A DNA stretch of 64,000 nt from Ophelia neglecta (Eukaryota), in contig OZ260666.1 of the NCBI GenBank assembly GCA_965285935.1, forward strand, positions 43,028,001 to 43,092,000. Reading direction: 5' to 3'. The position numbers were made by a program, and so were the translations under genes. Below, piece by piece: positions 1-64,000 of this stretch (positions are counted from its first letter, which is position 1; each line of letters starts with the position of its first letter). The notes under the pieces are model-generated. The model did no database searches. It was not told the origin of the DNA and was given only the letters and a program-made list of their open reading frames with translations.

Positions 1-3000
1 AGCATGCCCCCTTCTTTACTCTGACAGCCCATTATTTGAAGACTCAGATCGACAATGTTCTCCCAGCTGCTTTGATCTTCAATGGGATCCTTGTTCTTTG
101 GAGAAACTGATACCTTAATTCTGAGCAGGTTTACCTCATGTAATCAGGACCTGTATTCATCAAGTGAGTCAGGCATCGTTAACCCAAAAAGGTCACCAAT
201 GACTGATGGAGTATTGTGACAGCCCCAGCCGGAAATGGAATCTGGGGCATTCTGTGACTGCGAAAAATGGTGACTAGTCAGAGCCAAAAGATTAAACTAT
301 CAAAGACAAATTTCATCAACTGGTCCTTCAAAATCAGGTTAATCAGCACAGAGTTTCTTGGCAGGTTGTTGACAGAGATTGATAGCTTGGATCTCTTTTT
401 CAGGGCAATGAAATGTACTTGGTGAAACTTCTTCAGTACTAGGGAGTCTCTAAACCCTGAAAATAAATGTCAAATATAATGATTGAGCACATTTTCTGCA
501 TGAACATCTTTTAGGGTATGAAGAAAAATGTTTGATATGGATTGTAGTTGGTAACTAGATTTAAACCATTTAGGAGGCACAATGACAATATGAAATCTAA
601 TCAGTGGGTCAATGAAGGAAATGATGTTGTCCCCTAAAGACAGCCTCTGTTCTGTTATTGGTCAGTCAACTTACAAAGGCTCAGCAAAATCTCATCAATT
701 GTGATTATATATACTTGGCAGTGATCTAGGGCTGTGGGTCTATGTCATGGTGAATGGAGTCAATTAGCTCTCATGGTAGATGGGGGGGGGGGGGGGGGGG
801 AGTTGGCCAGGGAGGGGATTGTATATTTGATTGTATATATCATTGGAGGAGGCTGTGATAATGGCTACCAAATAAGTGGTCTTATAAGACAGGTGCCCTT
901 TCATCATCACACACCCAAATACATGGCAAGTATATAGCAAACTGTTTTTTTAGCAACCCATTTTTTTGGGAGTCTTTCATTAGGAGTTCTACTGTATATG
1001 CATATCTGTATACGTAAATAATATTTCCAATAAGCACAAAAGCATTAAACTAAATACTTTTCATGAACTAGCAAATCAGTTTTGCTCTACCACCTGGTCT
1101 GGCTCATCACATACAGTGGTAATCGCGTGTTTTTTCTGGCCTTCATGTTTTAAATGAATCATGCTAAAAGCTAATCAATGTTAAAACTTGTTTCTGTTGT
1201 ATGTGATCAGAATGGCTTTACCTGTGCACTAACTGGTCTATGGAGGTGAAGTACTGATTTTATGTTGCGTGATTTGATAAACATAAGTAAAAATATCTTT
1301 CATGTTTTTGATTCCTACAAATGAAGGTAGCGGGGAATTGATTGATCATTTCAGTTCTAGTAGTGGATTGGATTATAAATAACATTCCCACATGAAATGC
1401 CTATACTTCATGTTTGTCCTTTATGTCCTGTTCAATGGGGGAGGGGGGGGGGGGGGAGAGAGGAGGAGGACTTTTTGACAATTTGACAAATACCACAAAT
1501 ATAAAACCCAACCAGCCAATGGAGAACTGCACTGCTGCTTAGGGTAAAAACTCCTTTTAGCATCACATATGTATTAGTATAGGGTATTGTTTGATTTCTA
1601 TTCAGGTGATATTAATTAATTATTAAATGCAAGAATGTTGTTCTGGTTGACTTCAAGTACCCCATCTCCCCACTCCAGAAGTGTTCCTGTATTTTAATGT
1701 TCACCACAACATTACTAACTTGCCTGTAAAATATTGGAGATAATTGATTGGCCTATGCCATATCTTGTCCCCACTGTGTTATTCTGAACAGTACTTTCAT
1801 TGTATAACCAATAATAATATTATCACTATGTGGCCTGCTAGTGTCATTACCTAAGCTGACCCAGGACTGATCAGTTTACAACCTTGTTGTTGAGTGGGTG
1901 ATGATGAAGAGAGGAGGGGTGACCTTGATGACAGGGGCCCAGGGGGGTCCTGATGTGTTTATGGCCAGCCTGTAAGGCTCCTCCGGTGGGTGATCACCAG
2001 GCATTGTTCAGGGTGTTTGTCACCTGTGTTGTCTGGGTAACTCTAGCTGGCACACACCTGGTGGAGAGGGTCTATGTATTGTTACTCTGAGGATAAATGG
2101 TGTGCCCACACCCCACATACATAGATTGCCAACCCCCTTCTGCTATAATGACAGGTTGTCCGTTCTGGAGGAGTGTTCAATCATCTGCCAAACAGCTGAT
2201 CAATGGTCCCTCTATCAACGGCTTATATTAATAACATTGGCAACAATTATTGAGTGGAATCTAGTTTTTTCAGTACTCAGGCATGCATGAAAGACTCATT
2301 GGAAAGTGGATGATTTATCATTTATTATTGATAATTGTTTCTATTGTGGCTTGATGCAAAGAACTAGCAGTCTATTTCAAAGCCAAAAAAACTGTTAAGC
2401 AGTATCCTATAGCAAAAATGGTGTGTTGCTTTATGAAATATTAAATAGGGAAACTGGAAATGAGTCATAAGTAGATTAGTTAGGCTGGGAACATGTGTGA
2501 TTTTCTGATAGATAGATCTACTTATCTAATTAACTCTGCAAAAAAACTGTGCCTGTCACGTGTGAACAGATTTTATAGTTCCCTCTTGGACTTATGCTTC
2601 AATAAAACATGTGGCACATGATTTAGATATAGTTCTGTATGAAAGTATCAATGACCTCCAGCCAAATAAAAATACAAATTTTATTATATTGCTATTAAAA
2701 TGGCCCATGAATATGATATGTATTGATTGTAATCATTGTTTAGCTCAAATTGGAAAATTTTGATAGCCTGCATGTGATCAATTCTCTTCATCCACTTGAT
2801 CAGTGTCATTGATAAAGAAATTTGTAGTTATTAATTTATATATAGACAAACATGTAAACTAGCATTTCTCTTGTTCCATTATAATTTCATTACACTTCTA
2901 TGGCTACTAGTTATAATGAGTATGAGCTTGCTTCTGTAGTCAGGCTTCTGTAAATGACTATGAGGCAGGAGATGGGTATGAGGGAGGGAGGGGGGGGGGA

Positions 3001-4334
3001 GGGTAATTAATGAGCCCATCCCACTTCAGCTGCTTCCCACTGGAGTGTCAGCAATGTCTAACCATATATCATTGTATCATCTTCTTGGGCTGAACAAGGA
3101 CAGCTAGTTAGTGGGAGTAACCAGAGAGCCAGAGCAGGTAACACTGGACAGACTAGGCAATTAATAATACACTAACACAACTAAAACCTGGTGTTATCAG
3201 AGTGGGGTAAACATAGACAGTGACTGGTTATCACATGGTTAACAATGGGATGATACTTTAATGTCATATTATTAACAAGCCTGTTACTTAATTACAAGTT
3301 CTAATGTGAAATGTTATTTAAAAATGAATGTTTAAGAAAGACCATTGTTGTTTCTACTAATAACAATAGTACCCAAAGCTTATTCTGTACATAATCATTA
3401 CAAATGATTGTTCAGTCTTGTCACATGTCACTGTATCTTACTCATGTTCTTTAGATACTATGATCTACTAACTAAGCAATGTCAATGCCATTCCCAATAT
3501 TAAACAAAGACTTGTCACAAATTTGAGACACCATGCTTGATAAATTGCATTTTTAAATTGTCCCCTAAGGATGGATTTTAGACAATAATAGTTTGGAATA
3601 GGAGAGGATGGTCGGTGACTATGTACCTTCTACATAATCAAAGACAAAATATATATCTCTAGGTCTCAATTATTAATGCTAAATAGCTATAATATATAAA
3701 AAGTCTGTTTCCTGGGAACTAGATATGCCCCTATATGCACCTCGTAAGATTCCATGCCATATATAGTTATCTTAAGACAATGTATTCTCTGATCTTTTCA
3801 TGGCAAGGTGTCACTGATCACTGGTCACTTTATAAAAATCATTCAGATGTAAACTACATTGTTACAATGTAGTCTTGATTGATATATCAAACAATTTTCT
3901 CGTGAGAAAATCTTACCCAATAGTGAGAAATTCATCAAGAGGCCTTGGGGAAAGTTAAATTAGCATAATGTATTAATAGGTTGAATATTTACTTGGAATT
4001 AATTATGGTTGAAATATTCCCTTGGAATTTAATATGCATATTCCCAGGATAATATTAGTAGTGAAAATAATTTTAAAGTAAATTTAAAAGTTCACAGCAG
4101 GCTCTCCTAGTTAACCAGCCTAGACCTGCAAATAAGATTCTCAAGAAAATGTAAGTATGAAAATGTGCAAAATTGATAAATGCGAGGTTTTCCCACTTTA
4201 TAGTATGTCATCTTTTGGCAGAGCCAAGAATATAGCAAAAAAACTTCTCAGTTGTTTGAGTGATATGCAGTCTCATTTATTGTGACTTAATGCAAAGCTC
4301 ACCTCAAATAATCTCTACAGCAAAGGTGTTTCTT

Positions 4335-4360
4335 AACCAAACCAAACCAAACCAAACCAA
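4335..4360. repeat. (AACCA)n microsatellite
   Basis: Five copies of AACCA. Confidence 0.9.
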
Positions 4361-6280
4361 AACATAGTAAAGAATTTACTTCTGATTTAACACAATTTTC
4401 ACATTAACCTGTGAGAGTCAGAACTTGATTCATGCTTCAAAACATTATTTTGAAGTTGAAGCTGTATGATCAACACATAGACTTGTATCTAATAATCCAT
4501 TCCACCCAGGAATAACCTCTCATCACTGTCTGGCTTAGCAGAGTATTGGAATAACGTGATTGGAAGGCTATGAATGGACAGCTTCATTTAATTTTCAGAC
4601 TAAATAAAATTTATGATTGAAGGGGTATTCTCAGTTCCAGTTTTATTTATAATGATCAGCTGTCAAAAGTATCAAGTGCATATAACAAAATGTACTAATT
4701 CAAACAAGTTGGTTTGTTTTATTGCCAAATTTACATTTGTAATGTATGTGTATTTTTTCTGGCCCTGTTTATTTGCCTGTTTATTTTATAGTGCACTGTA
4801 GTAATACCTGGATGTAGATTCATGATAATGCATTCCTTAATCTTGTATGAACTAATATTTTTCACGAATACACACATATTTATATATAGCAATGTATTTA
4901 GAACTCCTGAATGTAATGTGTACATTTTGGTAATAAATGTTAATTTTATGAGCTAGTAAGATACTACAGAACGTTTAACCTTACCAATAGTACATTTGAT
5001 GTTCCATCAATTCTGACAGTCAGATATCAATAATAGCCAAACACATTAATTTATGCTAGTTTTGTTGGAAATTTGTCAGATGTTGTAGCCTAATTGACCA
5101 TAAAGAATAAAAACTTGGAAGCAGCATTGGTAAAATGAGACAAACAGGACAAGTTTGGCCAGGTAACTGCCAACACAAGTCATCAACAGTGTTGCAATTA
5201 ATTATTTTGAATAGACCCCTATGTTCAATATCCAGGATATTGAGGTATATTTGTGCTTTCTATGTACTAAGTCTGTCTGTTTTGTACATACAGATGATTG
5301 AATATATTTCATGTTTGATCTGGTAATTAATTTGGGAGAGCTAAAGAAAACTCGCACAAAAACTTTGGCAATTACAGAATTATTAGATTGTGAGTCGAAA
5401 CAGTTGACACTCAGGAAGCCATGCGTCTGTGCATGTTTCTGTGATCAAAACTGTTCTTATAAAGAACAGTTTTTTCTCAGGCTGCAAGCAGCTACATGTA
5501 CACAGTACTCAGACCCTGACATGAGCCTTTACACAGATAGGATTTATTATAGTTCCCTTTGATTTGGATTGAATAGAGCAATATTAAATTGCCTCAATTC
5601 TGTTTGAAAACTAGACATGTACATGTAAATGACTATCAGAATATATGAAGTTAAAAAGAGGCCTAAAGTATAAATAGGTAAAGTTTTGTTTGATATAAAC
5701 TCAAGGGAAAAAATCTCTTGAATTATGCACAGATCAATGATTCATCTTCACACAAAAAACTGGCAGCAAGTGTTGAATGCAATAAGCTGTGTTCAGAAAT
5801 GTATGCCTCCCACCTAATAAAAGGTAGAGACCAATGCATAACTGTTAGGTTACTACCAGTTTTTCAGGATCTGGACCCTTCCCCCATCCCTTTTCCCATC
5901 ATCTCTCTCCCCTCTCCCCTGCCCAAACACCACCATCCCCATCAATATTGGAACAATACCTCCTTCCTACCCCCTATTCCAACCCTCCTACATGATCCTA
6001 CAAATTGGTAATGACCATCTCAGTACTTAAGTAGTATGAATAGCAGGGTCCTTTGACATAATTTTTACAAAGATGTGTGCAAAATGATATATATTGGGAA
6101 AGGTATTTCATATCTTTACTGCCATTATAAAGTAGCATATGGCCCGAGATGACATAGACTAGCAACCTGTCCAGTTATGGGCAAAATGTTGTGTTTACAC
6201 TGTTGTCCATCTTGCCTCTCTGGACACCCTTCATACTTAGGACAGAGAGGCTCGACTGGGTATAGAGATGACAGCAAAGA

Positions 6281-6315
6281 TGGCTTCAGAGGTGGCCTCA
6301 GAGGTGGCCTCAGAG
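6281..6315. repeat. 12-bp tandem repeat, about 3 copies
   Basis: TGGC(T/C)TCAGAGG repeated. Confidence 0.85.
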
Positions 6316-9300
6316 TTTGAAGGAGAGTATGGATGATGCATACGCCCTCCCCTTCATCATAAAGCTGAGGGAGAATAAACAGTTGTTTTGTATGTTTTGT
6401 ATGATATTTACTGATACTTCATGCTTGAGTGCCCTTATGATAGGAGCTTTCTACATGTACATGCACATGTACATACAGCAACTTCTTATATAAAAATGTA
6501 GAACCATTTTTTTAACTAACATCTGGCCTTGCAGATGGCAGCTGATATTGATATTTTACTGATACCTGTTAAGGGGGAAATGACCTGCGTGGCTTAACTT
6601 CTTGCCTCAGGTCTTGGCAAATAGAGATAGGGTTTAATTACTTAAACCAAAGATGCCTTTCCAGCAATTTTGTCTACAGGGTAAATATTAGTCTGTTGTG
6701 TGCCATCCTATTTAATATAACATGCAATCACATAGCCAACTGCTACATTAAGTAATGACGGAAGAACTTGTTTCATTAAAACTGGATAAATCCTGCCCGG
6801 AAAAGTTGAACTGTCAGACTCAGTGTCCTTAGAACTAAACATGTTAAACAATAAGATAGGCAGTACATGAACATCCAGTCAGTCTGAGTCAAGTCGACCA
6901 TTATGACATTGTGATATAAATCTAAACAGTGTGCTCAATGTAGATTAAGTGCCTTGCCTATTATTTTGCAAATAATCTGCGTAGCTTGAATATTAGCAGT
7001 GTTTTCAACTTCCCAATCAAGAGTTCTCAATTACATTTTACAAAGGCTGATAGTAATTTGAAGTGGTGATGTGATATTTTATAATACTTTGCAGACCAAC
7101 ACACCAACAGCTGTCCCTCCTCTGAACCCAGTCTCCCTCAACCAAACACCAAGGCTACACCAGGTCTCATCACACATAATTGGCCATTATGGATTAGAAT
7201 AATAATGAGTCCCTTTTTTCCCCAGTTTGAAATTTAATTAGCTTTCCTATTAGAGATTATATGTCTTGCCTGAAGCGTGCCAGTGCAGATGGCTGTAGTT
7301 ACATATAGATTACTGACTTGTTACAAATTAAATCAGACAATTAGTTATGGTTCTGTTATGTTGTCAATGAGGCCTCTCAGTTTTTGAGTTGACATGTAAA
7401 GCACCAAGCCAGGTTTCTCTATTGTCCCCTGTAATTGTAGATGCCTATCATGTCTTTGTTCTCTTGGCAACCAAGATTTTATCATAAATTTGCCATTGGG
7501 ACAAAAAAGCATCCAACTTCACGGTGTGGTGGGTGGGAGAGGCAGATGGGGCGGACCTGCTTGTCTGATTTGAATCTCAGTTGATTTATGTTGTCATTAA
7601 ACATTATCAACAACAGATAGGATAATAATAATTTCTGGTTAACAATAGACCTAACTGCTGTGCGCTCACCTTCTATTAAACAGCCGCTCGGATCAACCAG
7701 ATTAAAAAATCTCAAGTAATTGTCAAAGGGCATTTCTATCTCTCCATATTACACGGTCCCTCCCACCCTCATTATGAAAATGGCATTTTCTTGTTACCCT
7801 GATGATTATGAGTGAATAATTCCAGTGTTGTGTGTGAGGAAGGGGATGTGAGGCAGTAGTCAGTAGGGTTGCTGAGGTCAAGTGTGCCACTGGTGTAATT
7901 GTTTTTCTTGTCTTTGATGTTATAGTAGTGGTCATTGAGGAGTTAGTAGTGGACTCGTGGATGTGTGGACAAGGCTCTCCATTCTGGCCTTATCAAACTC
8001 ACCTCCACTTCATTCCTTGGTCTCTCAGCTATGTCTCTCATCACTTTTAAGAGCACCTGTTGACCACACTCTTTTGTCTAACCTATCACCTGAGACTGAC
8101 CATTGTCATTGTCTTTGATCCTGGCAGCAGCACTTGCTCAGCTATAGGTATCAAACTTTCTCATCTTGGAGTGGCTCTAGAGAATGAGGGTTGAGTTCAC
8201 ACACTAATCATTCTAGGAATGTCAGCCAAATTAGAAAACTTTACAGCTTGCATTTACAACCAACAAGAGCCCTTCTAGATTTGCTACAAAATTAGTGTCT
8301 TGTTTTTGCAAATAATGTCGCCAATTTGTTTGGAAGTATCAGATCGTGGGAGGTGACTGGCAGCAGGGGCTGCTCACTGTATTTGTGTTGAGCTGTCTAT
8401 CACTGAACCATGGACTTGTTGAGGGAGAGGCCCCAGCTTTGGGCTCTCTCATGTTTAAGTTTATGCCTAGAACTAACCTGTCTGACATTTTAATTGCCCA
8501 GAATACACACTCCAGGACTGGGTTGTTAAAAGCATCTTTGACTTCAATTCCAAGTCAGGTCTTGATTAAAATCAGAACAGCTACTCATCAGGTAGATTCT
8601 GTGTACACGCATGATATGCAACTAGAGCTGGTAAAGGTTCTAGACTTGTGTCTGGCGGCAGTGCCCATGGGTAAAATGTTAATAGCCTTGAATGAGATAT
8701 TTTATCACTGACCTCATTAGTATCACAAGGGCTCACAAGAATGCTAAGGGTGTAGACTATAAAGCTTGATTCCATATGGCAACTTATTATATCAATATTT
8801 TTTCCAGAAGTGATATTCTTTCCCCGGGTTCTGGGCATTAGTCATTATAGCTATAGTCTCCAGACCTCAAGGCAGGGCAGAGAAGGCATCTCAAGATGAG
8901 TTTAGAGGAAATAGGCACCTGGTCCATTGGAGTACCTGCTACATTCGGTGGAATGACCTCTCCTTTAGTTTCTGACAAATAAACTCAATCAAATAAGGAA
9001 CTTCAATCTTAGAACTTGTAAGAGGAAAATACCACAGTACTGATCAGTATAGTTCAGCTCCATATGTGAAATCTCACAACCTCTGACAGAAAATCATAGT
9101 CAGTATTCATGACAATGAAATAGAGATCACTCAAACTGACCACATTTGTGTCCTCAGGAATTATCATCATCACTGTAAACCACAACTCTAGAGCCTCTGT
9201 TTGAGCAGTGGTCACCAGGAACATGACTGGACTCCATTCAATTAACTAACTATGCATTCTATTAAAGGTTTGCATGATTCAGACAATCCTCCCAGGAAAG

Positions 9301-12300
9301 CCCTCTGTGTATGTCAAAGCCCATTGAGGCTGACACTAAGGAGGAAATGTCTCGTACATAATCTTTTTTCTCCATATTTCAATTTGCTGGAACTGGCATG
9401 AGAAAGCAGACTATATATGTATATATTACCTGGGGTGAACAAAGAGTACTAATTATACTGTGGGTGGTTTTAAAATAAAACTGTTTCTTGGATGTGACTT
9501 GCTGCTAGATAGGGCACCTGTCATGTACATAATTATTATAATTGATGCATGACACCTTGAGGGCTGATTATTTTATCAGTTGGGTACAAGACATTGATAC
9601 TCACATACAATGCCTTACTGTTACTGAGGGTACTAGAATCCTGCCACAAGTTTAACTGCCCAGATACCAACTGCTTAAATGTCAAGTGACTCTGTGTTGT
9701 GCTCCCCAGCATGTCATATAACAGAACAAAACTCCACACTTTTTTTCCACACTTTTATTTAAGTTTACATAGGGTTAGTTGACTTTGGTGGTGTTGGAAT
9801 GTTACTAAGAGTTATAAAAACTTGGACATTTCTTTGGTTCATTAAGGGCCTCTTTTGATCCTGATAAACTATTATATGAACTCTGGCAACAAACTGATTT
9901 TATATCTTCAATCCATAGAGGAAAGTATTTAGTGGCCTAAGAATAATGTCAAACAAGAGAATTTGCACTAAGTGGGTTTTATATAATAACATGAATTATC
10001 TGCAGTGATAAATATTGAGTAACCAGCAGTGTGAATGGGAATGTAGAGCTATGGCTGTAGTTAGTCCAATTCTCCGATGGAAATTGTCCATTTCTGTTTA
10101 AGGAAGTCTTACATCAGGATTTAGTAACGCCACATTACACTTGTGTTCCTGCGCCCATCACCTAGGTGAGAATTGTCACTGTACAGCCCTGGGGAATCAC
10201 CTGACTGCAGTATCTCCAATGACAAGGACTGGCCACCCGACTGGCCAGCGGCTAGGGTGGGGCTTCTCATACAGGCCAAGGCGGTAACCACATGGGTCAG
10301 TTTAAAAGGACCAAAGGACTGTCATAGCTTTGATTAGACTTGGACTGCTGAACCATGTGTTCCTTCTCCAATCTCAGTACCAGTTAAATGGGACCACTGC
10401 TGGTGGGAGTACAGCCTGCAGACAGACCTAGTTTAATGATCTGCGCCCACTCAGACCATTGTTGCGCTGTGGTTTGCTGTGTGATTGTGGAGTATGGTCA
10501 ATAGCCAGTTGAGGTGTGAGATGGTCAGAAGCTGTGGGACAAGTGGTCAGCCTCCCTGCTCTGTGGATTGTGGACCACTGTACACACCTTTTCCTGTTTA
10601 CTATTGAGACAGGCTGGACAGGGTAGACATTCTCATGGAGTACCTGGTTAATACACAAAGCTATGTAGTACTAGGATTGTGAGTGTTATCAGGACAGAGG
10701 ATTGATTACATGTTGAGTTGTGTCCTGTGAGATATTACAGATGGCTTTCCTGTAACATGCTGCCAAGGATTAACACAGCACAACAGAAACTTAGTTAGAA
10801 TGTGTTTTGAGAATTTGTGAATCCAAGCTCAGTGCTCAAAAACTAATACATTATAACAATTCTGTGGTTAGATCACCCACCTCTTCTTGACTTTATCATT
10901 GTGGTTTTGGAATATGCAAAAAAGTTCTGTGTACATGTGGATGAGCTTGCTTCAAGTGAACAAACATCGTAGAGAATTGCTAGATTGTGCAATTTGTTCT
11001 TCAACAAGACCTGCTCTGGAGTTGAATATTTATGTATAAAACTAGCGATGACTATCCTGACTTCAAAGCCTGTCTTGGCTGATTCTGCCTGGGGGCACTA
11101 AAGTAGATATAATTATAGTCATGCCCCAGTCATAATTTGTATGTATACTATTATTAACAGTTTTTTTCCTCAGAAATTGTTTGCATTTGATAGGAGTTGA
11201 TAGAATCTGGCCAAGTTGACTTCAGATTTATTCTCTGATCGATGGGATTATAAAACACACATTTGAGACTTGACTTTAGTGCATGAAGCTCCATGGAGAG
11301 GTGATCTAAACACAGATGTGTTTGCTTTGGACCTGGTAGAACCCTTAGAAAAACTTCTTTGGCTCGAGCGGACATTAATATCTAAAGTATTGTAGCATTG
11401 CCTCAAGAAATGGCAGCTTGTGAAATATTATGAAAAGCCGACAATTACCAGATTGGATTGTAAAAACTTGGCATTTGGCTGAGAGTCAACAGAGGATTGG
11501 ATTACACTGTTTTTAGGCAATGCTGATTTCCGTGGGGCTGTTTTAAAGGTAACATCATATACAAGTTCCAGTATAACCCATATCCATCTCTACAGGAAGT
11601 CCAGTCGTGGAAAGTGATTGTGGTAAAAAAAACTGGTTGACACTTTGACTGATAACAACAGCTGACAGTTTGGGGCTTAATGGATAACAGTGCACATCCC
11701 ATCCTGAACTGAGCAGGACAAATCACTGTTTACCTCTCTATACCAGATCTGCATATTTCCCTCTGAGGCATTAATCAGCTCTCATTAGGTAAACATTGGA
11801 TTAAGCTGGCTAATTGGATTGTTTAATTATGTGAATGGGACCTGAAACAATAACAAACCCCTTATCTGGCTGTGGGGGAAGAGTCAACTCCTCAGTGTGT
11901 ATCTACATGGCGTTTTTTGATGATCAAGTATATCTTGAAAAAAAACCTTGGTTCCCTCAGGAGTGCAGCTCTTGTGACAGATTGCCTCGTGACAGCCAGT
12001 GTTGGATATAGTTCAGCTGTATTTTATTTGCTGGAGAAGTAAAACTCTGTCATCTGTTCATCATTGTTTTTATATACAGTACATCTTGGCAGAGACCATC
12101 ATTATCCCAGGTGTTAGTTGGTATAAAGTTTACTTCATGGTTACTTGGACTTGTCTCTTCCTCTCAGCCTAACCTAGCAGTAAGAGGATACCATCCAGCA
12201 GGGCTGATCCCACTCTGCTAATCTCACATCTATTGGATTTAACAAGCAGACACTTGTATTTTTTTTAATCCAAAGATCAATGATCAGTGTAGTACTAGTA

Positions 12301-13571
12301 TTTATTAAGTTTGGTGTGTGTGGCCAAGTATGAGGCTCAACCCAGTCACCTTTGAAATGTGGAAATCAAGTCAGTTTTACCATTGAGCGTGCTATCAGAT
12401 GTGACAGCGTTAGGGAGATACAAAACAGGAAAAAATAACTCCATTCACCATCAAGTACCATTGCTCCATACTTATTTAAATAAAATCCTGGAAAATCTCG
12501 GTCTGCATGTTATTAATGCCTGTTTTGTCGAGTGTGGTAGGTAACGAGCTGGTATTAAACAGGCTACATATAAACAGGCAATGAGAAACTGAGATAGAGA
12601 GACTTGGAATGAAGTATCACTGACTAAAGTCATGAAAAGGTGAGCTCAACAAGTGATTTGAAAGTCAATTACAACATGATGTTGTCCCATATCAAACACA
12701 ATTGTTTTATGGAGATAAGCTGTGAAATTTCATGAATATAAATCTCACGTCCTTGATAGAGCTTACTGCCTTGAAGGGAAGACACTGATCTGTGCTTCAT
12801 TGATCAACTGCTAACGTTTCCGCTGGAGGTAGAATATTATCGGATTTCACTTGACAAAACAGTGCGAGAATCTTCAACATTTACCCAATGATTTTTTCTG
12901 CCGGTGGATTATTTATTCATGATCTGTCATGTTGGATACACCCATATTAGCCCCAGAGCTGGATGATGGATATTGCTCTTTTGACTGCAGGCTCTGGGTC
13001 GGATGTCTAGATTAGCCCACCTGTTTGTAAACAATACACTGTGGATTACCTGTAATTTACCTGAGGATAACCTGTAGATAAAGAGACAAGCAGAGAGACA
13101 GACCACTAATAGTGACTTCACTGAATTGTCTTTTTAAGCATGAATTGTTGTTTTCAGCATGGATCAGTTTATGAGTGATTTTGGTAGAAAAGGATTATCA
13201 TACATTGACTGTGTACTCAATTAAACACAGGAATGGTGAAATCACTGCAAAAATTGGTGGCTGTAAATTATTGTGAAATTAAAGGACAAGGTTGATTGGA
13301 TGTTAATGAGTTGAAGGTGTGTTATAATATTAGTGAGTGTGATAGGAGAGTTGAGGGTTATTTGTAGTAGTGGATTACATGTGACAGCTCTGAGCTGTGG
13401 TGAGGTATCAGGGACCATTCACCACCAGGCTGGATTCTCCAGATGAGTCTGACCTGTCAGGGCTAATATACGTCTGGTCACCTCCTCACTTTCTAGTCAG
13501 AGTGTAGTCAGGCCTCATAGACTATCACCAACCCCCACACACTCGCCAAATTAACACTCATCGCTCCCTAC

Positions 13572-13634
13572 ACACGCAAACACCCACTACACGCAAACAC
13601 CCACCGATTGGCTCAGATGTTTGTGGGACTTTCC
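13572..13634 (+). promoter_or_regulatory. Candidate promoter module for the 14464 exon: duplicated CACCC element, inverted CCAAT box, canonical NF-kB site
   Basis: ACACGCAAACACCCAC x2 (13572-13604), CCGATTGGCT (ATTGG at 13607-13611) and GGGACTTTCC (13625-13634), about 830 nt upstream of the ATG; local CpGs. Confidence 0.4.
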
Positions 13635-14463
13635 TATCACTGATTGATTTTCCAGTTTCCGACACAGATTACTTTCCAGTTTAGTAAGTTCTTATGAAAT
13701 AAACCACAAAGGATACCCACAAATTAGATCAGGGTAAGCTAGCCATTATGCTCTGACATAAAAGATGTAAAATTGCCGTGTGGAAAGGACTGAGGTCAGT
13801 TGAGTCTAATCAAATTGTGTCCGGATATAAGAATAGGCCTCTGTTGAAAACAGGAAAACATTTCACTGAGACAAAGGTGTGTTTGCCAAACCTGACAATG
13901 TACAGACCAGCAAACAAGACAGTCTACACACTGTTATTTCAAGTTCTGGGGTGATAATTGTTTTTGAGTTCTGGATAGTAATAGAGTAGTTGAGACACTG
14001 TAGCAAGTGTATCTCAGCTGGAGGATTTTCTTTGGCTGAAGCCATTTCATAATTGTGCGTAATGTTTGGGGACACAGTAGCCCACATGGAGGTAAGAGAA
14101 GCCAGTGAGATGCCAAATGCTCTGGCTAGCAGCTGGCTCTGATTATACCAAGATATCTCACCTGCCGGCTAAACACCTACATCGTCAAAACATCCCCAAA
14201 AACATTCTCCAAAACATTCATCGAACAGGACTTGAATTGTGGCCAGGAGTGCCCGGAACAGTACAACTCTGATCTGTTGATATGGAGCTATGTCCAAAGG
14301 CACAGTAACCATTTGCTTCAATGCCTCTCTGTTGAGAGGTGAGGTGTAATTATTCCGTCTGGTCTCTGGCTTTGAGAGAGCAAAGTGGCCATTATTATAT
14401 ATTGGATTAAAACAGTGTGAGTAATTTATTGTATGTAACATATTCATAGATAAACATTATATA

Positions 14464-16122
14464 ATGAAAATGGGCAGCCAGGAGGCCAGTGGACTTTTCA
14501 CAATTTCTCAGAATGCTCACTGGGGTCATCCAGGAGAACGGACATCACTCATATCACAAGAGGAAATGGAAGCTGAGCTGGAGAAATTCATGATGGAATT
14601 TACCAACTTAGAGATAGGGTCAGAGAGCCAGTCTCTGGTGTCTAGCAGCCCATCTCCCCCCAGCTCTGTAACCACGCCGATGTCCTTCAAGGACTGGCAG
14701 ACCCTGGAGAAGGAGATGACTGTGGCTACAGTACACTGTCCCCCCAAACCCAGGTCCCCGTCCCCACCTGTGTTTGAGAACTACCGGGCCGACCTTGACC
14801 TTGACAGTATACCCCCAGCAGAGGATCTGGTGAGGAGGGCTCAGGGCCTAAAGGTCATAGACCAAGTCATTGACCAGTTTGGAAGCCCAACCAGTGATGA
14901 CACACCAAAAATGGGATTCAAAAGTGGTGATGTATCACACAATACTACTGAATCAGAGGCTCATACCCAGGTGACAAGTGATAACCAAGTAATGAGGAGG
15001 GATAATGCTGGTTTGGTCATCAACAATACAAATAAAGTCCCCAACCGGCGCTCTCTGGACGCTTCACAATACATGAGTGTGTCAGATACCATTAAGAAAC
15101 TGCGGGACCCTTCCAGTATGACTGGTAGTTTGGATCGTAGAAGAGCCAACCCATCAACACCTAGCCAAGGTGTTTGTCCAATTACACCTATCAATAGTAA
15201 ATCTCCAAAGCAGGCACTAAATGGACAGAATGGAAATATTACACACACAACAAATGGGTCAACTAGTCATCACACAAATAAGTCTAGTCAGAAAAGTACT
15301 GTTATTGCAAATGGTCATGTCCAAAAGGAAAAGCCATTCATTCCAGAAAAACCCAACTTGGTGAATGGAGGTTGTCAACCCTCCGTCAAAACTGTCTCTG
15401 GGAAGGAGTCTGTGTCTCAGAAGTCCCAGTCTAAATCTCAGCTCTCTGGCAGTGATTATGACAATGACAGTCGCTCCTCAGGTAAGACCAGGAGCAGGTT
15501 TATGTCAACCAGCAAAATGATCTTCAAAGAAAAACTATCACCCAAAAAGTCTCCAAAAAGGAGTAAAAAGGCTGAGAAAATGTCACCTCCATCGTTATCA
15601 AAGGTCCCCAGCAACAGTACCTCATCTGGTATTAAAGACAAGTCAGGGAATAATGTGAACATTAAGGAGGAGAAAACTAAACCCATCTCTGTGAATGGGT
15701 CAAAACCCATCTCTGTGAATAGGTCAAAACCCATCTCTGTCAATGGGTCAAAACCCCTACCTGTCAATGGGTCAAAGCCAGCCAATGGGCGGGCCATGAA
15801 GGAGAGGAGGGACAGTAACTATGACAATGAACCTTTGTTGGATATGTCTTCTGGTTTCCCTGACAACCTGGACACTGATGACAGTGCTATAAAAAGTCCA
15901 GGTAGTAACAAACAGTCAAGAGTGGTGGATGGGGACTATGACAATATCAGCATTACCAGTAACAATCCCCATGACAACAATGTGGTTACCAATGGCAGCA
16001 TCCAAAATACAATGAACTCCAGTGGCTGGAATGAGAGCTTGAGAGAAACATCCCAGTCTCAGCTGATATGTCCCAAGAGAAAAAAGTCTGGCTGGCGGTA
16101 CTTGTGTTGTATAGCCAAACAG
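14464..16122 (+). CDS. Large alternative first coding exon (553 aa, Ser/Lys/Asn/Pro-rich, probably disordered) of the tensin-like gene
   Basis: 563-codon ORF in otherwise ORF-poor DNA; donor AAACAG|GTAAAT after ...WRYLCCIAKQ at 16122 (1659 nt, phase 0), compatible with the phase-0 acceptor of the C1 exon at 40926. The last 10 codons of the ORF-track entry are probably intronic. Confidence 0.8.
15679..15789 (+). repeat. Coding 24-bp tandem repeat (KPISVNGS x4-5)
   Basis: KPISVNGS KPISVNRS KPISVNGS KPLPVNGS KPANG within the 14464 exon. Confidence 0.95.
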
Positions 16123-19100
16123 GTAAATGTTTATTATTTGAAAGATTCTGTATGATTCTCTGGGTATGTGGTTACTCCTTAATCTCTGACTGTCTGACTC
16201 CAGGACAGCTGTCCACGACAAGCCTCATTTCTCCTGATGTTCCTTATCAATGCCGACAATTATTACCAATTAAACAGTTCCAGAGTGAGAGGCAAGCTAT
16301 TAGCTGGTGTGGAGTACAATATATTAGCCCTCTGTGATCAAGCTCATGCTTCAGCCTGCCATAAAACCGGGCCCTGGGCTACAGCAGGGCTAAGGTCACT
16401 TCATATTCAGTATTAGGCATCCGGGTTTATTCAAGTAACCTCTGAGTCATCCTCCATTACATTATGATAGGGAAACTTGTGATCTCTAGGTTGGGGTTTT
16501 CCTGGAAGAAAATGCTTCATGGTCTCTTGGTCGGCGAGATAAGGCCAAAGAATGTTAATTTGGAGAAGCTGGCTGGGAATGGCACAGAGACTTGCAATAT
16601 GGAGCCTGAGGTTTTGTCTCCAGGGAACTGTCACTGCTGAGATCTGACAGGTTATCTCTGGAAAAATTTGGGGACTATTTATCTACGCCACAAATCTGAC
16701 CAGGAAAGACTCAAATATCATTGTACTATTAGAGAGAAATGGAGAGAGTTTACCAATTTACACTCAATTTTGCAATAATTAACCTAGAAGGCCTTGAGAA
16801 TAGTGCTTTCCCAGCTTTTGTTATTTTTGAACAGGAAGGAAAAAGTCAGCGTTGTGCGATTTTATGCCTTTGTCGTGTCAGTTTGATAAGATAACTTTGC
16901 AAAAGAATTCTGATAAAAAGTTGTATTCTAAGTGACTCTCATAGATAATGGACTTGACATGAAGGCATGTGGCCTCTCGGTTAGCCATGCTGTTTTCGGT
17001 TTTATTGTCTTGTTACTAGCTACTGTCGGATCATTCAGGAAGTGCTGGAATGATTTTTATTTTCACAAATAGCCTGAGAACTGCACTTTAACCTCCTACA
17101 GTTTCCTTCAGTAGCAGAGCAGTTGGTAAAGCCAGCCTTGTCTTAGCTTGATAAGGTCAATTCCAGGACACTACTGTTTGTTTTACATCCTAGAAGGGCC
17201 CCCACAATGGGCCTGGACTCCCCTCCCTGGCACTTTAACCATCTCATTGGACCATAGAAGCCGTTAGTAAATGTTGGCCATTTCGCTCAGCAAATATTTA
17301 GGTAGGAGCTGTGTGTGAGCTCTCAGGTGGTCATGGGGTGATGGACTGGGAGCAGACTAGAAGTGGCCTTACTCTAATACAATCTATTGGTAGTATTGCT
17401 AGCTAGTGTTAACAGAAATCTCCCAGAAATTAGATGGTGACTTTACTTTTAGGAGGAGTATTTAACTAAAGCCATGATAGTCTGGATCTTGTTATTGGTT
17501 ATAAGCTAGAGTTATCGTCTGTTAATGCCTGCTCCTGTCAAACTCAGCTCAATGTGTATTACTGTCATTATGTTGCCCAATCCTTTACAATCTAAACACC
17601 ATCAAATGCCCATATGTCACCAGAAAAATACATGGATGTACAAGTAAGGGTTTTGAAATTTAAGGCAATCAGGAGCCAAATCAAAATGAATGGGCAAGAC
17701 CCCTTCTTAATTCTCTATGGTATAATGTATCATGAAAAATTGAACACTCATCATGTTAACTTGATTTTGTGCATATATTGTTGCTCATCCTCATAAATAC
17801 AAATTACTGCTTCGTGCTATCGAACCCGGGTGATTAGCCTGACCTTTGCCTTGTTGGGTGGTTTCATGGCTAAGGTCCAGGTGATTTTTGTGATGGCACT
17901 CTGATACACAATTTAACTGGCTCATTGGCAGTGCTGTATGGGTAATTTATATATAAACCTGTATAACACCAGCTAAGTAACTTGTCACAGCATTATATCA
18001 AAATAGGTCCAGGGCATGGTTGAGGTTTCCCTTCGTAGCAGAGTACACAGCTCCGTTCTCTTCGTCTGTAGCACTCTGCCGAAATCAGTTTTTGTATTTT
18101 TCCTAAACTTGATAAATGACCCAATCAATAGAATGTGATGTAATAAAGTGAACATATATTGAGAATGCTATTAGGGTTGCATCTAAGGGAAACCAGAAAC
18201 GCCAGCCTTTTACTAAGTTATTTTGTAGCGTTTGTTTCAGTCTCCTGACTTTTGGTGACATTTTGGCTTATATCATGAAACCAGGCAGCTAATTGTCATG
18301 CAATTAGTAGAGTGTTACCAGTAATCTCTTGATAATTTTGGACAGAAAATCTATGGAAAATCAATGGATGAAGTTGTAGTAGTGGATTATAAATGTCTGA
18401 TTGTTAGGAGGGATAATAACTAGTCATTGTGTTTAATGAAATCAATTGTTGAGGTTCACATTGGGCTGTGAGCCAGTGAGTTCTACATGCGAATATTAGT
18501 CTTAAAAATGCCAATCTCCAATTTGATGGAAATGTCAGAAGCAAAGTTGTGTGAAGTTTATGCATTACACTTAATTAAATGTTAATTACCTAGGGGATCA
18601 GTTTTACACAAGTGATCTACATATTATATTCTTTATTTTAATGATGTTATAAATCAAGAAACTGGGATGCTGCTTGACTGTGTCTGACTGTAATCTGGAT
18701 AAAAGCATTGTAATTGTATTATTATTGTGTGGTTGTAACAGATGTAATAAAGCCACTGATATTTTATCAGATAACTGCTGCATCTGATGGATTTACAAAT
18801 ATACATGTTATAGGTATATCAAGTAAAAAACATTTTGGTCCAACTCTTAATAACTTGGTCTGATCATGTCCACCTCACTTTTTTACAGGGTGCTCATAAC
18901 CTGAGGGAATGTGAGCTATAGATTTAATATGTGCCAGAAGGACTATAGTGGTGCTGGTAAAAGCTTAACCAGGGGTTTTATTTTAACAGAAGGACCACTA
19001 AGGCAAGGTGCTACTGTGGTTCTCAGGTACTCTGCCCAGTGAGCTACGAGCTGTTAAAAATAAACTTAAACTAATGGAATCAGCTTGAAGTCCCCAGCCA

Positions 19101-22100
19101 AAAACATTATTTGATGCTTTATATACCCTTGGGGAATCATGTGGTTATGATTCAATAGGTTTGTAATCTGAGGAACAATTGTCATTCTATTGGCGTCTTA
19201 ATCACACCTTGACCAGGGAACATAAAGGACAGGACAAAATCTGAGTGATTTATTGTGGTGAGCAGTGCGCAGAGGTTTTATATGGTAGCCTGGAATTACC
19301 CAGGTTGGCTTTAGTCACTGTTGAATTGGAGCCCCTGGGCATTTCCTTCCAGTAGAGAAGTCATTTTAAGTCAGAAATGAATCTTTTCAGTTCGAAGTGA
19401 ATCATTCCATCACAAATATTATCTGGGGGAAAGATATGAATGCATTTTTACCATTGACTCTGGCCAGTATTGTTATATTTTGGCAGTATGATGGTTTGGT
19501 GGCCTATGGCTTGGAGTGGGTGCCAGACTTGCCGTGTACTGCCCCAGGGTAAACACAGTTGACCAGAGGGGTGGTATGATCCGTGCCAATTACCCTGATC
19601 TGTCATGACTGGGCCCTTCTGATACCCTATCACTGCCAGTCCACTGGGCACTCCTCAGATCACAGCATGGCCACCAGCAGTATTCAGGAAACTCCAGAAA
19701 TGACATGTGGTAAACAACACGTTTGTAAGCTTAATGTGGGATTGGAAATTAGAGACTGGACATTTTCCCATTGACATTTGTGCATCTGAAGTGGACCAGT
19801 TTGTGAAGCAGCTTTCCCTGAAGTCATGGCAGCTTTAGTTTGTGGAGTCTGAGGATTAGTTGTGGCTTCTGTGTTGTACTGTTGTGCTGGGGCCAGGCAG
19901 GAGATTAATTAATACCTAGATGACAGGGTATCAATGTCCTGTCAGCCAGGCAGTAATAGCCTTTGTCTGGAAAATCATCTCCCATCTGACCATTTTACTG
20001 ATCACTTTGTAGATTACTTGGATTTGACCCATAAATTATGATATAATTATGACTTTATCATTCATTCACACCATCTGCCCTGAGGCAGTTTTTCCTTGGC
20101 CCACTAAGACACAGTTTTCTTCCCCAGGTCTCTTTTGTTAAACCTGCTATAGAATTGGACACTGATGACCCTCCTCATGACAATAACCTATTGAACGCCA
20201 ACTGTCCATGATTCTGAAAGAAATGCCACTGAATTATAACTAAGAAAATAGAAGAAACAAAATCAGATATTTTCATACTAAATTTGAGAATAAACTTTTT
20301 CCATGAAGCTTTGATTATGCTGTGAGATTGATGCACATTGACACACACCAGTGGTTACAGCAGCAGACTGGAACCATTTTATGGCATGTTTTTTTCCTCC
20401 TGGTCCGTCAATTCTTTATAACCTGTGACCCAAAAATTTCATGTAAAAAAAAATATGAACCTAATTTCTAGACAATTTATCACCTGGGGCTGACTCATGC
20501 ACATGCAATATTATTATTTTAACCTATTAATGTGTTATAGAAAATACAGGGAAACTATTTTCACATATAAAACTGATTGGTGAATCTGATGTTAGCCCTG
20601 GATTTTCATAACACTCATTGACTTCTGATTCACATAATCAGAACAGCACAGTTCATACCTTGTTTTTTGGTATAAGTGTCAGTATTTAGGACATGAGGTA
20701 ACCTGAGTGAGTCAGAGGTGTGATTCTGGGACTTGTGATGATAAGGAGTTTTTTTTACCAATACACAGGTGTATTATTAAAGCTACTTGACTTGATTAAA
20801 ACATGGGTTATCACTAATCAATGTTATATCTATGTACTTATGGAGTATTTGTTCATACATAACAAGTGTATGGTTTGCATATAAAGGTATTACATAACTT
20901 CTTAATGCATAGCCTATTATTACCAACTCCTCCAATACAGCTGCCCCACCACAGGGTTAGCCCACATAATATAGCTGCAGTAATATAGCAGCCGCCCCTT
21001 CTCCCAGTCATTACCTGTGATCAATAAAGGTGATTGTTCACATAATCCTGGTAACTAGCAATTTATCATGTCTATCCCAACTTTAGTAAGAATGGATGAT
21101 TTTGTCATACACTAAATTTAGATTAAATGCATACATGTGTGTTAATGAAATATGTACATATTAAATACACATATATTATTTATTACAATCAATACATACT
21201 AATTGGTATATTTATATAATAATTTTACATAGTAATAAGACGAGCACTAAGGCAATAGGCTGGCAGGAGGTTGTCACCAGTGATCTTATTTTATATTAAT
21301 TTTTACGGAATTAAAGTGAAAAAAATATCTATACACCAAAAGGAGGGAGATTATGTTATTCATGATTGAGTTTTTGGTATGGGTATGGTAAGTAGACAAT
21401 GGATTAGACTATGACATATGTAATAAGTTACTATAAGGAGTTGATCCTTTTATAGAGTCAGGTAATATTGGGTCCAGAACTGACATATGATATGTTGAGG
21501 TATGGCTGAGTTTTGTGTTGTGAAGTATTGCTGAGTTTAGTGTATTCCTGAGCTCAGTCTTCATCGGTGACACTTGAACCCTTCAATCAATACATGACGT
21601 TTGGTGGATCAATATCCACTGCTTGATTGAGCAGCTTACATTCGAAAACCAATTGATTCCTTCAGTATTGATTTCATGTGGCAATCTTGAAAATTGTGTA
21701 ATGTTATTATGGATGGAGTTGTTTTGTTGTGAAGTTTGTACCCTTAGCATTCAAATCTTCACCAGCATGCAATCTGCAACATGCTCTTTTAGTTATTGTG
21801 TAAGTTTTATGAATGTTCAGCACAAAATTTTTCTGTCTTAACTAATTTATAAAAGATAAATAATTTGTTTTTAAAGATAATGAGAAAAGATATAATAGCA
21901 ACTGATTGGTGTCAAAGATTTCCAATCCATTTGCAATGACTCATGAATGTAATTCAAGTCACAGCTTGAGCGCTTCACCTTTCATTGTGATAAAAACAAA
22001 TTGACTCTTGCAGTCATGTATAATTTGAAAAATATTCAAGATTAACATAAGTGCTGAGTTTTGTTTTCCCAAGAGCAAATGTTTTCCACATTTTACAATG

Positions 22101-23090
22101 ATCTTTTTTAAATTTTATCTTCTGTTCAATTTTTTACGAAAAAATTGTAAATAAGAAGTGAAGTGATGAACCTTGCCAACAAATTTCTGAATAAGGCGCT
22201 CAATTTATTGTCAGAAAGCATGCTCAATTGATAAAGTGGATTGAGAAAATCTTGATTTCCCGGCTGGTAATTTTCCTGACAGAACTGGGTCAATTTGTAC
22301 AGAGTGACGCTATTGGTTGTGGCTCAACAGGCAGAAAATGTCAAAGGGATTTTCCAAAAGCTGCACTTTTTGATGTAAAAAACAGACAGAAATCAAACAA
22401 ACAGAAATCACAAGGGCTGTGTGATTGATAAATTGCTCTTTCTATTTACAGATATGAATTCAGCTTGGCCTGTTGTGTAGTTTTTACTCATTTACTGACA
22501 ATTTATCATGAACCCCTGATGACTTTACACCAGCTACCCTTTTGGACTATTGATTATTTTACCCTTTTGGGTTTCCTACTGGCTTAAATACCAAAAAAAG
22601 AAGGGTTCACTTAGCGAGACAAACAGTTGAGGAGGAGAGTAGCCCTCAGCCCTGTCAGGGATAGGGTTTCTGTAAACTGGTTCTGAAAACTATCAGACTG
22701 GGTGGCGCAAGTGTTTATCAAGAGTTTGGATTTGTTCTTAGCAGTTTTTGGAAAAAGGTTTCTCAGTGCAATTTGAATTCTAATGGCTTCCCCTGAAACA
22801 CTGTATCCAAAACATGTCTGAATGACTGCGAACAAGCAATTGCGATCTGGTTGCCTACCTGTACTATATTAGTATTATAACAAATGTTTTTGACATGCAA
22901 ATAATTATTGAGTTTCCATATACTACTTGCAGTACTGCATGTCAAACTTTATAATGTCCTAGGGGCTAGGCAAAGTTGGGAAAATGTCACTCTACCAATT
23001 ATCATAATCAGAGCATACATATATATAGACTTAGTAAATTATGCATCTTCATGTTTTTCATTCATGGATCCTATTCACCACTAACCCATT

Positions 23091-23130
23091 TACATGTATG
23101 TACATGTATGTACATGTTCATGTACATGTA
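23091..23130. repeat. TACATG-based short tandem repeat
   Basis: TACATGTATGTACATGTATGTACATGTTCATGTACATGTA. Confidence 0.85.
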
Positions 23131-26100
23131 AGGGTTGTTAGTTTATGCTACTCAAGTGACTAAAAATACAGTATGTGTTGACAATAACTTAGGACTAACA
23201 GATTGTATAAACCATTCTGTATTGGTCATTTCTCCGAGTATATTCAAGCCTGGTGTATTAATAGGTGAAATATAAAACACAGATTTGTGGAGAGAACTGA
23301 CATTTGTTAATGGTTATTGAGTGTGTTTTTGTGTTTGAATCCTTGATGGTCACACACACTGCCCCCGATCGTGATTGTCCTGATCCTCATTGACAGAAGC
23401 AGGCCAGTCTCTTTGTCCTAGCACAGGACAGGATCCATACTCTGTGTCGTGGCTAACCAACTAGAATGTTATGCCTAGTACCCCGTATGCTTGATGTGCT
23501 TTATTTTGTATTCATATCTGATCAATTTGTAACCTACCCAAGGCGGAATTCCACTGAAATTGTTAAAATCCAAATAAACATTTAAAGTTGATAATTGATT
23601 TAATTGTTGGAATTTTTGTTTTCCAAATTTGTTTTCAGTCAGATGATTTAAGATTGTCCAAAGAAAAACCATGAACAAATAACTGCATTTCACTTGGTAA
23701 CAGTTGGAGGTGGATTGAGGATCTCTTCAGCCCTTAGAACTTGGGCTAACCTGGGTCCAGACAACTAAGGTGTCAGCTGCTCCCTGTCCACACTGACAAT
23801 TGATCTTGCATATTTCCATAATAAGAAGATTATGAGCCAAGAGCTTAGATGATTTAGACTCTCCATATAACTGGAATGCTCTACCAATTCTGTGGAGTTT
23901 TAGCATTTATTAGTAAGACTACTTGAGACTACTTCCAATAAGCTTGCTAAGTGCATAGTATAATATTTCATGTATTTGTTTATACAGAGTTTGTCTGAAG
24001 CAAACTGGCACAATTTTCCCCCTCAGTGTGTCTGAAATTTCCAACACTCTGATCATGATGTTTTAAAACTGAAGCAGGTAAATACATTGGCTTTTTATCA
24101 CATTCAATAACTGTGATAGATATGAATTACTACATTGTAAATGCGCTGCATGGGTCCAGCTGAATGTAATACTACTCTCAACGCACCTATGCTTTCATGG
24201 GCAAGCAGTATACTGTTGTATAATTACCTGTGTGGATTCTGCATAAAACACACATCAGTACATCTGAGTTTCAAGGTGGGTTGAGACAGCAATTTACACA
24301 ATACATCTTCTCTAAAACGAACCATCTCTGCCCATTAACCATGTTAACAAACTTGCTCATTGAACAAACAGTGTTTGTTTGTATGATTCATTTATAAAAA
24401 GTAGCAAATTACTTTCTCACTCCAGCTAAGATTATGCTTTTGGGGAACGTTCTTTATAGCTTTGCAAAAACTGAACATGTTCACAAAAGAATGCTTGTAC
24501 CAAATGTAACTTATTTTATTTCTCTGGCGGGTGTCTTCGGGCTAATGTAATGGTAAATGACACAGATTGGTCTATTGGCGGAAAAACCTGGGTAATTGAT
24601 GCTTTGAAGTCTTAGATCTTAATAAAGCTTCATCTGTGATTAAAATTGTACATTCTGCAAAACTGCAGCTTTCTGTGCAGCAGTGGTATGAACCAGTTAC
24701 TGTGCTGGCTGATATATTGTACAGTAGTGAGGGGGTGCCTGGATCAAGTTAAAGGCAAGACACCAAATAGACCAAATAAGTCACTTTCATCTCTAGTCAT
24801 CGGCTTGGACTGTTAATTAATCGCATGTCATTGGTGATGAGTGACTAGGTAACACAAATAAATTACCTGTGTAGTGATGGACACAGAGGAGATGTGTGGC
24901 CATTACTTATCTCTAGTGTATGTCTGATCATATATGCACATTCCATACAGAAGGTACCTTTTCATACTGGCATATGGATATTATTAATGTGGGCCTATTG
25001 GGGCCACCCTGACCGAGTGGGTACCACCCTTGGTTCTGATATTAACTCACAGTACTAGTGACAGGATAGTGATTTAGATGGTCAATGAGGGATTGGAAAA
25101 AAGTTGAGAACAACCTGAACCGACCATCTGCTCTTCTTTAATATCTTGAGCTGTGTCCAGAATATGTGTGCGGCTGTAAGATGTCTGGAGCCTAAGGTGT
25201 GAGCTGAATAACAAGTTTTTGTATTGGTATTCACAGTGCTGTAAGATGGCATATTTAGGTACATATGATTCACCGTCATCTACATGCATATCTAGTGTTT
25301 CTGACTAAGTTTAATATGAGATTGAGAGCGATTACTTTCATGATGGTTAGAACTAATTCTCCTAGTACAGGTAGCATTGAATGGCACCACCACCAGAATG
25401 TTAAGCTGTGGATATAAACCAGTCCTGTGGCTTGAGATGCCCAGCTCAATTCCTACACTTTTTACATTATAAACAATGCTCCTGGAAACATGGTTTTTGT
25501 TGAGTTTGTGTTGGCCACTGGATACCTTGGACATCCTGGAGATTGACAGGTAGTGCTGGAGTTCTTAGATTTGATCATTCTTCAGCTTATACAACTGCAT
25601 TGCATTCCATCCGAGTTTGTCACCTCTAGTGCTCTGTATTTGACATATCCATAATTGTTTGAAGGATTTTGTCCGAGCTTTGCCAACTGGACAGGGCTTG
25701 GGAGATTAAGACATATGAAGCCAGTGGCTTCTCTTTTGTTTCACATTGGCTGCCAACAATCTGGCAGTGTACTCAGTAGCCTTTTGACTTGGAAATGGCA
25801 ACTTTTTAGAGTACTGGCCACCCATGATAGAGTTTAGTTTAAGATGCTAACTCTTTGAGAAGTAAGCTTATCATGTCAGGGATGCTCCTCTCAGGGGGTA
25901 GGACTGGTACCCTGTGATGGTAGGATCAGCCAGTAGACTGGATTCCTCAGATCACCATGGAGTGTTAAGTTTCCAAACATCCCCAGCCAACTTACTAGTA
26001 CATGTACTAAGAGAGAGTAAAGCTGATACAGTTTGATACCTCACAGATTTATGATGAGCTAGTATTACACTGCTAACTGATTGGCTGCCCAGATAAACAA

Positions 26101-27274
26101 GGAAGCCCAGTAGTCTAGATTCTAACTAGGACTGATGTCATAATTCATGTTACCAACTTGACACTGGCACAGTTTTAGTTTTTACTAGATTGTGAATGTG
26201 ATGATTTGAATGGAGCAAAAAGGAGATAATTGATAACCTAACTGAATATTACCCTAAGACAAAATGGGAGGATGCTTCACCTTTGTCTGTTACCTTTGAC
26301 AGCTCACTGTGGGCTGGCCTTGAGAAACACCAAGGTAATAACACTGTAAGGCCCTTAAGACCTGGTCACATCCTAGGAGGAATTAACTACTTGCAGGGAC
26401 ACTCCTGGCAATGACATAAAAGGTAGTAACATCTTGTACACAGTGTAGGACAGGAATTTAGGAGTTTGTTTTCTTAGTTGTTAATCTACCATACACAGCA
26501 ATGGATTACACTGATCTTAGCTAATCACTCTTGTGTCTGTATGAGGATTAAGGTATGAGTTATCTTAGAATGGGATTATGATTAACCATTCAGTGTTATG
26601 GAGGCATGTCTGCTATGTATGGATTAGGATTTAGAGATGACATTTGCCTTAATCCAGTGTTGGTTATGGGTGGTATATCTGTTATTTGCCTGCACCTTAC
26701 GACATACAACAGTTGAGAGATTGGATATTTCTGTGATGATCATGATTTTCTCAAGATATTTCATGGATGAATTGGGAGTACCGTAGCAACAATATTAAGG
26801 AACCCTACTGCTACCATTACTGGGCCACATACCAGTTTATAGGCGATCTATGTGAGTTTATTTTTCCAAGCTCTATTTTAGTTGAGAGACATATCTGAGA
26901 TTGGGAGATGTCATGGTGTTTGGGTTAGCAGAAGTAAGACATATTAGTTAGAGGTGAGCAGCACTGTAATGGAGACCACCCTTTCAGGAGGAGAGTGACC
27001 TGCCAAGTTCAAAGGATTGATATACACCTGTGGTCATCAGTGATCAGGGGATACTGGGCTTTATGTGTAGTGTAACTTGACCAGAATAGAATCCAACAAA
27101 CTCTACTACCTGTGATAACTCAGTATACTGAGTAGTACTGTAGGATAGTAGTAAACAACATTATCTACCAATGCACACAACTCTTTGGAGCCTATACTAA
27201 TAAAAAAATTAAAAAACTGGTTGAAAAACTGCTTGAATACATCACATACTATCATTTTGTGCTAGTATTTTGAG

Positions 27275-27340
27275 ATGTATATAATGAGATTAGGAGAGCT
27301 GGAGCCCATCAAGGAGGATGAAATCCTCTCTGATATCCAG
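27275..27340 (+). CDS. Short alternative first coding exon MYIMRLGELEPIKEDEILSDIQ
   Basis: ATG at 27275 (second in-frame ATG at 27284), 22 open codons ending at a consensus donor CAG|GTGAGT in phase 0, compatible with the acceptor at 40926. Confidence 0.65.
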
Positions 27341-30300
27341 GTGAGTAGCATCAGTGTGCTAAAATGTACCTGGTAAGAAGCATTTTTTCCTAATTTGAAG
27401 TAGTAAATCTCCTAAAGATTAGCCTGAAGGGTAATTTGTGGACCTGTAGAGTTATTATTACACAATAAATTCGGTCTGTTGGCGGGTAGAAGACAAGGCT
27501 CTGAGCAGAGAGAGTAAACAAATGTTCTCACCACCCACAGCTCCCTGGTATAATAGACACAGTCCCCATAAGTTCATACATCGGTCTATGGTTTCTTAAT
27601 TAGACCTTGTTTAAAGTTGGTATCTGATTGGTCAACTGTTTTATGTGAGGTCTAATGACATTACAACCAAAAATGGGGGAATCTGTCAAGTGGATTTAGA
27701 TGATGGAATTTAAGGGTATTTGGAATTATGGTAAACATTATAAGGGCATTATTTTCCCTTCTAATTCATGTGCAATGACTTATTTAGCTATAAAAAGTTC
27801 TTTCAGTGGACAAAATGGGTTCAAAAATTATATATTTAAATGGTGGTATGAGATTCTCTTAATAGAACAAGTTTAAGAATTTAGAAAGAGTTGAGCTCTG
27901 CTGTTTTGTTTGGCATGGCGGCATATTGAGTTTAGATTGGTTCCTGTCTGTCAACAGACTGTATTCAGGTCTTCAATAGGCAGGACCTGGGGTTAAACTG
28001 GCACCAGTTTGAGGTGAGAGGGCAGACAGATTTACGTGTGCAGGGTAAGGCACTGTAGCTCCCACATCTGTGTGCTAGATGTAGTGTGCAATCGGATGAT
28101 AGGGTCTTGTGGGAGGAAGTGTAAACATAAAAAGTTTCAGCTAGTTTTTTGCTGTGGACGGCCTAGGATAGACAGAGACACATAACTCACCAACAATTGA
28201 TTTCTTTGTTATGAGATTCCAGAGTGAGATACAGTGTCTGCTAGTTCACTGAGAGAACATATATCACACAGTTTGCTGTGTTGGTAATAAGATAAAGCAA
28301 GGAACCCCATACAAGACATGTAGTAAAAAATGCTTTAAGCCTGTATCTCTAATTGAACTGTGGCACATATAATTTATTTTTCATGTGTTATGAGTGTGGG
28401 AACAGCATTTTATGTTATTTATGTGATCTAGAATGTCCTGCCCCTGACAGAAAGAGAATCTGACAAAGAACTGGTCTCCAGAATAGTCAGCCATTAGTGT
28501 GAGACCCTGTTTTTAGCTAATGATTAGTGTAATGACTGAGAACTATTTGCTGTACTCCAGTAACCAAGTAGGTGTCCAGCCAAGTGATTTGTAAACATGC
28601 CTTGGTGCTCTAGCAGGTGGTTGGCTTACAGAAGAAGACAAGATCCATCTTAACTCAGAAATACTTGACTGTCTTGAAATACCTGTCAAAACTTCTACTA
28701 ACCTTATTGATGCTAATTTTTCTTTAACAATTCTAGTCACATACTTCATTAATTTTCTAGTTAATTAATTTGTAATTTAATATACATAGCTGTAATTTGT
28801 AATGGTGGCCCATTTCCACACTTAAAATTGATTTGTTGTGGAGTGCTGAGTTTTATGTCCATGGTTTGTACTTGTTAATGCCATGGCATGTTTCACCATC
28901 AACTACAGGTATCCCAGGTGACCTAGGGGCTACGCTCCCAGCTGTCCTAGAAACACATTTGATCTTTTTGTTGCTAGTTATGAATAATCAATGGTAATGT
29001 TAGTGCCTGTTGTGGGAATTTAATTTTTTTCAAAGTAATCTTAAATGCAAATATTCAGGTCAGAATTCTACACAGGAAATTCATTGGTTTAAAACTGTAG
29101 AAATTGTTGTTTTATTTGCTAGCATTTGTCAAGCTTCCAAATTTTAGTTTTCAGGAACTTTGTTCCATGAATAATTTATTTATTTAAGTGTGGAATTTTT
29201 GTGCAGTTGTAGGTGCAAACAAGTGATATTGTCGGCAAAGGCAAAGCTAATCAACTAGGTTTACTAGGCTGATCTTCTTGTTGAACTTTATTGCCTTTTT
29301 GTTGATAATACATCTGGGGCAATCAGTGTTTACTGTAATTTGTACCTCCACCCATTGAGTGACCAAGAAATGATTAATGTTTAATGTTAATGATTAGGAG
29401 GACAGTGTCTGTGACTAGAGTGGAGTGACCAGAACAGACTCAAGTTTTCCTATGTTATATCAGAGATCTACACATCATTGTATTAACCTCCCTGGTTATG
29501 TACACTAGTCAAGGGCCTAGCTATGCTGTTTGAGCTTAGGCTTGCCCTCCAATGACTTTTCTCTTCCCTGAGTTGTCCACAAAGCAGGAGATTTCAAGAA
29601 GTGAATGCTGGGACAATAAGGCCCTAGGCAGCTATCTTTCAACTAAGACAAATGATCAGCCATTAAAATTTACTTTATCTGAAGTGCAACATAATGTATG
29701 AATTTCAAACCATCAGTTATAAGGAAAATATATAATTAGTGGTAAAGGCATGTTATTAAACATTGGAGATATGTAATTGGAGAAGGAAATAGAATAGACA
29801 TACATCCTACTTAGGACAAATCAGCACCAACTGGTCTTAAGTAGACATTAATAAGATGAGAAAGACAAGCAACTTACACCATTAAAATAGAACTGAAATG
29901 ATGAAAAAGTTTGAGAACTTTATCAATACACAGTTTGTTTTAATACATTTTTACCTTCTGCCTGTTATAGGTTAGTTGTAGCAGCTTCACCAACTAGCCA
30001 AGACATCTAAGCCGGTGAAATCCTATGTGACTCACACACTGTAAAGTATATTAACATAGGCCCGTGGGTGGTGAATATATCTCTAGAGGCCCTTCTGTGT
30101 TTCTGCTATCTTGAATGTAACCCAGCCAGGTTTTATTAGGAATCATATCACTGCCTAGGTCTATTGTAAACACCTCCCATGCTGGTCCCTGTCCCATTTG
30201 CCCCTGTTGTACCTGTAATGTAATGAGATGATAGTACTATCTACTGATCTACTGACCAGCTCACCAGCACTAAAACACCAGTATGTTGGTGGTGGGGCAT

Positions 30301-30435
30301 TACTTGTTTTTTCAGGGATGGTATTTGGTGTGTTGACTGAAATTTAGAACAAAGGTGCTAGTATTTTTTTGTGTCTCTGACTTGGCCAACAAATATACCA
30401 AACTTCAACATATATTGAACCTTATGGTCCCCGAA

Positions 30436-30585
30436 ACTCTTCCCCTCTCAGACAGAGGTCCAGGTACATTCTGCTCCCAGAACCTCTCCCTCTCAGACAG
30501 AGGTCCAGGTACATTCAGCTCCCAGAACCTCTCCCCCTCACAGAGAGCCAGCCAGGTACTTTCTGCAACCCAAACCTCCCCCTTC
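30436..30585. repeat. 45-bp tandem repeat, about 3 copies (third diverged)
   Basis: GACAGAGGTCCAGGTACATTC(T/A)GCTCCCAGAACCTCTCCC at 30451 and 30496. Confidence 0.9.
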
Positions 30586-31667
30586 TGAGAAGACTGGGAA
30601 CAATCTGCTGCCAGATGGAAACCGCCCGTCTCTGGGAGAGAAGATGGCTCTGAAGAAAACATGCTGTTGACATACCTTCAGCATGCAGTCTCCATTCACA
30701 TGCAGTGAACAGTGATGCAAATTAAGATAAAATTGTGCTAGTAAACTGGGCTCATTAAAAAAAGCTATAAAAGAAGTGTGCCCTGCAGAAGAAAATGGTT
30801 CATAGGAAACAGAACCTTAAAAGGATTGTGCAATGCCTGAATGATGACTTTTAATCATATACATTTCAGATAGAGCTGTTGCCTGTGATGTGTGTGAGGG
30901 GAGGGGGTAATGATACAGTGCCTTTAAGGAAGAAAGAAGCCCCCCTACCTATTCTATTACCCCTCCCCCCACCCCCCTCACAAGCAAATGCATTTTGTCA
31001 AGTCCCTAAGTGGCTGGTCAGCAATGTATAGTGACCATAGGGAACATGTATATAAACAAGATCATCCAAGTCACTAACGCATTAGCTGTGTATACACATC
31101 CTTTATAAATAGCCCCAGGTTACAATTATAACTTGGGTCTCTTCTTACTAATATTAAATGACCTGGAAATGATTAACAATGAATAAAATTTTAGAACCTG
31201 AAATGTTTCTTGCATATTAGCTGAATTGAGCTCAAAGTACATTCTTATTTACACCTTGTGTGATATTTTAATTTTGAATTTCTTTTAAAATTTTAATTAC
31301 CTGTACATGTTTTTGGTCTGGAAAAAATGCAACATTTTGCACAATTAAATTTCTTTTGATGGCACACATGACATTCCCTAGTTTTGCTCACATGCAGCGA
31401 TCTGCTAGATACATGAGTGACAAATTTTACTAGTTTGCTGTCATGAATGATGTATGTACCAAATTAGTTGGTTGAAAAAGTATGATTGGAACCTGAGAAA
31501 TTAAAAACTACATTTAATGGTACAATTTCTTCGAAATTGCAACATTAGGTTAAAAACTGGAGTGGCACGTGTAGCACTCGCTCCTCTAAAGTTATGGCGT
31601 CTAAATGAAAATTAAAATGTTTTGTAATGCGGTATATGTTTTAGATGGTGTTCTCTTCTGTTTTTCC

Positions 31668-31736
31668 TATATCTCTCCTCCTTATAACTGAAATAATGTG
31701 TGTATATCTCTCCTCCTTATAACTGAAATAATGTGT
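31668..31736. repeat. 35-bp tandem duplication
   Basis: TATATCTCTCCTCCTTATAACTGAAATAATGTGT at 31668 and 31703. Confidence 0.95.
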
Positions 31737-34350
31737 TATAACACATACATATATCATAAATAGATCTAAGATGGACACCTGTCAAAAAGATGAAGAGAGG
31801 AACTATGTGAAATGAGGGACGAATCATTTAGCCAGAGATATGGCAAATGTCAAACAAACTGGCTGAGCAGAACACTATCTGAGCTGTACTCCTGTGAATG
31901 TTGATGACTGTGGCCAGACATCAGGCTACAGATACACGTATACAGGTTTACAGAGAAGGCAAACTAAAGCCATCATCAATGGGACTTTCTCTTGTCATAA
32001 AGAAAGATTTTACACTACGCTAAGTATCTGAAATTTGTTTTGTTTCAGATAGATATTTGGAGTTTTTTTGGTTGATCGGGAATCACAACTACAGAATAGA
32101 AATTTGTTGAATATTGCTTGGACATATTTGAATTTCTCTTCTAGAGATTAAAAGTCAATCACAATTGACTGCAGTTTTTATATTGCAAGCATGTGATATA
32201 GTCTTTGTTCCTATCCACACATCCTAGCCTCCACTCCTCTCTGCCCCAAGTCCATAAGTTGAGCCCCCCCCCCCCCCTCTGCCCCCAGGCCCAGGAGTGC
32301 AGTATAGGTGTGTGATCTAGAGAACAGTTGGTCTTTCAGCTCAGGAACTCCTCAGTCCTCACACACGCCTAAGCTGGGGAGCTGGGTCCATGAGGAAGTG
32401 TCTATCCCTGCTAGAATACAATGATATCATAGGAGTGACATTGCTGCTGAATCATGAGGATTGTCTTTATATAAATCAAGAGTTCCTCAGGAGCTGTGAG
32501 GATATTGGAGCTGTGAAGTTCCGTTGGACACTTTCATTCATAATCTAGCTGTACATATGAAGTTTTTGTCAACCTGTATTCATTTCGATGACCCTGTAGG
32601 TGGGTCTGGCTTGAATGTGCACAGGCAGAGTTGAAGGTCATGGACAGACCAGCTGTTGAGCAAAACACTAGGAGTCCTTTGATGTGCCATGGTTTTTCGA
32701 TGCAATGTTTTTTTATAATCTCAGGCTGTGTGGTAAAGGCCTGGACACGTCTTCATACACAAGATGATCCCTGTGTGAAAATAAATATATACAATTGCTA
32801 CTGAGAGGAGCTCTGTAAGACGTCGTTATTGGTTGATACTTAGGATAGATTTGGATTTAACTGCCTAAAAGATTACATTTCCTATAGAAGAATCGATTTC
32901 TGATTGGCCATTTTAACTGGCTGCACAGGAGCAGTCATCTGTGGGTCTTTAAAACAATAATCAATCATAAATGGAACGCTGAATTGGAAAGAGTTTCTTC
33001 ATGGCAAATTGGGCAACTGCTTTGACAAAATCAGTGATCATATTGTTGGTAGCAAAGCAGTTTTAATGACTTCTAATACTGATAAATAATGTGTCGGCCA
33101 TTAGCAGTCATGCTGTAATTAAAGAGTAATGTCATTTCTCATGTTGGTAGGAACTGAGAAAATATGAAATCATGAACGTATATCTCGTGTGTCTCCACTA
33201 ATGGATTTGTAGATAAGGGGAAGGTTAAAGAAACTGCCTGAGTGTGACAAGATCAAGATCTTTGTGGTGTGCAGGGAGGGCTGAGCAGGGCTCAGAGAAG
33301 ACTGGTATCCAGAGATGTTTGTCTGGGGTTAATAGGGCGCTGAGAGAGTGTGCCCTGTCAGGGTGGCCGCACAGCTGGGTGGCCTCCACAGGGACACCGT
33401 CCACACAAGGCACCAAGGCTCACTCTTCCTGCTGCAAAACCACATGCTTCAATGACAGGAAACACCCTACTTATAAATCTATATACTGGTAGCAACAATT
33501 ATTACACAGAAAGTTCTCTTCATCTTTTTGGAATCAAACCAGTGGCTTTCCATGCAAAGTCCAACCCTAATTACCAGTGGCTGAGTAATTATTCAGAGTT
33601 CCAGTAATGAGTAACACATAATATAATAATGCCTTTGGACATTCAGGATATCTGATACAGATCTGAATTAAAATCACAGCACACAAGTTACAAATACTTG
33701 TGGTGAGGCTACATCTGTTGTCGGAGTGGTAAAGTGCCTGTAATCTGTGTGACATGCCACACACTAGAGCAGGATGGAGATTTCTATTCACTAATATTGA
33801 AAACAGTCACTTCTCTTGGGGACACTTTGTCTAGAATTGTTTTCACTCCCATTTTGAAATAACCCAGGGTTGCAAGCATATCCAGAAGTGAGAGCCTAGA
33901 ACTACATCTAAAGAGTGATCTCTCTGGGACTGCTACCATCACAAGGAATTCCTGTCAGTGAACATTTAATTCTCTCTTTATACTTTTAATATATATACAT
34001 TTGTATAGTGCAAAAAAGACTACAATATGAAATTGAAGTTGTTAAAACGTGGTGGATTCGTTGAGCAGGAGGATTTTACTTGGATTCAGGTGGGTCACAT
34101 GATAAAGAACCAGTTTTAAAGAAAATGATTTATGTCCAGTAATTGTAGGAATACACTGTAAAGTATTTCCTCATATATACATTGTAGCTACCTGTAGTCT
34201 GGATCATGGAACCTATTGCACTGTAAAATGAGCATGATTGGTACTTGTAGATGGTTCAGTAGTGTAGCTACATGCCAGTTTTAGGCTGGAGATATACATT
34301 TATTGTAGACAATGTCGAGAAGGAGAGTTACTTGTTCTCAAGACAGTCTT

Positions 34351-37300
34351 GAGCAGTAGAATCCTGTTGGAGTCCTTGTATTATAACCAGTTTAGAGCAG
34401 GACATGTCTCTGTATTGTAATATGTCTTGAGCAGGGGAGGTCCCTACGTTAACTTGCTCTGAGCAAGAGTGCTCCCTGTATTGTAACCTGTTTGGAGCAG
34501 TAGAGGTCCCTGTATAGTGTCCTGTTTTGAGCAGGAGAGGTCCCTATGTTGTAACCTGTTTTGAGCAGATGACCCTGTCTTGTACCTGACTTGAGCAGTA
34601 GAGGCCCCTCTATTGTAACCTGACTTGAGCAGTAGAGGCCCCTCTATTGTAACCTGACTTGAGCAGTAGAGGCCCCTCTATTGTAACCTGACTTGAGCAG
34701 TAGAGGCCCCTCTATTGTAACCTGACTTGAGCAGTAGAGGTCCCTCTATTGTAACCTGACTTGAGCAGTAGAGGCCCCTCTATTGTAACCTGACTTGAGC
34801 AGTAGAGGCCCCTCTATTGTAACCTGACTTGAGCAGTAGAGGCCCCTCTATTGTAACCTGACTTGAGCAGTAGAGGTCCCTCTATTGTAACCTGACTTGA
34901 GCAGTAGAGGCCCCTCTATTGTAACCTGACTTGAGCAGTAGAGGTCCTTGTATTGTTACCTTATTGAGCAGTAGAGGTCCCTGTATTGTTACCTGTATTG
35001 AGCAGTAGAGGTCCCTGTATTGTTACCTGTATTGAGCAGTAGAGGTCCCTGTATTGTTACTTCCTGTATTGAGCAGTAGAGGTCCTTGTATTGTTACCTG
35101 TATTGAGCAGAAGAGGTCCCTGTATTGTTACCTGAATTGAGCAGTAGAGGTCCTTGTATTGTTACCTTATTGAGCAGTAGAGGTCCCTGTTTTGTTACCT
35201 GTATTGAGCAGTAGAGGTCCCTGTATTGTTACTTGTATTGAGCAGTAGAGGTCCCTGTATTGTTACTTCCTGTATTGAGCAGTAGAGGTCCTTGTATTGT
35301 TACCTGTATTGAGCAGAAGAGGTCCCTGTATTGTTACCTGACTTGAGCAGTAGAGGTCCTTGTATTGTTACCTGTATGGAGCAGTAGAGGTCCCTGTATT
35401 GTTACCTGTATTGAGCAGTAGAGGTCCTTGTATTGTTACCTGACATGAGCTGTAGAGGTCCTTGTATTGTTACCTGTATTGAGCAGTAGAGGTCCCTGTA
35501 TTGTTACCTGACTTGAGCAGTAGAGGTCCTTGTATTGTTACCTGTATTGAGCAGTAGAGGTCCCTGTATTGTTACCTGACTTGAGCAGTAGAGGTCCTTG
35601 TATTGATACCTGACTTGAGCAGTAGAGGTCCTTATATTGTTACCTGTATTGTTACCTGTATTGAGCAGTAGAGGTCCCTGTATTGTTACCTGTATTGAGC
35701 AGGAGAGGTCCCTGTATTGTTACCGGTATTGAGCAGTAGAGGTCCTTGTATTGTTACCTGTATTGAGCAGAAGAGGTCCCTGTATTGTTACCTGACTTGA
35801 GCAGTAGAGGTCCTTGTATTGTTACCTGTATGGAGCAGTAGAGGTCCCTGTATTGTTACCTGTATTGAGCAGTAGAGGTCCTTGTATTGTTACCTGACAT
35901 GAGCTGTAGAGGTCCTTGTATTGTTACCTGTATTGAGCAGTAGAGGTCCCTGTATTGTTACCTGACTTGAGCAGTAGAGGTCCTTGTATTGTTACCTGTA
36001 TTGAGCAGTAGAGGTCCCTGTATTGTTACCTGACTTGAGCAGTAGAGGTCCTTGTATTGATACCTGACTTGAGCAGTAGAAGTCCTTATATTGTTACCTG
36101 TATTGTTACCTGTATTGAGCAGTAGAGGTCCCTGTATTGTTTCCTGTATTGAGCAGGAGAGGTCCCTGTATTGTTACCTGTATTGAGCAGGAGAGGTTCC
36201 TGTATTGTTATCGGCATTGAGCAGGAGAGGTTCCTGTATTGTTACCTGACTTGAGCAGTAGAGGTCCTTGTATTGTTACCTGACTTGAGCAGTAGAGGTC
36301 CTTGTATTGTTACCTGACTTGAGCAGTAGAGGTCCTTATATTGTTACCTGTATTGTTACCTGTATTGAGCAGTAGAGGTCCCTGTATTGTTACCTGTATT
36401 GGGCAGGAGAGGTCCCTGTATTGTTACCTGTATTGAGCAGGAGAGGTCCCTGTATTGTTACCGGTATTGTGCAGGAGAGGTACCGGTATTGTTTCCTGTA
36501 TTGAGCAGGAGAGGTCCCTGTATTGTTACCTGTATTGAGCAGGAGAGGTTCCTGTATTGTTATCGGCATTGAGCAGGAGAGGTCCTTGTATTGTTACCTG
36601 ACTTGAGCAGTAGAGGTCCTTGTATTGTTACCTGACTTGAGCAGTAGAGGTCCTTGTATTGTTACCTGACTTGAGCAGTAGAGGTCCTTATATTGTTACC
36701 TGTATTGTTACCTGTATTGAGCAGTAGAGGTCCCTGTATTGTTACCTGTATTGAGCAGGAGAGGTCCCTGTATTTTACCGGTGTTGTGCAGGAGAGGTAC
36801 CGGTATTGTTTCCTGTATTGAGCAGGAGAGGTCCCTGTACTGTTACCTGTATTGAGCAGGAGAGGTTCCTGTATTGTTACCTGTATTGTGCAGGAGAGGT
36901 ACCGGTATTGTTACCTGTATTGAGCAGGAAAGGTCCCTGTATTGTTACATGTATTGAGCAGGAGAGGTCCCTGTATTGTTACCTGTATTGAGCAGGAGAG
37001 GTCCCTGTATTGTTACCGGTATTGTGCAGGAGAGGTACCGGTATTGTTTCCTGTATTGAGCAGGAAAGGTCCCTGTATTGTTACCTGTATTGAGCAGGAG
37101 AGGTTCCTGTATTGTTATTGGCATTGAGCAGGAGAGGTCCTTGTATTGTTACCTGACTTGAGCAGTAGAGGTCCTTGTATTGTTACCTGACTTGAGCAGT
37201 AGAGGTCCTTGTATTGTTACCTGACTTGAGCAGTAGAGGTCCTTATATTGTTACCTGTATTGTTACCTGTATTGAGCAGTAGAGGTCCCTGTATTGTTAC

Positions 37301-37820
37301 CTGTATTGAGCAGGAGAGGTCCCTGTATTTTACCGGTATTGTGCAGGAGAGGTACCTGTATTGTTTCCTGTATTGAGCAGGAGAGGTCCCTGTACTGTTA
37401 CCTGTATTGAGCAGGAGAGGTCCCTGTATTGTTACCTGTATTGTGCAGGAGAGGTACCGGTATTGTTACCTGTATTGAGCAGGAAAGGTCCCTGTATTGT
37501 TACATGTATTGAGCAGGAGAGGTCCCTGTATTGTTACCTGTATTGAGCAGGAGAGGTCCCTGTATTGTTACCTGTATTGAGCAGGAGAGGTTCCTGTATT
37601 GTTACATGTATTGAGCAGGAGAGGTCCCTGTATTGTTACCTGTATTGAGCAGGAGAGGTCCCTGTATTGTTACCTGTATTGAGCAGGAGAGGTCCCTGTA
37701 TTGTTACCTGTATTGAGCAGGAGAGGTTCCTGTATTGTTACATGTATTGAGCAGGAGAGGTCCCTGTATTGTTACCTGTATTGAGCAGGAAAAGTCCCTG
37801 TATTATAACCTGTCTTCAGC
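34351..37820. repeat. 34-bp minisatellite, about 100 copies, consensus GAGCAG(T/G)AGAGGTCCCTGTATTGTTACCTG(TA/AC)TT
   Basis: Units start at 34593, 34627, 34661, 34695... (34-nt period); degenerate copies at 34351-34592; higher-order duplications present. Confidence 0.98.
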
Positions 37821-40800
37821 CATGGAGCCAACTGAACAGTTTTTAGTGACATGAGTAGTATTGAGGGGAGGAGAAGCTGTATTTCACCTGGAGTATGTGT
37901 TTAAAGTTAGGAGCCTGCTCCATGGTTATGTGATGGTTGGTGTTCTATCAGTCAGTGTGTACTTTGTCACTGTCATAGCTGTCAGTGTTATGACCTCCCT
38001 CCTCACATACTGACTTTAAGGCTTTGAGAGGACTCAGACAGGTGTTCATACATGTATTCCACAATGACCCCAGGTTTCAGTGGTATTGACCAGTTACCTG
38101 ACTGTGAGATGGGGTTAACACTCCAAGGCCATCGAGCTATCAGTCTAAATACACAGTGATTAGAGGAGCAATGTAATCTCTAAATTGACTTGGACAATGT
38201 TATTATTGTTATGGCTCTTTTTGGTATTTTTTATAGAATGTGTACAGCAGGTTCTAAGCTGTCTCTCAATCTCAAGCCAATAAGTTAGAAAATAGTTAAA
38301 TAAAAGAATTATATATTAATAACAAAGTAAACTTAAAAAGGTGGTTTAGCCTTACATTTAATCATCACTGGCCTGAAATGTCCCATTTTCATGTTTTCCA
38401 TAAAAAAATAAGCTTCCTGAATTTTTTTTTAAATCCGTCTTTACTCCTAGGATGGTTAAACTAGTTCACTCACTACTCTTCTCTACTTACAATAATATTA
38501 TTGTCAGCAGAGATTTTAGCTGTGGTCTTGCTCTAAATTCTCAAGGAAACAAGGCAGGATCACATCACTATGTGTCACATTTTGTTAAACTTGATATTAA
38601 ATGGATTATGATAAATGGATTACGTCACCGGCTGGCCACATTTAAATCTCTGTGTGGGTATCTGGCATATACAGCACTGAGAAAGGGCTTCGGATGCTGG
38701 TACCCTGGCTAACCCTACCTCTAATCAAGGTAGCGCTCCAGGTGCAAATGTAAAAAGAATTTTGCTAGTACTAAGGGGTCTTTTATTACCAGGTTTTGAA
38801 ATGAAAATGGTTAAAGTCATGAGGAGTCTGAGTTTTGCACTGCCCCTCGCCCTCTTCCCCATTGATCTGTCAAATTTTGTAGCAGTATATGCAGCTTTTC
38901 ATGTCAAAACTTGTCAAAACTTATCGTAGCTGCTAGTAGGGCACATCTGAACTAATACGTAAACTAATGATCGGACATCAATCTGCGGAGTGCATTGACC
39001 AGATGCTGAGACCACATACATGTATAGGACAGGAACATTAATCGAAATAATTATCAAATAGTCCTGACAACTTTAGTAATCAAGACAAATATAGCGTTAT
39101 CACAAAAATCAGCCATTCCCTGGTGTGGTTGTGAGGCAACCATTTTTACTCTTTTTGCCCAACTTATTGAGCAACAAGATCCTGATTTTGTAACACTCTC
39201 AATCAATGTATGTTATTAAGCAGTTTAAACTTAAAGGTGTGCAGAGACCTTTTACATTTGAGGTTAACCTTATCAAACTTTCTCCAAATGCTCTATATAC
39301 ATGTACCTGCCTCGTGTTTTTTCTCTGTATTTTTTTTTGCCTACTTTATATTAAACATCTCAAGACAAAGAAAATACTCTACAATTTATGAACAAATTTG
39401 CACTATCAAAAACAGATGCATGTACTGGCAGATGGAGAATGAACAATAAGGATTCAATGACTAAACCATATGGCACTGCATGAAGTTAGATTTTTAGACA
39501 AAATTAAACAACTGTTTACTGTTGGGTAAATAATTGGTAATCAGTTAAGGTACCATACCTTAAATACTATGTTTATAAATTTTACACAGAAGAATTAAAT
39601 GGTTGGCAGTGTAAAATGCTCTGGCAAATACCAAAGGGGCCTACATGTTAAAGATATTTTTTGGCTCAATTACAATTATGTGTTTCGTTAGATATTGAAA
39701 GGTACCTTGGGTATAGTCCAAAAAAAAGTTTAATTTATTATCATAATTGAATGATAACTTAGATCAATCAATTTTTTATAGGCTCCACACTATGCAGATA
39801 TAAGTTGGGGGTTTAGAATCAGTCTGACAAAATGATCTCTGTAAATCTAGATAAATACCAATAAATGAGGCTTCCCTTTCAAGGGCACTGACACTATTTA
39901 CAGACACAGTGAGTGCCATCGGAGCGTTAGGTACGTGCTGGGACTCTCGTGTACTTTTATTAACTCTGTTTGACATGACTTTCAATGTAAAACAGAAAAA
40001 CCTTTGCAGCTATAAAATTTTGACATTTGCACACTTTCAAAGTTAGACAATGTCACCAGTCTGAGATTGCATTGGGCATTTTTCAGCTGGTAGATTTATT
40101 TCTGAAAAAGTAAAAAGTCAAGCACAGTTCAGTGTTGTTAATCAGTGTCTGTGCATCTTCAGAGTTAATGAGAAGGGCAGAATGGGTTTGTTGTCACCAT
40201 TGGTTTGGGATTATGCCTTTTGATTTCCTAGTCTACTTCCAATACTTCCATCTTGTGATGTATGCACTTTATTTTACATCTTTATGTTTCTCTTTTGAGA
40301 TTGCACTGCAAAGGATAAAGACTCAGTAGTTTAAACTCTGTATAGTCATTTTTTGGGGTATCTTGAGGCATAAGACTGGAGTTTAGGTCATATATTTTTT
40401 GGCTTATACATTTAGATAGTCTATGTTGGGCTAATGTCATCATTTCTGAATGACTGCTGTTGGCCAACTGATGACAAGAATTCTACAAACAAATCTCCCT
40501 GCAAACTTTTACTTATATATGAACACTTTATTGAAACATGTAGGCCCACGTTCATGAGCTAAGCTGGGAATTAAATTGAGCGGATGGGCCCCTGTCCCAT
40601 GTATGGACAGCTGTTCCGTGGGATAACTGTTTTGTTTTAGTTTCATTGGATGAGTGTACAAATGTGTGAATGTGCCGGAGTGTGATCGAATTAAAGAAAT
40701 GATAATGAATGTTAAATGCACACTAAGTAGAAATCACAAAATAAAACTCAGACTGTATTATTCTTTATATATTCAGAGTGTCCATATAGTTTACACCTAT

Positions 40801-40925
40801 AAAAAATGAACTATGTGATATTTGGTAATCAACTAATTTGGGTATAATAATTGTTTCATTGCTTGAAGTTATTAGTTGGTCCAGATATGATTATACAGTG
40901 AGTTGACCCTGTGCATTTTTTTCAG

Positions 40926-41037
40926 CCCCAGGACTTGGAGTCGCAGACCCACACGTTTAAAGCCAAGGTATTCAAGCGTCCTAGGAACTGTAGTCTGTGT
41001 AAGCAGCTGGTCTGGAATCAAGGAAGTGCTTGTAGAG
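40926..41037 (+). CDS. TNS: Tensin C1 (phorbol-ester/DAG-type zinc finger) exon 1: PQDLESQTHTFKAKVFKRPRNCSLCKQLVWNQGSACR
   Basis: Acceptor TTTTTTTCAG|CCC, donor AGAG|GTAAGA (phase 0 in, phase 1 out); H-x-F...C-x2-C pattern; close resemblance to vertebrate tensin-1 PEDLEAPKTHxFKVKxFKKVKPCGICRQ (recalled, not searched). Confidence 0.9.
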
Positions 41038-41299
41038 GTAAGAAAAGATTATCTGTAATGTAAATTAATACCCCCACCCCACCCGTCCTTGAAATTCACA
41101 TACAGTTGATGTATTTGTTGAGTACTACTAGCTTTCAGTCTTTTTTTACCAGAGGGCACCACATGCTTGCTTACAGGCATACCTTCTGCACTAAACCGAA
41201 CATGTCAATGGATCTGATGATTTAAGTTTTCATAATTAATATTAACATACATTTATGATTCGAGTTACACTAAGTGTGAGGTATATTTGTTAATTTCAG

Positions 41300-41337
41300 T
41301 GTGTAAATATGTTTGCCACAAGCGCTGTGAACCTAGG
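41300..41337 (+). CDS. TNS: Tensin C1 domain exon 2: (V)CKYVCHKRCEPR
   Basis: Acceptor TAATTTCAG|TG, donor AGG|GTGAGT; phase 1 in matches the previous exon (G+TG=Val) and supplies C-x2-C-x4-H-x2-C; phase 0 out. The last C1 cysteine must come from a further exon. Confidence 0.9.
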
Positions 41338-44197
41338 GTGAGTAAAGTTTTATGATAACTTTATATGGCTTGCAATGAGTAACATCATCATATCTTGTCA
41401 TGATTTCTCCAGAGAAGAAATAAGCTCCATCAATTTAAAATTATTACATAGACATGAAGAAATGCAGTTTGCCTATTAAAATAACAATCAAAGTGTGTCT
41501 AATATTTAATGTTGATGTCAATTGGTTCCGTATTCTGCAGATACATTATACATGTATATGTACTTGTAAGAGTGTGAATGTGTTTGTCCATCTCGTATTT
41601 TATTGTGACAGTCTTGAAATTCAGTTTCAACTGTTTTCAACTAAAACATATATTTCAGTCATATCAGCCTGTTTTACACAATATACATGTTTGTATGCGG
41701 GCGGTAGTTTATCATAGTATGATGTAGAATGGTAGTTTCTCTTGAAGCTATGAAGTGGCTGGTATAGGAATGTGTGCTAAGGCCCCAAGCTGGGTGGGTG
41801 TCATAGGGAAATGTCAAGTTAAAATTATTACTGGTAGTAAGACCATTCATATTACATCTCTCAAAAAGATCTGCTCTCTACAGGCCCTTATAAAACACTC
41901 TTTAATGTCCTCACAAGTTATAAGATTTTCCAGTATTGAATCAAGAGAATGCATTCCAATCTTAGTGTCGGGTTACGTTTAATTGCCCCCCTGTAGATGG
42001 AAGCCGACAAGCCACTGAATGAGGAACAAATCAAAAGAGTCATTTTTAAAGCTCAATTCTTTTGCCAGGGTTATATGCAGGTGTAATAAGTTTATTTGCA
42101 GAAAATTTGCAGAAAACCAGCCTTATATTCTTGGGCCTTTTTTCTCTGACTTTACATATGATTTTCTTTGGCTTCAGCTTGTCTTTCATCTGGCCTTAAA
42201 TCTAGTGGGCATGACCTGTTTAAGGCGAGTTTATCTCTTAAAACAATGTCAACTATCTTTGATCATGATTTAGTAAGAAGGTATTTAAGATTAAAAAAAG
42301 ATTAAAAAAACATGTTTGTGGAAAACCAATTTGTGTCATTACATGATTATGTAACAGTGTTGTCTTGAAAACTAATTCAAGAAGGTAGTTATTTGTTATT
42401 GAAATATTATCATTCTTGCATCCTAGTACAGATGCCAATTGTGCACAGTCTGTTTTTAAAATGAGGTTGAGTAATTTTATACATTGTATAACTATATTAT
42501 AAGGTCAATTGAGATGTGTTTCTGAACTGATATCTAAAAAAAAAAAGTTACTTCTTTATTAAAACTTCATACATACACTGCAGCAGAGCTAATGTCTGGG
42601 TACAGGTTATTGAGTGGTAAAAAAAAGTTGCTCAGAAACTACTTAAGATATTATTCTTATTGCGGGTCTTTTTTGCTAACCTATGTAATATATGCCCTTG
42701 TGCCTGTAATTAGTCTTGACACTTTAATATACAATTAATCAATCAATAATACTTCAAGGTTATATTGTTGATCAAGTGAAAACCATCAAGTGGACTTTTT
42801 TTTTATAAGCAGCCAAACCCAAGGTACAAGTATGTCTGCATGTCTGTGTAGTCCAATATTCATTGACAATGCTATAAATATTTTGATTTTATTTTCAAAG
42901 TGAATGTGCAAAGATGAAAGGAGAGGGAAAAAAGTGAACATTTATCATACTGTTAGAGGGAGAGGGGGAAGGGTCAAGCTCCTTTACTGACGTATTGCCT
43001 GGTTTCAAATATATTTTCATTCTTATCTGAATTTTGTGTAAAGTGATTATACTTGTAATAGTATAAATCATCAAGTTGTAAATAAAATGTGATTATCACT
43101 TCAGCCATATACAGTTGTTTGGTGCAGGTTTTTTGAAGATGTGTTTCTTTTGAACTAAGGCTATTAATTTCATGGGCAAAGTTTTCCCAGTTTCATTTGA
43201 AGAGTAGTTAGGATTTCCTACCTGAGTGGTTATATTATGTTTTCCTAGCTGACCACTTGAGACTTGAGGTCCTTTTAGTGACAAATCACTCTGGGCTGAC
43301 CTCTCTGTACTGATGTCTAAACCCTTATCATGCATCACAGATTCTCAGCCTATACCAAATGTGGTGGCAGAGCAGAGTTGTTGTTGCCCTAGGGCTGATT
43401 ACCCCTTCTTACTAGGTCCCAATAGGTTGTCATGGCAACTGGTACATTGTAAAAAGGTTATAAAAGTGGTTGATAGTGTTGTTTGGCCCATATAAGGTTT
43501 TATAGAGGGGGTGGGGATTCTTGCCACTGACATTTTAGGTCAAGACTTCTTTCTGCTTGTCGGTGTGTTTGTGATAGTTCACTGGTTTGTGCTCAGAAAA
43601 CCCTGCAGGCCCATGCCAATACTGACTGGTCAAGTTTATGTTTATATGATGTAAGGTAAGATGATGTGAGAATGAAATTCTCTCAATTAATTAATTTTGT
43701 TTCTTACTTTTACTTTGTGTAGTCACCTACTTGATACCCTGGTTTGTGTGTATAACAAAAACATAGTTTGTGAGGAGCGGTTATTTTCTACACTACTTGG
43801 CAATAGGATGGGAATTTGTTTAGATACTACTATAGCAGAAAGCTGTGGGATTTTCTTCTCACCTTGCTGTCCTGTGCTGAATCTTGACAAATACCACATG
43901 CCAGTCTAACCATCTGAAGTTAGGTTTTAGGTGCTACAAACCTGTTAAACTTGACTTCGAATGCCTGGAAGGGTTTAAAGTTATACCTGGAATTTGGAGA
44001 AAAGAATTAAACATTTTTTACCATCAGACTTTTATTACCAGTTCATAGGAAAGCCATTAAATGTGTCCCAGTCTCTTGATCTTTCCAGTGTAATTGACTC
44101 TTTTGGTAGGGGTATTAAAGTTGATATGTAACCTAGCAGTTTGACTATTAATTCTAACATAGGGCATCAAAGCTTTTTAATAATAAAGAGCTCTGAC

Positions 44198-44227
44198 AAA
44201 AAAAAAAGAAAAAAAAAAAAAAAAAAA
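44198..44227 (+). repeat. Poly(A) tract A10-G-A19
   Basis: Directly visible; AATAAA at 44182-44187 just upstream. Confidence 0.95.
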
Positions 44228-45479
44228 GGAGTTTACAGTGACAGTCTGTGGTTTCTGGAGTAGTCCTCTGGAAACTCACCTGAAAAAGTCATCTATTATA
44301 TTTATTGGTTTGATCTAAGGCAATATTCAAAAAACAAAATTAACACCTGTAATTTTACATACGCTGTTTGATACTGTAGCTGTTCTAGGAACTCTTACCG
44401 GACCCATACTGATGTTGTCATTTGTCTAAGCTGCCTTATTCTTTCACAGTTCTCAGAGTCTGAAAATATCCTAATAAATAACCAAAGGATTAAGATCACA
44501 TACCGAGCTCTTGGAGTGATAATCTTGGAGAAGTTCAGAATCAATCACTCATGGCGTGTTGTGGAATATGGCTGTGTTATCAAAGGCAGAGCTTGACCTC
44601 TCTCACAGGCCTGCCAGAGCAGCCACGGCATAGGCAGGAGAAAGGGTCAATGGGAGAGGGAGGGATCAACATACATGTCTTTATGAGGGGGAGCAGAACA
44701 TCTGTTCTTAGCAATGCATAGAGATTTGGTCAATCTGAAATATTTAACATGTACATGTAACTAAGACACTTGATAGGCAGATTGGAAGACTTCACCAACC
44801 CAGTAGATACACCGGTTTTGTATCAGTTTAAGAAAAACAAATAACACCTATATTATATAAAATGTATGTAGTATATAGGGGATTTTATATAGTATTGGCT
44901 TTTATTTCTCTACTCCCCTGATACAAGAACTTGTGAGTAGATATTATGGTGATTTTATTTCTGTTCTCCCAAGATTGAACTTGGATGGCTTGCAATCACA
45001 GTAGTTTATCCTGAAGTGGATTCTGTCTGTCAGGAATAGGGGCTGGTGTTTGTTGGGGGGGGGGGGGGGTGCTGGAGGGGGGAGGGGTAAGAGGCCTGAA
45101 GGGATTAAGTTAGGTCTGTTTAGACAATATGCATGGTGATATTTACCAGAGTGTTATAAATAATCTTGTCATTGCTATGAATCAGGAGGCTGAACATAAA
45201 CATAGTCAGTACACTTGTGACTGGGCCCTTCCCTGATTTGTAAAATACTCTGATTGGGTATATTCAATTTTCTAGGATATTCCTGGAGGTACTGATAATC
45301 TCTGCTCATTCCTGGCCAGTGGTGTACTGGTGAGGCCCTGTTATCTGTATATGGAGATTGTTTAGGTGTAGTTTGTATGTTTGTTGACATCTGGTTTTGG
45401 TTGAATTGTGTAGGTTGATAATGGATCCCCTGACTCTCCATCTGGAGCTGTACCTACAACTCTCCTAGCCAGTCTCCTT

Positions 45480-45515
45480 GGCCCTCCTGGCCCCTCCTGG
45501 CCCTCCTGGCCTCCC
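45480..45515. repeat. (GGCCCTCCT)n short repeat
   Basis: Three to four imperfect copies. Confidence 0.8.
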
Positions 45516-46038
45516 AGCTCACTAGGCTCACTAACTGGCAGCTTTCACTCTCTGAAAACACCTGGAGAACATAAGGCAACATGCTGCTCTGAAATTGATG
45601 AGAACTCACTCTCAGGAAAATATGAAACATTAAAAAGAAATTGTTAAACCTTGAAATAGAAAAACTACACTTCTCAACCAGTGAATTAATCACTTAATGA
45701 AAACATGAATGTTCATCCCTGCCCATTTAAACCTGTTTGTGGTTAATACAAAACCATAACTTATTGCCTCTCACTAGTAAACTTGCCAGTGCCTTAATTC
45801 TTGGCAGTTCATGTACCTAGCAGCCCCCCTGCCTTCTCAGCCAGGAATTAAGAGCTGGTTTGTATCCTCTGAGTCTGACAAGTGATTGTCTTCAGGGGAG
45901 TGGAGCTGCCTTCTTGGGCTGTGGATACCTCCCACTCAGTACAGTCACCGTCTCTCTCAGGATCCACTTGGGTCGCCTCTTCTCTCAGATTCATGACAGT
46001 ATGCCTTGGATTACCTGCTGAACCAAAGAGAATTCACA

Positions 46039-46164
46039 ATGCCAGTGTTTACCACTTCCACTCATGGTCCCGTGATGCAGTATTTGTCAGTGAAGTCGAT
46101 AGCCAAGCCAAAACCACCGAAGCCCAAAGCACCAACACCCCCTCCTCGAAGACGAAGGGGCCAT
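46039..46164 (+). CDS. Probable alternative first/internal exon MPVFTTSTHGPVMQYLSVKSIAKPKPPKPKAPTPPPRRRRGH
   Basis: In-frame stop at 45994 upstream of the ATG; donor CAT|GTAAGT in phase 0; Pro and Arg runs use mixed synonymous codons (cca/ccg/ccc/cct; cga/aga/agg), which suggests selection on the protein; possible acceptor TCTTCTCTCAG| ending at 45988. Confidence 0.6.
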
Positions 46165-47028
46165 GTAAGTTTATTAACACCTCTCACATGTATTAAAACC
46201 ATAAGAGTTCTGCGTGGAGATATGAATGTTCAGCAGAATAGCGAATGTTCAGCAAAATTGCATCAATAGAATTGTGATGAATAGGCTTTAATGTATTACC
46301 GGTAACTTTTAAGTCACACAAAAAGTTGGCATACAGTTGAGTCAGTCACTGACAATGTTTTGCAATTTAAGATTCTTCATGTGAAACAGACAGGATAGCA
46401 CTTGATTGTGCTATGGGGATTGACAGTCTGGTAAGAAAAGAAGGGTAGGCTTGTATTTATTTACATGCACCTGATTTGACCATTCAGTAAGTGGTTCACT
46501 CCTTTATTTATTTCCAAAGTAACCAAGCCTGGGCTTGTTTACAACATTTTATATGGAAAACCAAGTCCTTTTGGTGTCAGGTTTACACCTGTGACAGGTA
46601 CAAAAGAGTTGGCTTTAATTTGTCTCCAAATCTTGTAGCATTCATAATGTCCTTTTATAGCATAGCTGGGTAAACATTGAGTTTTACATAGAAAATTCAT
46701 TGTGAACATACAACTTGATTAAAATATAAATGTTTAGGTGAGATGTTGACTTAGTTGTAGGAGTTCTGTCTCCTTTTTACACCCAGCCGTTTAGGTTATC
46801 TTCATTCCACGTATGGTTAGATTCTAGTTTGTCTAGTTTGTTCCCTGGAGCTGAGTTGGTTTACCTACCTGTCATACAGGCTGTCTGCCTTTGATCTTTA
46901 TGAGTATGGTACTTGTCCTCCAGCTTATTTGTTGATTTCGAGTCAAGAGGTCAGTAAATTTATGTTCTTAACAGTTTTAGCCTTGTTTTGAATATTTCCC
47001 ATTTGGTTCACACACATATTTGTTACAG

Positions 47029-47071
47029 TTGATTTGCACCATACCTGTGTGAATGGAGTTAGGCCAGAAGG
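47029..47071 (+). CDS. Candidate micro-exon (xDLHHTCVNGVRPEG)
   Basis: TTTGTTACAG| acceptor and GG|GTAAGA donor; this reading is phase 1 in and phase 2 out, while the phase-0 reading stops. No homology recognised. Confidence 0.3.
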
Positions 47072-48082
47072 GTAAGATATTTCACTTATTGCTTCATTGA
47101 TATTATTGACTTTGCTTTTATCTTCATACCTTTTACTTATAAAAAAGCACCCTTCATTATGCCTTGAAGTTTTATTTTAAGAAGTAAGTTGGTATCAAAA
47201 TTTACTCATCATAAAACATTTATACAGAACTCAGTGGGATCACGTAGAAATTGTCTTGGGAGGTTCAAGCTTCATGTCATGATTTGAAGTGCTGACTATA
47301 TTAAGATTTGAGTATTTGTTTATAAAGAGACCATGGCCCTGGTAAGGACATGATGGCACACCTCTGTAATCTACCTTTAAATGTTAATGTTGATATAGAA
47401 GAATATAGTCCTAGTACAGGACACAGTGACACCTCGGTAGACTACCGTTGAATGTTACTTAGTGGTCTGATATAGTGGCAGTCTGACATCTACCTGTAGG
47501 ACATGTTGCTTTAACATGATTTGTTTGTTTACTTGTGATGTGGTCATTTGAGGGCAGGCTAGGTAAGCTGTGTATAGTTAGTTATTAGAACAGCCATGAT
47601 CACTGACTCCTCAACCACCCCTTAACTCTAAACACTCTCCTACAGTGACTAGATCTGATCAGGTAAAAATAGGAAACAGTGAACTTGGCTGTACCTCAGA
47701 CTATGAGGTGGGCTCCTCAGGGTGTCAGCAAATCATTTATCTCTCCAGATGTGGGATAGAATTTGTTATAAATTTGATAAAGTATATACATGTATAGTTA
47801 TTGGTGACATTGGTGCTGGTACTTAATGTGCATGGGCCACAGGCTAAATATTTATGTTCCCTTTTAATACTTAATTAGTTAGGCAACAGTTCTCTTATTG
47901 TATTAAAGGCATACAGAGATATATTTATGACAAATACAATGACTAGAAATGTTTAAATTGAACATAATCATTACATGCAATATATGTAAGAAAAATGCTT
48001 ACATTATACTATATCTAATACTACTACAGTGAGCATACAATGTGTAATGGATACTACTTTGCCTGGGTCTTGTGTCTGCCAG

Positions 48083-48119
48083 ATGAGTGGACAAGCCTGC
48101 TGTGTTGACATGGCTGATG
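48083..48119 (+). CDS. Candidate micro-exon MSGQACCVDMAD
   Basis: TCTTGTGTCTGCCAG| acceptor, ATG|GTAAGC donor; phase 0 in, phase 1 out. May be a pseudo-exon. Confidence 0.2.
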
Positions 48120-49281
48120 GTAAGCAACTACAGTAATCAGCATCATTTACCTCAGTTGACTTACCTTACTTGACAGACTCCTGTCTGGCCCTCCTTCAGT
48201 GTTACATCAGGAGACTGCACTAAACCCTGCACCCTGTCTGGAACACAGAATCAACTGTCTCTACTGAAAAGTCTTACACTAAATTAGGCCACATTTTACA
48301 CTTTTTATGAGTGGATACATTTTCCAAAAATTCTTTTGCCTGTGCTTCCAACCAGATGCTTCTTGATCAGGATATTTGCTTCTTCCTTATATTTTCACTA
48401 TAGGTAATTTGATTGTAGGTTGTGATTTTAATTAGTTTTGATTGTGTTAGTGGTGTTGACAGGAGACTCAGGTGTATTGTCTGTTAGCATGACTCACCAT
48501 GTTAAGTTACCTGCTGAGCTCACAAAGCCTAATCCTCTCTCCTGCTGGCATCACCAGCAGAATTATAGAAAAAACCTACAGAAAAAACCCTGAGTTCTGA
48601 CACATGAGAGCGATGTATTAGCTGAGAACAAGATTTTATGATAGGTGTGTGTGTGTGGGAGCTGAGGCCCCATGAGAGGTTATCAATAAGATATGATGTC
48701 TGTTACCTCAATGGTAATGTTATAACCCTCTCAGTCTACCACTATCTATACATGTTGGCAATTATTAAAGTAAAAAATGATAGGATTAGATTCATAAACC
48801 CTTTAGTGCTTCTGACAGACTATTACGTTCTGAACATAGCAGCGTATCAGCTAACAGCTAACTCAGTAGTGGACAAGGTTAACTAACTAGAACACAGAAC
48901 TTGGCTGTGTGAAAAAACATCAATCTTTTTAACTGTACACTGGGTGATTTAAAGTTTTATAAGATTTCCAAAAAGCTGTGTTCTTCCTGTTTGCAATTAT
49001 GCTTTAGTTACTGTATAATCTGGCATCGAGTCTCAGATAATAGGCTGGCAGGGATGTCGGTAGAATTGATTGCATGCCTTGAATGCAGCTTTCTAGTGTT
49101 TACCTTGTATAAAACCAGTTAGTTTTTGCCTGTTGGCGTGGGGTAAGTGGCTGAGGCTTGTGTATGGTTACACAGTCTGGGGGTAGTTAGGGGCATGGTG
49201 TAATGTTAGGTGTGTACAGACAGCCAGTCTCTCTGTACATCTCACCCACAAGCCTTATATACTACAGTTAAGTCAGAACAT

Positions 49282-49336
49282 ACATCACCCACCCATCAAA
49301 CAGACAGCACATCACCCACCCATCAAACAGACAGCA
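49282..49336. repeat. 27-bp tandem duplication
   Basis: ACATCACCCACCCATCAAACAGACAGC x2. Confidence 0.95.
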
Positions 49337-51430
49337 TGGCCTGCCAGAGAAGCAGCAGTATCTCATGTGGTCAGGCAGCTTGGAATGTGTAGCTGCTATC
49401 TTTAATGAATTTTTAAATATATTAATATGATGGATATTTTCATTTTCATTGGTAAACTGTTTTACTCAGATGAAAGCTGGTTAACAAATCTACCCTGTCA
49501 CATGTAGATCACAGCCAATTAAGGAATAATTGTTTTGGTTGTCATGGTTACCTTGGAATGATTACCATAACAACACATGTCAAGGACAGTGGAACAAAAG
49601 CCTTGTGATAATGGTCAGTTCAGGGTCAGGTGTATCCAAAGGAGATATATAAATATATACATACAGAAATATATATATATACATGGGTTATGGTTGGTTG
49701 CTAAGTTATTATAGTAAAGATACATGATGTACAGCTCTCCTATAAAAACAGTCACATGTATATGATATAAGTGTAGTCATGGTATGAATGATGTATGAGG
49801 GCACCTTCAGATACTGGCTTGAGTCTTAAACCGTCAATTACAGAGTACCGTAGCTAGGTTGTCATATTGAATTCCATCCTAGTCATATACCTGTCTAGTT
49901 TTTAACTTGTTTATAATGGAGCCTTTGTTAGGCCAGTCAACAGAGTGCTGTCAGCATGTAACATGTTTTATTAAAGGTTAGAATATTTACACATCTGTAT
50001 TTGATAAAGTGCTGCAATGTATCTGAAAGACAGTGATATTAACATACAGCGACTGTTGTCAATGATATTAATTTGAAATCTTAGTTAGGGGGACATTAGT
50101 CACATGCAATTGTTCTTCCTCAAACTTCCTCAGTGCATTTCCAGTTCCAAAGTTTATGATTTTGCGGAGATAAATGGTGGTACATATATGTAGGTTAAAT
50201 AACACCAACAGTTATGACCTTGATCGATGAAGAAAGATTGCTTAGCACCTTGATGTTTGGACATACCTATAAAAATACAGTTAGAATCCTTAAATGTATT
50301 TGTCATTTCTGAGCAATCTGAGAAAGAACCCTTATATTAAAATATTAAAAAAATTGTTATGTATCTTCATGTGAAAATATTATCTGTTTAAATCATCTGA
50401 TGAATAAACAAGTGCAAGTGGATGAGTGTATAAAAACCAAGATGAATGTAACTGTATGTAAAACACTGAACCATAGCCCAAATAGAATAGGGTTTTATTA
50501 GATTGTTGAATGTGATTTGAAGAGGAATTTCCTGTGACAAGAGGGGTCATGTAATGTTTTCTTGTCAAGACACTGGTACTCTGTCCTTACTCACTGCCTC
50601 TATCTCCCTGTGGTTAGACCTGGTCTAGTTATGAAAGCAAGTATTGGGATGTGAAATGTCCATGTAAATGGCATCCCTCCAGGGTATGAATACATGACAA
50701 CATTCATACTTACATGCATAGATTCTGGGTCATTTCAGCATGGGTAATTAACACTGTTCAAGATTTAGACACTTGCACAGATACTAGTTAATTTTGCATA
50801 AATTTTCCCACCAAATCTCATTTTTCCCAGGCAAGTGCTTTAATGGATACCTGCAAATTGTGTAATTTATTAACATTTTGCTGTTAAATTCCTTTTGAAA
50901 TGGCAGCTGGTTTGATTTTTATGACCAGCCTAACTTTGACTTAATGTTAAACCACATTACTCTTTACATGTGTGATAGTAGTGAGCAATGAAAGGACTTG
51001 ATGCCAAGTTGGTAGCTTTTACATGTCACTGAACCGTGAAATATAGTTTATCTTTGTAACATCTGGTTATAAATACATTTATCTTTACTACAGAAAAGAC
51101 ATTTTTTGAGTTATGATACCAAAGCTCTATTATTAACAGATATTCTTATTTTTGGGGAAAATAGCAATAATTGGCTAATGGATATGTTAAGTTATTCTGC
51201 CACCTGTTTTAGAAGTATGTGGGTGCTGTCAACCATTAGAATTCAATGAAATTACAACCTGCTTATCCATACGCCTGGGCCACAACTATTCATGCATGGC
51301 CAGGAATGTGTATCATTAAATGCTAAAAAATGAGGTGTATTAAGGAATTCTACTGGCTAAGATAATTTGGGTGTTTTATGTATTGTGGAAGTGTTTGTGT
51401 GAGGTATAGAGTCCCCCCATTCCCCGTGCG

Positions 51431-51473
51431 ATGAGAGCTTGGTGGACTAACTCTGAGGGATACTTCCAGAATG
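51431..51473 (+). CDS. Candidate short first exon MRAWWTNSEGYFQN
   Basis: ATG-initiated frame ending at a strong donor ATG|GTAAGT (phase 1); nearby CpGs. No homology recognised. Confidence 0.2.
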
Positions 51474-53372
51474 GTAAGTGTACTAGGAGGATTCTGACCC
51501 CATATCCTAACTCCTGGCTGTCCCCTCTGAGAGATTTAAACAGCCGCCGACTGCCAGCAAGCAGTGGGGCAGCAATCAGCATCCCTCAAAATATCTCACA
51601 CTATTTTGATTTCATTAGTTTTTACCAGCTATGCAGCTTGGTGAATGGCACAGTGGCTGATCAGATCACACTCTCCGTGTTTTGCTTAATGCCACTGCTA
51701 AAATTTATGTGGACAAATATTTGGCTTTGAAAAATTGTTTTGCATTCATTTTATTATATAAGCAAGAATTTTTTTACATTTGATTCTTTTACTGGTGTAA
51801 TGAAGAGGTTTTACGGGGGATTGGTGTTGATTTAGTTTTTACAAACCCTTAGAATATCATCTGTCCATCTGTAGTTTGATCTGAATTCTTATAGATAATA
51901 TATGAGGATAAACTATAATACTTTTATATGAACATACTGTATAACATTTGAACTTACTTTGAACTATGTATCTTCTCTCTACATGCAATGCAAGTTCTTT
52001 TTATAAAAGAATGTATTACTGCAAAGGTTGCATTTGAATTGCTATGTTATGCGTATATTGAAATTAAAATGAAATACATATTTATAAAATAAATAAAGCC
52101 TCTCTCCTGGTTCAAGATTAGTAAAGAATTCTCTTTAAGTAGTATTAGTTGGGAAGTGGTCCAGCTGTTAGTGTTCTGTGAGTGGCTGGTATGGTACAAG
52201 TCAGCCAAGCTAGGCTCCCAGGTTATTGAGTTATAGGCAGACAGCAGACCTGACTACCAGTCAGTTAATTAAATTACCTGTCTTTTTTCGGGCATTGCTG
52301 TGTAAAGTCTTTTTGATCAGATTTATTCTGGTTGGGGAAATAAAACAATTTTACAGACATTAAATGTTTCTGGTATTTAGAAGTACCCAGCCAGACATGT
52401 GATTATGACTAAAACATCTGAATAAAAAGGCTTTTCTTCCATAGAACATCAGAGAAAATAGTCCAAGTTTGTTACTGACTCAAATATCTTCAGGCTTTCT
52501 CCAAATCCTCCAGATTGAAATTCAAGATGAAATGGCTCAGTTAAACAAACTACCATTCCTGGAAAGTTGTCTTTGCAATGTGTAGACTTATCATGGCCAA
52601 GGTTGCTGCCGTTTTTTAGATAAGTTTGTAGATCCAAGAATACTGTTAAACCCATGTTGTCCAAGGACAGGGAGAGCTGTGTATGACAGGATGTAGTATT
52701 GACTGAACACCCATCATTACTGGTTTGCATTATTCTCTGACATTTTCCTTCTACCATAATCCTCCATCTACCATCCTCCTGATAAGGAGATTCTCTGCAG
52801 TGATGCTCAGTGATAGTGCTGTTCAACAACAGGACTTCCATGAATTTAGCAACCAAGGCCAAGGGGCCCACGGGACTCTTTTAGCTACCAGTGTAGGAAC
52901 TCTGGCGCCTTTTTTGGGCGAGGCAGTTATTCTCAGGTCACACCTTATTCAGCCATACAGTTTAACTTACTGCCACAGATGCCAGAATTGTTGCCAGAAT
53001 TAAAAAATAACTGGAAATAGTGGATAATATGATCTATGGACATACATGTATATGTTAAAAACATTGTATGGTAAGGACATGGATGATTAAGAAGTGTTGT
53101 CATTGACTATAAAGATGATACGTGTGTCACCTGTTTTGGATATGTGGGAGTTATAGGGAATATGAGAGCAAGGGGCATGGATCAGCTGTGTAATATGTGT
53201 TGTCAATCAGAAGACAGGTGTCACCAGCAAGTAAGTCTCAAACTATGGTAGGGAAGGTGTATACCAATGTATTATAGTACAGTGCCATCATCATTTCTCT
53301 CATTTGTACTTTCTAAAGAAAAGTAGCTGTTCTCTGAACTGCTCTATTAAGGGGCAGTTCATTATTTATGCT

Positions 53373-53473
53373 GGGGGGGGGGGGGGGGGTACTGGATAAA
53401 AGTAGGGGTGGGGGGAATGTAACTTTCGCACTATCTGTGGTTAGGGGGAGGGGAGGTGGAGGGGGGGAGGGGT
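53373..53473 (+). other. G17 run and G-tract cluster (G-quadruplex-forming potential)
   Basis: G17 at 53373-53389, then GGGGTGGGGG and GGGGAGGGGAGGTGGAGGGGGGAGGGG. Confidence 0.7.
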
Positions 53474-53510
53474 TCATGGAAATTTCTTCTACTGCCTGTT
53501 TTGTCAGGAA

Positions 53511-55090
53511 GGGTACCGAACATTATAATATATAATACCAGGTAGGGTACCAAACATTATCATATGTGAGACTACAGGGTACCAAACATTATCATATGTC
53601 AGACTGGAGGGTACCAAACATTATCATATGTGAGACAACAGGGTACCAAACATTATCATATGTGAGACTACAAGGTACCAAACAGTATCATATGTGAGGC
53701 AACAGGGTACCAAACATTATCATATGTCAGACTAGAGGGTACCAAACATTATCATATGTGGGACAACAGGGTACCAAACATTATCATATGTCAGACTAGA
53801 GGGTACCAAACATTATCATATGTCAGACTAGAGGGTACCAAACATTATCATATGTCAGACTAGAGGGTACCAAACATTATCATATGTGAGACAACAGGGT
53901 ACCAAACATTATCATATGTGAGACTACAAGGTACCAAACATTATCATATGTGGGACAACAGGGTACCAAACATTATCATATGTGAGACAACAGGGTACCA
54001 AACATTATCATATGTCAGACTAGAGGGTACCAAACATTATCATATGTCAGACTAGAGGGTACCAAACAGTATCATATGTGAGACAACAGGGTACCAAACA
54101 TTATCATATGTCAGACTAGAGGGTACCAAACATTATCATATGTCAGACTAGAGGGTACCAAACATTATCATATGTGAGACTACAAGGTACCAAACATTAT
54201 CATATGTCAGACTAGAGGGTACCAAACATTATCATATGTCAGACTAGAGGGTACCAAACATTATCATATGTGAGACAACTGGGTACCAAACATTATCATA
54301 TGTGAGACTACAAGGTACCAAACATTATCATATGTGAGACAACAGGGTACCAAACATTATCATATGTCAGACTAGAGGGTACCAAACATTATCATATGTG
54401 GGACAACAGGGTACCAAACATTATCATATGTGAGACAACAGGGTACCAAACATTATCATATGTCAGACTAGAGGGTACCAAACATTATCATATGTCAGAC
54501 TAGAGGGTACCAAACATTATCATATGTCAGACTAGAGGGTACCAAACATTATCATATGTGAGACAACAGGGTACCAAACATTATCATATGTGAGACTACA
54601 AGGTACCAAGCAGTATCATATGTCAGACTAGAGGGTACTAAACATTATCATATGTCAGACTAGAGGGTACCAAACATTATCATATGTGAGACAACAGGGT
54701 ACCAAACATTATTATATGTCAGACTACAGGGTACCAAACATTATATCTCATACTACAAAGGGTACCAAACTTCCTATCTCATAGCATCCAGTGTACCAAC
54801 CCAGGGTACCAAACCTAAACTTATCATATCTCATAGCATACAATATATCAATCATAACTATGTCCTAGCACACAATGTACCAAACTTACCATATCTCATA
54901 GCATACAAGGTGACAAACATAAGTTTATGCCATGGCAGACAAGGTACCAAACATTCCCTTATATCTTAGCACACAGGTACTAAACAGCATACGTACATTG
55001 CATACAACATAGCACACCATACTATATTTCATAACACACAGGGTACCAATCATCACTAGCCCAGTATATCTCCTAACACAGTGTACCACA
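53511..55090. repeat. 32-bp minisatellite GGGTACCAAACATTATCATATGT+(CAGACTAGA/GAGACAACA/GAGACTACA), 37 homogeneous copies (53545-54728) plus degenerate flanks
   Basis: (54729-53545)/32 = 37 exactly; diverged copies at 53511 and 54729-55090. Confidence 0.98.
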
Positions 55091-56336
55091 TATTGCCAGT
55101 TTTAATCACTTCATTTTCTACTACCTCTCATGACAAACACTTGAGGTTGGATATATATCAATTCAGTATCAGTATGGATTTAACTAGTTATACAATTCCA
55201 CCTGGTTATCATTTAGTCATAAAAGTCTGGGCATAATGTCAGTTTTAATAAAAACCTTGAGAATTTTTTAGTTGAAGATTAACAATTCTTTATGCAAACT
55301 TTTTAGTTACAATTTTAGAGAGGTACCTTTGAAATGATATTTTGCAATTCTAAAATGATTAATGTTAAGTTAGTAAATGTCTAAGAAATACTCGAAAATC
55401 GTTCCAGTTGCCATTGATATTTTAGGACCTTTCTGTAGTAAAATCAAGTCTTTTAAATTGTAATTCATACTCAGTGTTTTACTATCGTGTTAATTTAAAA
55501 ACCACTGTACAGTGTATTTCAAGTCCAAGTCTTTCGTGGCAGGCTATTTTGTACTATTGGCTCATCATTATCTGAATGGAAGCTTTGATGTGTGCGCCAG
55601 AGATGTGAACTCAGCCACAATAGTGATTGAATGCTTTGAGCAAAGAGAGCCAGGGGAAGAAGGACTGGCTGATTTTATTTCACACGTAAGCCTAAATGCC
55701 TAAACTAGCTGTAAGCCCCAGGGCATAATACTGGGAAGAACATCAATAGTAGTGCAATGATCCCAAAACTGCTCTAAAAAATCCTAGAGGTAAACCCCAC
55801 TGTACTCCTATCACAGACTGTGTAGTGAGTGTTATTTAATTTGTAAATCACTTTTAGATTAAGACAAGTTATGATTGTACGGGTAACATGCATCAGAACT
55901 TTAAAGTTTTCAGTTAAAATCCTTATGGTGAGATGTACCTGAATGTTGAAAAGACATTAAGTCTTGACCCATGTCCACCTTAAGAATGCATGCCTATACC
56001 TTGGTAATATTCTCAAATCCTAATGGCCAGTTAGCTTCTGGGCTTGTTATACATACCAGGAGTCAAGGATCTGTGTGAACTTCACATCCAATATTATTTT
56101 AGACTAACAGAAGGGGTCTTGTGAGTTCTTGGCTTTGGTGGTGTTAGCAGTGAGTATGTATTGACTGTGTCTATTCTTCACATGTGTAGCTACCTACGTA
56201 TGTGACCATTAAATAACAATTAATCATAGGCTTCATCAGCTGAACTCTATCTCTGTATACCTGTACATCAGTAAAGTACAATTAGGTCTTCATCTAAATG
56301 AACATGCTGACATCTATATCTGTATATCTCTCCCAG

Positions 56337-56371
56337 CCACCAGCCAGAAGCTGCTGTGACAAATGTAACCT
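56337..56371 (+). CDS. Candidate micro-exon (PPARSCCDKCN or HQPEAAVTNVT depending on frame)
   Basis: Pyrimidine-rich acceptor TATCTCTCCCAG| and donor CCT|GTATGT; frame undetermined. Confidence 0.3.
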
Positions 56372-57293
56372 GTATGTAGTTTGTACCTGCTACCTCCCCC
56401 CCCCCCAGCCTCCCTCATTGGTTAACAAGAGGTTGACTAATCTCTGAGTACCTGACTGTCAGAACTAGCTGAGCAGGGATATAACCCAGCCCTCCCCAAC
56501 CCCATACACTGCCCAATGGCAGCTGAAAGCAGCCAACACCCTCAATTATTCATGGCTATGACATAATTTATCAGAATGCTGATTAATGAAATTCAAAAGC
56601 TATCAGTACATATTCTAGCATCCAGTACTCTTTTACAATTTAATTAAGTTTTTTGTTGGGTTATACTAGATCTGATGATACATGATATTCTACAAGGTTT
56701 ATTATTTCCTGTAAATACAAGGAATGCAAACTATGTTAATTCTTACCATATTGACCTAGCATTCCTAGAAAAAGTTTTCTGTTGTTACTAGGTGGCAGCA
56801 CAAACAAAATATCAAACTAGACAAGTAGTGCATTCATATTTAGTGATTGGGTACAGGATTGATGTTGCTTTTCTGTAAGAACAATTCATGCATGTGAATG
56901 ATGGCTTCAAACCTTGATCAAAATCAGAAATTGAAAATAATTAGGTACATTCCCAATAAACCATTTGCATTTGGGTCTATTTAGCACGCTCCAAACAATT
57001 CTGCTTTTGTTTGTAGATCATTGCTTCTACTCAACATGGCAGGAGTTAGTCCAGCCACAAGTGTGCAGTATATTAAATGTACTGAGATGTGAGTGCATCC
57101 TTGTAGATAAAACTGCCAATGGGTTTAGAATAGCCCCATATCTCCAGAAGATAACCCAAGTCTAAACATCACCAGTTGAGCTGGCTATGTCTGAGCCAGG
57201 GCTAATTGAGCCTTAGTAGTTTTGAGATTACTCAGTTTTGTCTTGTCTCAGTTTTATGTATTTTTTCACATTTCTGTCCATTATTTGCTTCAG

Positions 57294-57332
57294 ACATGGA
57301 GGGAAAACTATCAAGAGAGTTCAGTATGAGAT
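57294..57332 (+). CDS. Candidate symmetric micro-exon (30 or 39 nt)
   Basis: Very long polypyrimidine tract TTTTTTCACATTTCTGTCCATTATTTGCTTCAG| followed by purine-rich sequence; possible donors after 57323 (GTATGA) and 57332 (GTCAGT), both giving lengths divisible by 3. Confidence 0.35.
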
Positions 57333-59581
57333 GTCAGTAGGAATTCACCTAACTTTCCTCCCTTTAGGGAAAATGTTTGGTTCAATGTTTTGAAGAAGAA
57401 AATGTAGTTTCGTATCACCTGTAAATATAATTTTGATAACTATTGAAGCCACCAGAATTTATCTCCAGATCCTTGCTATGGTTCTGATAAAGTACATAGC
57501 CTCACAGTTATACAGTTCTGATTTGTGCCTGCATCTGTCCATGATAACATATCTTTTGACTCCAAACTCCCTTTATCTTAAAACAAAAGTTAAAGAAAGT
57601 AAAAGTGATGATAAACGCCTGTTGTGTCATTTCTTCTCTGTGTTTCGTAGTTTTGTGATACTTTTTGGAGACGATTGAGAGATGATTTCTTAGTATGACT
57701 TCAAAAAGAGTCTAAATGTTATTAAAAACTAAATATCTTACATAAGAAAATAAGTTGGAAAAATTGTGTGGGAACGTTGTTTATATCAAGTGTATGATGA
57801 ATAGCCACCAACAATAATATATATGTTAATAAGCTCAATCTATCCTGCTAGGTTTTCTAAGGAGCAAAAATCAGACCAGAATGAATGCCATCTTTGTTTA
57901 CATCCCTGGAGTAATTTGTCTGAGCTGATCACTAAAGTGGAGATCAGTTTAAACTCTCACAATATTCAATTTGTTATAGTCAAAACTTTGATTTATATTC
58001 CAAAACTGCCACTGTTGTTTGTTATTGCATACTTATATTTTTTTGAGTAAGGTAGTTTTTGCCAATGATGAAAGCCCATATTTAGAATTTAATCTTACAG
58101 TCCTGGGTCTAGTCACTTGTAAATGCTGCAATTTAGTTATAATGGAAAACAGATTATACAGTGTGTGCAAATTAAGTCAGTAGTTTTCTATCTAATCACA
58201 GATCTGGCCCACATCTTGCTTCTTCTTACTCAGACCAATGGCCTAGTAGCTGGCTAGGTATAAAATATCTGGCATATTTCATGTAGAATGTATGACTGTA
58301 TAAGCAGTGATGTAGCTATATTTGTACTGCCTGATTGGTCACAGGTAATAGTACTTATGTATTGGCTGTTCCATGCCTACCTCAGTATTGCTGCTGTGTG
58401 TTGCTGTGCCTCCACAGACAGGAGCCAAGAGTTCCCAACTTCTGAGTTTCTGCCCACAGTATACACACACACACACATATATATAAATGTATATGTATCT
58501 TTCAGTAGCAGCTAACTTGGGCAGGCAAATATATATCAAGACTATCTCTCCTGACTCGAACCACCTGTGATATGGTACAGCCTGCTTGGGAGCTTGGCAG
58601 GTAAAAATCAGGCTGTGCTGATATCAGGCTGCAGGGCTGGCCACCAACTTTACTGTTTACTAGCTATGTCTGCAACTTAAAGTCAGTCCAAGAAAACAGG
58701 AAGAGAAAAAGCTGTAGGTATATGGGAATGTGTATTAAGTAAATCATCTCTGCTCAAACTGGAGCTACTTGCAAGTATCCCTGGATAAATTGTGCTTTCA
58801 AACATGAAGATGAAAGTGCAGTAAAATCCTTCCCATCAAATGAATAAAAAATATAAATGCATTTGTAGCAGCGCCCTATCGAAACTGCAAGAAGTTTAAC
58901 CAACTTTAAATTTCATGTTGTTTTTACTGTATGAGATTCAAGGGAATACATCAATGCTCAACTGAATGCAAACTGGAAATAAACTATAGCAGCATCTCAA
59001 GAGGTGGCTGATGTAGAGATGAGTGGGTTTGCCTGACTGCTGCTCAGGTCAGGCTTGTACTGTGGTATTTCTGAGTTTGGCAGACTCTGATGTGCAAAAA
59101 TAGCCTGCCAGTCAGTGCATGAGTAGTGATCTCAGGTGTGGGGTGTACAAGAGGGTTGGTTGAGCTTCTACACAAGTTACTGGCCCATCACAGGAACCAC
59201 ATCATGGGCCTCCCTGGGTAGCCTGGCGTCATCAGGCCGCTATGTGCCACACTGGGCTTGTCCATCACTGTCACTGAAGTACACCACCAGGTCTACTCTA
59301 CACCATGATTCTCCACAAGAAATAACTCACTGAAAAGTCCTTCAGTGAAATTCAGGGAACTGCAGATTTATATTGTTTTGACTTGTTTGCCTACATCTGT
59401 GTTCTGGTGGTAGTCTTACAAGTTTTACCCCTGGTGGGTACAGAGGAGGAGAGCCACAAAAACAGTTCAAAAAACTGTGATTATGTGCAGTTATGAGCTG
59501 TTCTGTTCTTTGAGCGGCTGGTCCTAAAATATCACTGGGAGTTTGGCGAGAATTGGGAGACCGGAGGAGCAGGTCCCACTA

Positions 59582-59614
59582 ATGTCACAGCCATCATCTC
59601 CTCCCAGGACACAG
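59582..59614 (+). CDS. Candidate mini first exon MSQPSSPPRTQ feeding the giant exon
   Basis: ATG plus 11 codons ending CAG|GTAAAC in phase 0, 307 nt upstream of the phase-0 acceptor of the giant exon; a few CpGs locally in a CpG-poor background. Confidence 0.35.
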
Positions 59615-59921
59615 GTAAACTGCAGCCCCTTTTGATGCCTAGGCAGTGTGCTGTTCTCTCAACAAGTTATTCACTACTCATTGAGGAGCTTTGAAGTAAA
59701 CTTCTTCATGGAAACCTAGGATTACACGCTAAGCATAAGCATTTTGTACCTAAATGCTCTAATATATTGCATATATTGGATATAGAAGTGAAGTGAGAAT
59801 ACCTGCACCCGTTATTGATACTTCTGAGAACACATTGCATAGCGCAGAGGTGTGTTGCTGTGATTACCCCAACCAGGACAAGTAACATATAAAGCCTATG
59901 GGCCTCTTTTCCATGTTGTAG

Positions 59922-62900
59922 CATGGTTTGATGGAAGCTCAGTTTCCTCGTGCACAGCAATCAAATCAGTACGTATGGGATGAGCGATCACATGGGTACA
60001 AAAGATTACAGTATGACTGGGTAATATTGCCTGAATCAAGCCCAAATCCCCACACCCATCACCAGTTACTGCTTGTTCCTTCACACCGCCCATGTTTTCG
60101 TCGGAACCGAGGCCTAGTGAATGCACCCTTTACCCGCTCACGTAGTTTGCCGCAGATTCCCAGGCTTCCACTTCAGTTCAAGAAGGGTCGTCTGCCGAAC
60201 ATCGGTACTGACCACAAGCCTCATGTTCACTTCTCTCTCAGTGAGGAATTCTGTGAAATTGAAAGGTGCAGTAACAGCAATGAACAAAAGGAAAAAGACA
60301 CGGTTATCACAAATGAACCAGTTAGTGAGGATGACAATAAATCGGAGTGGTTAAGGTACAATTTATCACCGGTGCAGGAGGAGTCGGAGGGAGGAAGCTC
60401 ACGGAGCAACTCCCGCTCTGACTCCCACAGTACAGTGTGTACAGACTCTAGGAGCAGCACACATTCTGACTCGCGGAGCACCACCAGTAATACACCACAA
60501 ACTGACTTGTGTAGCAGTCCCCCTGGAGGACAACTCAACCCCAAACCACCATTTAGGAGGACACCTACCCCAGATGTAGAGAAAAGTCTGAGTGACTCTG
60601 AACATAACTCGGACAAGTTCTCCTTTGCTAGCACTCCAACTCTTGACACGGAAATGCTAGGAGGCTCATCTAGCTCTACATTAACGCCTGAAATTAATGA
60701 CAAAGCAAAAGACGGTCGAGTTGTGCATAGTACAAGCCATAATAATATTGAAACTTATAAGCAAAGAGAAATTGAACAATTACGTAAATCTTCTAATGTG
60801 CGTAGTGCTGATAGGAGAGGAGCTGGGCATGTACGGCAGAAAAAGCACAAGCTGAAGGAATCTAAAAATAAAAATGAAGTACTTCAGGCAAAGACAATTG
60901 TGAAGGACAGTGCAGTGGAAAGAGGTAACATTCAAGCTACTCAGCAAGAAACTGAACAATTTAATCAGACCCAAGGCCAAGCTGAAAACAAAATAGAACA
61001 AAAATTAGCAACACAACTTCAACAACAGCATCTTCTTCTCCAGCATCAAGAGAAGCAGCAGTTGCTGCATAAGCAGCAGTTGGAAGAGCTAAGAGCTCAG
61101 CAACTTGTCCAGCAAAAACAAATTCTTGAACAACAGCAACTTATACAAGCAGAACAGGACCTATTTCTCAAACAGCAGACACAGCTGCGGTTAGCACAGG
61201 AGAAACGCCAGTTCCTTCTCCAACAACAAGAATTACAGCTCAAGCTTCAAAAAGAGAGGCAAAGTTGGCAGGAACAAGTTTTACAGCAGCAAGAGAAACA
61301 GAAACAACAAAATCTTCAGCAACAAGAAAATCAGAAGAAGGAGCAACAAGAAAATCAGAAGCAGCTAATTGCACAAAAACAAAGTACACAAATAAAGCTA
61401 CAGCAAGAAGAGCTGAAGGAACAAATTTTACAACAACAAGAAGCTCAAATAAGGCTACAACAAGAAAACCAGAAACAGCTATTTCTACAACAACAAAAAG
61501 CTGAAATAAAACTACAACAAGAAAATCAGAAAAGTCTAATTCTACAAAAACAGCAACAACAAATAAAGCAACAGCAAGATCAGCAAGAACAACAAATTCT
61601 ACAACAACAAGCTCAATTGAAGATACAGCAAGAAAATCAGAAACAGCTACTTCTGCAACAGCAGCAAGCTCAAATACCAGTACCAGAACAACCACAGGAC
61701 CAACCGATACCTCAACAGCCACAAGCCCAAATAAAGCTACAGCAAGAAAGGAAAAAACAAATTGTTCGACAGCAAGGAGATCAAATAAGATTCCATCAAC
61801 AAAAACCGAAACAAACTCTTCAACAAGAACAATTCAAGTTAGCTGAACAACAAGGAAAGCAAGGGCAACACAGTCAAGAACTGCATCAGGAAAAGCAACT
61901 TCAACCATTTGTTCGAGACGAACAAAGTTTGTTTCAAGTGCAGCAAGACAAACCCCGCATACATCAGCAGCAGGCACAGCTACTACAGCAACATTACAGT
62001 AGGATACAGCAGAAAAAGGGGGGATCTTCAGTAAGATACAAGCAACAGATAAATGATCACTACAATGTACAAAATAATGATTTGTTAAATCAAGGCAGTG
62101 ATTCAGCAGTAAGCCACAATAAGCAGATTTTCAAAAAGGCAACAAACATAGCAGAGAAGAAAAGGGCAAAACCAATTGGCATTGATAAAAATGTTCAAAC
62201 GAATGGTAGTTTGATGATGGCAAACTACCAGTCAGGTAAAGTCGGCAATGAGGTACAGATGTCTAATGCAACAGCTAGCACAGGCTCTAATCTGAAAGGC
62301 ATGACTACTGACCAGAGAGAGGTTGTTTCTCATATACATAGAGAACATCAACTTGGTCCATTAGCCGAGCCTGTCCCTGGCTTCCCCATAGGGCATAGTT
62401 CTCTAAGGCAGCCGCAGGGAGGAACTATTCCTGGGGCTCATGGGTATTTTGGACCTGTAGTTGTAGGGGGGCAAGTGCCCATTGGAAGTCTTCCTTCTAG
62501 AAGGAGACCTGCTTCTCTGGCTGTAGTCCCTGGCTCAGCCACACAGCAAACTACTGTAGATAGTGGGTATAAGAAAGAGATTACTGGAGTGTCAAATCTA
62601 ACAAGGGCTAGCTCCCCTTCAATGAATGCACCATCCACAGTAGTGTTACACAGGGAAGTTACCACCCATAGGGGACTAAAGCCACCCATCTCCAATCAAG
62701 ACTTCATACAGGTCTCTCCTCGTAGCAGTGTCTCCTCAACATGCCCATTAGATGAGATGGTGTACCCAGCTGGGAGCAATGGTATGTTAGTAAATGATGA
62801 TGTGCTACATTCATTGAAATTCCATGACAACCCTTTGTATGAAGGCATGGATCCACGCCTCTTCCAGAGGTACTCTGAGACCCAGCTAGTAAATCATGGA

Positions 62901-64000
62901 GAGTTTTCTCCATCACCGATCTACCTTAATGAGAGAGTATATACTGATTCTGTTGGCCGCAGCTGGTCTCGATACCAGCAAGATATTCCTGCAAGTGTCA
63001 TTTCTAGTGAAACTACAGGCCAACCAACTGCAGGGGAGTTTATAGAAGAGACTCATTTACAGTCCATGCCCACCTATGTCAAAGATAGAGATTTTTTGAA
63101 CTCTCAAAACAGGTTTCATGCTGGTTGCTGTCCCGGGGTCGACCTGTGTTGCCACAAAGTGGGAAGTGACCATGGACAGCATGTATGTGTTCAAAAGGAA
63201 TCCCACCAAGGATTGACTGCCAGTTTGGGGTCTGGATATTCATTGCCATCACTCCACTCAGTAGCTGGGCCTTCAGATTTTGCCCGAGGGCATGGTTTTC
63301 TTGAGACCCACATTCACAATGTTATACAAGAGATACCCCAAAATAAAACCATTGTGACTGACAAAGTACTGAGTAAAGAAATAAAATCTGACTACACTGA
63401 AAAACCAACTTTAAAAGTCAGAAGTGTTTCTCCGCCCCCAGAGCCAAAGAAATATGTTGCAGCTGTGCAGCTTTCTCCTGAAATACCTAAGGAGGAACCT
63501 AAGATAGAGAGACAGGAGCTCTATGTTCCTACGTCAGATGCCTCCCTTCCAGAAAAGTACTTTACTGTCAAAGTCAGTCCAACTAATTTGCCAAATACTC
63601 TAAGCCTTAAAACTAAAGTATCTGATAATCAAGACTTAGATGCTCTAAATTCTGGTTTCAAAAGAACCTCAAAATCAGAATTTACAAAAACAGAAATCTT
63701 AAATCTTCCACATAAGAAGGAAGTTCATGAACAAATCACACCAGTTAAGAGACCAACTGCTGAGTATTTTGTGAAAAAGCAGAAGCAAAAGGAATTGTAT
63801 GAATCCCCGAAGAAAGAAGAGAAGGACACAAACATCTCTAACATCTGTGACTATGTTATTGATGTCTGTGATGGCGTCATCAGCATGTGCAATGATATTG
63901 AAGAGCGCCAAACTCCAAAGAAGATTCAAGATAACTACAAGGGCATACCAAGAAAGAGCTGGGAAGACACTGATAAGAGGGAATATACAGAGAAAATTAA
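59922..64000 (+). CDS. Giant coding exon (at least 1359 codons, open to window end): low-complexity, Gln-rich predicted coiled coil, likely a tensin isoform N-terminal extension
   Basis: Hand translation with codons starting at positions divisible by 3 shows no stop from 59922 to 64000 (HGLMEAQFPRAQQSNQYVWDERSHGYKRLQYDW...KSWEDTDKREYTEKI); preceded by CTCTTTTCCATGTTGTAG| where the TAG is the in-frame stop; in-frame ATG at 59931. Absent from the ORF track because it has no terminator in the window. Confidence 0.9.
61389..61835 (+). repeat. Coding 54-57-bp repeat (about 19 aa, QIKLQQENQKQLxLQQQxA), about 8 copies
   Basis: Unit starts at 61389, 61446, 61503, 61560, 61614, 61671, 61728, 61782. 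Confidence 0.9.

Follow-up and report, generated by a model that had tools for sequence, protein, structure and literature searches.

A giant coding exon in an Ophelia neglecta tensin gene, within the intron dividing its C1 domain: candidate N-terminal arm of a giant tensin isoform

Introduction

Human tensins share the domain layout C1-PTP-C2...SH2-PTB, their PTB domains bind NPXY motifs of integrins, and a shorter isoform of TNS2 behaves in its own way (PMC12383349). The accessible text of this review regards the isoform-specific roles of tensins as largely unexplored, and mentions neither a giant isoform nor a single alpha-helix (SAH) or an NPxY motif within a tensin. Likewise, a giant-exon or C1-replacing giant tensin isoform is not described in the accessible text of the open literature searched (supplements and subscription journals lay outside this search). 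Giant forms of another scaffold, ankyrin, are lengthened by one exon of >3 kb that is poorly conserved, biased in composition, and easily missed by gene prediction; as described in the available part of that study, this exon is internal, follows the UPA domain, and is biased toward Ser and Glu (Jegla et al, 2016; PMC5135030). SAH helices serve as spacers and constant-force springs, and that of myosin-10, according to the available text, is rich in Glu, Arg, and Lys, with opposite charges paired at i+4 and a helix that is predicted to be continuous (Wolny et al, 2014; PMC4183817).

Here, a stretch of 64,000 nucleotides of O. neglecta (contig OZ260666.1, positions 43,028,001 to 43,092,000, forward strand; the window) was analyzed together with adjoining genome sequence, into which the numbering of the window was continued for all coordinates >64,000 (extended coordinates). 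It belongs to a tensin gene with the same domain layout as the human tensins, and one intron of this gene holds a single giant exon that shares the above traits of the ankyrin exon. In contrast to the latter, it is N-terminal, likely linked to a promoter of its own, and rich in Gln and Glu/Arg; it was found in two sequences only, both from non-model animals, which limits the reach of the finding. With a probability of about 0.65, the giant exon would be spliced onto the tensin core from an internal promoter, giving rise to a giant tensin devoid of the C1 domain. If true, with a form of ∼400 kDa tensin would become one more scaffold lengthened by a single giant exon.

Results and Discussion

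A long open frame inside a tensin gene

Family and motif searches, together with tblastn of named tensins, revealed that the giant frame shares its strand with a complete tensin gene; the identity of the host gene as a tensin is, at the level of sequence, confirmed. Its exons and the exon under study are arranged as follows.

14464..16122, + strand: candidate first coding exon A of the tensin, large (553 codons), with a phase-0 donor; from the ORF and the donor in the sequence, upstream of the C1 exons
40926..41037, + strand: tensin C1-domain exon 1 (C1a), phase 0 to 1; Pfam C1_1 with E 1.3e-4 (the domain being partial, this does not reach the curated cut-off) and tblastn to many tensins
41300..41337, + strand: tensin C1-domain exon 2 (C1b), phase 1 to 0, at whose donor a 36-kb intron begins
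59922..64000, + strand: giant exon, part inside the window, phase 0 to 0, with the ATG at 59,931 in frame; from the sequence and the homolog P0001
77,493-77,531 (extended coordinates), + strand: exon with the last C1 cysteine (C1c), the predicted splice target of the giant exon; ends the 36-kb intron
87,546-159,499 (extended coordinates), + strand: PTP-like, C2, central, SH2, and PTB exons, downstream of C1c

The PTP-like and C2 domains of the N-terminal part were recognized by a match to PF10409 above cut-off (at about 91,958-92,624), and the best named matches of the PTP exon were tensins. At the C-terminus, the tandem of SH2 and PTB domains was located by tblastn of named tensins in the exons at 147,325-159,499. 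The C1 domain is split across the exons flanking the giant frame, which itself sits in the 36-kb phase-0 intron dividing this domain. Exon A, if spliced as predicted, joins the C1 exons and the core in frame and without a stop. In a tree of 22 tensins, which included no annelid, the host gene grouped with Lingula and molluscs (96/97), outside a clade of nine molluscs (100/99); judged by its sequence, it is a spiralian tensin.

The earlier note on this DNA had described a stop-free frame of at least 1359 codons following a pyrimidine-rich acceptor, and 1,359 codons are indeed open from 59,922 to the end of the window. Extending the contig, as proposed there, yielded both the stop and a possible donor: the frame comprises 2,032 codons in total (59,922-66,017, + strand), ends 2 kb beyond the window at a stop (66,018-66,020, extended coordinates), and has a phase-0 donor candidate one codon earlier. 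Up to this donor, the whole giant exon measures 6,093 nt, or 2,031 codons (59,922 to 66,014), which makes it a single open exon of >3 kb inside a scaffold gene. Because an in-frame ATG exists at codon 4, the absence of the frame from the ORF track is probably merely due to its running off the window.

That the frame is non-functional or artefactual (repeat-driven, transposon-derived, or misassembled) is extremely improbable, and this explanation has already been largely refuted. Low-complexity sequence rich in A/Q/E does make stops rarer, but the longest open run in 300 base shuffles was 164 codons, compared with 2,032 here, and the other five frames contain between 74 and 170 stops each. Contigs from three DNA runs of one sample match the assembly and span the giant frame with neither joints nor an internal indel (the contigs are DNA-like, and the sample may be the assembly's own source); thus, the giant frame is not an assembly artefact. 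Paralogs in the same genome were not found for the two parts of the frame tested, which are single copy. In agreement with the earlier note, which had recognized no folded domain, the full frame is devoid of a Pfam family at E ≤ 1 (its window part, searched by itself, gave a single weak match, E 0.22, below cut-off), and this, too, speaks against an artefactual origin, as does a homolog with 39% identity in which motifs and helix chemistry are conserved.

The single-base variants within the giant frame (n = 7) comprised four synonymous, three missense, and no nonsense changes (P 0.036 for the synonymous count; one sample), and none of the four indels in the 10 kb examined lay inside it (P 0.023; one sample). 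This excess of synonymous changes, combined with the lack of indels, weakly backs a coding function of the frame. The existence of the giant coding exon itself is considered solid.

Conservation and predicted anatomy of the encoded arm

The sole homolog, P0001, is an unnamed ENA protein of 1,632 aa (E 2.7e-123; whole-length search, 7,979 candidates scored). Identity (39% over 1,320 aligned residues) is clustered in short blocks, the longest identical runs being two of 9 aa, one of which reads FHDNPLYEG. P0001 lacks the first ∼640 residues of the giant frame, for which no homolog was found at all, and no alignment was obtained between its final ∼140 residues and the final ∼45 of the frame, an observation that counts against splicing to the tensin core. 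P0001 is known as a protein sequence alone, which also counts against the isoform. When 1.84 billion representatives were searched by HMMER with aa 790-1345 as the query, nothing beyond P0001 was found; two metagenome scans for a homologous locus yielded 8 and 119 pattern matches, none of which was confirmed as a relative, and the ESM Atlas returned no usable match for two parts of the frame. Among 1,688 candidate proteins of 3,557-5,000 aa, a weak search detected none with the region aa 790-1345, which also counts against a giant isoform. The earlier note had made its interpretation depend, among other things, on conservation of the frame in relatives; one homologous protein is in keeping with this, and a second homolog or a locus was not found in these searches.

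The arm encoded by the giant exon is predicted to be mostly disordered. In the product, a Ser-rich and a Gln-rich segment are followed by a disordered middle with motifs, a charged segment, and a Ser/Thr/Asp-rich end.

60252..60701, + strand: Ser-rich segment, aa 111-260; from composition, region absent from P0001
61002..62021, + strand: Gln-rich segment, aa 361-700, in which a 19-aa unit is repeated in tandem; from composition
62820..62846, + strand: conserved FHDNPLYEG with NPxY, aa 967-975, candidate PTB/FERM ligand; identical in P0001
63828..63911, + strand: conserved amphipathic helix, aa 1303-1330, in the model of aa 790-1345 the only part predicted with confidence (block pLDDT 57-80); aligned in P0001
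64,182-64,874 (extended coordinates), + strand: predicted SAH, aa 1421-1651, about 230 residues; from charge pairing and AlphaFold
65,640-65,753 (extended coordinates), + strand: conserved helix, aa 1907-1944; from AlphaFold

The compositional bias pointed out earlier proved to be correct, with 21% Ser at aa 111-260 and 39% Gln at aa 361-700; the unit of the tandem repeat is 57 nt (19 aa) long and recurs at about 61,347-61,676. AlphaFold models of aa 790-1345 and aa 1420-2031, each made from a two-sequence alignment, were of low confidence (mean pLDDT of 36 for aa 790-1345) except for the helices at aa 1303-1330, 1421-1651, and 1907-1944. The spacing in the first of these helices may resemble that of a vinculin-binding site, although any amphipathic helix would show it.

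In the charged segment, which lies beyond the window and hence outside the reach of the earlier note, 69% of residues 1440-1645 are Glu, Arg, or Lys, and neither Pro nor Gly occurs. Opposite charges are paired at i+4 90 times versus 48 in shuffles (z 8.7) and are not enriched at i+3 (z 0.7); at i+8, z is -5.7, the charge period is 8.4, and no heptad period is present. The charged segment of P0001 follows the same i+4 pattern (z 8.6). AlphaFold predicts one continuous helix (block pLDDT 72-94), and in its sequence properties the segment fits an SAH, apart from the i+3 pairs; with 0.15 nm per residue, the length of this helix would come to about 35 nm. It is like the SAH of myosin-10 in its content of Glu, Arg, and Lys, its i+4 pairing, and its predicted continuity. 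In contrast, it comprises about 230 residues, compared with the 97 of the construct described in the available text on myosin-10 (PMC4183817), and is flanked by disordered arms. A search of the PDB by sequence gave two matches, both within the charged helix, and these were read as compositional.

The sequence FHDNPLYEG places an NPxY motif, conserved in both sequences, in a disordered region. Since tensin PTB domains bind integrin NPXY motifs, the conserved NPLY is a candidate ligand. NPxY arises by chance in 7% of frame shuffles, which counts against its being a ligand as well as against the giant isoform. An RVxF motif has no match anywhere in the frame.

Candidate splice sites and leader of the giant exon

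Joining the giant exon to a transcript requires a start upstream, an acceptor, and a donor, for which the following candidates are present.

59902..59921, + strand: phase-0 splice acceptor directly before the giant exon; 11/14 pyrimidines
59582..59614, + strand: candidate short first exon C of 11 codons, which has a phase-0 donor and lies upstream of the giant exon at a distance of 307 nt; from sequence only
46039..46164, + strand: exon B, a candidate for an alternative first exon, with 42 codons between its ATG and a phase-0 donor; likewise read off the sequence only
Intron from 66,015 (extended coordinates), + strand: donor candidate of the giant exon, GAG/GTATAGTAT, which contains the frame's own stop at 66,018-66,020

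The pyrimidine count of the acceptor (11 of 14) compares with 9-13 in nine other acceptors of the tensin gene and with 9-11 at neighbouring AGs. Exon C joins the giant exon and the core in frame and is likely the leader exon of the giant exon; leader, giant exon, and seven downstream exons are translated without a stop. Reading exon C in phase 0 from the ATG at 59,582 is preferred because the phase-1 reading puts the giant exon out of frame; 59,514-59,614 was rejected as a phase-1 internal exon for this reason. Exon B is one of 15 rows from an ATG-to-donor scan of the intron, most of which are probably chance.

The donor candidate pairs with U1 at -8.8 kcal/mol with a one-nucleotide bulge at +4, a measure that was picked after the sequence had been seen. 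Bulge registers of one nucleotide at donors, +4 among them, are known in human (PMC4856993, available text). By this measure, just one of the 232 GTs in the frame scores better than the candidate, and none in phase 0 does; 13 further donors or donor candidates of the tensin gene span -4.2 to -11.8, a range that includes its value. Among 1,745 intronic GTs, no more than 10 attain -8.8 kcal/mol, and such a GT forms the codon preceding an intronic stop in 2 of 5,291 cases and lies within 20 codons of it in 21 of 1,609. In the canonical register, the candidate scores only -5.8, which is weak and counts against splicing to the core. The splice sites and the phase of the giant exon are compatible with the flanking exons, with the donor requiring the bulged register.

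The frame might instead end at its own stop, which is somewhat unlikely. It would then be either a nested gene on the same strand (about 2,040 aa, from the leader and a single giant coding exon) or a last exon used alternatively by the 5′ tensin exons, and would never be joined to the core. The stop at 66,018 is natural and is followed, 440 nt downstream, by ATTAAA at 66,458, which counts against the isoform; yet one ATTAAA is unremarkable in AT-rich DNA, and exon A likewise has a stop shortly after its donor, 10 codons on. The donor candidate departs from the consensus at +4/+5, but it is the best phase-0 donor of the frame and sits on its last codon. The GC3 of the giant frame (0.32-0.46) is unlike that of the tensin core exons (0.61) and speaks for a separate gene and against the isoform, whereas the C1 intron is a known entry point of alternative N-termini. 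P0001 is recorded as a stand-alone protein, but it is unnamed and may stem from a splice-blind gene call: its C-terminus consists of Glu-Val and then 15 residues, 10 of which are FYMINK (AT-rich codons), and this tail looks like a donor read through into an intron, although six windows in the body of P0001 are as FYMINK-rich. The earlier note had left the choice between a giant tensin isoform and a nested gene; the tensin context is confirmed, and the phases, the donor, and the comparative evidence favour the isoform, although a stop of its own fits a nested gene or a last exon, too.

Alternative N-termini of other tensins

Before the exon equivalent to 77,493-77,531, 49 distinct N-termini (216 proteins) were placed in a retrieval that was limited to tensins of 110-2,000 aa and in which longer isoforms are under-sampled. 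Nearly half of them (23/49; molluscs and spiders) join this exon without C1, 16 of the 23 being at least 14 aa long; they were classed by the residues directly before the junction, and the three longest, which were read whole, have no upstream C1. The longest C1-less extensions comprise 881 aa (Ruditapes, XP_060586100.1) and 586 aa (Babylonia, XP_076459011.1), and one of about 364 aa (Bradybaena, BFZ22153.1) had been missed by the N-terminus pattern. The mollusc isoforms are RefSeq/GenBank predicted models, compared here at the protein level. Common to them and the giant tensin proposed here is a long low-complexity N-terminus in place of C1, joined to the same exon. In contrast, the extension described here has 2,031 aa from one exon and contains an SAH and an NPxY motif, whereas theirs have 17-20% E/K/R and, in the three long ones examined, no NPxY. 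No significant similarity between the long mollusc N-termini and the giant exon was detected (best E 1.9). The N-termini of molluscs and spiders, themselves predictions, define the plug-in point rather than orthology, and in these two groups the C1 intron appears to be an old site at which alternative N-termini are plugged in.

Because the giant exon lies within the C1-domain intron, it most likely replaces C1. Being symmetric (phase 0-0) and preceded by a normal acceptor, it could also act as a cassette between C1b and C1c in a full-length transcript; this would insert 2,031 aa into C1, thereby disabling it, and yield a product of >4,100 aa. Exon A, C1a, C1b, the giant exon, and the core are indeed translated without a stop, and giant ankyrins arise in this way (PMC5135030, available part). 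Such a cassette is very unlikely nonetheless, given the suitable leader exon just 307 nt upstream of the giant exon and the missing C1 in the three N-termini at the C1c acceptor that were read whole. In the zinc-ligand pattern of C1, the last cysteine belongs to the zinc finger, and a cassette would cut it off from the remaining finger. The analogy to giant ankyrins drawn in the earlier note, therefore, holds with respect to the single giant exon but less so with respect to its use, which more likely consists in replacing C1 via an alternative promoter than in extending the gene from its middle.

Predicted architecture of a giant tensin

For the C1-less giant tensin favoured here, an internal promoter in the C1 intron would drive a transcript of leader, giant exon, and tensin core. 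Translation would start in the short leader exon or at the ATG of codon 4, and the donor one codon ahead of the stop would be used through bulged pairing with U1. While this splice into tensin is well motivated by the sequence, the mechanical role of the arm is one that we infer. With its Gln-rich rod, its SAH of ∼230 residues, and several short conserved motifs that would serve in binding, the arm would form a long spacer or low-force spring that keeps these motifs away from the core, which binds integrin and actin; load-bearing adhesions, e.g., muscle attachments, are the most plausible site. For the NPxY motif, the predicted partner is a PTB or FERM domain, which may belong to tensin itself. 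It is conceivable, though quite unlikely, that this giant tensin of the worm lineage carries NPLY as a mimic of the integrin tail in series with the helix spring of ∼35 nm; the arm would then occupy a PTB domain, of the same molecule or of a neighbour, until load at the muscle attachment releases it, rendering the protein force-gated or self-chaining.

Adding the giant exon to cores of the size found in Haliotis and Lingula (1,578-1,787 aa) gives a predicted protein of about 3,600-3,850 aa (roughly 400 kDa). Most full-length tensins in the size-limited retrieval were linkers of between 1,000 and 2,000 aa.

The C1 domain among tensins

A tensin review (PMC12383349) describes the C1 domain, among tensins, as restricted to TNS2 and acquired late. 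In contrast, among the tensin proteins retrieved here, Pfam C1 (PF00130) is annotated on those of amphioxus, Lingula, molluscs, arachnids and sea anemones, and on fish tensin-1 models; the tensin gene of Ophelia neglecta also encodes this domain (window 40,926-41,337).

Candidate first coding exons

Two stretches of the window are candidate first coding exons of the tensin gene:

14,464-16,122, plus strand: exon A, a large exon in addition to the giant one (553 codons, low complexity)
46,039-46,164, plus strand: exon B, containing a Lys-Pro-Pro stretch

The reading frame is maintained across the candidate join from exon A to the C1 exons. The predicted exon A product, for which a Pfam search returned no match, carries at its C-terminus a basic stretch together with a Cys-Cys pair, possibly a lipid-anchor site.

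The Lys-Pro-Pro stretch of exon B loosely resembles the start common to the long mollusc tensin extensions, a likeness obtained by loosening the search pattern post hoc; blastp gave no significant match. The long, C1-less N-termini of three predicted mollusc tensins (P0166, P0192 and P0206; one clam and two snails) are nearly identical over their first 11 residues and have little in common beyond them. This shared start suggests an old mollusc tensin isoform with a conserved N-terminal motif.

Repeats, flanking ORFs and another PTEN_C2 locus

Further features were recorded (extended coordinates carry the window numbering into neighbouring stretches):

window about 34,300-37,550: intronic tandem-repeat array(s)
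extended about 74,150-74,650: intronic tandem-repeat array(s)
neighbouring stretch L037, 8,989-9,547: intronic tandem-repeat array (44-nt unit, 12.6 copies)
minus strand of L034-L036, some 128-146 kb upstream of the window: long ORFs
L012-L014, extended about 165,900-188,200, downstream of tensin: two duplicated ORF pairs
G000:C8:38,206,102-38,206,515 (another contig of this genome), plus strand: full-length PTEN_C2 match

By resemblance, we provisionally label the ORFs in L034-L036 as an IRF-type transcription factor, genes of the C2H2 zinc-finger kind and an element of the LINE type. Downstream, the minus-strand pair consists of Cys/Pro-rich ORFs, and the plus-strand pair of two similar ORFs of 263 codons each. 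Since the whole PTEN_C2 match on C8 lies within a single open frame of 1,138 aa, this family member appears to lack introns across the domain.
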